This document shows positions 1-36,777 of a stretch of 36,777 bases of DNA, one piece after another. Each line of letters opens with the position of its first letter. Positions within the stretch are counted from its first letter, which is position 1. The position numbers and the translations under genes are program-made. The notes beneath the pieces were generated by a model that made no database searches, was not told where the DNA came from, and worked only from the letters and a program-made list of their open reading frames with translations. This DNA comes from an uncultured archaeon (GTDB taxonomy: Archaea; Asgardarchaeota; Lokiarchaeia; Sigyniarchaeales; SOKP01), in NCBI GenBank assembly GCA_964583985.1, contig CAZOYD010000033.1, forward strand, positions 1 to 36,777, read 5' to 3'.

Positions 1-12
1 TTCTTGAGTCAT
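1..12 (-). CDS. possible start (MTQE...) of a gene divergent from the TetR regulator, running off the window
   Basis: Reverse complement of 1-12 reads ATG ACT CAA GAA; it sits beside the TetR operator pair. Only four codons are visible. Confidence 0.3.
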
Positions 13-45
13 TTTTTTAAACAAAACCAAATGTTTTTTAAGTAA

Positions 46-88
46 GTGAGTTTTTACTCATTTATAAACTTTATGAGCAATTACTCAT
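46..88. promoter_or_regulatory. two 16-bp palindromic operators (RTGAG-N6-CTCAT) flanking a TATA box; likely TetR binding sites
   Basis: GTGAGTTTTTACTCAT at 46-61 and ATGAGCAATTACTCAT at 73-88, with TTTATAAA at 61-68 between them, just upstream of the ATG at 103. Confidence 0.7.
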
Positions 89-102
89 TTTATATAATTA
101 TA

Positions 103-711
103 ATGTCAAGTAAAAAATTTTCTCGCAATAAACAAGAAAAAATCGATTTAATATATGAGACATTCTTCGATTTAATCTTAAAACAAGGATATCACAAAGT
201 AAGTACAAATCACGTGGCAAAATCAGCGAAAATTAGTATAGGTACGATATATAAATATTTTCCAAAAGGAAAAGATGATATCATGCGAAAATATTTTGAA
301 GAATCAATGGAAACAGTGATAGATAAAGAAGCTTTACTAAACATAAATAACAATAATATAAGAGATTTTATCTCTCAATTTATCAAAGTATTATATCAAT
401 TTCATAAAGAAAAGAAGGGATATAATTTGGCATTTCGTTCTGTCATCCAATCAAATAAAAAATTGCGAGATCTCCAAAAAGAGAAACTTTTCACTTCCTT
501 TAAGGAATTAGCTCAGGAATTAAGAAAACAAAATGAAAGTTTCGAAAAAATCCCTGAGAAAAAATTGATTGAAATATTCATCCTCTTGTATAATCTTATC
601 AACGCGATATTGTATCATCATCTATCTGTAATGGAATTTTTCGACACGGATGATAAATTAATTGAATTTCTCTCAACTTTGGTGATTTGTACATTGGGAG
701 GTTTTACTTAA
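103..711 (+). CDS. TetR/AcrR family transcriptional regulator
   Basis: N-terminal HTH 'GYHKVSTNHVAKSAKISIGTIYKYFP..K'. ATG 103 is preferred to GTG 46 because the upstream part overlaps the operators and TATA box. Confidence 0.9.
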   Translation: MSSKKFSRNKQEKIDLIYETFFDLILKQGYHKVSTNHVAKSAKISIGTIYKYFPKGKDDIMRKYFEESMETVIDKEALLNINNNNIRDFISQFIKVLYQFHKEKKGYNLAFRSVIQSNKKLRDLQKEKLFTSFKELAQELRKQNESFEKIPEKKLIEIFILLYNLINAILYHHLSVMEFFDTDDKLIEFLSTLVICTLGGFT

Positions 712-738
712 CGTTATTAAATTTTACGCTCTATTAGT

Positions 739-1188
739 TCATATCTTTAATATCTCTAATTTGGATTCCTTCACCATTTGTGCCTTCACTATATTCTCCA
801 TGTTATAATCTTCTTTATAAACAAGTCTTTTTACTCCCGCGTTTATTATCAATTTCAAACAGCTCATGCAAGGAAAGGTTGTAGAATATAGCGTAGTATC
901 TCCGTTGATAGACGTACCATGAATTGCGGCTTGAATGATGCAATTTATTTCGGCATGGACACCTCGACAGAGTTCTGGTTGATTTCCAGGTTCTAAATTC
1001 TTCCGAAGGCATGTCTCTGAAGTACAATGAGTAAAACCAGTAGGTGCTCCGTTATAACCAGTTGATAAGATGTGAGAATCCTTCACTAAGACGGCACCAA
1101 CTTTTCTCTTGATGCACGTTGATCGCAGCGAAACTACTTCTGCTATCTTCATGAAATATTGATCTTTTGAGATTCTAGTGTCTTTCAA
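739..1188 (-). CDS. dCMP (deoxycytidylate) deaminase, ComEB-like
   Basis: RSTC..RKVGAV, TGYNG, HAEIN and PCMSC zinc motifs; TTG start. Confidence 0.9.
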   Translation of the reverse strand: MKDTRISKDQYFMKIAEVVSLRSTCIKRKVGAVLVKDSHILSTGYNGAPTGFTHCTSETCLRKNLEPGNQPELCRGVHAEINCIIQAAIHGTSINGDTTLYSTTFPCMSCLKLIINAGVKRLVYKEDYNMENIVKAQMVKESKLEILKI

Positions 1189-1308
1189 TGTTAATATCTA
1201 CTTATCTTTTAAATTTAAAAAATACCTATTAAACATATTAATTATTTTAAATATTAAAAATGTCATTATAAAATTATTACAGATAGAGAATAAAACACGG
1301 TTTTAAAT

Positions 1309-2541
1309 ATGGTGAAGGAATTTAAATTTCCATGGGCTGCGTGGAGAGAGCCCGATTATTTTACTGCAAGGTTTCCAGATGACTGGGACGTGACCACTTG
1401 TAGAATGAAGGGTGCTGATGATCCTGAAATGAGTGGTGATGATATTAAAAAAGCAATATTAAATCCAATTGGGACTCCTAAATTATCTGAAATCGCGAGA
1501 GGAAAGAATTCAGCAGTAATAGTTGTGGATGACATGACAAGAACTACACAAGCTGCTAAAATATTGCCCCATGTATTCGAGGAATTAGAAAAAGCGGAAA
1601 TTGGAAAGGATAAAATTAAAATTCTATTAGCTATCGGAGCTCATAGACCAATGAATAAGCGAGATTGTGAATTAAAATTGGGAAAACAAATTGCTAACGA
1701 TTACTCTATCGAAAATCATCATCCTTATTTGAATTTAGTAAATTTGGGAGAATCCAAAATTGGCACCCCTATAGAGGTTAATAAGACGTATTACGAATCA
1801 GAAGTGAAAATCGCTGTGGGTGGAGTCATTCCTCATCCTCTCGCAGGATTTGGGGGCGGTGCAAAAATAGTTTTACCGGGAGTATGTGGTATTCGCACGC
1901 TAGAATCAAATCATTCTGCGGGTTTGCGAGGGGTAGGAGCAGGTTTAGGGAGAATGACGGAAATTAGAGAAGACATTGAAAATATCGCGGACATAGTAAG
2001 GTTAGATTTTTCCATCAATGTTATTATGAATGAAATGGGGAACAGTACCGCCATATTTGCAGGTCATTATAGAAATGCTCATAGAAAGACAATGGAAGTT
2101 GCTAAAGAGGCTTATAAAACGCAACTTACAAGTGATAATGAAATTTGCTTTTTCAATGCATTTCCTGAAGATTCGGAATTAAATCAAGCTTTGAAATGTT
2201 TAAATTTACTGATGATAGCCCCCACAGCCTTGTTACAAAGAAAAGGTAGTATTGTATTCATGTCATCTTCCTATGAAGGAAAAGGATATCATAGTCTCAT
2301 GGCAGAGACAGGAGCACCACTATATACCAATTATGGTGATATGGTAATTTGGAAAGCATTTGTTAAAAAACGTAATGTATTTTATTTTTCTCCAAATGTG
2401 AGCGAATCAGATCTGTATCATTTTTTTCCTAAAAATGTCATCCTAATCAAGGAATGGGATGATTTAATCTCTGAACTCGAAAAATTACATGGAACCAATC
2501 CAAAAGCTTGCATCATTCCTACAAGTATCCAATTAACTTAA
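1309..2541 (+). CDS. larA: LarA-family nickel-pincer-dependent 2-hydroxyacid racemase/epimerase
   Basis: NPIG, VDDMTR, GAHR, PH..AGFGGGAK..LPG, NH and Q..K motifs. Substrate is uncertain. Confidence 0.8.
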   Translation: MVKEFKFPWAAWREPDYFTARFPDDWDVTTCRMKGADDPEMSGDDIKKAILNPIGTPKLSEIARGKNSAVIVVDDMTRTTQAAKILPHVFEELEKAEIGKDKIKILLAIGAHRPMNKRDCELKLGKQIANDYSIENHHPYLNLVNLGESKIGTPIEVNKTYYESEVKIAVGGVIPHPLAGFGGGAKIVLPGVCGIRTLESNHSAGLRGVGAGLGRMTEIREDIENIADIVRLDFSINVIMNEMGNSTAIFAGHYRNAHRKTMEVAKEAYKTQLTSDNEICFFNAFPEDSELNQALKCLNLLMIAPTALLQRKGSIVFMSSSYEGKGYHSLMAETGAPLYTNYGDMVIWKAFVKKRNVFYFSPNVSESDLYHFFPKNVILIKEWDDLISELEKLHGTNPKACIIPTSIQLT

Positions 2542-2574
2542 AAAAAGGTATCACCTTTTCAAAAATATTAAAAA

Positions 2575-3834
2575 ATGAAAAAAGTAGAATTATTAGCTCC
2601 AGCTAAAAATCTCAAGGCTATTAAGGCAGCATCAAAATACGCGGATTCGGTGTATTTTGGGATCGAAAAATTTAACATGAGAATGCGATCGGAAAATATT
2701 GCTTTAGAAAATTTAGCTGAGATCGTAAAATTTTGCCATCACGAGGATTTGAAAGCTTACTTGGCCACTAACATCCTAATATACGACAATGAAATTTCGT
2801 ATTTACGCACTATTTTAGAAAAAGCAAAAGAAGTTGAAATTGATGCGGTTATTATTCACGATTTAGCTGCGTTGGAAATTGCTAAACAAATTGGATTGCC
2901 TTTTCACATCTCAACCCAATGCAATGTATCAAATTCTCTTTCTGCGAATTTTTATGAAACTCTAGGGGCACAAAGAATTATTTTAGCACGAGAGTTATCT
3001 CTTGAGAAAATTAAGGAAATAAAGAGAAATTTATCAAAAGCTGAAATTGAAGTATTTATACATGGTGCAATGTGTACATCCGTGAGTGGACGTTGTTATT
3101 TTTCCCAAGATATCTGTGGAACTGAAGAAAAATCCGCAAATAAGGGTAATTGTGTTCAACCTTGCAGGAGACGTTGGTGGGTTCGTGAAGAATCGGGAAC
3201 CGAATATATTTATGACGGAACGCGATTCATGAATTCAAGAGATTTATGCACCATCGCCTATATTCCCGAATTAATTGACGCAAACGTGGATGCATTCAAA
3301 ATAGAAGGACGCATGAGACACCCCCATTATGTCGAAACTGTATCAAGAGTATACCGAGAAGCGATTGAAGCTTATTATGATGGAACTTTTTCTCAAAAGA
3401 AAGCCGGTAGCTGGGTTACTGAATTAAAAAAGGTCTACAACCGCGGATTCACCCCGGGATTTTATTTCAAGAGGATGACTGAAGAAGATCATCAACAAAA
3501 ATCACCTTCAAATTTATCTCATTATCGATATATTAAAATTGGAAAAGTTAAATCTTATATACCTGAGAAAAAAATCGCCCGAATCTCTATAGATAATGGT
3601 TACCTTTCCGATAACGACGATATTATTATAATGAGTAAAAAATCTGACACTTATTTACATCAATATGCGAGAGACATATTTCATGATGGGAAAAAAATCA
3701 ATAAAACACCCCGTGGTACAAAAAAGGATAATATTCTGATTGATTTAATAGTCAATGAGCCTGTAATAGAAAATGTAGATAACGTATATATTTTTACAGA
3801 TAAAACCTATAAGACGAAATCATATTCCTTTTAA
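2575..3834 (+). CDS. U32 'peptidase' family Fe-S protein (TrhP/RlhA-like RNA hydroxylase)
   Basis: ELLAPA, HISTQ, LARELS, EVFIHGAMC-x6-C...C-x3-CR, KIEGRMR and YNRGF motifs. Confidence 0.88.
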   Translation: MKKVELLAPAKNLKAIKAASKYADSVYFGIEKFNMRMRSENIALENLAEIVKFCHHEDLKAYLATNILIYDNEISYLRTILEKAKEVEIDAVIIHDLAALEIAKQIGLPFHISTQCNVSNSLSANFYETLGAQRIILARELSLEKIKEIKRNLSKAEIEVFIHGAMCTSVSGRCYFSQDICGTEEKSANKGNCVQPCRRRWWVREESGTEYIYDGTRFMNSRDLCTIAYIPELIDANVDAFKIEGRMRHPHYVETVSRVYREAIEAYYDGTFSQKKAGSWVTELKKVYNRGFTPGFYFKRMTEEDHQQKSPSNLSHYRYIKIGKVKSYIPEKKIARISIDNGYLSDNDDIIIMSKKSDTYLHQYARDIFHDGKKINKTPRGTKKDNILIDLIVNEPVIENVDNVYIFTDKTYKTKSYSF

Positions 3835-3940
3835 AATGATTTTTATTATGCTCTTAATATCAAGCAATCTCTTGACGGTTTAATATTAATTCAAGCATGA
3901 CTTTTTATTATTTATAATCAAAAAGTAAGAGAGATCTTGA

Positions 3941-4858
3941 ATGGAAAGAAAAAATAAACAGATTGTAGAATCGGTTCCAAATTATAGTGAAGGAATAGAT
4001 AGAGAAAAAGTCGAACAAATTGTAAATGAAATAAAAAATACACCCGAAACAAGGATAGTGGATGTGCAATTTGATTCAAATTATAATCGGGCAGTAATAA
4101 CTTTTGTAGGCACCCCAGAAGCAGTATTTAAAGCAAATATAGCTGCTGCGAAAAAGGCAATAAATTTAATTGATATGAATAAGCATAAGGGTCAGCACCC
4201 TCGTATTGGGGCAATTGATGTTGTTCCTTTTGTTCCTGCTCAAAATATCTCATTAGAAGAATGTGTAGAATTATCTATCAAGTTTGCAGAAGCGATGGCT
4301 GAAGAAAATATTCCTGTTTATCTATATGAAGCATCCGCTCGTAAAATGGAAAGAATTAATATTGATAACATCCGAAAAGGAGAATTTGAGGGTTTAAAGG
4401 AAGCAATTAAATCAGATCCGGATCGTAAACCCGATTTTGGTCCATCAAAGCTTCATCCAACGGCAGGAGCTATCATCACAGGAGCACGATACCCATTAAT
4501 TAGTTTCAATATTAACTTAGGAACATCAGATGTTAGAATTGCTAAAAAAGTGGCAAAAGCTATTCATCTACGTTCAGGGGGTTTAGTAAATGTAAAAGCA
4601 ATGGGAACTATATTGGAAGGAAGAGATTGCGTTCAAGTAGGAATTAGCAATGTTAATTTTAAAAAAACCCCTTTATATCGCCAGATGGAAATGGTAAGAT
4701 TTGAAGCTGCAAGGTATGGAGTACAAATAGTTGGTACTGAATTAATCGGAGTATTACCATTAGATGCGGTGTTGAATTCATTAGATTACTACTTGCAACT
4801 TGAAAAACCCGATAAACTTGATAGAAAGCATTTATTAGAAGATTATTTTGATTTTTAA
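3941..4858 (+). CDS. ftcD: glutamate formimidoyltransferase (formiminotransferase domain only)
   Basis: ESVPNYSEG, HKGQHPRIGAIDVVPFVP, IRKGEFEGL, PDFGP..HPTAGA; convergent with hutUHI. Confidence 0.9.
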   Translation: MERKNKQIVESVPNYSEGIDREKVEQIVNEIKNTPETRIVDVQFDSNYNRAVITFVGTPEAVFKANIAAAKKAINLIDMNKHKGQHPRIGAIDVVPFVPAQNISLEECVELSIKFAEAMAEENIPVYLYEASARKMERINIDNIRKGEFEGLKEAIKSDPDRKPDFGPSKLHPTAGAIITGARYPLISFNINLGTSDVRIAKKVAKAIHLRSGGLVNVKAMGTILEGRDCVQVGISNVNFKKTPLYRQMEMVRFEAARYGVQIVGTELIGVLPLDAVLNSLDYYLQLEKPDKLDRKHLLEDYFDF

Positions 4859-4876
4859 CCTAATTATTCATTTTAA

Positions 4877-6160
4877 CTAAATTTCGACCACTATTTTTCC
4901 ATTTTTTATGACCTTTGATATTAAATTGCCACCAAATTTATATGCTAAGAACTGGTGGTTAGGAACGTTAAATATATTAATATCCGCTTTTTTCCCGACT
5001 TCTAAACTTCCGATTGTATCTTGTCTTTGGAGGGCACAAGCCGCATTTATAGTAGCAGCACTCAAGGCTTCTGACGGTTTTAATTTCATGTTATAACATG
5101 CCAATACAATTATCATTTGCATTGATTCAGTCCAGCAATTGGGATTAAGATCTGTTGCAAGAGCAAGAGGTATTCCATATTCTATCATTTTTCTTGCAGG
5201 GGCATAATCTTTAAGCATGAGACAAAAAGGTGTTCCAGGTAATAGAGTAGCAATAATTTTTTTTTCCGCCATTGCTTTTAATCCAATATCATTTGATTTT
5301 ATCAGGTGACTAGCTTGAGTTACATTCAAATCAGCAGCTAAAGCAGCACCATCTGTATCCACTATCTCATCTACATGTATTTGAGGTTTTAAACCATGAT
5401 TAACAGCAGCATTCAATATTTTTTTCGTCTGTTGGATCGAAAAAATCCCCTGTTCACAAAAAACATCGCAAAATTCAGCTAATTTTTTTTCGGTAACCTG
5501 AGGGATCATTTTGGAAATAATAAGATCAACATAATCGTCTGTATTTTCCGTATACTCGGGAGGAATCGCATGAGCTCCTAAAAATGTGGATGCAATGTCC
5601 ATACGATGTCGTAAGTTTAACAATTTTGCAGCTTCTAAAGACTTTAATTCACTTTCAAGTGAGAGACCATATCCAGATTTTGTTTCGATCGTAGTGGTTC
5701 CAAATGACATCATCTCATCTAAGATTTTCATTCCATTTGTAACTAATTTTTCTATTGAAGCTTTCCGAGTTGCGGTGACCGTTTTTAAAATTCCTCCTCC
5801 CGCTTCGAGAATTTCTAAATAAGTTCTTCCTTCGAGTTTAAGTTCAAGCTCATTTTCTCGTGAGCCATCAAAAATGATATGAGTATGAGGATCCACGAAT
5901 CCTGGAGTTATTAATTGGTTTGTTGCGTCTATTACGTTTTTTATTTTATTCAAATCATAGGTACTTTTTAATTCACTTGTAGTTCCAATAAATGCAATCT
6001 TATTGTCTTTAATCGCGATAGACCCATCAAAAATGAGACCTAATTCAGCCATCTCATTTCCTATTCGCGGGCAACCAAATTTTGTATCCATTGTAACTAA
6101 TTCATTTGCATGAATTATAGCTAAATCTGGTAATAGAGTACTATCCTTCATTATGACCAT
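4877..6160 (-). CDS. hutI: imidazolonepropionase
   Basis: PGFVDPHTH, GGGI..TV.ATR, KSGYGL, TFLGAH, DVFCE, ATDLNP. The start may be ATG 6151. Confidence 0.95.
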   Translation of the reverse strand: MVIMKDSTLLPDLAIIHANELVTMDTKFGCPRIGNEMAELGLIFDGSIAIKDNKIAFIGTTSELKSTYDLNKIKNVIDATNQLITPGFVDPHTHIIFDGSRENELELKLEGRTYLEILEAGGGILKTVTATRKASIEKLVTNGMKILDEMMSFGTTTIETKSGYGLSLESELKSLEAAKLLNLRHRMDIASTFLGAHAIPPEYTENTDDYVDLIISKMIPQVTEKKLAEFCDVFCEQGIFSIQQTKKILNAAVNHGLKPQIHVDEIVDTDGAALAADLNVTQASHLIKSNDIGLKAMAEKKIIATLLPGTPFCLMLKDYAPARKMIEYGIPLALATDLNPNCWTESMQMIIVLACYNMKLKPSEALSAATINAACALQRQDTIGSLEVGKKADINIFNVPNHQFLAYKFGGNLISKVIKNGKIVVEI

Positions 6161-7670
6161 AAATTTTAGTTAATTCAAGTAATTCTCTTGATTGAATGAT
6201 AATAGCGCATTTTTCAATTAAATCAGATAAAATTGTATCTTTTATGATATGGGGAATTCTTTCTCTTATAAATTTATGAATTGCTTCAACAAAATTACTA
6301 GATTTAAGTGGACGTCTAAAATCAATTGCTTGAGCAGCACATAACATTTCAATAGCTAATATATTTTCAAGATTTTTAACAATATTAAGCGCTTTTCGAG
6401 CACTTATTGAGCCCATGCTCACGTGATCTTCTTGTCCCATTGACGTTGGAATGCTATCGGCACTTGCAGGAAAGCAGTTAGTTTTATTTTCACTTGCAAG
6501 TGCCGCAGAACAATACTGAGCAATCATAAACCCAGAATTAAGACCAGAATCCTTGATCAAATATGCAGGTAAGCCCCACTTCCCTTCTAATAAGAGATAT
6601 GTCCTGCGATCGGAGATATTCCCTAATTCTGAAGCGGCAAGGCTCACATAATCTAATGGTAATGCTAAGGGTTGACCATGAAAATTTCCACCACTTATTG
6701 CTGTATTTTCATCAAAAATAACAGGATTATCAGTTACCGAATTCAATTCGCACTCTAATTTTTCAATGAAATGACTCAACGCATCACGAGATGCGCCATG
6801 CACTTGCGGAATGCAGCGTATTGAATAGGGATCTTGAACACGTCCACAATCAACATGTGATTTAATAAAACCCGAATTTTTTAAATATAACCTGAATTTT
6901 TGGGCAACTTGTTGAGCACCAATATGAGGTCTTAGATTTATTAGTTCTTCTTTAAATGGTTGTAGTGAGGCTAAATACCCTTCCAGACTTAATGCTCCAA
7001 TTATATCAGCATGCTCAAGACAATTAAGAAATTTATCTGCTACCATGACAGAATGAGCTGTAATGAATTGAGTTCCATTGATCAATGCCAGCCCTTCTTT
7101 AGCCTGTAGACATATTGGTTTCATTTTATTTTGGTCCAAGATTTCTTGACATTTATGATAAGTTTTTCCATCATTAGACAAGAAGCCTAAACCAATTAAC
7201 GGTATAAATAAATGGGCTAATGGCGCTAGGTCTCCCGAAGCTCCTACTGATCCTTGTGAGTAAACCATTGGTATCCAATCATTTTGAATGTGCCATAAAA
7301 TTCTTTCTATTACTTGTTCCGAAATTCCAGAATAACCCATGCTCAGAACATGTATCTTTAATATCAACATTAATTTTGCAATGTCTTGATCAATAATGGG
7401 TCCCACACCAACAGAATGACTCTTAAGTAGATTTTCCTGCAATTTACCAGTTTCTTCTTTAGAGATCTTGGTGGTTGCTAGGGAGCCGAAACCTGTATTA
7501 ACACCATATGTCAATTTTTCACTTTGAAGCATGGTTTGAACATTGTTAAAGCTCTTTCTTATTTTTAATTTGACTTCTTCAGTTAATACTCCCTCTAGTT
7601 CCCCATTAACTAATTTTAAGGCAATAGGTACGGTCAAATGATCTAACCCATATCGAAAAATTTCATTCAT
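6141..7670 (-). CDS. hutH: histidine ammonia-lyase
   Basis: YGVNTGFG, MIO-forming GSVGASGDLAPL, KEGLALINGT, QDPYSIRC.PQVHG, GGNFHG, QEDHVSMG. Confidence 0.96.
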   Translation of the reverse strand: MNEIFRYGLDHLTVPIALKLVNGELEGVLTEEVKLKIRKSFNNVQTMLQSEKLTYGVNTGFGSLATTKISKEETGKLQENLLKSHSVGVGPIIDQDIAKLMLILKIHVLSMGYSGISEQVIERILWHIQNDWIPMVYSQGSVGASGDLAPLAHLFIPLIGLGFLSNDGKTYHKCQEILDQNKMKPICLQAKEGLALINGTQFITAHSVMVADKFLNCLEHADIIGALSLEGYLASLQPFKEELINLRPHIGAQQVAQKFRLYLKNSGFIKSHVDCGRVQDPYSIRCIPQVHGASRDALSHFIEKLECELNSVTDNPVIFDENTAISGGNFHGQPLALPLDYVSLAASELGNISDRRTYLLLEGKWGLPAYLIKDSGLNSGFMIAQYCSAALASENKTNCFPASADSIPTSMGQEDHVSMGSISARKALNIVKNLENILAIEMLCAAQAIDFRRPLKSSNFVEAIHKFIRERIPHIIKDTILSDLIEKCAIIIQSRELLELTKIYGHNEG

Positions 7671-7682
7671 GATTTTTCACTC

Positions 7683-9713
7683 TTAATAATTACTTGGATT
7701 ATTGTTTTTTTTAATGCTAGAATCTACTAACTTTTTCAATAAATTTTCATCTGCTTCAAATGGTAGAGTCACCTGCCCCCGATCCATGTTTTCAACATTC
7801 CATTTATAGATAGTTTGTAAAGCGTTTTTATTAGTTGCCCATGCCCTTCTAGATACTCCACAATTTACATCCCATTCAAGCGTGCTTTTTATTATCTGCT
7901 TAATGCGCTCAGATCCGTCTAGGACGGTTCCAAACCCACCATTAATGGCTTTACCCGTTCCAACACCCCCTCCGTTGGATAATACGCACATCGTCGATCC
8001 TCGAGCAACATTTCCCGCCCAACAATGATGTGCCATATCTGACATGATGTTGCTTCCATCCTTGATATTAGAAGTTTCCCTAAACGGTGAATCGGTTCCT
8101 CCAGTATCGTGATGATCTCTTCCAAGCATCACTGGTCCAATTTCTTCATTTCTTACCATTTCATTAAATTTAAGAGCAATTCTAATGCGTGTCTCCATAT
8201 CCGCATATAAAATGCGGGCTTGAGAACCAACCACCAAGTTATTATTTTCCGCATTCTTTATCCAATACCAATTATCTCGATCTTGAGCTCTGCGATTGGG
8301 ATCTATGCAAGAAAGTGCCGCTTGATCTGTTTTTATTAGATCCTCATGTTTTAAACTCAAACATACCCACCTAAATGGTCCATACCCGTAGTCAAAACAA
8401 ATAGGTCCCATGATATCTTCCACGTATGAGGGAAAGACAAATCCTTTTTTAGGATCCCCGTCTAAAGCTACTTCTTTTTTCCCAGCATCAAACACGGCTT
8501 TAAGAAATGAATTTCCATAATCCCAAAAGATAGTACCTCTTTGATTCATTATTTTAATTAGTTCAAAATGCTTTATAAGTGAGGAATTGACTAACTTGAT
8601 AAATTTTGTTCTATCGGATTTAAGAAGTTCTCGTCCTTCCTCGAAATCGATTCCAACTGGCGTATAACCCCCTTCATATACCGCGTGACATGATGTTTGG
8701 TCCGATGCGAGTTCAACGTCGATCTCCTTATCTACAACATATTGCCAGAGATCAACTATATTTCCATGATAAGCAATGGAAACATGCTCTTTCTTTTTCC
8801 TATATTCTTCTACCCACTGAAAAATTTCTTCTAAATTAGATGATTTTTTACTCAACCATCCTTGTTCATACCGAGTTAGAATTCTCGAGTAATCTACTTC
8901 AGCAATGACTCCAATACCGCCTGCTATTTCGATTGCTTTTGCTTGAGCTCCACTCATGCCGCCTAATCCAGAACTCAGATATAATTTTCCTTTTAAACCT
9001 TCATTTGGTGGAAGATTCAAGTAAAGCCGTCCGGCATTTAATAGAGTTATGAAAGTTCCATGAACGATTCCTTGTGGTCCAATATACATCCATCCTCCTG
9101 CCGTCATTTGACCATAATTCGCTACGCCTAAAGCTGTCGCTCTGTGAAAATCATCTGGATTGTCATACATTCCAATCATTAAGCCATTACTAAGAATTAC
9201 ACGAGGAGCATCTCTTTTACTAGGAAAGATACCTAATGGATGACCTGACATCACCACAAGCGTCTGATCCTCCTTGATCGATTCCAAATATTTCTTGATT
9301 AATCTGTATTGCATCCAATTTTGGCATACTTGGCCACTTTCACCATAAGTCACCAATTCATATGGATAAAGAGCAACATCAAAATCTAAATTATTATCAA
9401 TCATAACTTGAATAGCCCGTGCTTCAAGTATTCCGTTGTATTCTTGAATGGGTTTTGCTTTAATTTCTCCATCAGGACGATAACGATAACCATAAATTCT
9501 GCCTTTATTTAATAATTCTTCTAAAAATTCAGGAGCTAAAGTGTCATGCAAACTTTCTGGAATATATCTGAGGGCATTTTTCAATGCTAAAATGATTTCT
9601 TCACGAGTTAAAGTCAAACTGCGACTAGGAGCCCTTCGGATCTTTTCTTTAAATTTAGGATATGGGGGAAGTTCTTCAGATAATTTAATTTTCATGGCAT
9701 TTGAAATATCCAT
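7683..9713 (-). CDS. hutU: urocanate hydratase, long type
   Basis: YGQMTAG.WMYIGPQGIVHGT, GLGGMSGAQ, SDQTSCH, GPFRWV, GRDHHD, DSPFRET; 676 aa with N-terminal extension. Confidence 0.96.
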   Translation of the reverse strand: MDISNAMKIKLSEELPPYPKFKEKIRRAPSRSLTLTREEIILALKNALRYIPESLHDTLAPEFLEELLNKGRIYGYRYRPDGEIKAKPIQEYNGILEARAIQVMIDNNLDFDVALYPYELVTYGESGQVCQNWMQYRLIKKYLESIKEDQTLVVMSGHPLGIFPSKRDAPRVILSNGLMIGMYDNPDDFHRATALGVANYGQMTAGGWMYIGPQGIVHGTFITLLNAGRLYLNLPPNEGLKGKLYLSSGLGGMSGAQAKAIEIAGGIGVIAEVDYSRILTRYEQGWLSKKSSNLEEIFQWVEEYRKKKEHVSIAYHGNIVDLWQYVVDKEIDVELASDQTSCHAVYEGGYTPVGIDFEEGRELLKSDRTKFIKLVNSSLIKHFELIKIMNQRGTIFWDYGNSFLKAVFDAGKKEVALDGDPKKGFVFPSYVEDIMGPICFDYGYGPFRWVCLSLKHEDLIKTDQAALSCIDPNRRAQDRDNWYWIKNAENNNLVVGSQARILYADMETRIRIALKFNEMVRNEEIGPVMLGRDHHDTGGTDSPFRETSNIKDGSNIMSDMAHHCWAGNVARGSTMCVLSNGGGVGTGKAINGGFGTVLDGSERIKQIIKSTLEWDVNCGVSRRAWATNKNALQTIYKWNVENMDRGQVTLPFEADENLLKKLVDSSIKKNNNPSNY

Positions 9714-9886
9714 ATTTTAACCTAACATCACCAAATATATAAAGAATTTGAAAAATTTATTGACGAACAAGAAATATAAAAAATATTCTTGAGAAATTAG
9801 CAATATTAAGGAGATTTTGGCAAAAGATATAATGAAGGTGACTATTTTCATATTAAAATGATCTATAAGAGACTTGAGTAATTAAG

Positions 9887-10093
9887 TTGAAGGGAACAAA
9901 GCGAGTAGAAATCAAATCAGGCATGAGAGTATTAATCGTATTAAAGAAAGATCAGAGATCTGGTAAATTAACCGAAGGCATAGTCAAAGATATACTTACA
10001 AATTCTCCTAATCACCATCATGGAATTAAAGTTCGGTTGACGAACGGAAAAATTGGACGAATTAAAGAAATAGTTGACTCTAAACAGAATTAG
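9887..10093 (+). CDS. YwbE family (DUF2196) small protein
   Basis: IVLKKDQRSGKLTEGIVKDILTNS..H.HGIKVRL..G.IGR signature; TTG start. Confidence 0.85.
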   Translation: MKGTKRVEIKSGMRVLIVLKKDQRSGKLTEGIVKDILTNSPNHHHGIKVRLTNGKIGRIKEIVDSKQN

Positions 10094-10216
10094 GGTATTT
10101 AAAGTATCATTTCTTATTTATTCTTTATAGATTCCATAAAAAGGAAGAAATGGGGCTAAAATGTATTGTATAGAATGATAAAAATAAATTAAAAAAAAGA
10201 ATAAGAATGATTTGTT

Positions 10217-12055
10217 CTATATCTTATCTAAACCCAATAAGGTAAGTTTTTCAGCTTTAGGATATCCAGAATTGAGATCAAAGGTGCGATAATCATAATA
10301 ACTTAATTTAAGTTGTTCAAAATTAGGTGTTTGGCCTGCAGAACCACCTTCTTTGAGAGGTTCTAGTACAATTTTTGGCAACCTATCATCATGTGCCGTC
10401 AAACCCATTTTTAAATTGAACAATCGTTTCATCATGTAAATTCTCTCTCCTAATTTTTTAAACTCGCTAATATCAAATGATTGTCCTGTAGCAGCATTTA
10501 ACATCGATATGACCATCGATGGAGGAGGATTGGCAAATAGGCACATTATTAAAGAACTTGTGATGGCACGATAATCTTGGATACGAGCACAGTACTCTGC
10601 CATTGCAGCATCATCTTGATACCAATCTACTTCCATTTTTATACCAAATTCATCATACGGAACGCCTAATAAAAGAAAATAGGCATCACAGGAAGTATGA
10701 CATGGTCCACGTGGAGTTCCCAGAGCGTAACCAACAGCCATTCCAAACATTCGTCGTAAATCATGATAAGGAATTTCCATTCCATATACCGTAGCGATTT
10801 CATCTTGTGATATGTTAAAATGCTTCCCTACTGCATCAGAACCATTCGCTAATACATCACCTATTCCGTTTCTCGTGGAGATCTTCTTGATCATGTCTAA
10901 GAATGGTTGAATACTCCCCCATTCTGGTTCTAAGCCATCAATATCTTCTTTTTTAATTTTACCACTGTTATAAAGATAATAGATAAAAGCAATTGTACTG
11001 CTCCCACTTATAGTGTCAATGCCATAGTCGTTGCATAAATAATTAGCAATTTGAATTGATTCCAAATTATCGTTCAGAATCATGGTACCAAAACCAGCCA
11101 CTGTCTCATATTCAGCTGCTTCTATCTCTCCAGGACTTTTGTAATTTCCTTCTTTTATTCGTGTTTTCTTTGCACATCCTATAGGACAGGCAAAACAAGG
11201 ATAACTCCCAGTAAAGATTTTCTCTGATGCTGTCGATCCTGACAAATTAAATGCCCCCTCCCATGTTCCAAGAGTCCAATATTTAATGGGGAGTTCTCCT
11301 GTTGAATTATACATGTCTAAACCGCCACTGGTACCAAGTATACTGAACATTTGAGTTGCAAAGGATGAATTAATGCTTTCTATTGCGGTTTTTACACTTT
11401 CCTTGAATTCTTCAGGATGAGCGGGTTCATAGGATCTTTTTTTAGCTTTAATCACGATTGCTTTCAATTTTTTTGAGCCCATCACGGCACCCATCCCTGT
11501 TCTTCCCGCGGCTTTATCTTCTGAGCCGATGATGGCATAACGAACCAGATTTTCTCCTGCAGGTCCTATACATGATACTCGTGCAAATTCAGATCCCATC
11601 CCATCTTTCAAGATTTTTGTAGTCTCGATAATACCCTTACCCCATAAACTCGTAGCATCCTTAATTTTTGTGCCTTCTTCAGTAATTTCTAAATATACGG
11701 GGACTTTGGATGCTCCTTTTATAATAATCCCATCAAAACCAGCCTTCTTAATTTCAGGTCCAAAATAACCTCCGCAATTTGATTCACCCCAAATCCCCGT
11801 CAAAGGAGATTTCGCACAAACTACGAATCTCCCACTTGTAGGGGCATTAGATCCGCAAAAGGGACCCGTCATAAACATTAAAATATTATCGGGGGACAAG
11901 GGATCAGTATCCTTATTGAGGTGGTTATATAAGTAGCGAACGCAATAACCAGCACCACCAAGAAAATTTTTAGCAATTTCAGTTTCTAATGGTTCTTCCT
12001 CAACAATGTTTTTAGTTAAATCAACAATTAATAGATTTCCAGTAAAAGCTTTCAT
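10217..12055 (-). CDS. aor: tungsten-dependent aldehyde:ferredoxin oxidoreductase family protein
   Basis: KSPLTG, IGPAGENLV, AAGRTGMGAVMGSKKLKA, C-x2-C-x3-C, EYET, DDRLP. Confidence 0.92.
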   Translation of the reverse strand: MKAFTGNLLIVDLTKNIVEEEPLETEIAKNFLGGAGYCVRYLYNHLNKDTDPLSPDNILMFMTGPFCGSNAPTSGRFVVCAKSPLTGIWGESNCGGYFGPEIKKAGFDGIIIKGASKVPVYLEITEEGTKIKDATSLWGKGIIETTKILKDGMGSEFARVSCIGPAGENLVRYAIIGSEDKAAGRTGMGAVMGSKKLKAIVIKAKKRSYEPAHPEEFKESVKTAIESINSSFATQMFSILGTSGGLDMYNSTGELPIKYWTLGTWEGAFNLSGSTASEKIFTGSYPCFACPIGCAKKTRIKEGNYKSPGEIEAAEYETVAGFGTMILNDNLESIQIANYLCNDYGIDTISGSSTIAFIYYLYNSGKIKKEDIDGLEPEWGSIQPFLDMIKKISTRNGIGDVLANGSDAVGKHFNISQDEIATVYGMEIPYHDLRRMFGMAVGYALGTPRGPCHTSCDAYFLLLGVPYDEFGIKMEVDWYQDDAAMAEYCARIQDYRAITSSLIMCLFANPPPSMVISMLNAATGQSFDISEFKKLGERIYMMKRLFNLKMGLTAHDDRLPKIVLEPLKEGGSAGQTPNFEQLKLSYYDYRTFDLNSGYPKAEKLTLLGLDKI

Positions 12056-12162
12056 TATTCTATCTAATACCTCAAAATTCTAATTATGTAAATATAGGAT
12101 TCTTTGCTTTTTTAATATTTTATTAAATCACAAAGTGAAAAAAAACAAGAAGTTCTCTGATT

Positions 12163-13893
12163 TTATAAAAATAATTTTGCATTTCTCTCTGCTAATTTCT
12201 TCAAAAATTCAGGAAATATACTAAATTGATTCCGTTCAATATTTAGATATTTCAAAGCAGGTAAATTTCCTATAGTTTCTGGTAATGTAGTAAGTAGATT
12301 AGTTCTTAAAAATAAATATTCTAAAGATTTCATATTACCAAATGATTCGGGAAGATTTTTTAGCTTATTATTACCTAGATATAAATAACTTAATGATTCA
12401 AGATTTCCAATTGATTCAGGGATCTGAGATAATTCATTATAATACAAATAAAGATATCTAAGTGATTCTAATTCCCCAATTGAACTTGGTATCTCTACTA
12501 AATGGTTTTTTCCTAAATCTAAGGTCTCGAGATTTTTAAGGGATCCAATTGTTTCTGGAATTCTTTTTAGTTGATTGAAACCAATAATTAGGTTTTTGAT
12601 CTGATGCAATGAACCAATTTCCGATGTTAATTCATTTAATTTATTTGAAGATAAATCCAATTCAATTAAAGCCTTTAAAAGTCCAATTTGATTTGGAATT
12701 TTCTCTATTTGATTTTTACTTAAATCTAAAATTTCTAAAGAAGTTAATCCACTAATAGAAGAAGAGAGGATAGTTAATTTGTTATCATATAAATCTAATT
12801 CTTTTAACGATGAAAGGTTTCCAATTGATTCAGGGAGATGCTCAATTTCATTTCGATCAGCTTTTAAAATTTCAAGATTAGTAAGTAATCCTATCGACTC
12901 GGGTAAATCTTTGATATTATTTTTTTCTAATTTTAAAAACCTTAAACAATTTAGATCACCGATATTGGGAATTATCTTGATATTATTATTTGAGATATCT
13001 AATCGTATTAAGGATCTGAGTGAACTGATACTATTAGGAAGCTCTATTAAGTTATTTGTTGATAAACTAAGGTTTTCTAATTTATCAAGATTACCAATTG
13101 ATTCTGGTATCTCTGCTAGGGAATTGGAAGATAATCCCAAATAAGATAAATTCCTCAAATCCCCTATAGATGATGGAAGAAATGTGATTTTATTGTTTTT
13201 AAGAAAAAGAGAAGTAAGAGAGGATAAATTACAGATAGACTTGGGGAGGTCAATAAGGCGATTATTTCTTAAATTTAGGCGCTTTAGAGATTTTAATTGT
13301 CCAATAGTTTCAGGGATTTTTTCTAAGTTATTATTGATTAAGTACAATAATTCTAAAGAGGATAAAGATCCAATAGATTCAGGAAGAAATTCAATTAGGT
13401 TTTCATTTAAATCCAATGATTTTAAATTTTTAAGATTCTCAATAGTATGAGGTAAAGAAGTTAGTTTATTTTGACTTAAATTTAATATTTCTAATGAATG
13501 TAAAAATTCAATTTCTTTCGGTATTTCTGAAATTAAATTTGATTCAAGATTTAATTCAATTAAGGAAGAGCAAGAAAAAACTGTTCTCGGTATCTTCATT
13601 AGACTATTTTCACTTAGATCCAGTTTTTTTAACGTAATTATGAAACAAGCATTTTCTGGAAAGAACTTGATTTTATTTCCCCTTAATAATAATTGTTCTA
13701 AAAATGTAAGCACATTGATGTTTTCTGGAATTGAGGTAAGATGGCAAGAAAATAACGAAATTCCATTGACTCTATCATCTTTTACAGTATAACCAAATGT
13801 ACCATTATTAATTACTGGAACTTCGGGTATGGGTTCCCCTATTAAACCTTCAAGATCTTGTAAAAACCTTCGTTCTTCTTGAGGAATCGACAT
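12163..13893 (-). CDS. leucine-rich repeat protein, 23 tandem repeats of about 23 aa
   Basis: Consensus LxxLxLxxNxLxxLPxSIGxLxx counted 23 times (one repeat is 22 aa); short N-terminal cap, no other domain. Confidence 0.95.
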   Translation of the reverse strand: MSIPQEERRFLQDLEGLIGEPIPEVPVINNGTFGYTVKDDRVNGISLFSCHLTSIPENINVLTFLEQLLLRGNKIKFFPENACFIITLKKLDLSENSLMKIPRTVFSCSSLIELNLESNLISEIPKEIEFLHSLEILNLSQNKLTSLPHTIENLKNLKSLDLNENLIEFLPESIGSLSSLELLYLINNNLEKIPETIGQLKSLKRLNLRNNRLIDLPKSICNLSSLTSLFLKNNKITFLPSSIGDLRNLSYLGLSSNSLAEIPESIGNLDKLENLSLSTNNLIELPNSISSLRSLIRLDISNNNIKIIPNIGDLNCLRFLKLEKNNIKDLPESIGLLTNLEILKADRNEIEHLPESIGNLSSLKELDLYDNKLTILSSSISGLTSLEILDLSKNQIEKIPNQIGLLKALIELDLSSNKLNELTSEIGSLHQIKNLIIGFNQLKRIPETIGSLKNLETLDLGKNHLVEIPSSIGELESLRYLYLYYNELSQIPESIGNLESLSYLYLGNNKLKNLPESFGNMKSLEYLFLRTNLLTTLPETIGNLPALKYLNIERNQFSIFPEFLKKLAERNAKLFL

Positions 13894-14061
13894 GATTTAG
13901 AGTAACCTTATTATTTTTATTCTAAATTGTGTGTAAAATATAATTTTAGTACTCAAAAAGATAATCAAAATAACCCTATTTATGTCTTACATTTTGAAAA
14001 AAAAAAGGAAATTTTTCTAGAATTATAAAATATATAAAAATAAAAAGAAAACGATTTAGAT

Positions 14062-15270
14062 TTAAAAATCTACATCTTTTCCTTCGTACGCATAAAGGAA
14101 TATTTTCTTAAATTCATCAGGACTAGGTCCTCTAGGAGTGAGTACAGAGCTAGCATCTTGATAACATAAGTCTAGTAAGGTATCTAAATCTTTTTCAAAG
14201 ATTTCCTTGGTGACCTTAGTTCCTTTTAAGGTCTCTTTTAGATTCAAGGGAAAATCAACTTGTTTAGCTAATTCTTCGATTTTTTCAATAACCTTATTAG
14301 CAGCAGTTTTATCATCTTCATTCCAATCTACCCAACCCATTTGTTTGGATAATTTTGCATAAATTTTGATAACCTCTTCACTTTCAGGTCCATTAAGTAT
14401 AAATTGAGTTACATATTTCAAAACTATACCTACAGAACGTCCATGAGGAGTATGATAAAGTGCCCCCCATGAATGACCAAGTGTATGTCCAATATGTACA
14501 TTTCCATTACCAAAAGCTAATCCTGCCATGGTAGCAGCTTGATGCATATAATCTCTGGCTTCTTGATTCTTTCCATCCTTATATGCAATGGGTAGATATT
14601 TAAATATTAACTCTATAGCCTTTAATGCCAGCGCATTACTAAATTCATTGCGCCATAATGTACCTAACCCTTCAATTGAATGAGATAATGCATCAAAACC
14701 AGTATCTGCGGTTAACCTTGGTGGCATGCCTTGAGGAAAAATAGGATCAACAATAGCATATGTTGGAATGAGTCCCCTATGTAAATAGAGATATTTTTTC
14801 CAAATCTCTTGATCATATCTTGATATAACAGTAACATATGTAGTTTCTGCGCCAGTCCCTGACGTTGTAGGGATGGCCACTAATTTTGCTTTTTTTCCCA
14901 TTTCATAAAGATCTGACCGAAAAGCATGTATATCATCAAGAGTAAGTTCAGGAAACTCATAAAGAGCCCAACAAGTCTTAGCTGTATCCATAACTGATCC
15001 TCCGCCTAATGCGATGATGATTTCAGGTTCATATTTTAAGCACTCCTCTCTAGCTTTTATTACTCCCTCTTCTCTGGGATCTGGTAGGACCTCATCGAAA
15101 ATAAAATATTTTTTACCAAAAGAATCTAATTTATCTGTTAATATTTTCAGATATCCCAATTCGACTATAATCTTATCAGTAATAATGAAACATTTTTCTC
15201 CCGAGATATTTTCAAAAAAATCTATTGCATCTGGACCATGGATGATATTAGGGGCAAAAAAAAACCACAT
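14062..15270 (-). CDS. iron-containing (type III) alcohol dehydrogenase
   Basis: ALGGGSVMD, IPTTSGTGAE, DALSH..E, H...H...HG metal ligands. Confidence 0.93.
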   Translation of the reverse strand: MWFFFAPNIIHGPDAIDFFENISGEKCFIITDKIIVELGYLKILTDKLDSFGKKYFIFDEVLPDPREEGVIKAREECLKYEPEIIIALGGGSVMDTAKTCWALYEFPELTLDDIHAFRSDLYEMGKKAKLVAIPTTSGTGAETTYVTVISRYDQEIWKKYLYLHRGLIPTYAIVDPIFPQGMPPRLTADTGFDALSHSIEGLGTLWRNEFSNALALKAIELIFKYLPIAYKDGKNQEARDYMHQAATMAGLAFGNGNVHIGHTLGHSWGALYHTPHGRSVGIVLKYVTQFILNGPESEEVIKIYAKLSKQMGWVDWNEDDKTAANKVIEKIEELAKQVDFPLNLKETLKGTKVTKEIFEKDLDTLLDLCYQDASSVLTPRGPSPDEFKKIFLYAYEGKDVDF

Positions 15271-15507
15271 CTTTTTAAATCACCTTTAAATTGGTTTAGT
15301 TATTTTTTAAAGTAAAGAATTTTAAAATACTAATATTTTTGTTAAATTAAATAGATTATTAAAGCTAGAGATTTTATTTTTGATTCATATTTGTACAAAA
15401 AAGAATTTCAAAATACTTATATTTTATTTCAATTAAATACATTATTAAAGCTAAAGATATTATTCGCTTGGAAAATTAGGTCTTATTTAATAATATAACG
15501 AGCTAGC

Positions 15508-15924
15508 ATGATGGAAGATTCTGAAAAAGATAATTTATATATCACTTTCAAAGGCGTAATTGAAAGTATAATTGATGAAAAACGAAAAAATCCCAAAAAT
15601 GAGAAATTACTCAATGAATTTAAAGCAAGAATTAATTTGGGACTGCAAATAGAAGAGGATTACATTTTTTGGTTGAATTTGATAGCTAATGAAGGAAAAT
15701 ATAGTTTGAATAGGGATAAACTTGATGATTATGATTTAGAACTCATTTCTGCTCCCGAAGACATGATGTATTTCTCAAATGGTCAAAATTCAACATTAAA
15801 CATGATGTTAAAGAAGAATGTTTTTGGTAAAACCAAACTTCAGTTTAGTAAGGGGAGCACGGGAAAAAGAAATCTTGGTTTATTGTTAAAGCTCCCAAAA
15901 ATTTTAGTGTTGGATAAAATCTAA
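15508..15924 (+). CDS. hypothetical protein, probable divergent SCP2 lipid-binding fold
   Basis: Size and helix/strand pattern, D-L-E-L linker and 'KL.F..G...NL.LLLKL..IL' C-terminus resemble SCP2. Inference only. Confidence 0.5.
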   Translation: MMEDSEKDNLYITFKGVIESIIDEKRKNPKNEKLLNEFKARINLGLQIEEDYIFWLNLIANEGKYSLNRDKLDDYDLELISAPEDMMYFSNGQNSTLNMMLKKNVFGKTKLQFSKGSTGKRNLGLLLKLPKILVLDKI

Positions 15925-15933
15925 CTATTTACG

Positions 15934-16563
15934 CTAGTATCTATTAACGACCGTGTGATTCTTGAATAAAAAATTAAACTTTTTTTCTTCAAATCGATCA
16001 CTATTTTTTTTTAAAATAAATAAATCAACGTCTATATTAGAAGTGGATTCATCAACTGTGATCACCAAAAAGCTTGGATTTCTACTTGCTACGAATGACC
16101 AAGCTCCTGTAATGCTTCCAGGATTTAATAATAACGTCCCATTTTCCGAGAGAGCCACTTCTTCATGATGAGTATGACCCGAGATTAGTAAGTGATAATT
16201 CCGTTCTGATGCCAATAATTCTAATTGTGAATGATCACCACGAGGACTTATTTGATCTCCATGAGTTAATCCAATTACTAAATTTTCATTCTCATTCATG
16301 GGGATTTCAAGTTTTTGATAAATTTGCACGTTTCGATTGCCTCCATAATAATCCATGTTTCCAAGTACAATAAAGAGATCCCTTTTTGTTCTAAGATTCA
16401 AGAAATCAAGAAATTCAGGTGCATCTACCACATCCCCAGTGAAAAATGTATAGTCGAAAAGGTTTTTTTCGGTCAACCGTTTTAATATTTCGAGTACTTG
16501 TGATGGGATTTCTTTTGCCCTACGAGGAATGTGTGAATCTCCAATAGCTAATAATTTCAACAT
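15934..16563 (-). CDS. Vps29/YfcE-like metallophosphoesterase
   Basis: GDSHIP.R, TGD, GNMD, HGDQI.PRGD, ISGHTH, NPGSITGAW, PSF motifs. Confidence 0.88.
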   Translation of the reverse strand: MLKLLAIGDSHIPRRAKEIPSQVLEILKRLTEKNLFDYTFFTGDVVDAPEFLDFLNLRTKRDLFIVLGNMDYYGGNRNVQIYQKLEIPMNENENLVIGLTHGDQISPRGDHSQLELLASERNYHLLISGHTHHEEVALSENGTLLLNPGSITGAWSFVASRNPSFLVITVDESTSNIDVDLFILKKNSDRFEEKKFNFLFKNHTVVNRY

Positions 16564-16565
16564 TA

Positions 16566-17669
16566 TTACTTCTTAATTTCCTTTTCATACACTTTTTTGA
16601 CAAATTCATACAATTCTTTGGCTCTTGGATCCTTTTCAAAATGTTTACGCATTGGTTCAATTAATTGGTTTAAATATTTAATTACAGCAGGTTTTAAATC
16701 TGGAGGATTAAGCTTCCCAGCACCATAATCCGCTTCTAGTTCTTTAAAGGTCTTATAGGTAATGTTTCCTCCATATTTTTCAGGTCTCTCGATCTTAAAC
16801 TCATCAACCAATTCGAAAATGATGTACTTACAATATTCCAAAATGGGATTTTCTTGTATTTCTCCGGGAGGACAGTACGCCTTGTTAATTTTACGTTTAA
16901 TATCAGCAATTGTATCTAACATGAAAATTGCCGAATCAGGATTAGATTTTGACATTTTTAGCTTTACCGCGCGATCTATTCCCGTTAAATCAGTGTCAGG
17001 AGGTTTTCCTAACCCCATTAACATGTGATGACTTAGCGAGATTGGTTTTGGTCTATTTAATTTACTTGCCACTTCTCTTGCCAACATGTTGACTTTTCTT
17101 TGATCTAATCCCAATTGACATATATCAGCGGGAAGAAAAAAGATATCTGCACATTGCATTAACGGGTATAGGATTTGCGAAGCAGATAATGAATCGCTAT
17201 CCTCTCTTCCCATTATTTGAGTGCATCGCTTTACGCGATTTAGTGAACTATTTATTGCTATTTTTAAGACAAGTTGCCAATATTGAGGGTCTTTCACTAG
17301 CTCAGACGCATAAATGAACTCCACCATGCTTAAATCCATATTGCATGCTTTCCATACTTCAATAAAATAATCGCCTACTTTCTTGATTACCTTTAAATCG
17401 CCTCCAAATTTGTGATTTGCAGCAGCATGCCAGTCTGCAACGAGAAATTTAAATCTCACTCCGGTTTTGGTGATTTTATTTACATTAATAGCCCTTAATA
17501 ACCCTTGAGCAATGTGAATGTTCCCAGATGGTTCAAATCCATCATACGCATAAATTTTTTCATCATGCTCACTTTTCCACATGAATAATTTTCGTAATTC
17601 CTCAATATCGATGATTTCTTCTCCTACTTCTTTTAATAAAGATATTTTTTCATCTAAAGATAAAGTCAA
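16566..17669 (-). CDS. tyrS: tyrosyl-tRNA synthetase (archaeal/eukaryote type)
   Basis: YDGFEPSG.IHIAQG, YPLMQCADI, QLGLDQRKVN, KMSKS, AYCP; TTG start. Confidence 0.95.
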   Translation of the reverse strand: MTLSLDEKISLLKEVGEEIIDIEELRKLFMWKSEHDEKIYAYDGFEPSGNIHIAQGLLRAINVNKITKTGVRFKFLVADWHAAANHKFGGDLKVIKKVGDYFIEVWKACNMDLSMVEFIYASELVKDPQYWQLVLKIAINSSLNRVKRCTQIMGREDSDSLSASQILYPLMQCADIFFLPADICQLGLDQRKVNMLAREVASKLNRPKPISLSHHMLMGLGKPPDTDLTGIDRAVKLKMSKSNPDSAIFMLDTIADIKRKINKAYCPPGEIQENPILEYCKYIIFELVDEFKIERPEKYGGNITYKTFKELEADYGAGKLNPPDLKPAVIKYLNQLIEPMRKHFEKDPRAKELYEFVKKVYEKEIKK

Positions 17670-17778
17670 TTTCTAACCTCGTTCAATCTTATAGATTAAT
17701 TAAATTCTCGATCTTGATTTAATCTTTATGGTTTAAAATGATTAATTGAGAATTCGCTGAAATTTGGTTTTGCCTAAT

Positions 17779-18522
17779 CTATATTGCAATCTTAAATAAC
17801 TTTAAGAGTCGATTTGGGAGTAAAAATCCTAAATACATTAATATAGAGCTAATTAAAACGATAACTCGTGTAATTATTAAGGCAACAAGATTATTTATTA
17901 AATAAGGTAAAGACGCACCTATTAAGAACAAAATAAAACCTAATAATAGAATTTTTCCTTTTAATTTAACCTTAGGAAATTCAGACTTTATTGATATAAT
18001 TGAAAAAGTAAATCCAGAGAGTAATATTAATACCATAACGCTAATATAAAAAATTGCTATAAATAGGCTTTCCATAGAATTAAAGGGATCAATGAACGAA
18101 CCAATAAACTCTAAATTAAGGAAAGCGAGGGTGAAAAAAGTTATTTCAAACGCAATGAAGAATATCATTAACAAATTTAGAATTAGTTTCCTCTTTTTTA
18201 ATCCCAATAATTTTGTTATGGCGGCTAACCAAAACATAATTGCTATTGGAAGATATGCGGTGAAAATAATAAAAATGATGATAACGCAATTTAGGTAAAA
18301 TTGGTCGCTCAACACCCCATTTGTTAAGGCTATTATTAGAAAACCTAAACCCTCAGGAAACCATGGACCTGCCATCCCAATTAATGCTAATCCTATAAAA
18401 AGAATTTCTAACATTGCGAGCTTAAAGTACTTGTAAATTAAGATTCCACTCAAAATTAAAGTTATCGTGATATAAATTAAACTTAAAGATCCTTGAACTA
18501 TTTCTATCATGCCCAAATCCAT
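17779..18522 (-). CDS. stand-alone 7-transmembrane protein of unknown function
   Basis: Seven hydrophobic segments with basic loops; no soluble domain. Confidence 0.75.
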   Translation of the reverse strand: MDLGMIEIVQGSLSLIYITITLILSGILIYKYFKLAMLEILFIGLALIGMAGPWFPEGLGFLIIALTNGVLSDQFYLNCVIIIFIIFTAYLPIAIMFWLAAITKLLGLKKRKLILNLLMIFFIAFEITFFTLAFLNLEFIGSFIDPFNSMESLFIAIFYISVMVLILLSGFTFSIISIKSEFPKVKLKGKILLLGFILFLIGASLPYLINNLVALIITRVIVLISSILMYLGFLLPNRLLKLFKIAI

Positions 18523-18656
18523 TGTAATGCGACTCTATATGATTTTTTATTTTTTTATAATATAGATAATAAATAGGTTATTTATATTTTTTAAAATTAT
18601 TAAAATTTTATCACACTAAAACCAAAAATCCATTGATTAAAATACCTAATCATTCA

Positions 18657-18680
18657 AAATCAAGCTTACAATCTTGATTT
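18657..18680. repeat. perfect 8-bp inverted repeat (possible operator or terminator hairpin)
   Basis: AAATCAAG-cttacaat-CTTGATTT between the ppdK stop and the 7TM gene start. Confidence 0.4.
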
Positions 18681-18780
18681 AATTTTATAAAAGTAAGAGA
18701 AAGTAATGACTAATTGCAACTTCTAAAGCTAATTTGTAAGAATAACTAAAAAGGGGCACGATAAAAAAGTATGAAACTAA

Positions 18781-21477
18781 TTATTTTTTCTTTTTCTGTT
18801 CAATCGCAGCTTGGGCTGCAGCGATTCTTGCTATAGGAATTCTATACGGAGAACATGAAACGTAATTTAGACCTATAGAATGTGCAAACTTAATCGAGCG
18901 AGGTTCCCCTCCATGCTCACCACATATCCCACATTTTAAGTTAGGTCGCGTTTTCCGTCCATCTTTAACAGCCATTTTCATGAGCTTGCCAACACCATCT
19001 TGATCAAGAGTATCAAAAGGATTCTCCTTGAGGATCTCCTTGTTTAGGTAGATGGGTAAGAATTTACTTTCGGCATCATCACGACTATAACCATAGGTCA
19101 TTTGCGTTAGGTCATTTGTACCAAAAGAAAAGAATTCGGCTTCTGTTGCAATCTCACTGGCCGTGAGAGCAGCTCTTGGAATTTCAATCATGGTACCAAA
19201 TTTATAGTCTAATTTAACTCCAAAGCTATCTATTGTTTCTTTTGCAACCCTTACTAGTTGGTTTTTGACATATTTTAATTCAGAGATCATTCCGATCAAA
19301 GGTATCATGACTTCAGGGACAACATCTATCCCTTCAAGCTTTAATTCGCAAGCGGCTTGAAATATTGCTTTCACCTGCATTTCATTTATCTCTGGCCAAA
19401 CTATTCCCAAACGACAACCTCGAAGGCCCATCATCGGATTTTCTTCAGAGAGCGATCTAATGAGCGCAATTACCTTTTTCTTCTTCTTAATTTCTCCATC
19501 CAATGGACTGGTGTTAAGAAGTGACTTGGACAAGTTATTGGTCATAATTAATTCTTGATTTTCTAGCATCACAGTAATAAGCTCCGGTAAGAATTCATGA
19601 AGAGGAGGATCAAGCAGTCTAATTGTTACTGGTCGTTCTTTCATTATTTTGAAGATTTCATAAAAATCACCTTTCTGCATCGGTAAGATTTTATTGAGTG
19701 CATCCATCCGATCTTCGATTGTTCGAGACATTATCATTGATTGTACAACTGGTAGTCGATCCTGAGCCATAAACATGTGTTCTGTACGACATAACCCTAT
19801 CCCTTGAGCACCGAATTCAATTGCTTTTTGGGCGTCTGTAGGCGTGTCAGCATTAGCCCTTACACCTATCTTTTTTAGTTCATCAGCAATTGCTAAAAGT
19901 TCGGAAAATTCTCCGCTAATTTCGGGTTCTACTAATGGTACCTTTCCCTCAATGATCCGCCCAGTGGTCCCATCTATTGTAATGTAATCTCCCTCATGGA
20001 TCTCTGTTTCTGCGACTCTAAATAACTTGTTTTCTTCATCAATTTCTATGTCTTGAGCCCCAACAACGGCAGGTTTTCCCATACCTCTTGCTACAACAGC
20101 AGCGTGAGATGTTTTGCCGCCAAATTGAGTTAAAACACCGCTTGATGCGAATAAACCGTGAACATCCTCCGGTTTAGTTTGGGGGCGAACTAGGATTAAT
20201 TCAGTTTCTCCTGAATTTGCTAATTTCTCTGTCGTATCAGCATCAAATATTGCTTTTCCAGAAACAGCTCCAGGAGAAGCATTAATTCCCTTGGCTAAAA
20301 CATGAACAACAGCATTTTCATCAATACTTTTAAATAATAACTTGGAAATTTTGAACGGATCAATGCTCATTATTGCTTCTTCCTTACTAATGAGTCCCTC
20401 CTTAACCATATCAACAGCAATTTTTACTGCAGCAGAAGGAGTTCTTTTCCCATTCCTTGTCTGCAAGAGGTAAAGAGTTCCTTTTTCAACCGTAAATTCG
20501 ATATCTTGCATATCCCTATAATGATTTTCAAGTTTCTCCATTGTGGAGATTAACTGCTTATGTATTTTTGGAAACTCTTCTTCCATATCTGATAATTTCT
20601 TTGGAGTTCTAATTCCCGCTACAACATCCTCTCCTTGAGCATTTGCTAAGTACTCACCAAATTTCAAATTCTCACCAGTTGATGGATCTCTTGTAAAAGC
20701 TACCCCAGTAGCGGAATCCCATCCCATGTTACCAAATACCATCACTTGAATATTAACCGCTGTCCCGTAATTCGGGATATTACTAATTCTCCTGTATGTT
20801 ATAGCACGCTTGTTATTCCAAGATTTGAAAACCGCCTCGATTGCTAATTTTAATTGTTTGAATGGTTCTTGAGGAAAGGGAGAACCGATCTCTTTTTCAT
20901 AAAGTGCTTTATAATCTGCGATTAATTTCTGTAAATCTGAAATGGTAAGATCTGTGTCTTGTGCAGTACGAGATATTTCACGTTTATATTTAACGAGAAT
21001 TCTTTCAAATTTCTCATCTCCAATACCCATTACAACATCTCCAAACATCTGAATAAATCGACGATAACTATCATAAGCGAAACGCGGATTCTCTGTTAAT
21101 GCCGCCATACCTACTACTGATTCGTCATTCAGACCCAAATTTAGAACCGTATCCATCATTCCAGGCATACTCATAGGAGCTCCGGATCGAACGCTCACGA
21201 GTAAAGGATCTTTCTTATCTCCAAATTTCTTTCCTGTCTTTTCTTCGAGTTTTTTTAGATGTTGAATTACGATAGGTTCAATCTCATCCATAATTGCTTT
21301 AGGATTGTCGAAATAAAGCAAGCAAGCCTCAGTTGTGATCGTAAATCCCGGAGGGATATTTAATCCCATCCGTGTCATTTCTGCTAAACCCGCTCCTTTT
21401 CCGCCCAAAATATATTTTAAATCTTTGCTCCCTTCATTAAAATCATAGACGAATTTCTTTTTTTCAGTGGTGGTCAT
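18781..21477 (-). CDS. ppdK: pyruvate, phosphate dikinase
   Basis: LGGKGA.L, PLLVSVRSGA..SMPGMMDT, TSHAAVVARG phospho-His, GIGLCRTEHMF, SFGTNDLTQ, GICGEHGG. Confidence 0.97.
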   Translation of the reverse strand: MTTTEKKKFVYDFNEGSKDLKYILGGKGAGLAEMTRMGLNIPPGFTITTEACLLYFDNPKAIMDEIEPIVIQHLKKLEEKTGKKFGDKKDPLLVSVRSGAPMSMPGMMDTVLNLGLNDESVVGMAALTENPRFAYDSYRRFIQMFGDVVMGIGDEKFERILVKYKREISRTAQDTDLTISDLQKLIADYKALYEKEIGSPFPQEPFKQLKLAIEAVFKSWNNKRAITYRRISNIPNYGTAVNIQVMVFGNMGWDSATGVAFTRDPSTGENLKFGEYLANAQGEDVVAGIRTPKKLSDMEEEFPKIHKQLISTMEKLENHYRDMQDIEFTVEKGTLYLLQTRNGKRTPSAAVKIAVDMVKEGLISKEEAIMSIDPFKISKLLFKSIDENAVVHVLAKGINASPGAVSGKAIFDADTTEKLANSGETELILVRPQTKPEDVHGLFASSGVLTQFGGKTSHAAVVARGMGKPAVVGAQDIEIDEENKLFRVAETEIHEGDYITIDGTTGRIIEGKVPLVEPEISGEFSELLAIADELKKIGVRANADTPTDAQKAIEFGAQGIGLCRTEHMFMAQDRLPVVQSMIMSRTIEDRMDALNKILPMQKGDFYEIFKIMKERPVTIRLLDPPLHEFLPELITVMLENQELIMTNNLSKSLLNTSPLDGEIKKKKKVIALIRSLSEENPMMGLRGCRLGIVWPEINEMQVKAIFQAACELKLEGIDVVPEVMIPLIGMISELKYVKNQLVRVAKETIDSFGVKLDYKFGTMIEIPRAALTASEIATEAEFFSFGTNDLTQMTYGYSRDDAESKFLPIYLNKEILKENPFDTLDQDGVGKLMKMAVKDGRKTRPNLKCGICGEHGGEPRSIKFAHSIGLNYVSCSPYRIPIARIAAAQAAIEQKKKK

Positions 21478-21642
21478 TTATTTACTCACTATCATATTCT
21501 CATGTAAATTTCAAACGAATAAAATAATAACTTTGATTTTAAAGGTCTTGTTGTAAAACCTTTAGCATGATAAATCTAATAATATCATATAAGAAATAAA
21601 ATTTTCGAATTGCCAAACATGAGGGCAGTGGGAATTTCTTGG

Positions 21643-22446
21643 TTATTTCAATGCATTGAGAAGTTCCCATATCCCTTCGATTATGAAGTCAGGTTTAAAT
21701 TGGTCACTCATATTAATCATGTTAAGGGTCGTCTCTCCTGATAACACGCAACAAGTTGTAACTCCTGCCTGTATTCCCATTTTTATATCAGTATATAATC
21801 GATCTCCAAACATCACGGCATCCTTGGGATTGATCTTCAACGATTCAAGTTTAAATAGTATCATTTCTTTGTTCGGCTTGCCAAAAACTCGTGGCATTCT
21901 ATCGGTTGCTTTATTAAGTAAAGCAGCTATTCCTCCCGCATCAGGTATGTATCCATTTTTGGTGGGGCATTTATTATCCAAATGGGTTGCGATGTATGGA
22001 ATCTCTTTTTGTAGGAAAAACGCTGCTTTTTCTAAACGACTATAGGTTAATTCCTGATCGAAAGCGAGAACTATAATTTCAGGATCGTTTTCCGTTAGGA
22101 TAAATCCTTGTTCCTTAAATTCTTCTTTAAGAGATTGAGTTCCCATGAGAAAAATCCGCTTATATGAATTCTTTTTTAGATAATCGATGGTAGGATGCTG
22201 GGATAAAATGAGATTATTGGGAGAGATCTCAATTTTTAGATCCTTTAATTTCTTGAGATATTCTTTGGTAGATTTACTCGAATTATTTGAAAGGAAATAA
22301 AAATTCATCTTCTTTTTTTCAAGTAGTTCGATTAGATCGAGCACGCCATCAAATAGATTATCTCCTAAATATATCGTGCCATCGAGATCAAAAAAATAAA
22401 CACTCTTTTTTGTTAATGCCGATAAATCTTTATCGATTAGAGCCAT
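21643..22446 (-). CDS. HAD-IIA (NagD-like) phosphatase
   Basis: FDLDGT, SNNSS, GKP, GDRLYTDI motifs. Confidence 0.92.
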   Translation of the reverse strand: MALIDKDLSALTKKSVYFFDLDGTIYLGDNLFDGVLDLIELLEKKKMNFYFLSNNSSKSTKEYLKKLKDLKIEISPNNLILSQHPTIDYLKKNSYKRIFLMGTQSLKEEFKEQGFILTENDPEIIVLAFDQELTYSRLEKAAFFLQKEIPYIATHLDNKCPTKNGYIPDAGGIAALLNKATDRMPRVFGKPNKEMILFKLESLKINPKDAVMFGDRLYTDIKMGIQAGVTTCCVLSGETTLNMINMSDQFKPDFIIEGIWELLNALK

Positions 22447-22615
22447 GAAGAATCGGAATGATATAGAATTTGATTATAGGATTTGATTTATATTACAAAA
22501 TATTAATTTTGTAAAAAAGTTATGTAGAATCCATCTAAAATCTCGAAATGAATTGCTTAGTAAATTAAAAAAAAAGAAAATAGTAATTTAATAGTTAATA
22601 TTTGGGGATGATGAT

Positions 22616-24106
22616 TTACTTGGCTATTGGGGTTCCACAATACTTGCAGAAATTTGCTCCAGGAGTCAAATCACTTCCACAGTACGAACAAATTTTAGAA
22701 TTTACAGGGGTAACTACTCCAGATTCACCTAACTTTCTTCCTTCTACTTTTAATCCGCAATTTGGACAGTATTGAGAGTCTGCCCTTAGTTTTGAATTAC
22801 AGCGCACGCACTTTAATTCAGTGTCTGGTGGTTGTTTTTCTTCCACTGTCAATGTAGCTGTATCTTTTGGAGCAACTTGTGCTCCTGGTTTTGTCTTGAG
22901 TTTCTTTTGGCTCTTGCGCGCGACAAAAGCGATAATGATGATGATTCCCACGAAGATAATTAGACCGATCAAGAATGGTTGCACGTCTAACCATCTATCA
23001 ACACTATTAATGCCCGTATCGTAGGTCACATCAAACGTGATTGCCGTGCTTTCTTGAGGATCATTCATCGGGTCGAAGTATACAAAAAAATACCAATTAC
23101 CATCATTTGGGACCGTAAAAGTGTTCGTTGCTACGCTGTCCACGTCTTCAATGAAAAGATCAGTACTGCTAAAATCCACCACATTTGCTGCGGAATAGGT
23201 GATCGTATAATTCACGTCAACGGGTGAAGCTAGATCATTATACCATACGACATAATAATCATTAGCTTCTGAGATTGGTAGGACACCATTATCAGTAACA
23301 ATATTCGGTTCGTCCACGTAAAATGAAGGAGAACCTCCATTATCCCATACATACATGTCATTTGCATCAGCTATGAAGAAATCAATGGAGCTTGATGCAT
23401 TAAAATCATAAGTGAGAGAAGAACCGGATCTTAAATAAATTGAATAGTACTGATAATTATTGTGTATGAGATTGAAACTATCTGTGTCACCACCAATCAT
23501 CGTAACTCTTGGAAGCATCTCAAAAGGTTGATCCCAGATTGCAAAAGTAATGGTGCTGGGGCTAGATTGAACCGAATACGTTATATCATTCCCTGCTTTA
23601 ATGTTTTCATATTCATACCAGTATTCATTATAGTATATAGTTTCAGTGGAACGATATGTTACGGAACCATTCGTATCTGCTGAACTGAACGGAAACCATA
23701 TTGCCACACCAAGTAAGGGTAATAATATCAAGGAGAAAACGATTGCAACTACGACTCCTCCACCAACGTACATGGGTGAATAATACCAAGGTCGATAATA
23801 ATAACCGGCCCACATCGGGGAATACCACCATCTTCGATACCATGGGTAATACCATCCATATCCATAATATCGGCCACCATATCCGTAATATCTTCGATTT
23901 GGACCATAATATGAGTGTCTATAAGGTCCACTTGGTGATCTTGAGACTATTCTCGTTGATCCAGTTCTCCCAAAGGGAACTCCACTAGGTCGCCCACCAG
24001 TTCTAAACGTGGCACCACCGCCTCGAAATCCGCCTCCTGAAAAACCGCCGCCCATACCACCTCCTCGAAAGCCTCCGCCTCCTCTACTTCCACCCCCACG
24101 AGGCAT
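22616..24106 (-). CDS. two-TM membrane protein: RGG/Tyr-rich N-terminus, beta-rich loop domain, C-terminal double zinc ribbon
   Basis: Gly/Arg low-complexity then Tyr/Trp-rich tract; TM1 'VVVAIVFSLILLPLLGVAIWF'; acidic beta-rich region; TM2 'FLIGLIIFVGIIIIIAFVA'; CVRC..CPNC..CSYC..CKYC. Confidence 0.8.
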   Translation of the reverse strand: MPRGGGSRGGGGFRGGGMGGGFSGGGFRGGGATFRTGGRPSGVPFGRTGSTRIVSRSPSGPYRHSYYGPNRRYYGYGGRYYGYGWYYPWYRRWWYSPMWAGYYYRPWYYSPMYVGGGVVVAIVFSLILLPLLGVAIWFPFSSADTNGSVTYRSTETIYYNEYWYEYENIKAGNDITYSVQSSPSTITFAIWDQPFEMLPRVTMIGGDTDSFNLIHNNYQYYSIYLRSGSSLTYDFNASSSIDFFIADANDMYVWDNGGSPSFYVDEPNIVTDNGVLPISEANDYYVVWYNDLASPVDVNYTITYSAANVVDFSSTDLFIEDVDSVATNTFTVPNDGNWYFFVYFDPMNDPQESTAITFDVTYDTGINSVDRWLDVQPFLIGLIIFVGIIIIIAFVARKSQKKLKTKPGAQVAPKDTATLTVEEKQPPDTELKCVRCNSKLRADSQYCPNCGLKVEGRKLGESGVVTPVNSKICSYCGSDLTPGANFCKYCGTPIAK

Positions 24107-24108
24107 GC

Positions 24109-25110
24109 TTAATTTTTCACCTCAATGGTTAAAGACTTAGAGCGAAATATGTGATCTCTATAAATTGCCCCTAGGAATAGTAACATCGAAATGATCGACA
24201 TTGTCAATCCTAGTCCATTTATAACGACATTGGCGGGAGGGAAAGTTGTTGAAAAAGCAATTCCAAAGAGAATCCACTCCAGTACCAAGAAAACAACTAA
24301 GAGATGGGGAATGATTGAGCGCACGATCTTACCCGTACGAATATTTCTAGCATCCGAAAAGCTTGCATAAATAAGGGAAAATAGCCCTAAGATGCCGAAT
24401 ATTACGATAAGTAGGCTAATTATCACTATGAACACCCATATCACTCCATCTCGTGCCACTAAATCAAGAAACGGTATGAGAAAATCCGTCCCACGCGTTT
24501 CAAATAATCCGAAACTTATCACTCCACCTCGTATTTCCGCCATGCCAAAGAAACTTAAGAGTTCGGCTTGATTCCCCAAATAAAATCCATATACACCGAT
24601 TAGGGGTAATAATATACCAAGTACGAATCCTAAGATTGAACAGGTACTGGCAAACCAAAATTCAGCATTTTTAGTATTTGTAACGGGTATTAACCCTACC
24701 TCATCCACATTCTCATCAGGAATGAAACTCCAACAGTCTTGAATAGTGCATACCCCGACTAACTTGCCTTCAGAAACTACCGGTACAACATTCACGTGTA
24801 AGCCTTGCATTCTTGTAAATGCGTCTGTTACGGGTGTATCAAGAGAAACGGGTTGGATTTTATACATTGCAGAAGTAACATTTGTAATCTTCGGGTCTAT
24901 TCCTACTGCTACGATGTTTTGAATGATATCAAAATCAGCAATTACACCGAGAACGTTTTCCGTATTATCTTGCATGACTACTAAATCTGGTACTCCTAAC
25001 TCTTTCATTTTTTTTGCTGCGTCTTGTATTGAAGCCGTGGAATTTATTATTCCATAATCGTCATCAATGATTAAATCCTTAACAAGATAGTTTTTACTAG
25101 ATAAGCCCAT
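24109..25110 (-). CDS. CBS-pair (Bateman) domain fused to a 4-TM domain
   Basis: 'SIQDAAKKM...VLGVIADFDII' and 'AF..M....VNVVPVV..GKLVGV.T..D' CBS repeats followed by four hydrophobic helices. Confidence 0.8.
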   Translation of the reverse strand: MGLSSKNYLVKDLIIDDDYGIINSTASIQDAAKKMKELGVPDLVVMQDNTENVLGVIADFDIIQNIVAVGIDPKITNVTSAMYKIQPVSLDTPVTDAFTRMQGLHVNVVPVVSEGKLVGVCTIQDCWSFIPDENVDEVGLIPVTNTKNAEFWFASTCSILGFVLGILLPLIGVYGFYLGNQAELLSFFGMAEIRGGVISFGLFETRGTDFLIPFLDLVARDGVIWVFIVIISLLIVIFGILGLFSLIYASFSDARNIRTGKIVRSIIPHLLVVFLVLEWILFGIAFSTTFPPANVVINGLGLTMSIISMLLFLGAIYRDHIFRSKSLTIEVKN

Positions 25111-25264
25111 TTTTTTAATACCTTATTTATCATTAGATTTGTTATGATAAATATTGAATTAAGTATAATAATCTTTTCATAATCCAATACTTGATTTATT
25201 ATTATGCACTAATTGATCCCTATATAAAAATGTAAAATTAGAAAAGAAAAAGAATTATATTGCT

Positions 25265-25723
25265 TTAGTAAAACTCAACATTAGTAATTACTGTAGTGCT
25301 ATTAACAAGTTCTTGTGCTGCTTTCGTGGCACGCATTACTTTCGCCATGTTTCCAACGAGTTTAAATTTTCCAGCCATCAAACCTTGAATTGGATCGAGT
25401 TCCTTCTTTAACACTTTTAACCAATTATCATATGTTCCCGAAAAAACAAATTCAACTGCAGGCGGTTCGCCTTCCTTTAGAGGTACCGGAGCGGAATTGG
25501 GTTTTAACACCACATGTTTTTCTCCGGGACTTAATATTTTTCCTCCCGTGCAATCTCCTTTATACAATCCTATGAACATTTTGATCTCTTTATCTAATTT
25601 TCCACTAGGTTCAACTATAAATAGGAAGTCTCCTTCCCACCAAGAGGCAGCTGCTTTATAATTTGGATTATCGTTTATGGCTTTAATATAAGCTTTTACC
25701 CATTCTTCAGAAAATACTTTCAT
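25265..25723 (-). CDS. SCP2 sterol/lipid-binding domain protein
   Basis: FSEEW...IN....Y..AA..W.GDF and LDPIQGLMAGKFKLVGNM..VMR. ATG 25723 is preferred over GTG 25735. Confidence 0.88.
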   Translation of the reverse strand: MKVFSEEWVKAYIKAINDNPNYKAAASWWEGDFLFIVEPSGKLDKEIKMFIGLYKGDCTGGKILSPGEKHVVLKPNSAPVPLKEGEPPAVEFVFSGTYDNWLKVLKKELDPIQGLMAGKFKLVGNMAKVMRATKAAQELVNSTTVITNVEFY

Positions 25724-25882
25724 TTTTTTTCTCACATCTTATTTTTAAATTTTTAAAGCTTGTTAATTAATTTTAATTCAGTCTGTATTAATTAATTTTC
25801 TTCAAATGATTAAATTTCGAAAATGATGAGTAAAATGAAAATATAAGAAAGAGTAAAAAATGAACGATGAAAATCTAATAAA

Positions 25883-27028
25883 TTAAACACCAATTCCTAT
25901 GGTGTTTCCTATACCAGCTAAAATTATTTTTGAACCTTTTTCAGTTCTTTTTCGTATTCCCATCTTAATTTTTTCTACAATGGCAGGCACGGATTGCGTT
26001 ATGGGTCGTGTCATGACAGTTATGGCATTTTCAAGGGATTGTCGACATATGACAGCATCAATTGGTATTGCTTTTTTCGTACTTGAATCTTCAATAAAGA
26101 ATTTTTCTACACCAATTCCTCCTATGGCTGCTCCTACACCAATCACAATAGATCCAGTTTTATCACTTGAAAGTTTTAGACCCGCATCGATCATGATAAT
26201 ACGGGAGATATTTTTGCCTTGATCTTCAACCAATTTTTTAATAGCAGTGCCAGGTTTTCCGACTGTTCCTCCAGGTCCTTTCGCTCTAATGACATAAACG
26301 GTTCGGTCTTCGAAATCTACTTCTTGAACAATTGTATCTTTAGCAATTTCAATTGCTTCAATATCCTCTTGTTGAGATACATTTCGTACAAAACACCCTG
26401 CAACCATGGGTCCAAGACCATCACCTATAGGACTGCCTTCTGAGAAGGCTTTAGTTGCTCTATAATAACTCTTTGCCATGCCTAAAATTATGGATAATTG
26501 CATTGAGATTTGCATTAAAAGTATGTATGATTTTGATTTCTTGCCCATAATTAAGAAATGTTTGATTAAACGATAAATGTAGTCCACTGCTCCAGCAGCT
26601 TCAACTATATTTTCTAAATTTTGTGCTTCAGGACTTCCAGGAGTTACATTTGGAGCCAGGGTAGCAACTTCTTCTTTAAACCGATCATCTCTCACGTCAA
26701 TAATATGATCTAATTTTGGTATTATTCCATAAGGATCGAGTGAAACGGGTTCAATTGTTATAAAGGAGAGAAAATCTTCAAGCTTTAATTGTAAATCTTT
26801 ATCCAATTCCTTTTTATCAGCATATTTTTTGAATACGTCTAATAAAATTTGTTTGCATTCATCGTTCCATGTTTTAAGTTTTTCTAATCCAGTTTCAACC
26901 TCTTTGGATGATCGCCACATCTGAATTTTCGTGCCGTAAAACATTGAAATAAAGATCATTACGAAAAAAAGCAAGTTAAGTAGTATAGCCAACGGATCCG
27001 TTTGTGCTTGCATTAACATGAGTATCAT
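25883..27028 (-). CDS. DUF1512 family membrane-anchored protein
   Basis: I.PVSLDP.GI, PIGDGLGP.VA, KGPGG.VG.PG, IDAGLKL, G.AIGG.G.EK, GIGNT.G.G. Confidence 0.85.
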   Translation of the reverse strand: MILMLMQAQTDPLAILLNLLFFVMIFISMFYGTKIQMWRSSKEVETGLEKLKTWNDECKQILLDVFKKYADKKELDKDLQLKLEDFLSFITIEPVSLDPYGIIPKLDHIIDVRDDRFKEEVATLAPNVTPGSPEAQNLENIVEAAGAVDYIYRLIKHFLIMGKKSKSYILLMQISMQLSIILGMAKSYYRATKAFSEGSPIGDGLGPMVAGCFVRNVSQQEDIEAIEIAKDTIVQEVDFEDRTVYVIRAKGPGGTVGKPGTAIKKLVEDQGKNISRIIMIDAGLKLSSDKTGSIVIGVGAAIGGIGVEKFFIEDSSTKKAIPIDAVICRQSLENAITVMTRPITQSVPAIVEKIKMGIRKRTEKGSKIILAGIGNTIGIGV

Positions 27029-27159
27029 TGCAATCCTTCTATAATTTTAAAAGAGCTAAATCGTTTGATTTAAGTGATTTAGTTTTCATAATAACAAAAT
27101 TTATTTAATCTTTTATTCTTTTCTATTATAAAGGTAAAGCTAGTTAGAGTGCTAATTTT

Positions 27160-27594
27160 ATGATTGACGAAGAAGACGATGATGAAATCTTAAAAAAAAG
27201 TAGATCACTCAAGAAGATTTTGAAAAACGTGGCATTAATCGCATTAATAATTGTCGGAGCGCTTTTTATATACTTGGGGGGTACAGCTCAAATGACAAAT
27301 TTCTTTATTGGATTCACCTTGATTTGCATTGGTTCAACTTTGATTCAAATCCAAAAAAAAGAAGAAGAACCTACGAGACAGACTTTATCGATTTTAAAAT
27401 GTGATAAATGCGAAATTACAAAAGTGAGAAATTATGAACCCGGTGATTTTGTTTTTAAAATCGTAGATTCCTGTGAAAAATGCGATGAGGCAATGAAAAT
27501 CAATCAAATCTACAGCGTTAAATTAAAAAAATCCACCGCAAAAAAACAGGCTAAGGAAGTTACCTTAAAAAATAAAACTCAAGCAAAAACTTAA
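27160..27594 (+). CDS. small 2-TM protein with C-terminal zinc ribbon
   Basis: Two hydrophobic helices then CDKC...RNYEPGDFVFK...CEKC. Confidence 0.75.
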   Translation: MIDEEDDDEILKKSRSLKKILKNVALIALIIVGALFIYLGGTAQMTNFFIGFTLICIGSTLIQIQKKEEEPTRQTLSILKCDKCEITKVRNYEPGDFVFKIVDSCEKCDEAMKINQIYSVKLKKSTAKKQAKEVTLKNKTQAKT

Positions 27595-27606
27595 ACCCTT
27601 CCTCAA

Positions 27607-28068
27607 ATGAGAAAAGGTGTTTCTAAAATTTTAAATAAAGTTGGAATAGGCGGAACTTTCGATCACTTGCATGATGGTCATAAATCATTAATTATGATTG
27701 CATTATCATTCTCCAAGCATGTTGTAATTGGGTTAACAAGTGATAAGCTCCTCATAAAGAAGAAATTTCATTCAAAAATTCAGCCCTACGATAAGAGATT
27801 TGAATCCTTAAAATCATACATTCTTGAAATATCAGATTTTTCTAAAGTAGAGATAATAAAGTTAGAGGATCCTTATGGTCCTCCAATAAATGAAGAAGAT
27901 TATGAAGGAATTATAGTCAGCCAAGAAACTTATGAAGGAGCCTTAAAGATCAATCAGATCAGAGAAAAGAACGGTTTTAAACCGTTAATTATAATTGTTA
28001 TTCCTTTAATTCGCGATTCTAAGAAAAATAAAATTAGCTCCACGTCTATTAGAGCAACTTTAGAGTAG
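27607..28068 (+). CDS. coaD: phosphopantetheine adenylyltransferase (archaeal/eukaryote type)
   Basis: GGTFDHLHDGH, IGLTSD, DPYGP, IVS.ET, IN.IR, KISSTSIR. Confidence 0.92.
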   Translation: MRKGVSKILNKVGIGGTFDHLHDGHKSLIMIALSFSKHVVIGLTSDKLLIKKKFHSKIQPYDKRFESLKSYILEISDFSKVEIIKLEDPYGPPINEEDYEGIIVSQETYEGALKINQIREKNGFKPLIIIVIPLIRDSKKNKISSTSIRATLE

Positions 28069-28111
28069 TAAACTTTTTTAATTTCCATTTCTACAAATAT
28101 ATTATAGATAT

Positions 28112-28225
28112 ATGAATGCTTGGCTGATCATGAATCATAGAATTTTGAATATAGCTTTATTGAGGAGTAGTTTATTCAAACAAGCTTCATTTATTTTCAG
28201 CTTCTTTAATCCGCCAAGGGAATAA
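28112..28225 (+). CDS. putative Phe-rich leader peptide (37 aa; 31 aa from ATG 28130)
   Basis: Translated by hand: MNAWLIMNHRILNIALLRSSLFKQASFIFSFFNPPRE*; five Phe in 11 codons, upstream of pheS-pheT-pheA. Confidence 0.4.
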   Translation: MNAWLIMNHRILNIALLRSSLFKQASFIFSFFNPPRE

Positions 28226-28285
28226 TTCCAATATGATTTTTGTTTCCTTGGCTGCGGATTGTAATCTTTTTATTAAGGAAAATCC
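28208..28285 (+). promoter_or_regulatory. GC-rich hairpin with alternative pairing partner and U-tract (attenuator-like or ncRNA)
   Basis: AATCCGCCAAGGGAA (28208-28222) pairs with TTTCCTTGGCTGCGGATT (28243-28260); the latter can instead pair with AAGGAAA/AATCC (28275-28285); T5 at 28267-28271. Confidence 0.55.
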
Positions 28286-28425
28286 AAATTATCTTAGATT
28301 AATCATAAAATATATTCTCTAATTCGAGATAGACGTATTTCAAGCAAATTTGTCCACAAAAGATTTAAATAGGTTAAAAATTTAAATTTATATACTAAAT
28401 AGTATTAAATTTTGGATAGAGAAAT

Positions 28426-29967
28426 ATGAAGATTATACTTCGGAAACAAGTTATCGATATTTTCAAAATTTTACGAGATAGAAAAGGCACGATCATTGCA
28501 GCAGATTTAGCTAATGACTTGAATGTAGATTATGTTGTCTTAATGTCTGCGATTAATGATTTAATCTCATATAAGTTAGCAGGTTTCAAGGAAGAAGAAA
28601 TCAATCATATATCACTAAATAAAGAGGGAATGAAATATCTAAAAACAGGACTGCCTGAACGTCAATTGCTTGAAATATTGATTCAGCAAGATATAAAAGA
28701 AATCCCATTAGATGAATTTATTAAGTTATCAAAAATGGAGAGATCTTTATTCTACATAGGACTTTCAAATTTAAAACAAAATAAATGGATTGCTCAAAGT
28801 AAAGCAAGTGGAGAGAGTAAAATCTTTTTAACTGCCGAAGAATTTCCAAAAACTGAAATTGAACAATTTCTAACTATCTTCAATAAAAAAAAAGTGTTAA
28901 ATTATTCAGAATTATCTCCAGATGATTTAGCTAATATAGATATTTTAAATAAGCGTAAATTGATACATAAAACACAAAAAACTCAAAGAATCCTATATAT
29001 TACAGAGAAAGGCAAGAAGCTTGATCTTGATGAAATAGAAGAATTACAGCAAGTGAGCAAGATAACTTCAGAGATGTTAAGTACGGGATCTTGGAAAGAC
29101 ATCGAATTGAAACCATTTGATGTTACTAAACCAGGACCATTATTAAAAGCAGGAAAAATACATCCAATAATTAATTTAATTAATGAAATTCGTGAAGTAT
29201 TTCTTTCAATGGGTTTCACCGAAATACGAGGTCCGATCGTGGAAAGTGCTTTTTTCAATTTTGATGCGTTATATCAACCACAAGACCATCCAGCTCGAGA
29301 ATTACACGATACTTTTTATCTTAACAATCCAAAGATAACTAAATTACCAGATAAGGAACTAGTATTAGCAGTCAAAGATACTCACGAGAAAGGAGGAGAT
29401 AGTGGTTCAATAGGATGGAGATACGAATGGGATGAAGATATTGCCAAAAAAGCTCTCTTGAGGACTCACACCACCGCCACAACCGTCCGGAAGTTAGCAC
29501 AATATTATCTCGAAACTGATAAAAAACCAATTAAAGTATTTTCTGTCGATCGGGTCTTTCGAAATGAAAAAGTAGATAAATCGCATTTAGCAGAATTTAC
29601 TCAAATTGAAGGAATTGTCATAGATGATAATGTAAACTTATGCGACTTAATTGGTTTGCTTTCAGAATTTTATCGAAAATTAGGATTTAAAAAGATCATC
29701 ACGCGACCAGGATTCTTTCCATATACAGAACCAAGCATGGAAGTCTCGGTGTATTACGATAAATTAGGCGAATGGTTGGAAATGGGAGGATCGGGAATAT
29801 TTAGACCTGAAGTCACATATCCTTTCGGGGTTAAAGAACCAACAAGGGTTTTAGCATGGGGTCAAGGTCTAGAACGGATCGCAATGTTATATTATGATCG
29901 AAAAGATATTAGAGATTTTTATATAAATCCAATTAAATGGTTAAGACAACAATCTTATCATAAATGA
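28426..29967 (+). CDS. pheS: phenylalanyl-tRNA synthetase alpha subunit (archaeal/eukaryote type)
   Basis: N-terminal GLPE winged-helix region, NFDAL.QPQDHPARE..DTF, LRTHTT, VFRNE.VD..HLAEF.Q, FPYTEPS, GIFRPE, WG.GLER. Confidence 0.97.
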   Translation: MKIILRKQVIDIFKILRDRKGTIIAADLANDLNVDYVVLMSAINDLISYKLAGFKEEEINHISLNKEGMKYLKTGLPERQLLEILIQQDIKEIPLDEFIKLSKMERSLFYIGLSNLKQNKWIAQSKASGESKIFLTAEEFPKTEIEQFLTIFNKKKVLNYSELSPDDLANIDILNKRKLIHKTQKTQRILYITEKGKKLDLDEIEELQQVSKITSEMLSTGSWKDIELKPFDVTKPGPLLKAGKIHPIINLINEIREVFLSMGFTEIRGPIVESAFFNFDALYQPQDHPARELHDTFYLNNPKITKLPDKELVLAVKDTHEKGGDSGSIGWRYEWDEDIAKKALLRTHTTATTVRKLAQYYLETDKKPIKVFSVDRVFRNEKVDKSHLAEFTQIEGIVIDDNVNLCDLIGLLSEFYRKLGFKKIITRPGFFPYTEPSMEVSVYYDKLGEWLEMGGSGIFRPEVTYPFGVKEPTRVLAWGQGLERIAMLYYDRKDIRDFYINPIKWLRQQSYHK

Positions 29968-29977
29968 GGGAAATAAA

Positions 29978-31654
29978 ATGCCAACAATTGAATTGCATAT
30001 TGATAGATTAGAGCGGTTAGTAGGTAAAAAATTAAACATAAAGGAATTACAGTATGATTTGCAGTGGATAAGTCTAGATTTAGAAGATATTAACGAAGAA
30101 GAGCGGACCATTAAGGTGGAATATAATCCAAATAGACCAGATTTTTCCAGCCCTGAAGGAATCGCTAGAGCTCTAAGAGGGTACTACGAGATTGAATTAG
30201 GAATTCCCACATTTAAGCTTACTCCTGGAAGTATTATCTTGAAGGTTGATCCGAGCGTTAAAGAAGTAAGACCATATATTGTATGTGGTGTTGTTCGAAA
30301 TATTGATTTGGATGAAGATGAAGTCGCCACGCTCATGACCATTCAAGAACATCTTCATTGGGCAGTAGGGAGAGATCGAAAGAAAGTTGCGATAGGAGTT
30401 CATGATTTGGACAAAGTTATCCCGCCTTATAGATATACTGCTGTAAAACCCGATTCTGTAAGTTTTTCTCCTTTACATGGAGATGGATATCCGATGAATC
30501 TCGAAGAGATTTTGCTTCTTCATGAAAAAGGAATAGAATATGCTAAGATCTTGGAAGGGAAAAAACTCTACCCAATTATATTCGATAATAACGATGAGGT
30601 GTTATCTTTTCCACCAATTATCAATGGAGAATTAACAACTGTCACCGAAGCAACCAAGAATTTATTCTTAGATCTTACTGGAACTGATTTTCAAGCTGTT
30701 AATTTGGCATTAAATATATTAGCAACAACATTAGCAGATATGGGAGCAGAAATTGAAACTGTAACAGTTCAATATGAAGGAGGAAAAGATGTAATCACAC
30801 CTAACTTTACTCCGAAAAAATGGGAAGTGAAAATAGATTATATCAATAGTGTTTGCGGTTTAAAATTATCCGATGAAGACATGATTAAATGCTTTCAAAA
30901 AGTCAGGCTAAACGCAAATAAATCAAAACGAAAAGGTTATTTAGAGATATGGGTACCTTCTTATCGAGGAGATATCATGCACCCCATTGATTTTACTGAG
31001 GAATGTGCAATAGGTTATGGATACATAAATTTACCACTAACAATACATGATGGAGGGATGGGAGAATATCATCCTTTGCAGGATTTTTCAAACCGAATTC
31101 GTAAGATAATGATAGGTGCTGGATATTTAGAAGTAGTAAATTTCATTTTATCAAACTCAGAAAAACAATACAATTACATGAATCAAGAGAAGATAGAGGA
31201 AAACTTGGTACAGATACTCAATCCTGTTTCACAGGAATTTGATACGACACGAACAACTCTTTTACCTAATATCATGGACACTCTACGCTTGAATCGTTCC
31301 GAAGAAAAACCTATTAGAATTTTTGAAGTAGGTGATGTCATCGAATTAGCACCTGAAGAAGAAACTGGAGCAAGAAGAGAAGTTCATCTTACAGGAGTAT
31401 CATACCATAAGGATGCAGATTTTACAGAAGTAAGATCCGTAGTTGATTATATTATCACAACACTCAATCTTCAAGAGAATTATGACGTTAAACCGAGTTC
31501 TAATCCTACTTATATAAATGGGCGATATGGAGAAATTTATATCAATGGTAAGAAGATTGGTGAGATTGGAGAAATACATCCAAAAGTTCTTTTAAATTTC
31601 AAATTAGAATTTCCGGCTTCTGCATTTGAAATAAATTTAGAAAAAATTTTATAA
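29978..31654 (+). CDS. pheT: phenylalanyl-tRNA synthetase beta subunit (archaeal type)
   Basis: [23 protein letters not shown]...[33 protein letters not shown]. Confidence 0.96.
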
Positions 31655-31686
31655 TTTTATAAATTATTTTATTCGAGTTAATTATA

Positions 31687-32778
31687 TTGAATCAAGATGG
31701 AAAAGATTTAGAAAATCTCAGAAAAGAGATTGATGAAATTGATGACCAAATAATAGATCTTCTAAATAAAAGGGGATTGGTCGCAATTAAAGTTGGAAAT
31801 CTCAAGAAAGCGTTAAACATTGATGTTTCTCAGCCATATCGTGAAAAAGAGATCATCGATAGGATTAAAAAAAAGAAAACCATGTTTAAAGAATCGAGTA
31901 TTGAAGCTATATGGAAAGAATTAATTAGCGCTAGTAAAGTTATACAAGGGACCATTTCAAAAATAGGGTATCTCGGTCCAATAGGCACATTTACACATCA
32001 AGCTGCATTAGAATATTTCCCTAAAGCAGGTTCTGAGTTCATTCCTGTCAAAGATTTAATCGAGATATTCGATAATATTGAAAAAGGGATTTTTGAATAT
32101 GGGGTCGTTCCCATTGAGAATACACTTCAAGGAACGGTACGGGAAACTCTCGATTTATTAATTGATAGAAATCTATTTATATTTGGTGAAATTGAATTAC
32201 GAATTGTCCAAAATTTAATTTCATTAGAAGGAGCTACAATGAATAGCATACAAAATATATTTTCTCACCCCCAAGCTTTTTCTCAAACTCGTTCTTGGAT
32301 TAAAGCAAATTTACCCAATGCAAAACTGATAGATGTCAGTTCTACAGCAGAAGCTATACGAAGGGTGAGGAAACTAAATGATCCCACCTATGCTGCAATT
32401 GGAACGGAATTTGCCAGTAGCATTTATGGGTTAGTTGTTGCTAATCCCATGATTGAAGATGAAACTGCCAACTTTACCCGATTTTTGATAATTTCAAAAA
32501 AGGAAAACCCTATAAAAGAAGGAAAGATAAAAACTTCTATTGTATTTGTAACCAAGCATGAACCAGGTGCATTATACTGGGTTTTAAAGGTTTTTTCAGA
32601 TGCACATATTAATCTATCTAAAATAGAATCAAGACCCTTTAAGAAAGTTCGGTGGGAATACATATTTTTCGTAGATTTTGAGGGTAATAAAGAGGACGGA
32701 AATGTCAAAGAAGCACTTCAATTAATTGAAACGAAAGTTCTTTGGCAAAAAATCCTTGGATCATATCCAGCAAATTAA
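31687..32778 (+). CDS. pheA: bifunctional chorismate mutase/prephenate dehydratase (P-protein)
   Basis: AroQ 'LR.EID.ID..I..LL.KR', YLGP.GTF, VPIEN, SHPQA..Q, N.TRF, ACT 'INLSKIESRP'; TTG start. Confidence 0.94.
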   Translation: MNQDGKDLENLRKEIDEIDDQIIDLLNKRGLVAIKVGNLKKALNIDVSQPYREKEIIDRIKKKKTMFKESSIEAIWKELISASKVIQGTISKIGYLGPIGTFTHQAALEYFPKAGSEFIPVKDLIEIFDNIEKGIFEYGVVPIENTLQGTVRETLDLLIDRNLFIFGEIELRIVQNLISLEGATMNSIQNIFSHPQAFSQTRSWIKANLPNAKLIDVSSTAEAIRRVRKLNDPTYAAIGTEFASSIYGLVVANPMIEDETANFTRFLIISKKENPIKEGKIKTSIVFVTKHEPGALYWVLKVFSDAHINLSKIESRPFKKVRWEYIFFVDFEGNKEDGNVKEALQLIETKVLWQKILGSYPAN

Positions 32779-32910
32779 TCCTACTAATTGAGGGGTTTAA
32801 ATCAATTTTCTTATTCTAAAACTATTTTAATAATACAACTTTCAATTAATTGAGTGTAATATCGTATTAAACTCACTGATAATTATCATATAAAGATTGG
32901 TAAGTTAAAC

Positions 32911-33636
32911 ATGTTTGGAGACAGAAGGCTTGATGGAAGAAAATTTGATGAACTTAGAAAAACCACAATTGAAAGGAATTATCTCAAATATCCTGAAGGT
33001 TCAGTATTAATAACTCAAGGTGGAACCAAGGTCATAGTTACTGCTTCTGTAATGGATTCAGTACCTCGATTTTTGGAAAATACTGGTACGGGATGGATAA
33101 CTGCAGAGTATAACATGATTCCTAGAGCAACACAAATGAGAAATAATAGAGAAAGAGAGAGAGGAATTAAGGGGAGAACTCAAGAAATTCAAAGACTCAT
33201 TGGAAGAAGCATGAGAGCTGCTTTTAATTACGAAAAAATCGGTGAACGAACAATAAAAATCGATTGTGATGTCATCCAAGCAGATGGAGGAACAAGGTGT
33301 GCATCTATAACAGGCGCATTCGTTGCTGTATTTGATGCAATTAACTATCTCTATAACGAACAACGGATTTATGCATTTCCGGACTATAAAGTAACTGCCG
33401 CAGTATCCTTGGGCATCAAGAATGGCAAAGTTATTTTAGACTTAAATTATGAAGAGGATTCAAAGGTAGATGTCGATTTCAACATCATACAAAATGAAGA
33501 TCAAGAACTTATTGAGATTCAAGGTACCGCTGAAGGTGCACCGTTCAATAAAGAGAATCTTAATGATATTTTAGATTTAGGAGAAAGAGGAATATTTGAA
33601 TTAATTAAACTTCAAAAGCAAGTTTTAAATTTATAA
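32911..33636 (+). CDS. rph: ribonuclease PH, bacterial type
   Basis: GWITAEY.M.PRAT..R..RE, GRTQEIQRLIGRS.RA, DCDVIQADGGTR.ASITGA, EIQGTAEG.PF. Confidence 0.93.
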   Translation: MFGDRRLDGRKFDELRKTTIERNYLKYPEGSVLITQGGTKVIVTASVMDSVPRFLENTGTGWITAEYNMIPRATQMRNNRERERGIKGRTQEIQRLIGRSMRAAFNYEKIGERTIKIDCDVIQADGGTRCASITGAFVAVFDAINYLYNEQRIYAFPDYKVTAAVSLGIKNGKVILDLNYEEDSKVDVDFNIIQNEDQELIEIQGTAEGAPFNKENLNDILDLGERGIFELIKLQKQVLNL

Positions 33637-33643
33637 TAATTTA

Positions 33644-33667
33644 GACATTCAGATTTTTGAGAGTGTC
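33644..33667. terminator. possible hairpin between convergent rph and gmd-like genes
   Basis: GACATTC-10 nt-GAGTGTC (7-bp stem, one G-U) 8 nt after the rph stop, followed by T-rich tracts. Confidence 0.35.
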
Positions 33668-33733
33668 AACTATTCTTGATTTTTTGTCTTTTTCTGAAGC
33701 TTTTTGAAGATGATGGTCTCTAATTATTCTAAA

Positions 33734-34885
33734 TTAATGGGCTTCAATTCCTAACTGTTCTGGGTGAACTCTAAAATATTCTACGCCTTCTTTTATTATA
33801 TCAGCTATAGATCGAGTAGGCACCCAACCAGTTTCTTCAAAAATTTTGGTATTTTTACCAATTAACAAGGGAACCTCACTTGGTCGTATTCTAGTTGGAT
33901 CAACATACACATCTACCGAGATGTTAAATAATTTTGTAGCTATTTTGATATAGTTAGCAATTGTTATTCCTTTACTTGAACATACATTGAGAGGTTCACC
34001 GTATTTCTTTTTTTCACTTGCTAAAATGTAAGCATTAACAGTATCCTTCACGTGGGTATAATCACGAATTGCATTTGGGTTACCTATCACAATGTGATCT
34101 CTCTTACCATTTAAAATTTCAACTATTTGACGATGAACAACACTGGTTACGAATTGGATTCCTCGACGAGGACCTTCATGGTTAAAGCCACGCGTTATGA
34201 TGCTGGGTACCCCGTACGAATCATGATACAACCACGCAAGTTGTTCAGTTGCGCATTTAGTAATGCCATAAACACTTCTCGGTCTAAAAGGGTTCTTCTT
34301 AATATCTTCAGTGACAGGAACTTCATTGGGATCTACTAATCCATACTGCTCACTGCTACATGCAACTTGAACGCTTTCTAAGTTAGCGTCAAATCTACGA
34401 GCGGCTTCAAAAATTTTAATCGTACCTATTATATTGTTATGTGAAACGCGAGCTGGTTCTCTAAAGGAAGTGGGAACAAATGACTCAGCAGCTAAATGAA
34501 ATACATTATGAGGTTCAATTTCTTCAAATATGCCTAGTATTCTTTCTGCACTCGTAATGTCTGCTTCATGTAAGTGAATTTTACCCCTCAAATGCTCGAT
34601 ATTTTCATGCATTGGCACAGCATGACGACGAATTGTACCGTGAACTTCGCAATCTAAATCCAATAATTGTTCTGCTAAATGACTTCCAGCAAAACCACTA
34701 ATACCAGTTATTAGTACTCTTTTATCTTTCCAGTATACCTTATCGGGCATTGCAGAAACTCTATTTTTGAAATTTTCGAGATATGCCTCAAAATTGTCTG
34801 GAGTTATAATATACCCTTGATTTTCAAGTTCTTTAACTCTAGAACTTTCTTCCAATACTTCATTAATGGGGATTAATTGAGTCAT
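33734..34885 (-). CDS. GDP-mannose 4,6-dehydratase family extended SDR
   Basis: ITGISGFAGSHL, HLAA.SFV..S, SSE.YG, YGITK, FNHEGPRRG..FVT, RP.EV; about 50-aa N-terminal extension. Confidence 0.85.
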   Translation of the reverse strand: MTQLIPINEVLEESSRVKELENQGYIITPDNFEAYLENFKNRVSAMPDKVYWKDKRVLITGISGFAGSHLAEQLLDLDCEVHGTIRRHAVPMHENIEHLRGKIHLHEADITSAERILGIFEEIEPHNVFHLAAESFVPTSFREPARVSHNNIIGTIKIFEAARRFDANLESVQVACSSEQYGLVDPNEVPVTEDIKKNPFRPRSVYGITKCATEQLAWLYHDSYGVPSIITRGFNHEGPRRGIQFVTSVVHRQIVEILNGKRDHIVIGNPNAIRDYTHVKDTVNAYILASEKKKYGEPLNVCSSKGITIANYIKIATKLFNISVDVYVDPTRIRPSEVPLLIGKNTKIFEETGWVPTRSIADIIKEGVEYFRVHPEQLGIEAH

Positions 34886-34959
34886 GATATTATCTATAAA
34901 TATTTAAAGATAAGTTTTTAATTTTATTATTTACAAATTTCTGAGTAAAATTCATTATT

Positions 34960-36198
34960 TTATTCATCAAACGGTATTTCTAAAAATTTTAAAATTCTTT
35001 GAGCGGACTTTCCATCAAGATATTTATTAAATCTATCTCTAATTATTGCTCGCTTTTCTAGGAACTTTTTATCAATACTATCAATATTTTTTATAGCTTC
35101 GATTATTTCACTCCCGTTGAAGAGTAATGGTCCAGGGGCAATGTCTTCTAAATTGTAGTACATGCCTCTTTCTTTTTTATAATCATCAAGATCATAAGGA
35201 AATAACAGAATTGGTCTATCAAATAGAGAGAAATCAAACATCGTAGAAGAGTAGTCGGTAATAAGAATGTCTGTTATGAAATAAAGCTCTTGAATATCAG
35301 AGCTTTTAGGAGCTATTTTAATGTTCTTATATTGCTCAAAATCTATGTTTTGGACAAAATAATGTCCTTTCATCAAAAAGAGCGAATTAGTTTCTTGGAG
35401 TAAGTTTTCTAGATTATTTAATTCTTTTTCTGAAATTGGAAATCTTAGAGAATGATCATCACGATACGTTGGACAATACAATATGATTCGTTCAATTTTT
35501 TCAGGAATATCATATTTTTTTCTTATATTTTCTAGTGAAATTGCATCCTTATTCGCTAATATATCAAGTTTTGGGTAACCCAAATCAAGAACCTTTTCTT
35601 TTGGTATGCTGAAAGAGGAACTCAAAATTTGGTGCTCGAACTCATCTCTAGTTGGGGTTAAAAGGTAGTCAACGTAATCATCGTATCTTATATCCAATTT
35701 GAAAAACGAAGCCCATTTACTATAAATTAGGGATTGCTTCAAATCCACGTTAATTTTTTTTATTGGTGTTCCATGCCAAGTTAAAATGATTTTAGTTTCT
35801 GGAGAGAATTTAATAGGTGGGAAATCAAGATGACCATGGGTCAGAAAAACATATTTTGCTTTTCTTAAAAGCTTGATTGCCTGTAAACTATAATATGGAA
35901 CGACTTTATAATTTAATTTTTTTATCTCTGATATGATCTCTCTGTCTTTCGCTATCCAAAAGACCTTATTATTTGAATGCTTGTTAAGAAACTCGAATAA
36001 GTACTTAGTATTATCCGCATACAATCTCCCTGAATACATTCCGAAGATGATTAATTTCTCATCAATTTTCGCCTTGTATAATCTCGAAAAATTGTTGATA
36101 ACAAAAGGATAGATTATAGTTTTAATAAATTCATAGAGCTTTGTGTATCGAATAAAGTCAAATTTGTCAAGAAATACTGAAATTAAATCGTTAATTAT
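34960..36198 (-). CDS. CDP-glycerol glycerophosphotransferase (TagB/TagF family); true start probably upstream of ATG 36039
   Basis: G..YADN.KYL, TWHGTPIKK, GYPK.D, ILYCPTYR, K.H, DILITDYSS..FDF, DG.SA.RI. The frame stays open to about 36216; the start is uncertain. Confidence 0.85.
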   Translation of the reverse strand: MINDLISVFLDKFDFIRYTKLYEFIKTIIYPFVINNFSRLYKAKIDEKLIIFGMYSGRLYADNTKYLFEFLNKHSNNKVFWIAKDREIISEIKKLNYKVVPYYSLQAIKLLRKAKYVFLTHGHLDFPPIKFSPETKIILTWHGTPIKKINVDLKQSLIYSKWASFFKLDIRYDDYVDYLLTPTRDEFEHQILSSSFSIPKEKVLDLGYPKLDILANKDAISLENIRKKYDIPEKIERIILYCPTYRDDHSLRFPISEKELNNLENLLQETNSLFLMKGHYFVQNIDFEQYKNIKIAPKSSDIQELYFITDILITDYSSTMFDFSLFDRPILLFPYDLDDYKKERGMYYNLEDIAPGPLLFNGSEIIEAIKNIDSIDKKFLEKRAIIRDRFNKYLDGKSAQRILKFLEIPFDE

Positions 36199-36371
36199 GA
36201 AACACCAGCCATAGTTTTATGAACTCTTTTCTAATAGTTGCATTTATACGGCATCTGAAACAATATTACATAAGTTTAATTTATTATTAGTTTTTAATCT
36301 ATTTATCAAAATTTAAGAGAGATAATAATAAAAGAAATAGAATTGAGTTAAAAAGTAATTCGAAGTTTATT

Positions 36372-36640
36372 TCATTTTTCCCTTAGAACACTTTTATAGA
36401 ATTGAAATTCCCTTTCAGCAATAGAATCAAGAGAACAATTATTTAATATGAATACTCTTGCATTTTTACTAATTTTATCTCTTAATTTCTGATCATTATA
36501 TACTTCCAATATCGCATTTTTTATTGATTCCGGATTTGTATCACATAAGGATCCATTTATTCCATGCCTAATTATATCATTTATCCCCATTACATCTGTT
36601 CCAATGCAGGCAAGTTCACAACTCATAGCGCAACTAGTTT
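36372..36640 (-). pseudogene. C-terminal remnant of a GT4 (GT-B) glycosyltransferase
   Basis: AMSCELACIGTDV.GI.DII.HG.NG.L...I..AI......LR..I..NAR is GT4-like, but the upstream E-x7-E motif and N-terminal domain are not seen. Confidence 0.6.
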
Positions 36641-36777
36641 TGTTTGTAAACTCATAAATAGAATAATTTTCCATAATTTAAGGATTATTAAAAATTTCAC
36701 TCTGCAATCATATTTTTCAATAATTTTTAAGAAAATTTTAAATTCGAATTACTTTTTTTTCCATTAGATGAAAAAAA

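Follow-up and report, generated by a model that had tools for sequence, protein, structure and literature searches.

A linked gene pair of Asgard archaea encodes a CBS-tetraspan protein and an APD-like surface protein that may form a nucleotide-responsive membrane complex

The window, the whole 36,777-nt stretch of Loki-type Asgard DNA analysed here, carries on its minus strand two adjacent genes, A and B, that almost certainly work as one unit. The product of gene A joins a CBS pair to four membrane helices, and gene B encodes a two-pass membrane protein whose external domain is homologous to the luminal domains of the eukaryotic APD1-4 proteins. In the explanation that we prefer, to which we give roughly even credence, the two genes are a bicistronic operon encoding a membrane complex of two subunits that would couple nucleotide state to B. 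Both open reading frames were confirmed at the positions first assigned to them, and the features of the pair and its surroundings are as follows, in the order of transcription:

25111..25264, minus strand: AT-rich intergenic region of 154 nt preceding A, with several TATA-like boxes; a putative promoter region, not pinned down
24109..25110, minus strand: gene A, an ORF of 333 aa
24118..24123, minus strand: Shine-Dalgarno (SD)-like GAGGTG within the 3' end of A, 11 nt upstream of the B ATG
24109-24111, minus strand: A stop codon TAA, read from the sequence
24107-24108, minus strand: 2-nt A-B spacer GC, read from the sequence
24104-24106, minus strand: B start codon ATG, read from the sequence
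22616..24106, minus strand: gene B, an ORF of 496 aa
22567..22580, minus strand: T-run TTTTCTTTTTTTTT, 36 nt downstream of the B stop, read from the sequence

The junction, read directly, is GAGGTGAAAAATTAA-GC-ATG, and the 2-nt separation (TAA gc ATG) described in the earlier note is thus seen in the sequence. The spacer and the SD-like motif support a bicistronic, translationally coupled operon, and this coupling favors the complex. Because oligo-T is the termination signal of archaeal RNA polymerase, the T-run after B is likely to be an archaeal terminator and to mark the end of the operon.

The earlier note treated A and B as a linked module and proposed gene-neighborhood conservation across Asgard genomes as a check; the linkage holds. 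At all 78 testable loci, drawn from 80 species genomes, the two genes share a strand with A first, and 0–9 nt separate them in 77; in family f26 they overlap by 4 nt. These loci come from related genomes and are not independent observations, and the pairing far exceeds chance. In a sample of 300 Asgard genomes, A (a single-copy gene), B and the profile of A's transmembrane domain were each found in 76, and A and B occurred together in 74; the four genomes with only one of the two carry fragments at contig ends. All three are distributed over the same four families (f1, f2, f26 and one f9 genome), which span two classes, and the cultured Promethearchaeum syntrophicum MK-D1 carries the pair, at about 886.0-888.4 kb of NZ_CP042905.2. 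At 12 loci from other genera, other families and the second class, A and B are the sole genes in common, and the linkage persists at 37–50% identity with every flank changed. We considered a wider conserved operon and rejected it, as the SCP2, DUF1512, HAD and PPDK neighbors are conserved within the genus only. The B family comprises at least 193 clusters, every named one of which is Asgard, and B is present in its own genome as a single copy, a search of that genome for a paralogous copy having found none. The A-B complex would be specific to Asgard archaea. No described system pairs proteins of the A and B types, a match that the earlier note had named as one that would count against its reading.

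The organization of the A protein is:

24715..25089, minus strand: CBS pair (Bateman module) of two repeats, A residues 8-132, cytoplasmic
24148..24675, minus strand: tetraspan, A residues 146-321, from DSSP of the AlphaFold2 (AF2) model

The description of A as a CBS pair on four transmembrane segments is borne out by a match to Pfam PF00571 in two stretches (51.2 bits) and by the AF2 model (mean pLDDT 83, tetraspan mostly 85–97), which places helices after the CBS pair at 146-171, 224-254, 261-288 and 299-316. The two repeats together form a Bateman module. Repeat 1 contains GVIADFD, in which Ala replaces Thr/Ser and G55 and D61 are invariant, and repeat 2 contains GVCTIQD, with G119, V120, I123 and D125 invariant; by the established features of CBS domains these are the ribose-binding motif G-h-h-(T/S)-x-x-D, and the ribose-contacting Asp is kept in both repeats. 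A may act as a sensor of adenosyl ligands through its CBS pair.

In the tetraspan, TM1 is followed by an outer loop of 52 aa that contains four short strands, and then by TM2 and TM3; a second, short outer loop with a single strand leads to TM4. This predicted order, together with a very short inner loop, fits the claudin/PMP22 arrangement, but the first outer loop (172-223) lacks Trp and Cys and the W-GLW-C-C signature is absent. Claudin_3 matches 22 of 84 A family members with a best E of 0.055, A from the window being unmatched, and a literature search on claudin-like proteins in archaea found nothing relevant. No Pfam family matched the tetraspan, a profile search of PDB sequences with the transmembrane domain returned nothing significant, and in the 300 genomes its profile found A genes only, plus one stand-alone paralogue. 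In structure searches with A (Foldseek against the PDB, VIA wide and the Atlas fold search), the lists were filled by CBS matches, the MgtE and CorB CBS domains among them, or by A's own cluster, and an Atlas look-alike search with residues 140-325 yielded none scoring above 0.84. A word-index protein search limited to proteins of 30–99 aa found nothing, which says little.

Gating of membrane transport domains is a common role of CBS pairs, and A could accordingly be a CBS-gated channel or transporter like MgtE, CNNM/CorB or ClC, with B as its accessory subunit. These proteins likewise carry a cytoplasmic CBS pair on a membrane domain, sensing of adenosyl ligands is plausible for A too, and the linker that joins the CBS pair to TM1 shows strong conservation (C126, W127, P131, D136 and G139). 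That A might itself be a channel weighs against our preferred explanation, yet we consider the channel reading unlikely. In A the CBS pair precedes an unrelated domain of four helices, in which few polar residues are conserved, the conserved positions being mainly Gly, Phe and Trp; A matches no transporter family, and its conserved partner is a separate, receptor-like protein. Further evidence against a pore comes from the short APD-like genes of Heimdall-type lineages, which have a soluble CBS pair directly upstream at four loci (L134, L139, L140 and L143), a partial copy of it directly upstream at L142, and a CBS gene downstream instead at L047. The full-length soluble copies score 81–94 bits against the model of A's CBS pair and the cut copy at L142 scores 22.6 bits, compared with at most 28 bits for all other CBS ORFs of the window's own genome. 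A soluble CBS protein can contact cytoplasmic tails only, and since the same CBS subfamily occurs in soluble form and is still paired with an APD-like gene, its conserved partner is B and not a pore. The pairing also suggests that the CBS pair acts on the APD-like partner; against the preferred complex stands Heimdallarchaeota LC_2, where a short APD-like gene has no CBS gene within 5 kb. In its favor, paralogues that have no RGG tail also have no CBS neighbor.

The B protein is laid out as follows:

23771..24106, minus strand: low-complexity tail rich in RGG and Tyr/Trp/Arg, B residues 1-112, cytoplasmic, recognized by composition
23696..23770, minus strand: TM1, about residues 113-137, a hydrophobic run (AF2 helix 111-131)
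22991..23695, minus strand: nested beta-sandwich, residues 138-372, extracellular, homologous to APD1-4 luminal domains
23174..23500, minus strand: GOLD-like domain, residues 203-311, an insert in the outer sandwich
22913..22981, minus strand: TM2, about residues 376-398 (AF2 helix 368-403)
22637..22810, minus strand: two C4 zinc ribbons, residues 433-490, cytoplasmic, with PF12773, PF13240 and PF13248 above cut-off

The two AF2 helices and the PF12773 match agree with the layout proposed earlier, an external beta-sandwich between two transmembrane segments followed by an eight-Cys C-terminal tail. Net charges of +16 for the N-terminal tail, −29 for the ectodomain and +7 for the C-terminal tail support an in-out-in topology, with the sandwich outside and the zinc ribbons inside. 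The ectodomain shows no enrichment of N-glycosylation sequons (3 present, shuffle mean 3.9), and these lend this topology no added support. In the AF2 model, strands of the N-terminal tail are packed on the ectodomain; such packing is impossible across a membrane, and the tails are therefore poorly modelled.

The ectodomain is all-beta in the AF2 model (pLDDT >90), has the GOLD beta-sandwich fold and contains no Cys. The earlier note had recognized neither protein, and for B this does not hold: the ectodomain belongs to the superfamily of APD1-4 (PF16040/PF16041) and GOLD-like domains. PF16040 (APD1-4_N) was detected in 57 of 81 B members with a best E of 8.2e-7; the B of the window scores 15.0 bits (E 0.02, residues 208-240) and does not reach the gathering score of 27 bits. 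Whole-genome scans with PF16040 gave matches inside B genes in 13 genomes, 4–5 of them above the cut-off, and none in 14 control genomes. In the reverse direction, a profile search from B reached APD proteins of Pellita, Cochliopodium, Balamuthia, Planopodium and Brassica; 23 of 67 relatives carry APD_N and 17 of 67 APD_M, with best scores of 1e-48 and 2e-40, respectively. An hhalign comparison of B with eukaryotic APD gave 98.6% and an E of 8.7e-16 over 171 columns, the eukaryotic rows having come from the same B profile, so that the comparison is not independent. PF16041 (APD1-4_M) has no match in the window's B, and the hhalign alignment continues through the eukaryotic APD_M region. A profile search of PDB sequences with the ectodomain returned nothing significant. 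In a quick unrooted tree, eukaryotic APD and the short Heimdall-type forms fall together, apart from the B family, with a split support of 100. Among the papers searched, none connects APD1-4 or DUF4792 with Asgard archaea. The p24/TMED cargo receptors also contain a GOLD domain, but EMP24_GP25L (PF01105) is absent among the 16 families matched by the window's B at E up to 1 (it occurs in 5 of 67 remote relatives), the GOLD-like unit of B sits inside a second sandwich, and B has two transmembrane helices, no coiled coil and no COPI/COPII tail motif.

APD1-4 in Arabidopsis are transmembrane RING E3 ligases, and RING-less relatives occur in Amoebozoa. B shares with APD1-4 the order of N-terminal tail, transmembrane helix, luminal domain, second helix and cytoplasmic tail, the two helices flanking the domain in the eukaryotic matches as well, and its G/R-rich start resembles the G/R/H-rich one of amoebozoan members (MPRHGGG, MGRHGGG). 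Peculiar to B are the long RGG/aromatic tail and a CBS partner that is obligatory, and it has a double zinc ribbon (DZR) in place of the RING (zf-C3HC4_3), which was sought in the window's B and gave no match. PF12773 (DZR) is found in all 81 B family members and scores 39.7 bits in the window's B, the cut-off being 27.3. The eight Cys of B are arranged as two CxxC-x10-CxxC ribbons, with ligand pairs 2 and 3 lying 22 residues apart; C433, C436, C447 and C450 of the first are invariant, and at least 90% of sequences keep C473, C476, C487 and C490 of the second. This spacing and the DZR match led us to reject a RING reading of the eight Cys.

In plants, APD1-4 serve as RING E3 ligases in the endomembrane system (PMC13210498), and by this homology and shared domain order B might be their counterpart, a membrane ubiquitin-type ligase or an adaptor to ubiquitin or ESCRT, whose zinc fingers bring an E2, a ubiquitin-like protein or an ESCRT component to the surface receptor under gating by the CBS subunit. 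The B orthologues of family f26, in which a further Cys-rich finger at the C terminus weakly matches zf-RING_4 (E 0.0017), point the same way, as do the P/Y-rich ends, including PPPY, of the tails of amoebozoan relatives. We nevertheless think this role unlikely, as the two C4 ribbons of the window's B follow one another and do not make up a cross-brace RING. Matches to RING models are weak (best E 5e-4 across the 81 members) and absent for the window's B, and no ubiquitin-system gene adjoins the pair at any locus.

The N-terminal tail (residues 1-112) contains 32 Gly, 18 Tyr and 16 Arg and lacks Asp, Glu and Lys. Its composition is strongly conserved; every relative retains MPRGGG at its start, the form M-P/R-R-G-G-G being shared from Loki to Heimdall forms. 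Such a tail could act as a membrane tether for RNA or a condensate, or the acidic ectodomain, exposed at the surface, could organize cell-cell contacts, but both are less probable still, given that no neighbor or domain is RNA-related and the likeness is one of composition alone. In addition, the motif PFGRTG..R, in which G42, P44, G46, R47, T48, G49 and R52 are invariant among 81 sequences, suggests a specific protein contact and not bulk phase behavior. That A and B are mere neighbors without shared function is very improbable: the order A before B with a gap of at most 9 nt or an overlap is kept at every testable locus, the phyletic patterns are identical, the linkage outlasts all flanking genes, and the pairing of CBS with an APD-like protein recurs in a second architecture.

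In the two-subunit complex that we prefer, B is a receptor-shaped archaeal member of the APD superfamily that exposes its acidic nested beta-sandwich on the cell surface and has the RGG/aromatic tail and the double zinc ribbon in the cytoplasm. The tetraspan of A anchors the CBS pair at the membrane and would dock A next to the two helices of B. The CBS pair would take an adenine nucleotide or SAM-type ligand and work on the cytoplasmic tails of B, linking nucleotide or energy state to the outside ligand of B and to whatever its tails recruit inside. A weak hint of such a connection, of the Rosetta-stone kind, may be seen in TA0289 (PDB 2qh1) and PDB 3ghd, soluble archaeal proteins in which CBS and a zinc ribbon are fused in one chain, while in A and B they sit on two separate membrane proteins.

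GOLD-like surface domains and RGG-type tails are usually considered eukaryotic, and B provides a concrete archaeal case of both. As the cultured MK-D1 carries the pair, it is directly testable. A broader reading, which we regard as improbable on the present evidence, is that the eukaryotic APD-type endomembrane receptor/E3 system had its prokaryotic forerunner in the pair of CBS and APD-like proteins. Through its cytoplasmic zinc fingers, to which some lineages would add a RING-like finger, a surface GOLD-like receptor would pass bound cargo to the ubiquitin/ESCRT machinery of Asgard archaea or entrust its own turnover to it; the CBS subunit would set activity by nucleotide status, and the form passed on to eukaryotes would have been the short Heimdall-type one, with its G/R-rich N-terminal tail. 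We know of no substrates of the plant APD RING E3 ligases, and APD is to our knowledge an orphan eukaryotic endomembrane group. If our reading of the pair is right, APD would join the proteins common to Asgard archaea and eukaryotes and would acquire a conserved partner in archaea, a dedicated CBS sensor, and with it a pointer to its mode of regulation.

The two genes studied here lie in AT-rich DNA (window G+C ~30-40%), and their features are as follows:

24109-25110, minus strand: gene A, ORF of 333 aa
22616-24106, minus strand: gene B, ORF of 496 aa
5' of A: AT-rich spacer of 154 nt, read directly, a putative promoter region
36 nt past the B stop: T-run of 14 nt, read directly

Direct reading of the A/B junction, GAGGTGAAAAATTAA-GC-ATG, confirms the earlier observation that only 2 nt separate the TAA stop of A from the ATG of B, and an SD-like GAGGTG is found 11 nt upstream of that ATG. 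A short spacer with an SD-like motif ahead of the second ATG is typical of translationally coupled genes, and the anatomy of the region fits a two-gene operon.

Residues 1-112 of B contain 32 Gly, 18 Tyr, 16 Arg and 6 Trp, lack Lys and acidic residues (net charge +16), and include the invariant motif PFGRTG..R. The middle part, which is free of Cys, carries a net charge of -29, and the C-tail one of +7. This charge pattern, together with two hydrophobic helices, fixes the orientation of B: the middle domain is outside, and the N- and C-tails are cytoplasmic. The layout read earlier from the sequence, a low-complexity N-tail, two helices around an outer domain and an eight-Cys zinc-ribbon C-tail, thus holds by both charges and models, with PF12773 and related models matching a double zinc ribbon above cut-off. 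In the AlphaFold2 model, short strands are predicted in the N-tail at residues 22-27, 45-47 and 51-53 (pLDDT ~60-77; residues 22-53 are window positions 23948-24043). Structural alignments of the outer sandwich begin at residues 43-45, as though the PFGRTG hairpin completed the sandwich, a placement forbidden by the membrane topology of B.

B residues 148-363 were modelled by AlphaFold2 from an 81-sequence alignment with pLDDT >90, and the best structural matches of residues 203-311 are GOLD domains.

Best matches of B residues 203-311 in an exhaustive structural comparison (entry, protein, and the two values obtained)
5azw_B, p24beta1: 12.1; 1.4 over 87
5gu5_A, p24gamma2: 11.9; 2.1 over 102
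7rrm_C, TMED1: 11.7; 2.0 over 94
1o6u_A, SPF: 10.8; 3.3 over 101
5azx_A, p24delta1: 10.4; 2.0 over 89

The Pfam model APD1-4_N, derived from eukaryotic proteins, matches the window B weakly (E 0.02) and 57 of the 81 members of its family (best E 8.2e-7). On six-frame translations of Asgard genomes it falls inside B genes in 13 genomes, above the Pfam cut-off in 4-5, and it matched none of 14 control genomes. The reverse search, with a B ectodomain profile against 1.84 billion proteins, gave 116 hits. Among the 67 remote hits scanned, APD1-4_N was found in 23 (best 1e-48), APD1-4_M in 17 (best 2e-40), zinc ribbons in 13 and the p24 GOLD family in 5. The hits include proteins of Pellita catalonica, Cochliopodium minus, Planopodium desertum, Balamuthia mandrillaris and Brassica cretica, Heimdallarchaeota LC_2 OLS20438.1, and a protein named "APD1-4 domain-containing" by NCBI. 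Profile-profile comparison of B with 12 eukaryote-type rows gave 98.6% probability (E 8.7e-16, 171 columns), with the motifs YEY..L.PGS, DF(F/Y)I, W..G and DYY.VW.N in common; since these rows were chosen with the same B profile, the independent evidence for homology is the Pfam results. B thus belongs to the APD superfamily as a distant member that scores below threshold, and its fold is GOLD-like. The earlier view that neither protein matches a known system is therefore not supported for B. No family match was found for A residues 135-333. A literature search gave no paper in which APD is connected with Asgard archaea, and in a 2024 survey of ESCRT, GOLD is mentioned for other archaeal loci only (PMC10936438).

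Plant APD1-4 proteins are E3 ligases whose substrates are not known (PMC13210498), and a role for B as a ubiquitin-type ligase or adaptor is unlikely. A cross-brace RING was ruled out, as the eight Cys form two sequential ribbons 22 residues apart, and by its sequence B is not a RING ligase. B orthologues in family f26, which belongs to another class, are ~60 aa longer (L033:9114-10778, also L034, L035 and L036), and their C-terminal ~65 residues hold an additional Cys/His-rich finger (C..H..CxxC..CxxC..CxxC) with a weak, below-cut-off match to zf-RING_4 (E 0.0017); the window B lacks this RING-like addition.

The reading of A as a CBS pair on four membrane helices is upheld by PF00571 (51.2 bits) and by a model in which the membrane part is of high confidence. 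The first outer loop comprises 52 residues with four short strands, the inner loop 6 residues, and the second outer loop is short with one strand. This modelled order of helices, loops and strands recalls the claudin/PMP22 tetraspans, but the claudin Trp/Cys signature is absent from the first outer loop and the best match to Claudin_3 (E 0.055) is below significance. Across an even phylum sample of 300 genomes, the membrane domain is confined to A genes, bar one stand-alone paralogue. A is a new CBS architecture. The paralogue (L137:1816-2460; G140, f26) has 214 aa, four helices and no CBS pair, and matches the A membrane domain with E 1e-9.

In families f18 and f29, soluble CBS-pair genes of 135-174 aa adjoin genes for short APD-like proteins. 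At four loci (L134, L139, L140 and L143) the CBS gene immediately precedes the APD-like gene, abutting it (0 nt) or overlapping it, and at L047 it lies downstream. At L142 the upstream CBS gene is a partial copy on a contig-end fragment (22.6 bits against a model of the A CBS region), L045 has no CBS gene within 5 kb, and L141 is truncated by a contig end. The full-length soluble genes score 81-94 bits against this model and all other CBS ORFs of the window's own genome at most 28 bits; the conserved association is therefore between the A-type CBS subfamily and an RGG-tailed APD-like receptor, the tetraspan fusion being the Loki/f26 version. That A is instead a pore gated by its CBS pair and B an accessory subunit is about as unlikely as the ligase reading. 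In a small sample, no CBS gene adjoins three Loki B paralogues that are devoid of the RGG tail, and a divergent RGG-type member retains such a neighbour. Loki paralogues of the former kind occur at L144:3002-4198 and on a Logan contig; one adjoins divergently transcribed cheB, cheC and cheD, and others are arrayed in tandem as four copies (450-487 aa).

Relatives of B have the whole layout in common, beyond the domain alone. Heimdall-type proteins (~365-390 aa) start with MRRGGGSRGGG, followed by a Tyr/Gly/Arg-rich tail, a membrane helix, the APD domain, a second helix and one terminal zinc ribbon. Amoebozoan relatives start with MPRHGGGSRSGG, MGKHGGG or MGRHGGGSRGGG, and continue with a G/H/R/Y-rich tail; they share the two helices, and their C-terminal tails are rich in P and Y. 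Compared with the short APD-like forms, the window B is a long form with an extra outer sandwich, the PFGRTG..R motif and two ribbons. That the RGG/Tyr tail makes B a tether for RNA or condensates is unlikely, more so than either the pore or the ligase. In a quick, unrooted tree of the APD domain, which is short and has several long branches, the eukaryotic and Heimdall-type forms group apart from the B family with its Loki paralogues (SH-aLRT 100), and this split may serve as a lead only. Mini-paralogues of 152-158 aa adjoin Heimdall-type genes (L045:4259-4735 and L047:6622-7080), with the MRRGGG/Tyr-rich tail, 1-2 membrane helices and the same terminal ribbon, and no ectodomain.

A, B and matches to a profile of the A membrane domain only were each found in 76 of the 300 sampled genomes, in the same families: 48-50 of 67 in f1, 6-7 of 7 in f2, 18-19 of 21 in f26 and one in f9, with neither gene in 27 other families (f11 included, 0/76). 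Both genes are present in 74 genomes; four genomes with a single gene hold fragments at contig ends, and two seeming separations are contig breaks in which a partial A is still joined to B. Full-length A matches always adjoin a full-length B match (40 relatives). The comparison of gene neighbourhoods across Asgard genomes, which the earlier note had proposed as a check, bears out the linkage of A and B: A is 5' of B on one strand in 78 of 80 species genomes, the genes being 0-9 nt apart in 77, and the locus is truncated by a contig end in the remaining two, although these counts include related genomes and are not independent observations. The pair is present in cultured Promethearchaeum syntrophicum MK-D1. 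In f26, the genes overlap by 4 nt and the proteins have 37-41% (A) and 46-50% (B) identity to those of the window; when all ORFs were clustered at 12 loci drawn from further genera and families and from the second class, only A and B were common to them. Retention of linkage at this divergence, while all flanks differ, is strong evidence that A and B form a functional unit, and it is very improbable that they are merely adjacent.

In two assemblies, G220 (contigs C292 and C13) and G238 (C74 and C342), contigs break precisely inside A or B or at their junction, with partial A duplicated on two contigs; this may stem from the repetitive DNA that encodes the RGG tail. Upstream of A on the same strand are an SCP2-like gene (25265-25735) and a DUF1512 gene (25883-27028; N domain E 1e-47, C domain E 1e-56), both ruled out as module members by synteny restricted to the genus. 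Positions 27160-27594 encode a 144-aa protein with 1-2 hydrophobic helices and a Cys-containing C-terminal part, without a family match (best DUF1894, E 0.067). On one Lokiarchaeia contig, a divergent A-B pair is followed ~1.1 kb downstream by an Arf/Ras-type small GTPase gene (L048:7599-8513).

For the A-B unit, we suggest that the GOLD-like/APD domain of B would bind something outside the cell, and that its tails would recruit cytoplasmic partners. The CBS contact is placed at these tails because a soluble CBS protein can reach only them. The CBS pair of A, probably dimeric (dimers occur in other Bateman modules), would bind an adenosyl ligand and so alter the state of the B tails, with the tetraspan holding the sensor beside B.

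Follow-up and report, generated by a model that had tools for sequence, protein, structure and literature searches.

The gap of 357 nt (28069-28425) ahead of the pheS-pheT-pheA genes in the window (the whole stretch of DNA that was analysed, 36,777 nt) contained a leader module that was conserved across the family to which the genome belongs. The module comprised a short open reading frame (sORF) ending in a cluster of Phe codons and two RNA helices, denoted as P1 and P2, with the Phe codons at their junction. The best reading of these features, judged from sequence comparison, is a Phe sensor read by the ribosome, for which we can only propose an output step. We consider the chance somewhat better than even that the module gauges the phenylalanine supply with the ribosome and acts by read-through of the leader transcript into pheS-pheT-pheA. 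The sORF, Phe codons, hairpin and U-tract listed in a preliminary description of this DNA were all found in place, and its proposal of a ribosome-stalling Phe attenuator stood in part: the conserved sORF, the hairpin and the linkage to pheS held, but the alternative hairpin, the leaderless start and the single promoter did not. New in the present study are a negative test of alternative pairings, the promoter geometry, a transcribed 5' strand of the leader and an isoleucine case elsewhere in the genome. The features of the locus are listed in Table 1.

Table 1 Features of the pheS leader region and its neighbouring genes (positions in the window)
Feature	Position	Strand	Remarks
coaD-type gene	27607..28068	+	Archaeal-type phosphopantetheine adenylyltransferase (CTP_transf_like); Pfam PF01467; NCBIfam PRK00777, 159.5 bits vs cut-off 104
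Putative leader BRE/TATA	28070-28081	+	A-rich stretch and T6-A box; family consensus AAAATTTTTTAG
Helix P1, 5' strand	28106-28122	+	Directly upstream of the sORF start; consensus AAUGAAU.CUUGAG
Leader sORF	28130-28225	+	31 codons and TAA (28223-28225)
Helix P1, 3' strand	28182-28196	+	Codons immediately ahead of the Phe cluster plus the first Phe codon in it
Phe-codon cluster	28190-28207	+	TTT 28190, TTC 28196, TTC 28202, TTT 28205
Helix P2	28207-28261	+	5' arm = last five sense codons and stop
P2 outer stem	28207-28212 with 28256-28261	+	3-nt bulge
P2 core	28213-28225 with 28240-28252	+	GCCAAGGGA pairs with UCCCUUGGC, then near-invariant UGCGG
Spacer	28262-28314	+	62-64 nt from P2 end to block d; length fixed, sequence free
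Block d	28315-28355	+	CTAATTC at 28319-28325; like word just before BRE
pheS promoter-like block	28356-28394	+	BRE and TATA at 28356-28371; TATA TTTAAATA at 28364-28371; family consensus CGAAAGATTTAAATA
pheS	28426-29967	+	Pfam and NCBIfam
pheT	29978-31654	+	Pfam and NCBIfam
pheA	31687-32778	+	Fused chorismate mutase/prephenate dehydratase/ACT (CM_2+PDT+ACT); Pfam and NCBIfam

The pheS-pheT-pheA genes (28426..32778, + strand) are the presumed regulated genes. No prephenate dehydratase other than the pheA product was found in the genome, which encodes chorismate synthase at another place. The phosphopantetheine adenylyltransferase gene on the other side is a mere neighbour of the leader element and lies outside it; some relatives have another gene at this position, yet the leader is still found with pheS. 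A cmscan search of 27500-29000 gave no match to any Rfam family at E-values up to 10, including the covariance models of Phe_leader (RF01859) and the T-box. No tRNA was found in the leader region, and ARAGORN found no tRNA-Phe in the assembly, even with introns allowed. Genes for type I DAHP synthase and anthranilate synthase, which were sought for aromatic or Trp leaders, were not found in the genome. A repeat or mobile element was rejected, as matches elsewhere in the genome were weak, fell only in the AT-rich downstream spacer and promoter part, and never covered the sORF or the hairpin.

The preliminary description had left the start of the sORF at either of two in-frame ATG codons in the window, 28112 or 28130. 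The second is the conserved start; the ATG at 28112 is not conserved, and a stop codon intervenes in the closest relatives. In 22 genomes of the window's genus, the gap before pheS was ~360 nt long and could be aligned in blocks. The sORF frame ran without a stop over 29-32 codons in 21 of these genomes, and the other two frames contained two to three stops each. ATG or TTG was located 29, 31 or 32 codons before the stop in 20 of the 21, and the remaining genome had ATT at the aligned start site and TTG two codons downstream. The first ~17 codons differed freely among the 21 genomes, with equal entropy at all three codon positions and thus no codon periodicity. The exact peptide was absent from a collection of 15 billion proteins.

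A wider set of 46 loci, made non-redundant at 90% identity, gave the same picture. The frame was open for at least 26 codons in all 46 loci, whereas the other two frames reached 23 codons in only 13 and 2 of them, respectively. A start codon was present in 45 of the 46 (ATG in 26, TTG in 17 and GTG in 2), mostly 26-29 codons ahead of the Pro codon, and the sORF was 29-33 codons long in relatives. Its N-terminal two thirds were free to vary, and conservation was confined to the C-terminus, which read S-F-x-F-x-F-F-[IN]-x-P-R-[ED]-stop, or, in a second version of the consensus, F-F-F-x-F-F-[IN]-x-P-R-[ED]-stop, with exchange between TTT and TTC. The position of the stop codon was fixed and its identity varied (TAA, TGA or TAG). 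In the window, a further Phe codon (TTC at 28175) lies upstream of the cluster. Among the six codons that were not fixed by our search pattern, the Phe fraction was 0.48, compared with 0.03 in the N-terminal codons and 0.15-0.20 when the same comparison was made in the other frames; by position it was 59%, 48%, 83% and 85%. Third-position changes of the Phe codons were almost only between U and C, which agrees with the synonymous TTT/TTC exchange that had been predicted.

The short ORF with clustered cognate codons was more than a property of the window: both the ORF and the Phe cluster, on whose conservation in relatives the preliminary description had staked its reading, were kept across the family, with the last codons and the stop inside the 5' arm of the hairpin as it had described. 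Since the frame is open, its start codon is conserved and its N-terminus drifts, the sequence signature suggests that the frame must be translated and that its product matters only at the Phe-rich end.

It should be noted that Phe-richness in this single genome is not beyond chance. The genome of the window (32% GC) contained 209 upstream sORFs with at least five identical residues in nine codons, 37 of which were Phe-rich, bearing out an earlier caveat that T-rich DNA yields Phe codons by chance. The pheS sORF ranked second of 605 looser candidates for hairpin energy at the stop codon. Because Phe-rich frames are common by chance in this AT-rich genome, the case rests on conservation. These counts are what would speak for the view that T-rich intergenic DNA merely happened to give Phe codons and a hairpin; this view we consider vanishingly improbable, since the frame, the codons, the two helices and their position were kept family-wide while the neighbouring spacer diverged beyond alignment. 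The comparative data, in our judgement, already refute it.

The distribution of the module was examined with a search pattern built from the hairpin and the last sORF codons. A scan of one genome for each of 185,579 species gave 68 matches, 66 of them with the sORF and hairpin. All but one of these 66 true matches were labelled as Asgard archaea (Promethearchaeota) or 'uncultured archaeon'. The one exception was labelled as a Nanopelagicaceae bacterium, and its sORF was the same as that of one relative (L030) and was accompanied by pheS and coaD. The two other matches, in Clostridiaceae and Desulfocapsaceae, were chance hits without sORF or pheS. Within the order, the exact pattern was found in 82 of 153 genomes, once per genome except in one case, where two near-identical copies were located on different contigs, and the reversed pattern used as a control gave no match. 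All 82 genomes belonged to the family of the window, in which 10 of 13 genera carried the motif. None of the 19 genomes in the three other families of the order did; in those families coaD abuts pheS and the leader is absent. Wherever the contig reached far enough, pheS was located 194-226 nt downstream of the motif (133 nt in one case), also where the upstream gene differed. The proposed linkage of the leader to pheS-pheT-pheA was thus strict, on the same strand and at a fixed distance of ~200 nt, and conservation across the family places the leader far beyond chance.

The hairpin at the end of the sORF, P2, had a folding energy of -23.5 kcal/mol (z = -2.9), and none of 200 shuffled sequences folded as well. 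The minus strand folded far less stably (-14.9 kcal/mol, z = -0.7), so that the structure belongs to the plus-strand RNA. Across the alignment the P2 core was 95.8% paired and the outer stem 93.9%, the latter with C/U exchange opposite G, which fits plus-strand RNA only. A compensatory change from G-C to A-U with G-U intermediates was observed, both sides being changed in 5 of 38 sequences. In the scan of the order, 12 genomes had a changed 5' arm, and all 12 had the matching 3' arm, with no A.C mismatch. Consistent with the preliminary description, the 5' arm covered the last sense codons and the stop.

Both arms of the P2 core and the adjacent UGCGG were almost invariant, more so than a plain hairpin needs. 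Such near-invariance would also fit a sequence-specific protein site. Together with the U-rich single-stranded linker between the helices, which resembles Sm-type binding sites, it would be in keeping with a protein-binding RNA operator or a non-coding RNA, bound for example by PheRS or another regulator, in which the frame is incidental. We regard this as highly improbable. An incidental frame would hardly stay open in every one of the 46 loci, with its start at a fixed distance, through a P1 loop that is otherwise free and in which the other frames carry several stops. Nor would it account for a stop codon that keeps its place while its identity changes, or for U/C-restricted changes in the Phe codons, and the lack of an Rfam match, T-box included, likewise speaks against it.

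A U5 tract (28267-28271, + strand) follows P2 in the window, 6 nt after the helix and 9 nt after the conserved GCGG. Among the 46 loci, a run of at least five T was found within 30 nt after P2 in 23; it started 1-3 nt after the stem in 14 and was otherwise variable in position. U-runs were enriched behind P2, and the U5 tract is a candidate for the place where the leader RNA ends or is terminated.

P1 was not reported in the preliminary description and was found here. Its cognate duplexes had a mean energy of -12.8 kcal/mol compared with -9.4 kcal/mol for cross-species partners, a difference such that none of 5000 permutations reached the cognate value. On a plain MAFFT alignment, 75% of the cells in P1 were paired, and 6 of its 12 pairs had changes on both sides. 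When P1 and P2 were taken together on the plain alignment, 85.8% of the cells paired, compared with 36-53% when the partners were slid. In the window, RNA 28104-28272 folded into just P1 and P2 (-41.6 kcal/mol, z = -2.9, with none of 200 shuffles as good), leaving the last two Phe codons in a 10-nt single-stranded linker from P1 to the P2 core.

Because the 5' strand of P1 covaries, it must be transcribed. It lies 8-24 nt upstream of the ATG at 28130, so a leaderless sORF is not supported: the TATA-like element at ~28100 to which such a start had been assigned is not its TATA box, as the covarying strand needs an RNA start further upstream. The most conserved block upstream of the sORF among the 46 loci was 28070-28081, which was kept where the upstream gene differed and is located ~30 nt before the first base of P1. 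We suggest this block as a putative leader promoter with a transcript start near 28103-28106. It may also end coaD transcription.

In the preliminary description, the 3' arm of the hairpin could alternatively pair with a downstream segment. To look at pairings of this kind, cognate and cross-species duplex energies were compared for all pairs of eight anchored segments, and only P1 stood out. Within the limited sensitivity that covariation and shuffle tests have in AU-rich RNA, neither the spacer (p = 0.22) nor block d (p = 0.10) contained a segment that covaried with the P2 3' arm, the 5' strand of P1 had no downstream covarying partner, and block d had no covarying RNA partner. When the 5' arm was masked, the P2 3' arm and the 80 nt downstream of it folded no better than shuffled sequences (mean z = -0.37, 46 loci). 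No mutually exclusive antiterminator and terminator helices were detected in the 46 loci.

These results bear on a classical attenuator of the bacterial type, in which P2 and U5 would form an intrinsic terminator and a stalled ribosome would free the 3' arm to pair with 28273-28285, looping out the U-tract. The window does contain such a pairing (28244-28251 with 28273-28280), which comes out as the fold of lowest energy when the 5' arm is masked, and the U-runs that start directly behind P2 in 14 of the 46 loci resemble an intrinsic terminator. However, this pairing was no better than shuffles in the window (z = +0.4) or on average over the loci, showed no covariation and was lost in the closest relatives, so the proposed antiterminator was not upheld. 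It also lies downstream of the U-tract and cannot form before the polymerase gets there. A ribosome covers ~12-15 nt ahead of its A site, and with a footprint of this size a ribosome at the stop codon would mask the 5' arm as well, so that Phe-replete cells would not terminate either. In addition, a promoter for pheS is found downstream of P2. We therefore think a classical attenuator improbable.

The region between P2 and pheS was divided into a spacer, block d and a promoter-like block. The spacer showed no self-folding signal (mean z = +0.18). It contained no conserved ORF in any of the six frames, all of which carry several stops per locus, and a second sORF at this place was rejected for that reason. 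A frameshift or continuous frame leading from the Phe codons to pheS was also rejected, as no long open frame crosses 28226-28425. Block d was conserved in 37 of the 46 loci, at a fixed distance of 45 nt before the TATA box, and is possibly a transcription-factor site of the pheS promoter. The BRE/TATA was near-invariant in all loci. The pheS TATA is located at -62 from the ATG, within the main peak of TATA boxes in the genome (-75 to -51; the other peak is at -40 to -26). The extended promoter motif was found at ~20 other sites in the genome, and its 3' half resembles a ribosomal-protein promoter. A similarity of block e to a site on another contig (C5) was set aside, being just the generic promoter of a ribosomal-protein gene.

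The TATA-like box that the preliminary description had assigned to pheS (28387-28394) is therefore part of a promoter-like element, as proposed, but it is not the most strongly conserved part: the BRE/TATA at 28356-28371 is, and 28387-28394 is a second TATA-like or initiator-region box. On this sequence evidence, pheS very probably has its own promoter. Because a conserved BRE/TATA lies between P2 and pheS, pheS need not be transcribed from the leader promoter, and a simple attenuator with a single promoter is at odds with a canonical, family-wide BRE/TATA between the hairpin and the gene.

Two promoters raise another explanation, namely that the leader is a small gene in itself. In that case, a leader RNA of ~160-170 nt with its own promoter and an end at the U-tract would be a stable sRNA, or encode a peptide of 29-32 residues, or both, with a role in trans or elsewhere, and pheS would be transcribed only from its own BRE/TATA. 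The promoter-like boxes before the leader and before pheS, the fixed-length and unconserved spacer that separates the two units, and a two-hairpin RNA whose 3' hairpin and U-run have the typical shape of a small RNA all agree with this explanation. However, it leaves unexplained why the conserved residues are solely Phe codons beside the genes for PheRS and prephenate dehydratase, why the module was never found off pheS in more than 80 genomes and always kept its distance, and why an Ile-rich counterpart precedes ileS without a conserved promoter in between. The N-terminal two thirds of the peptide are, moreover, unconstrained. We consider a self-contained small gene unlikely, if a possibility to be kept in mind.

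We therefore return to a ribosome-read gauge of phenylalanine and propose how it would work. A short RNA would start near 28104 and fold into P1 (28106-28196) and P2 (28207-28261). The sORF would start in the P1 loop, run through the 3' strand of P1, present its four to six Phe codons at the P1/P2 junction and stop in the 5' arm of P2. Under a shortage of charged tRNA-Phe, ribosomes would dwell on the Phe codons, and the position of the ribosome would decide the melting of P1 and P2 during the passage of RNA polymerase over the U-rich stretch that follows P2. In this way it would determine the number of leader transcripts that pass the pheS promoter region and extend into pheS-pheT-pheA, adding to those from the pheS BRE/TATA. 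A ribosome at the first Phe codons (28190-28198) would open P1 and leave the P2 core free, and one at 28202-28207 or at the stop would melt P2. Since stalling at the start of the cluster would not keep P2 from folding, this helix may represent the 'on' structure, by analogy with the 2:3 segment of trpL, rather than a terminator. Archaeal termination is not known to need hairpins. A factor-dependent variant, in which FttA/aCPSF1 would act on the untranslated RNA behind the stop codon, is also possible. We infer the stalling, the start and end of the RNA, the read-through and the sign of the switch from the layout of the locus.

A second sORF with cognate codons was found elsewhere in the genome. 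It comprises 24 codons, ends in F-I-E-I-I-S-E-I-I-I-R, with six Ile in the last 10 codons, and is located on contig C29, 118 nt before a gene for a MupA/B-like isoleucine-tRNA ligase (ileS). It was kept in the three relatives that have this ileS gene, along with two crossing, mutually exclusive helices with compensatory changes, and no conserved promoter block was found between the sORF and ileS. By chance, ~3% of the genes whose upstream space is free are preceded by an Ile-rich sORF, so that here too the argument is one of conservation. No Leu-rich sORF was seen before leuS in this genome.

Leader-peptide attenuation, the textbook case of regulation that depends on the coupling of transcription to translation, is known only from bacteria. 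Full-text searches of a paper library found it only in bacteria and found no archaeal case, in agreement with the preliminary description, which knew of none established in Asgard archaea. Asgard archaea are the closest prokaryotic relatives of eukaryotes, and a family-wide cognate translated leader in them would show that archaea exploit the same coupling of transcription and translation. It would also provide a natural reporter for ribosome-polymerase coupling and for the effects of RNA structure and ribosomes on archaeal termination, and would add a layer of control for aminoacyl-tRNA synthetases. The presence of two promoters points to a design that differs from the one in bacteria, and the Ile counterpart suggests that the principle has been reused. 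We would give even chances to the broader proposition that the Phe and Ile leaders are ribosome-read amino-acid gauges in which RNA refolding is coupled to archaeal termination or read-through, the first of their kind in Archaea, independent of the bacterial ones and without a classical pair of terminator and antiterminator.

Compared with known systems, the module looks like the ribosome-read amino-acid gauges of bacteria. In the pheM-pheST and pheL-pheA systems of Escherichia coli (RF01859), the genes for PheRS and for chorismate mutase/prephenate dehydratase follow a short translated leader in which a run of Phe codons stands close to the end; the same arrangement is found here, with these genes joined in one operon, as are a stop codon at the base of an RNA helix and, presumably, charged tRNA-Phe read by the ribosome as the signal. 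The differences are that the RF01859 model does not match, that the sORF has a free N-terminus and is longer (29-33 codons), that no pair of terminator and antiterminator was found, and that a separate archaeal promoter precedes pheS. Furthermore, this is an archaeal host, and archaeal RNA polymerase terminates at U-tracts with no requirement for a hairpin.

The pheS leader shares with the trpL leader of E. coli the order in which regulatory codons, stop codon and next helix follow one another; the helix stays free when the ribosome is at the codons, and its 5' arm is masked when the ribosome has reached the stop. In contrast to trpL, no fourth segment or terminator hairpin is conserved in the pheS leader, and the partner of the regulatory codons in P1 is the 5' leader, not segment 2. 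A preprint on mycobacteria describes cysteine-responsive attenuators with polycysteine sORFs, in which cysteine-rich short ORFs stand at the heads of operons for cysteine and attenuate the downstream genes in a ribosome-dependent manner; those described there are bacterial and leaderless (bioRxiv 10.1101/834739). The pheS leader differs from them on both counts. In the TnaC-tnaA system, a ribosome that stays at the stop codon prevents factor-dependent termination, and the free amino acid is sensed by way of the nascent TnaC peptide. The reading of codons proposed here differs from that mode of sensing. With its invariant P-R-[ED]-stop end and the untranslated RNA that follows, the pheS leader could accommodate a factor-dependent version, in which the archaeal termination factor FttA/aCPSF1 would take the place of Rho.

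A second leader of this kind precedes an isoleucine-tRNA ligase gene elsewhere in G000, the genome that contains the window. The small open reading frame (sORF) has Ile at six of its last ten codons, lies 118 nt upstream of the MupA/B-like ileS on contig C29, and is kept in all three relatives that carry this gene. Across these four loci, two covarying helices were found, one in which GGAUGUGG pairs with CCACAUCC and one in which AUGAAAC pairs with GUUUCAU, and the two mutually cross. A TATA box lies ~28 nt upstream of the sORF AUG, and no conserved promoter was found between the sORF and ileS at the four loci.

Features of the isoleucine leader locus in G000
Feature	Contig	Position	Strand	Loci
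Ile-rich leader sORF	C29	12382-12308	minus	L115-L118 (G000 and three relatives)
ileS, MupA/B-like isoleucine-tRNA ligase	C29	12189-9322	minus	

The genus contains two kinds of IleRS, a 955-aa type and a ~1060-aa type, which share 35% identity. The 955-aa type was present in only 4 of the 24 genomes searched. One relative carries both kinds. This distribution points to the ileS bearing the Ile leader being an acquired or alternative gene.

Two further tRNA ligase loci were observed in G000. A putative leuS frame on contig C64 (about 2700-4661, minus strand) spans 948 aa with one in-frame TAG; an ORF call from the first ATG gives only 151 aa. Directly 5' of a putative valS on contig C40, at roughly -150 to -60 relative to the ATG in the orientation of the gene, lies a tRNA-like sequence that probably contains an intron. 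Even when introns were allowed, ARAGORN identified just 22 tRNAs across the entire assembly, none of them a tRNA-Phe.

Neither type I DAHP synthase (PF00793) nor anthranilate synthase (PF00425) was found in the whole G000 genome, which is rated 100% complete and does encode chorismate synthase. G000 may lack tryptophan synthesis, and its shikimate pathway may have another entry route.

Upstream of pheS, within the conserved block d (window positions 28315-28355), the word CTAATTC is followed ~30 nt later by a similar one, directly 5' of the BRE. No RNA partner covarying with block d was found. Many relatives have an inverted copy, ATTAGAG, 3' of the TATA box. One possible role for block d is as a site where a transcription factor acts on the pheS promoter.
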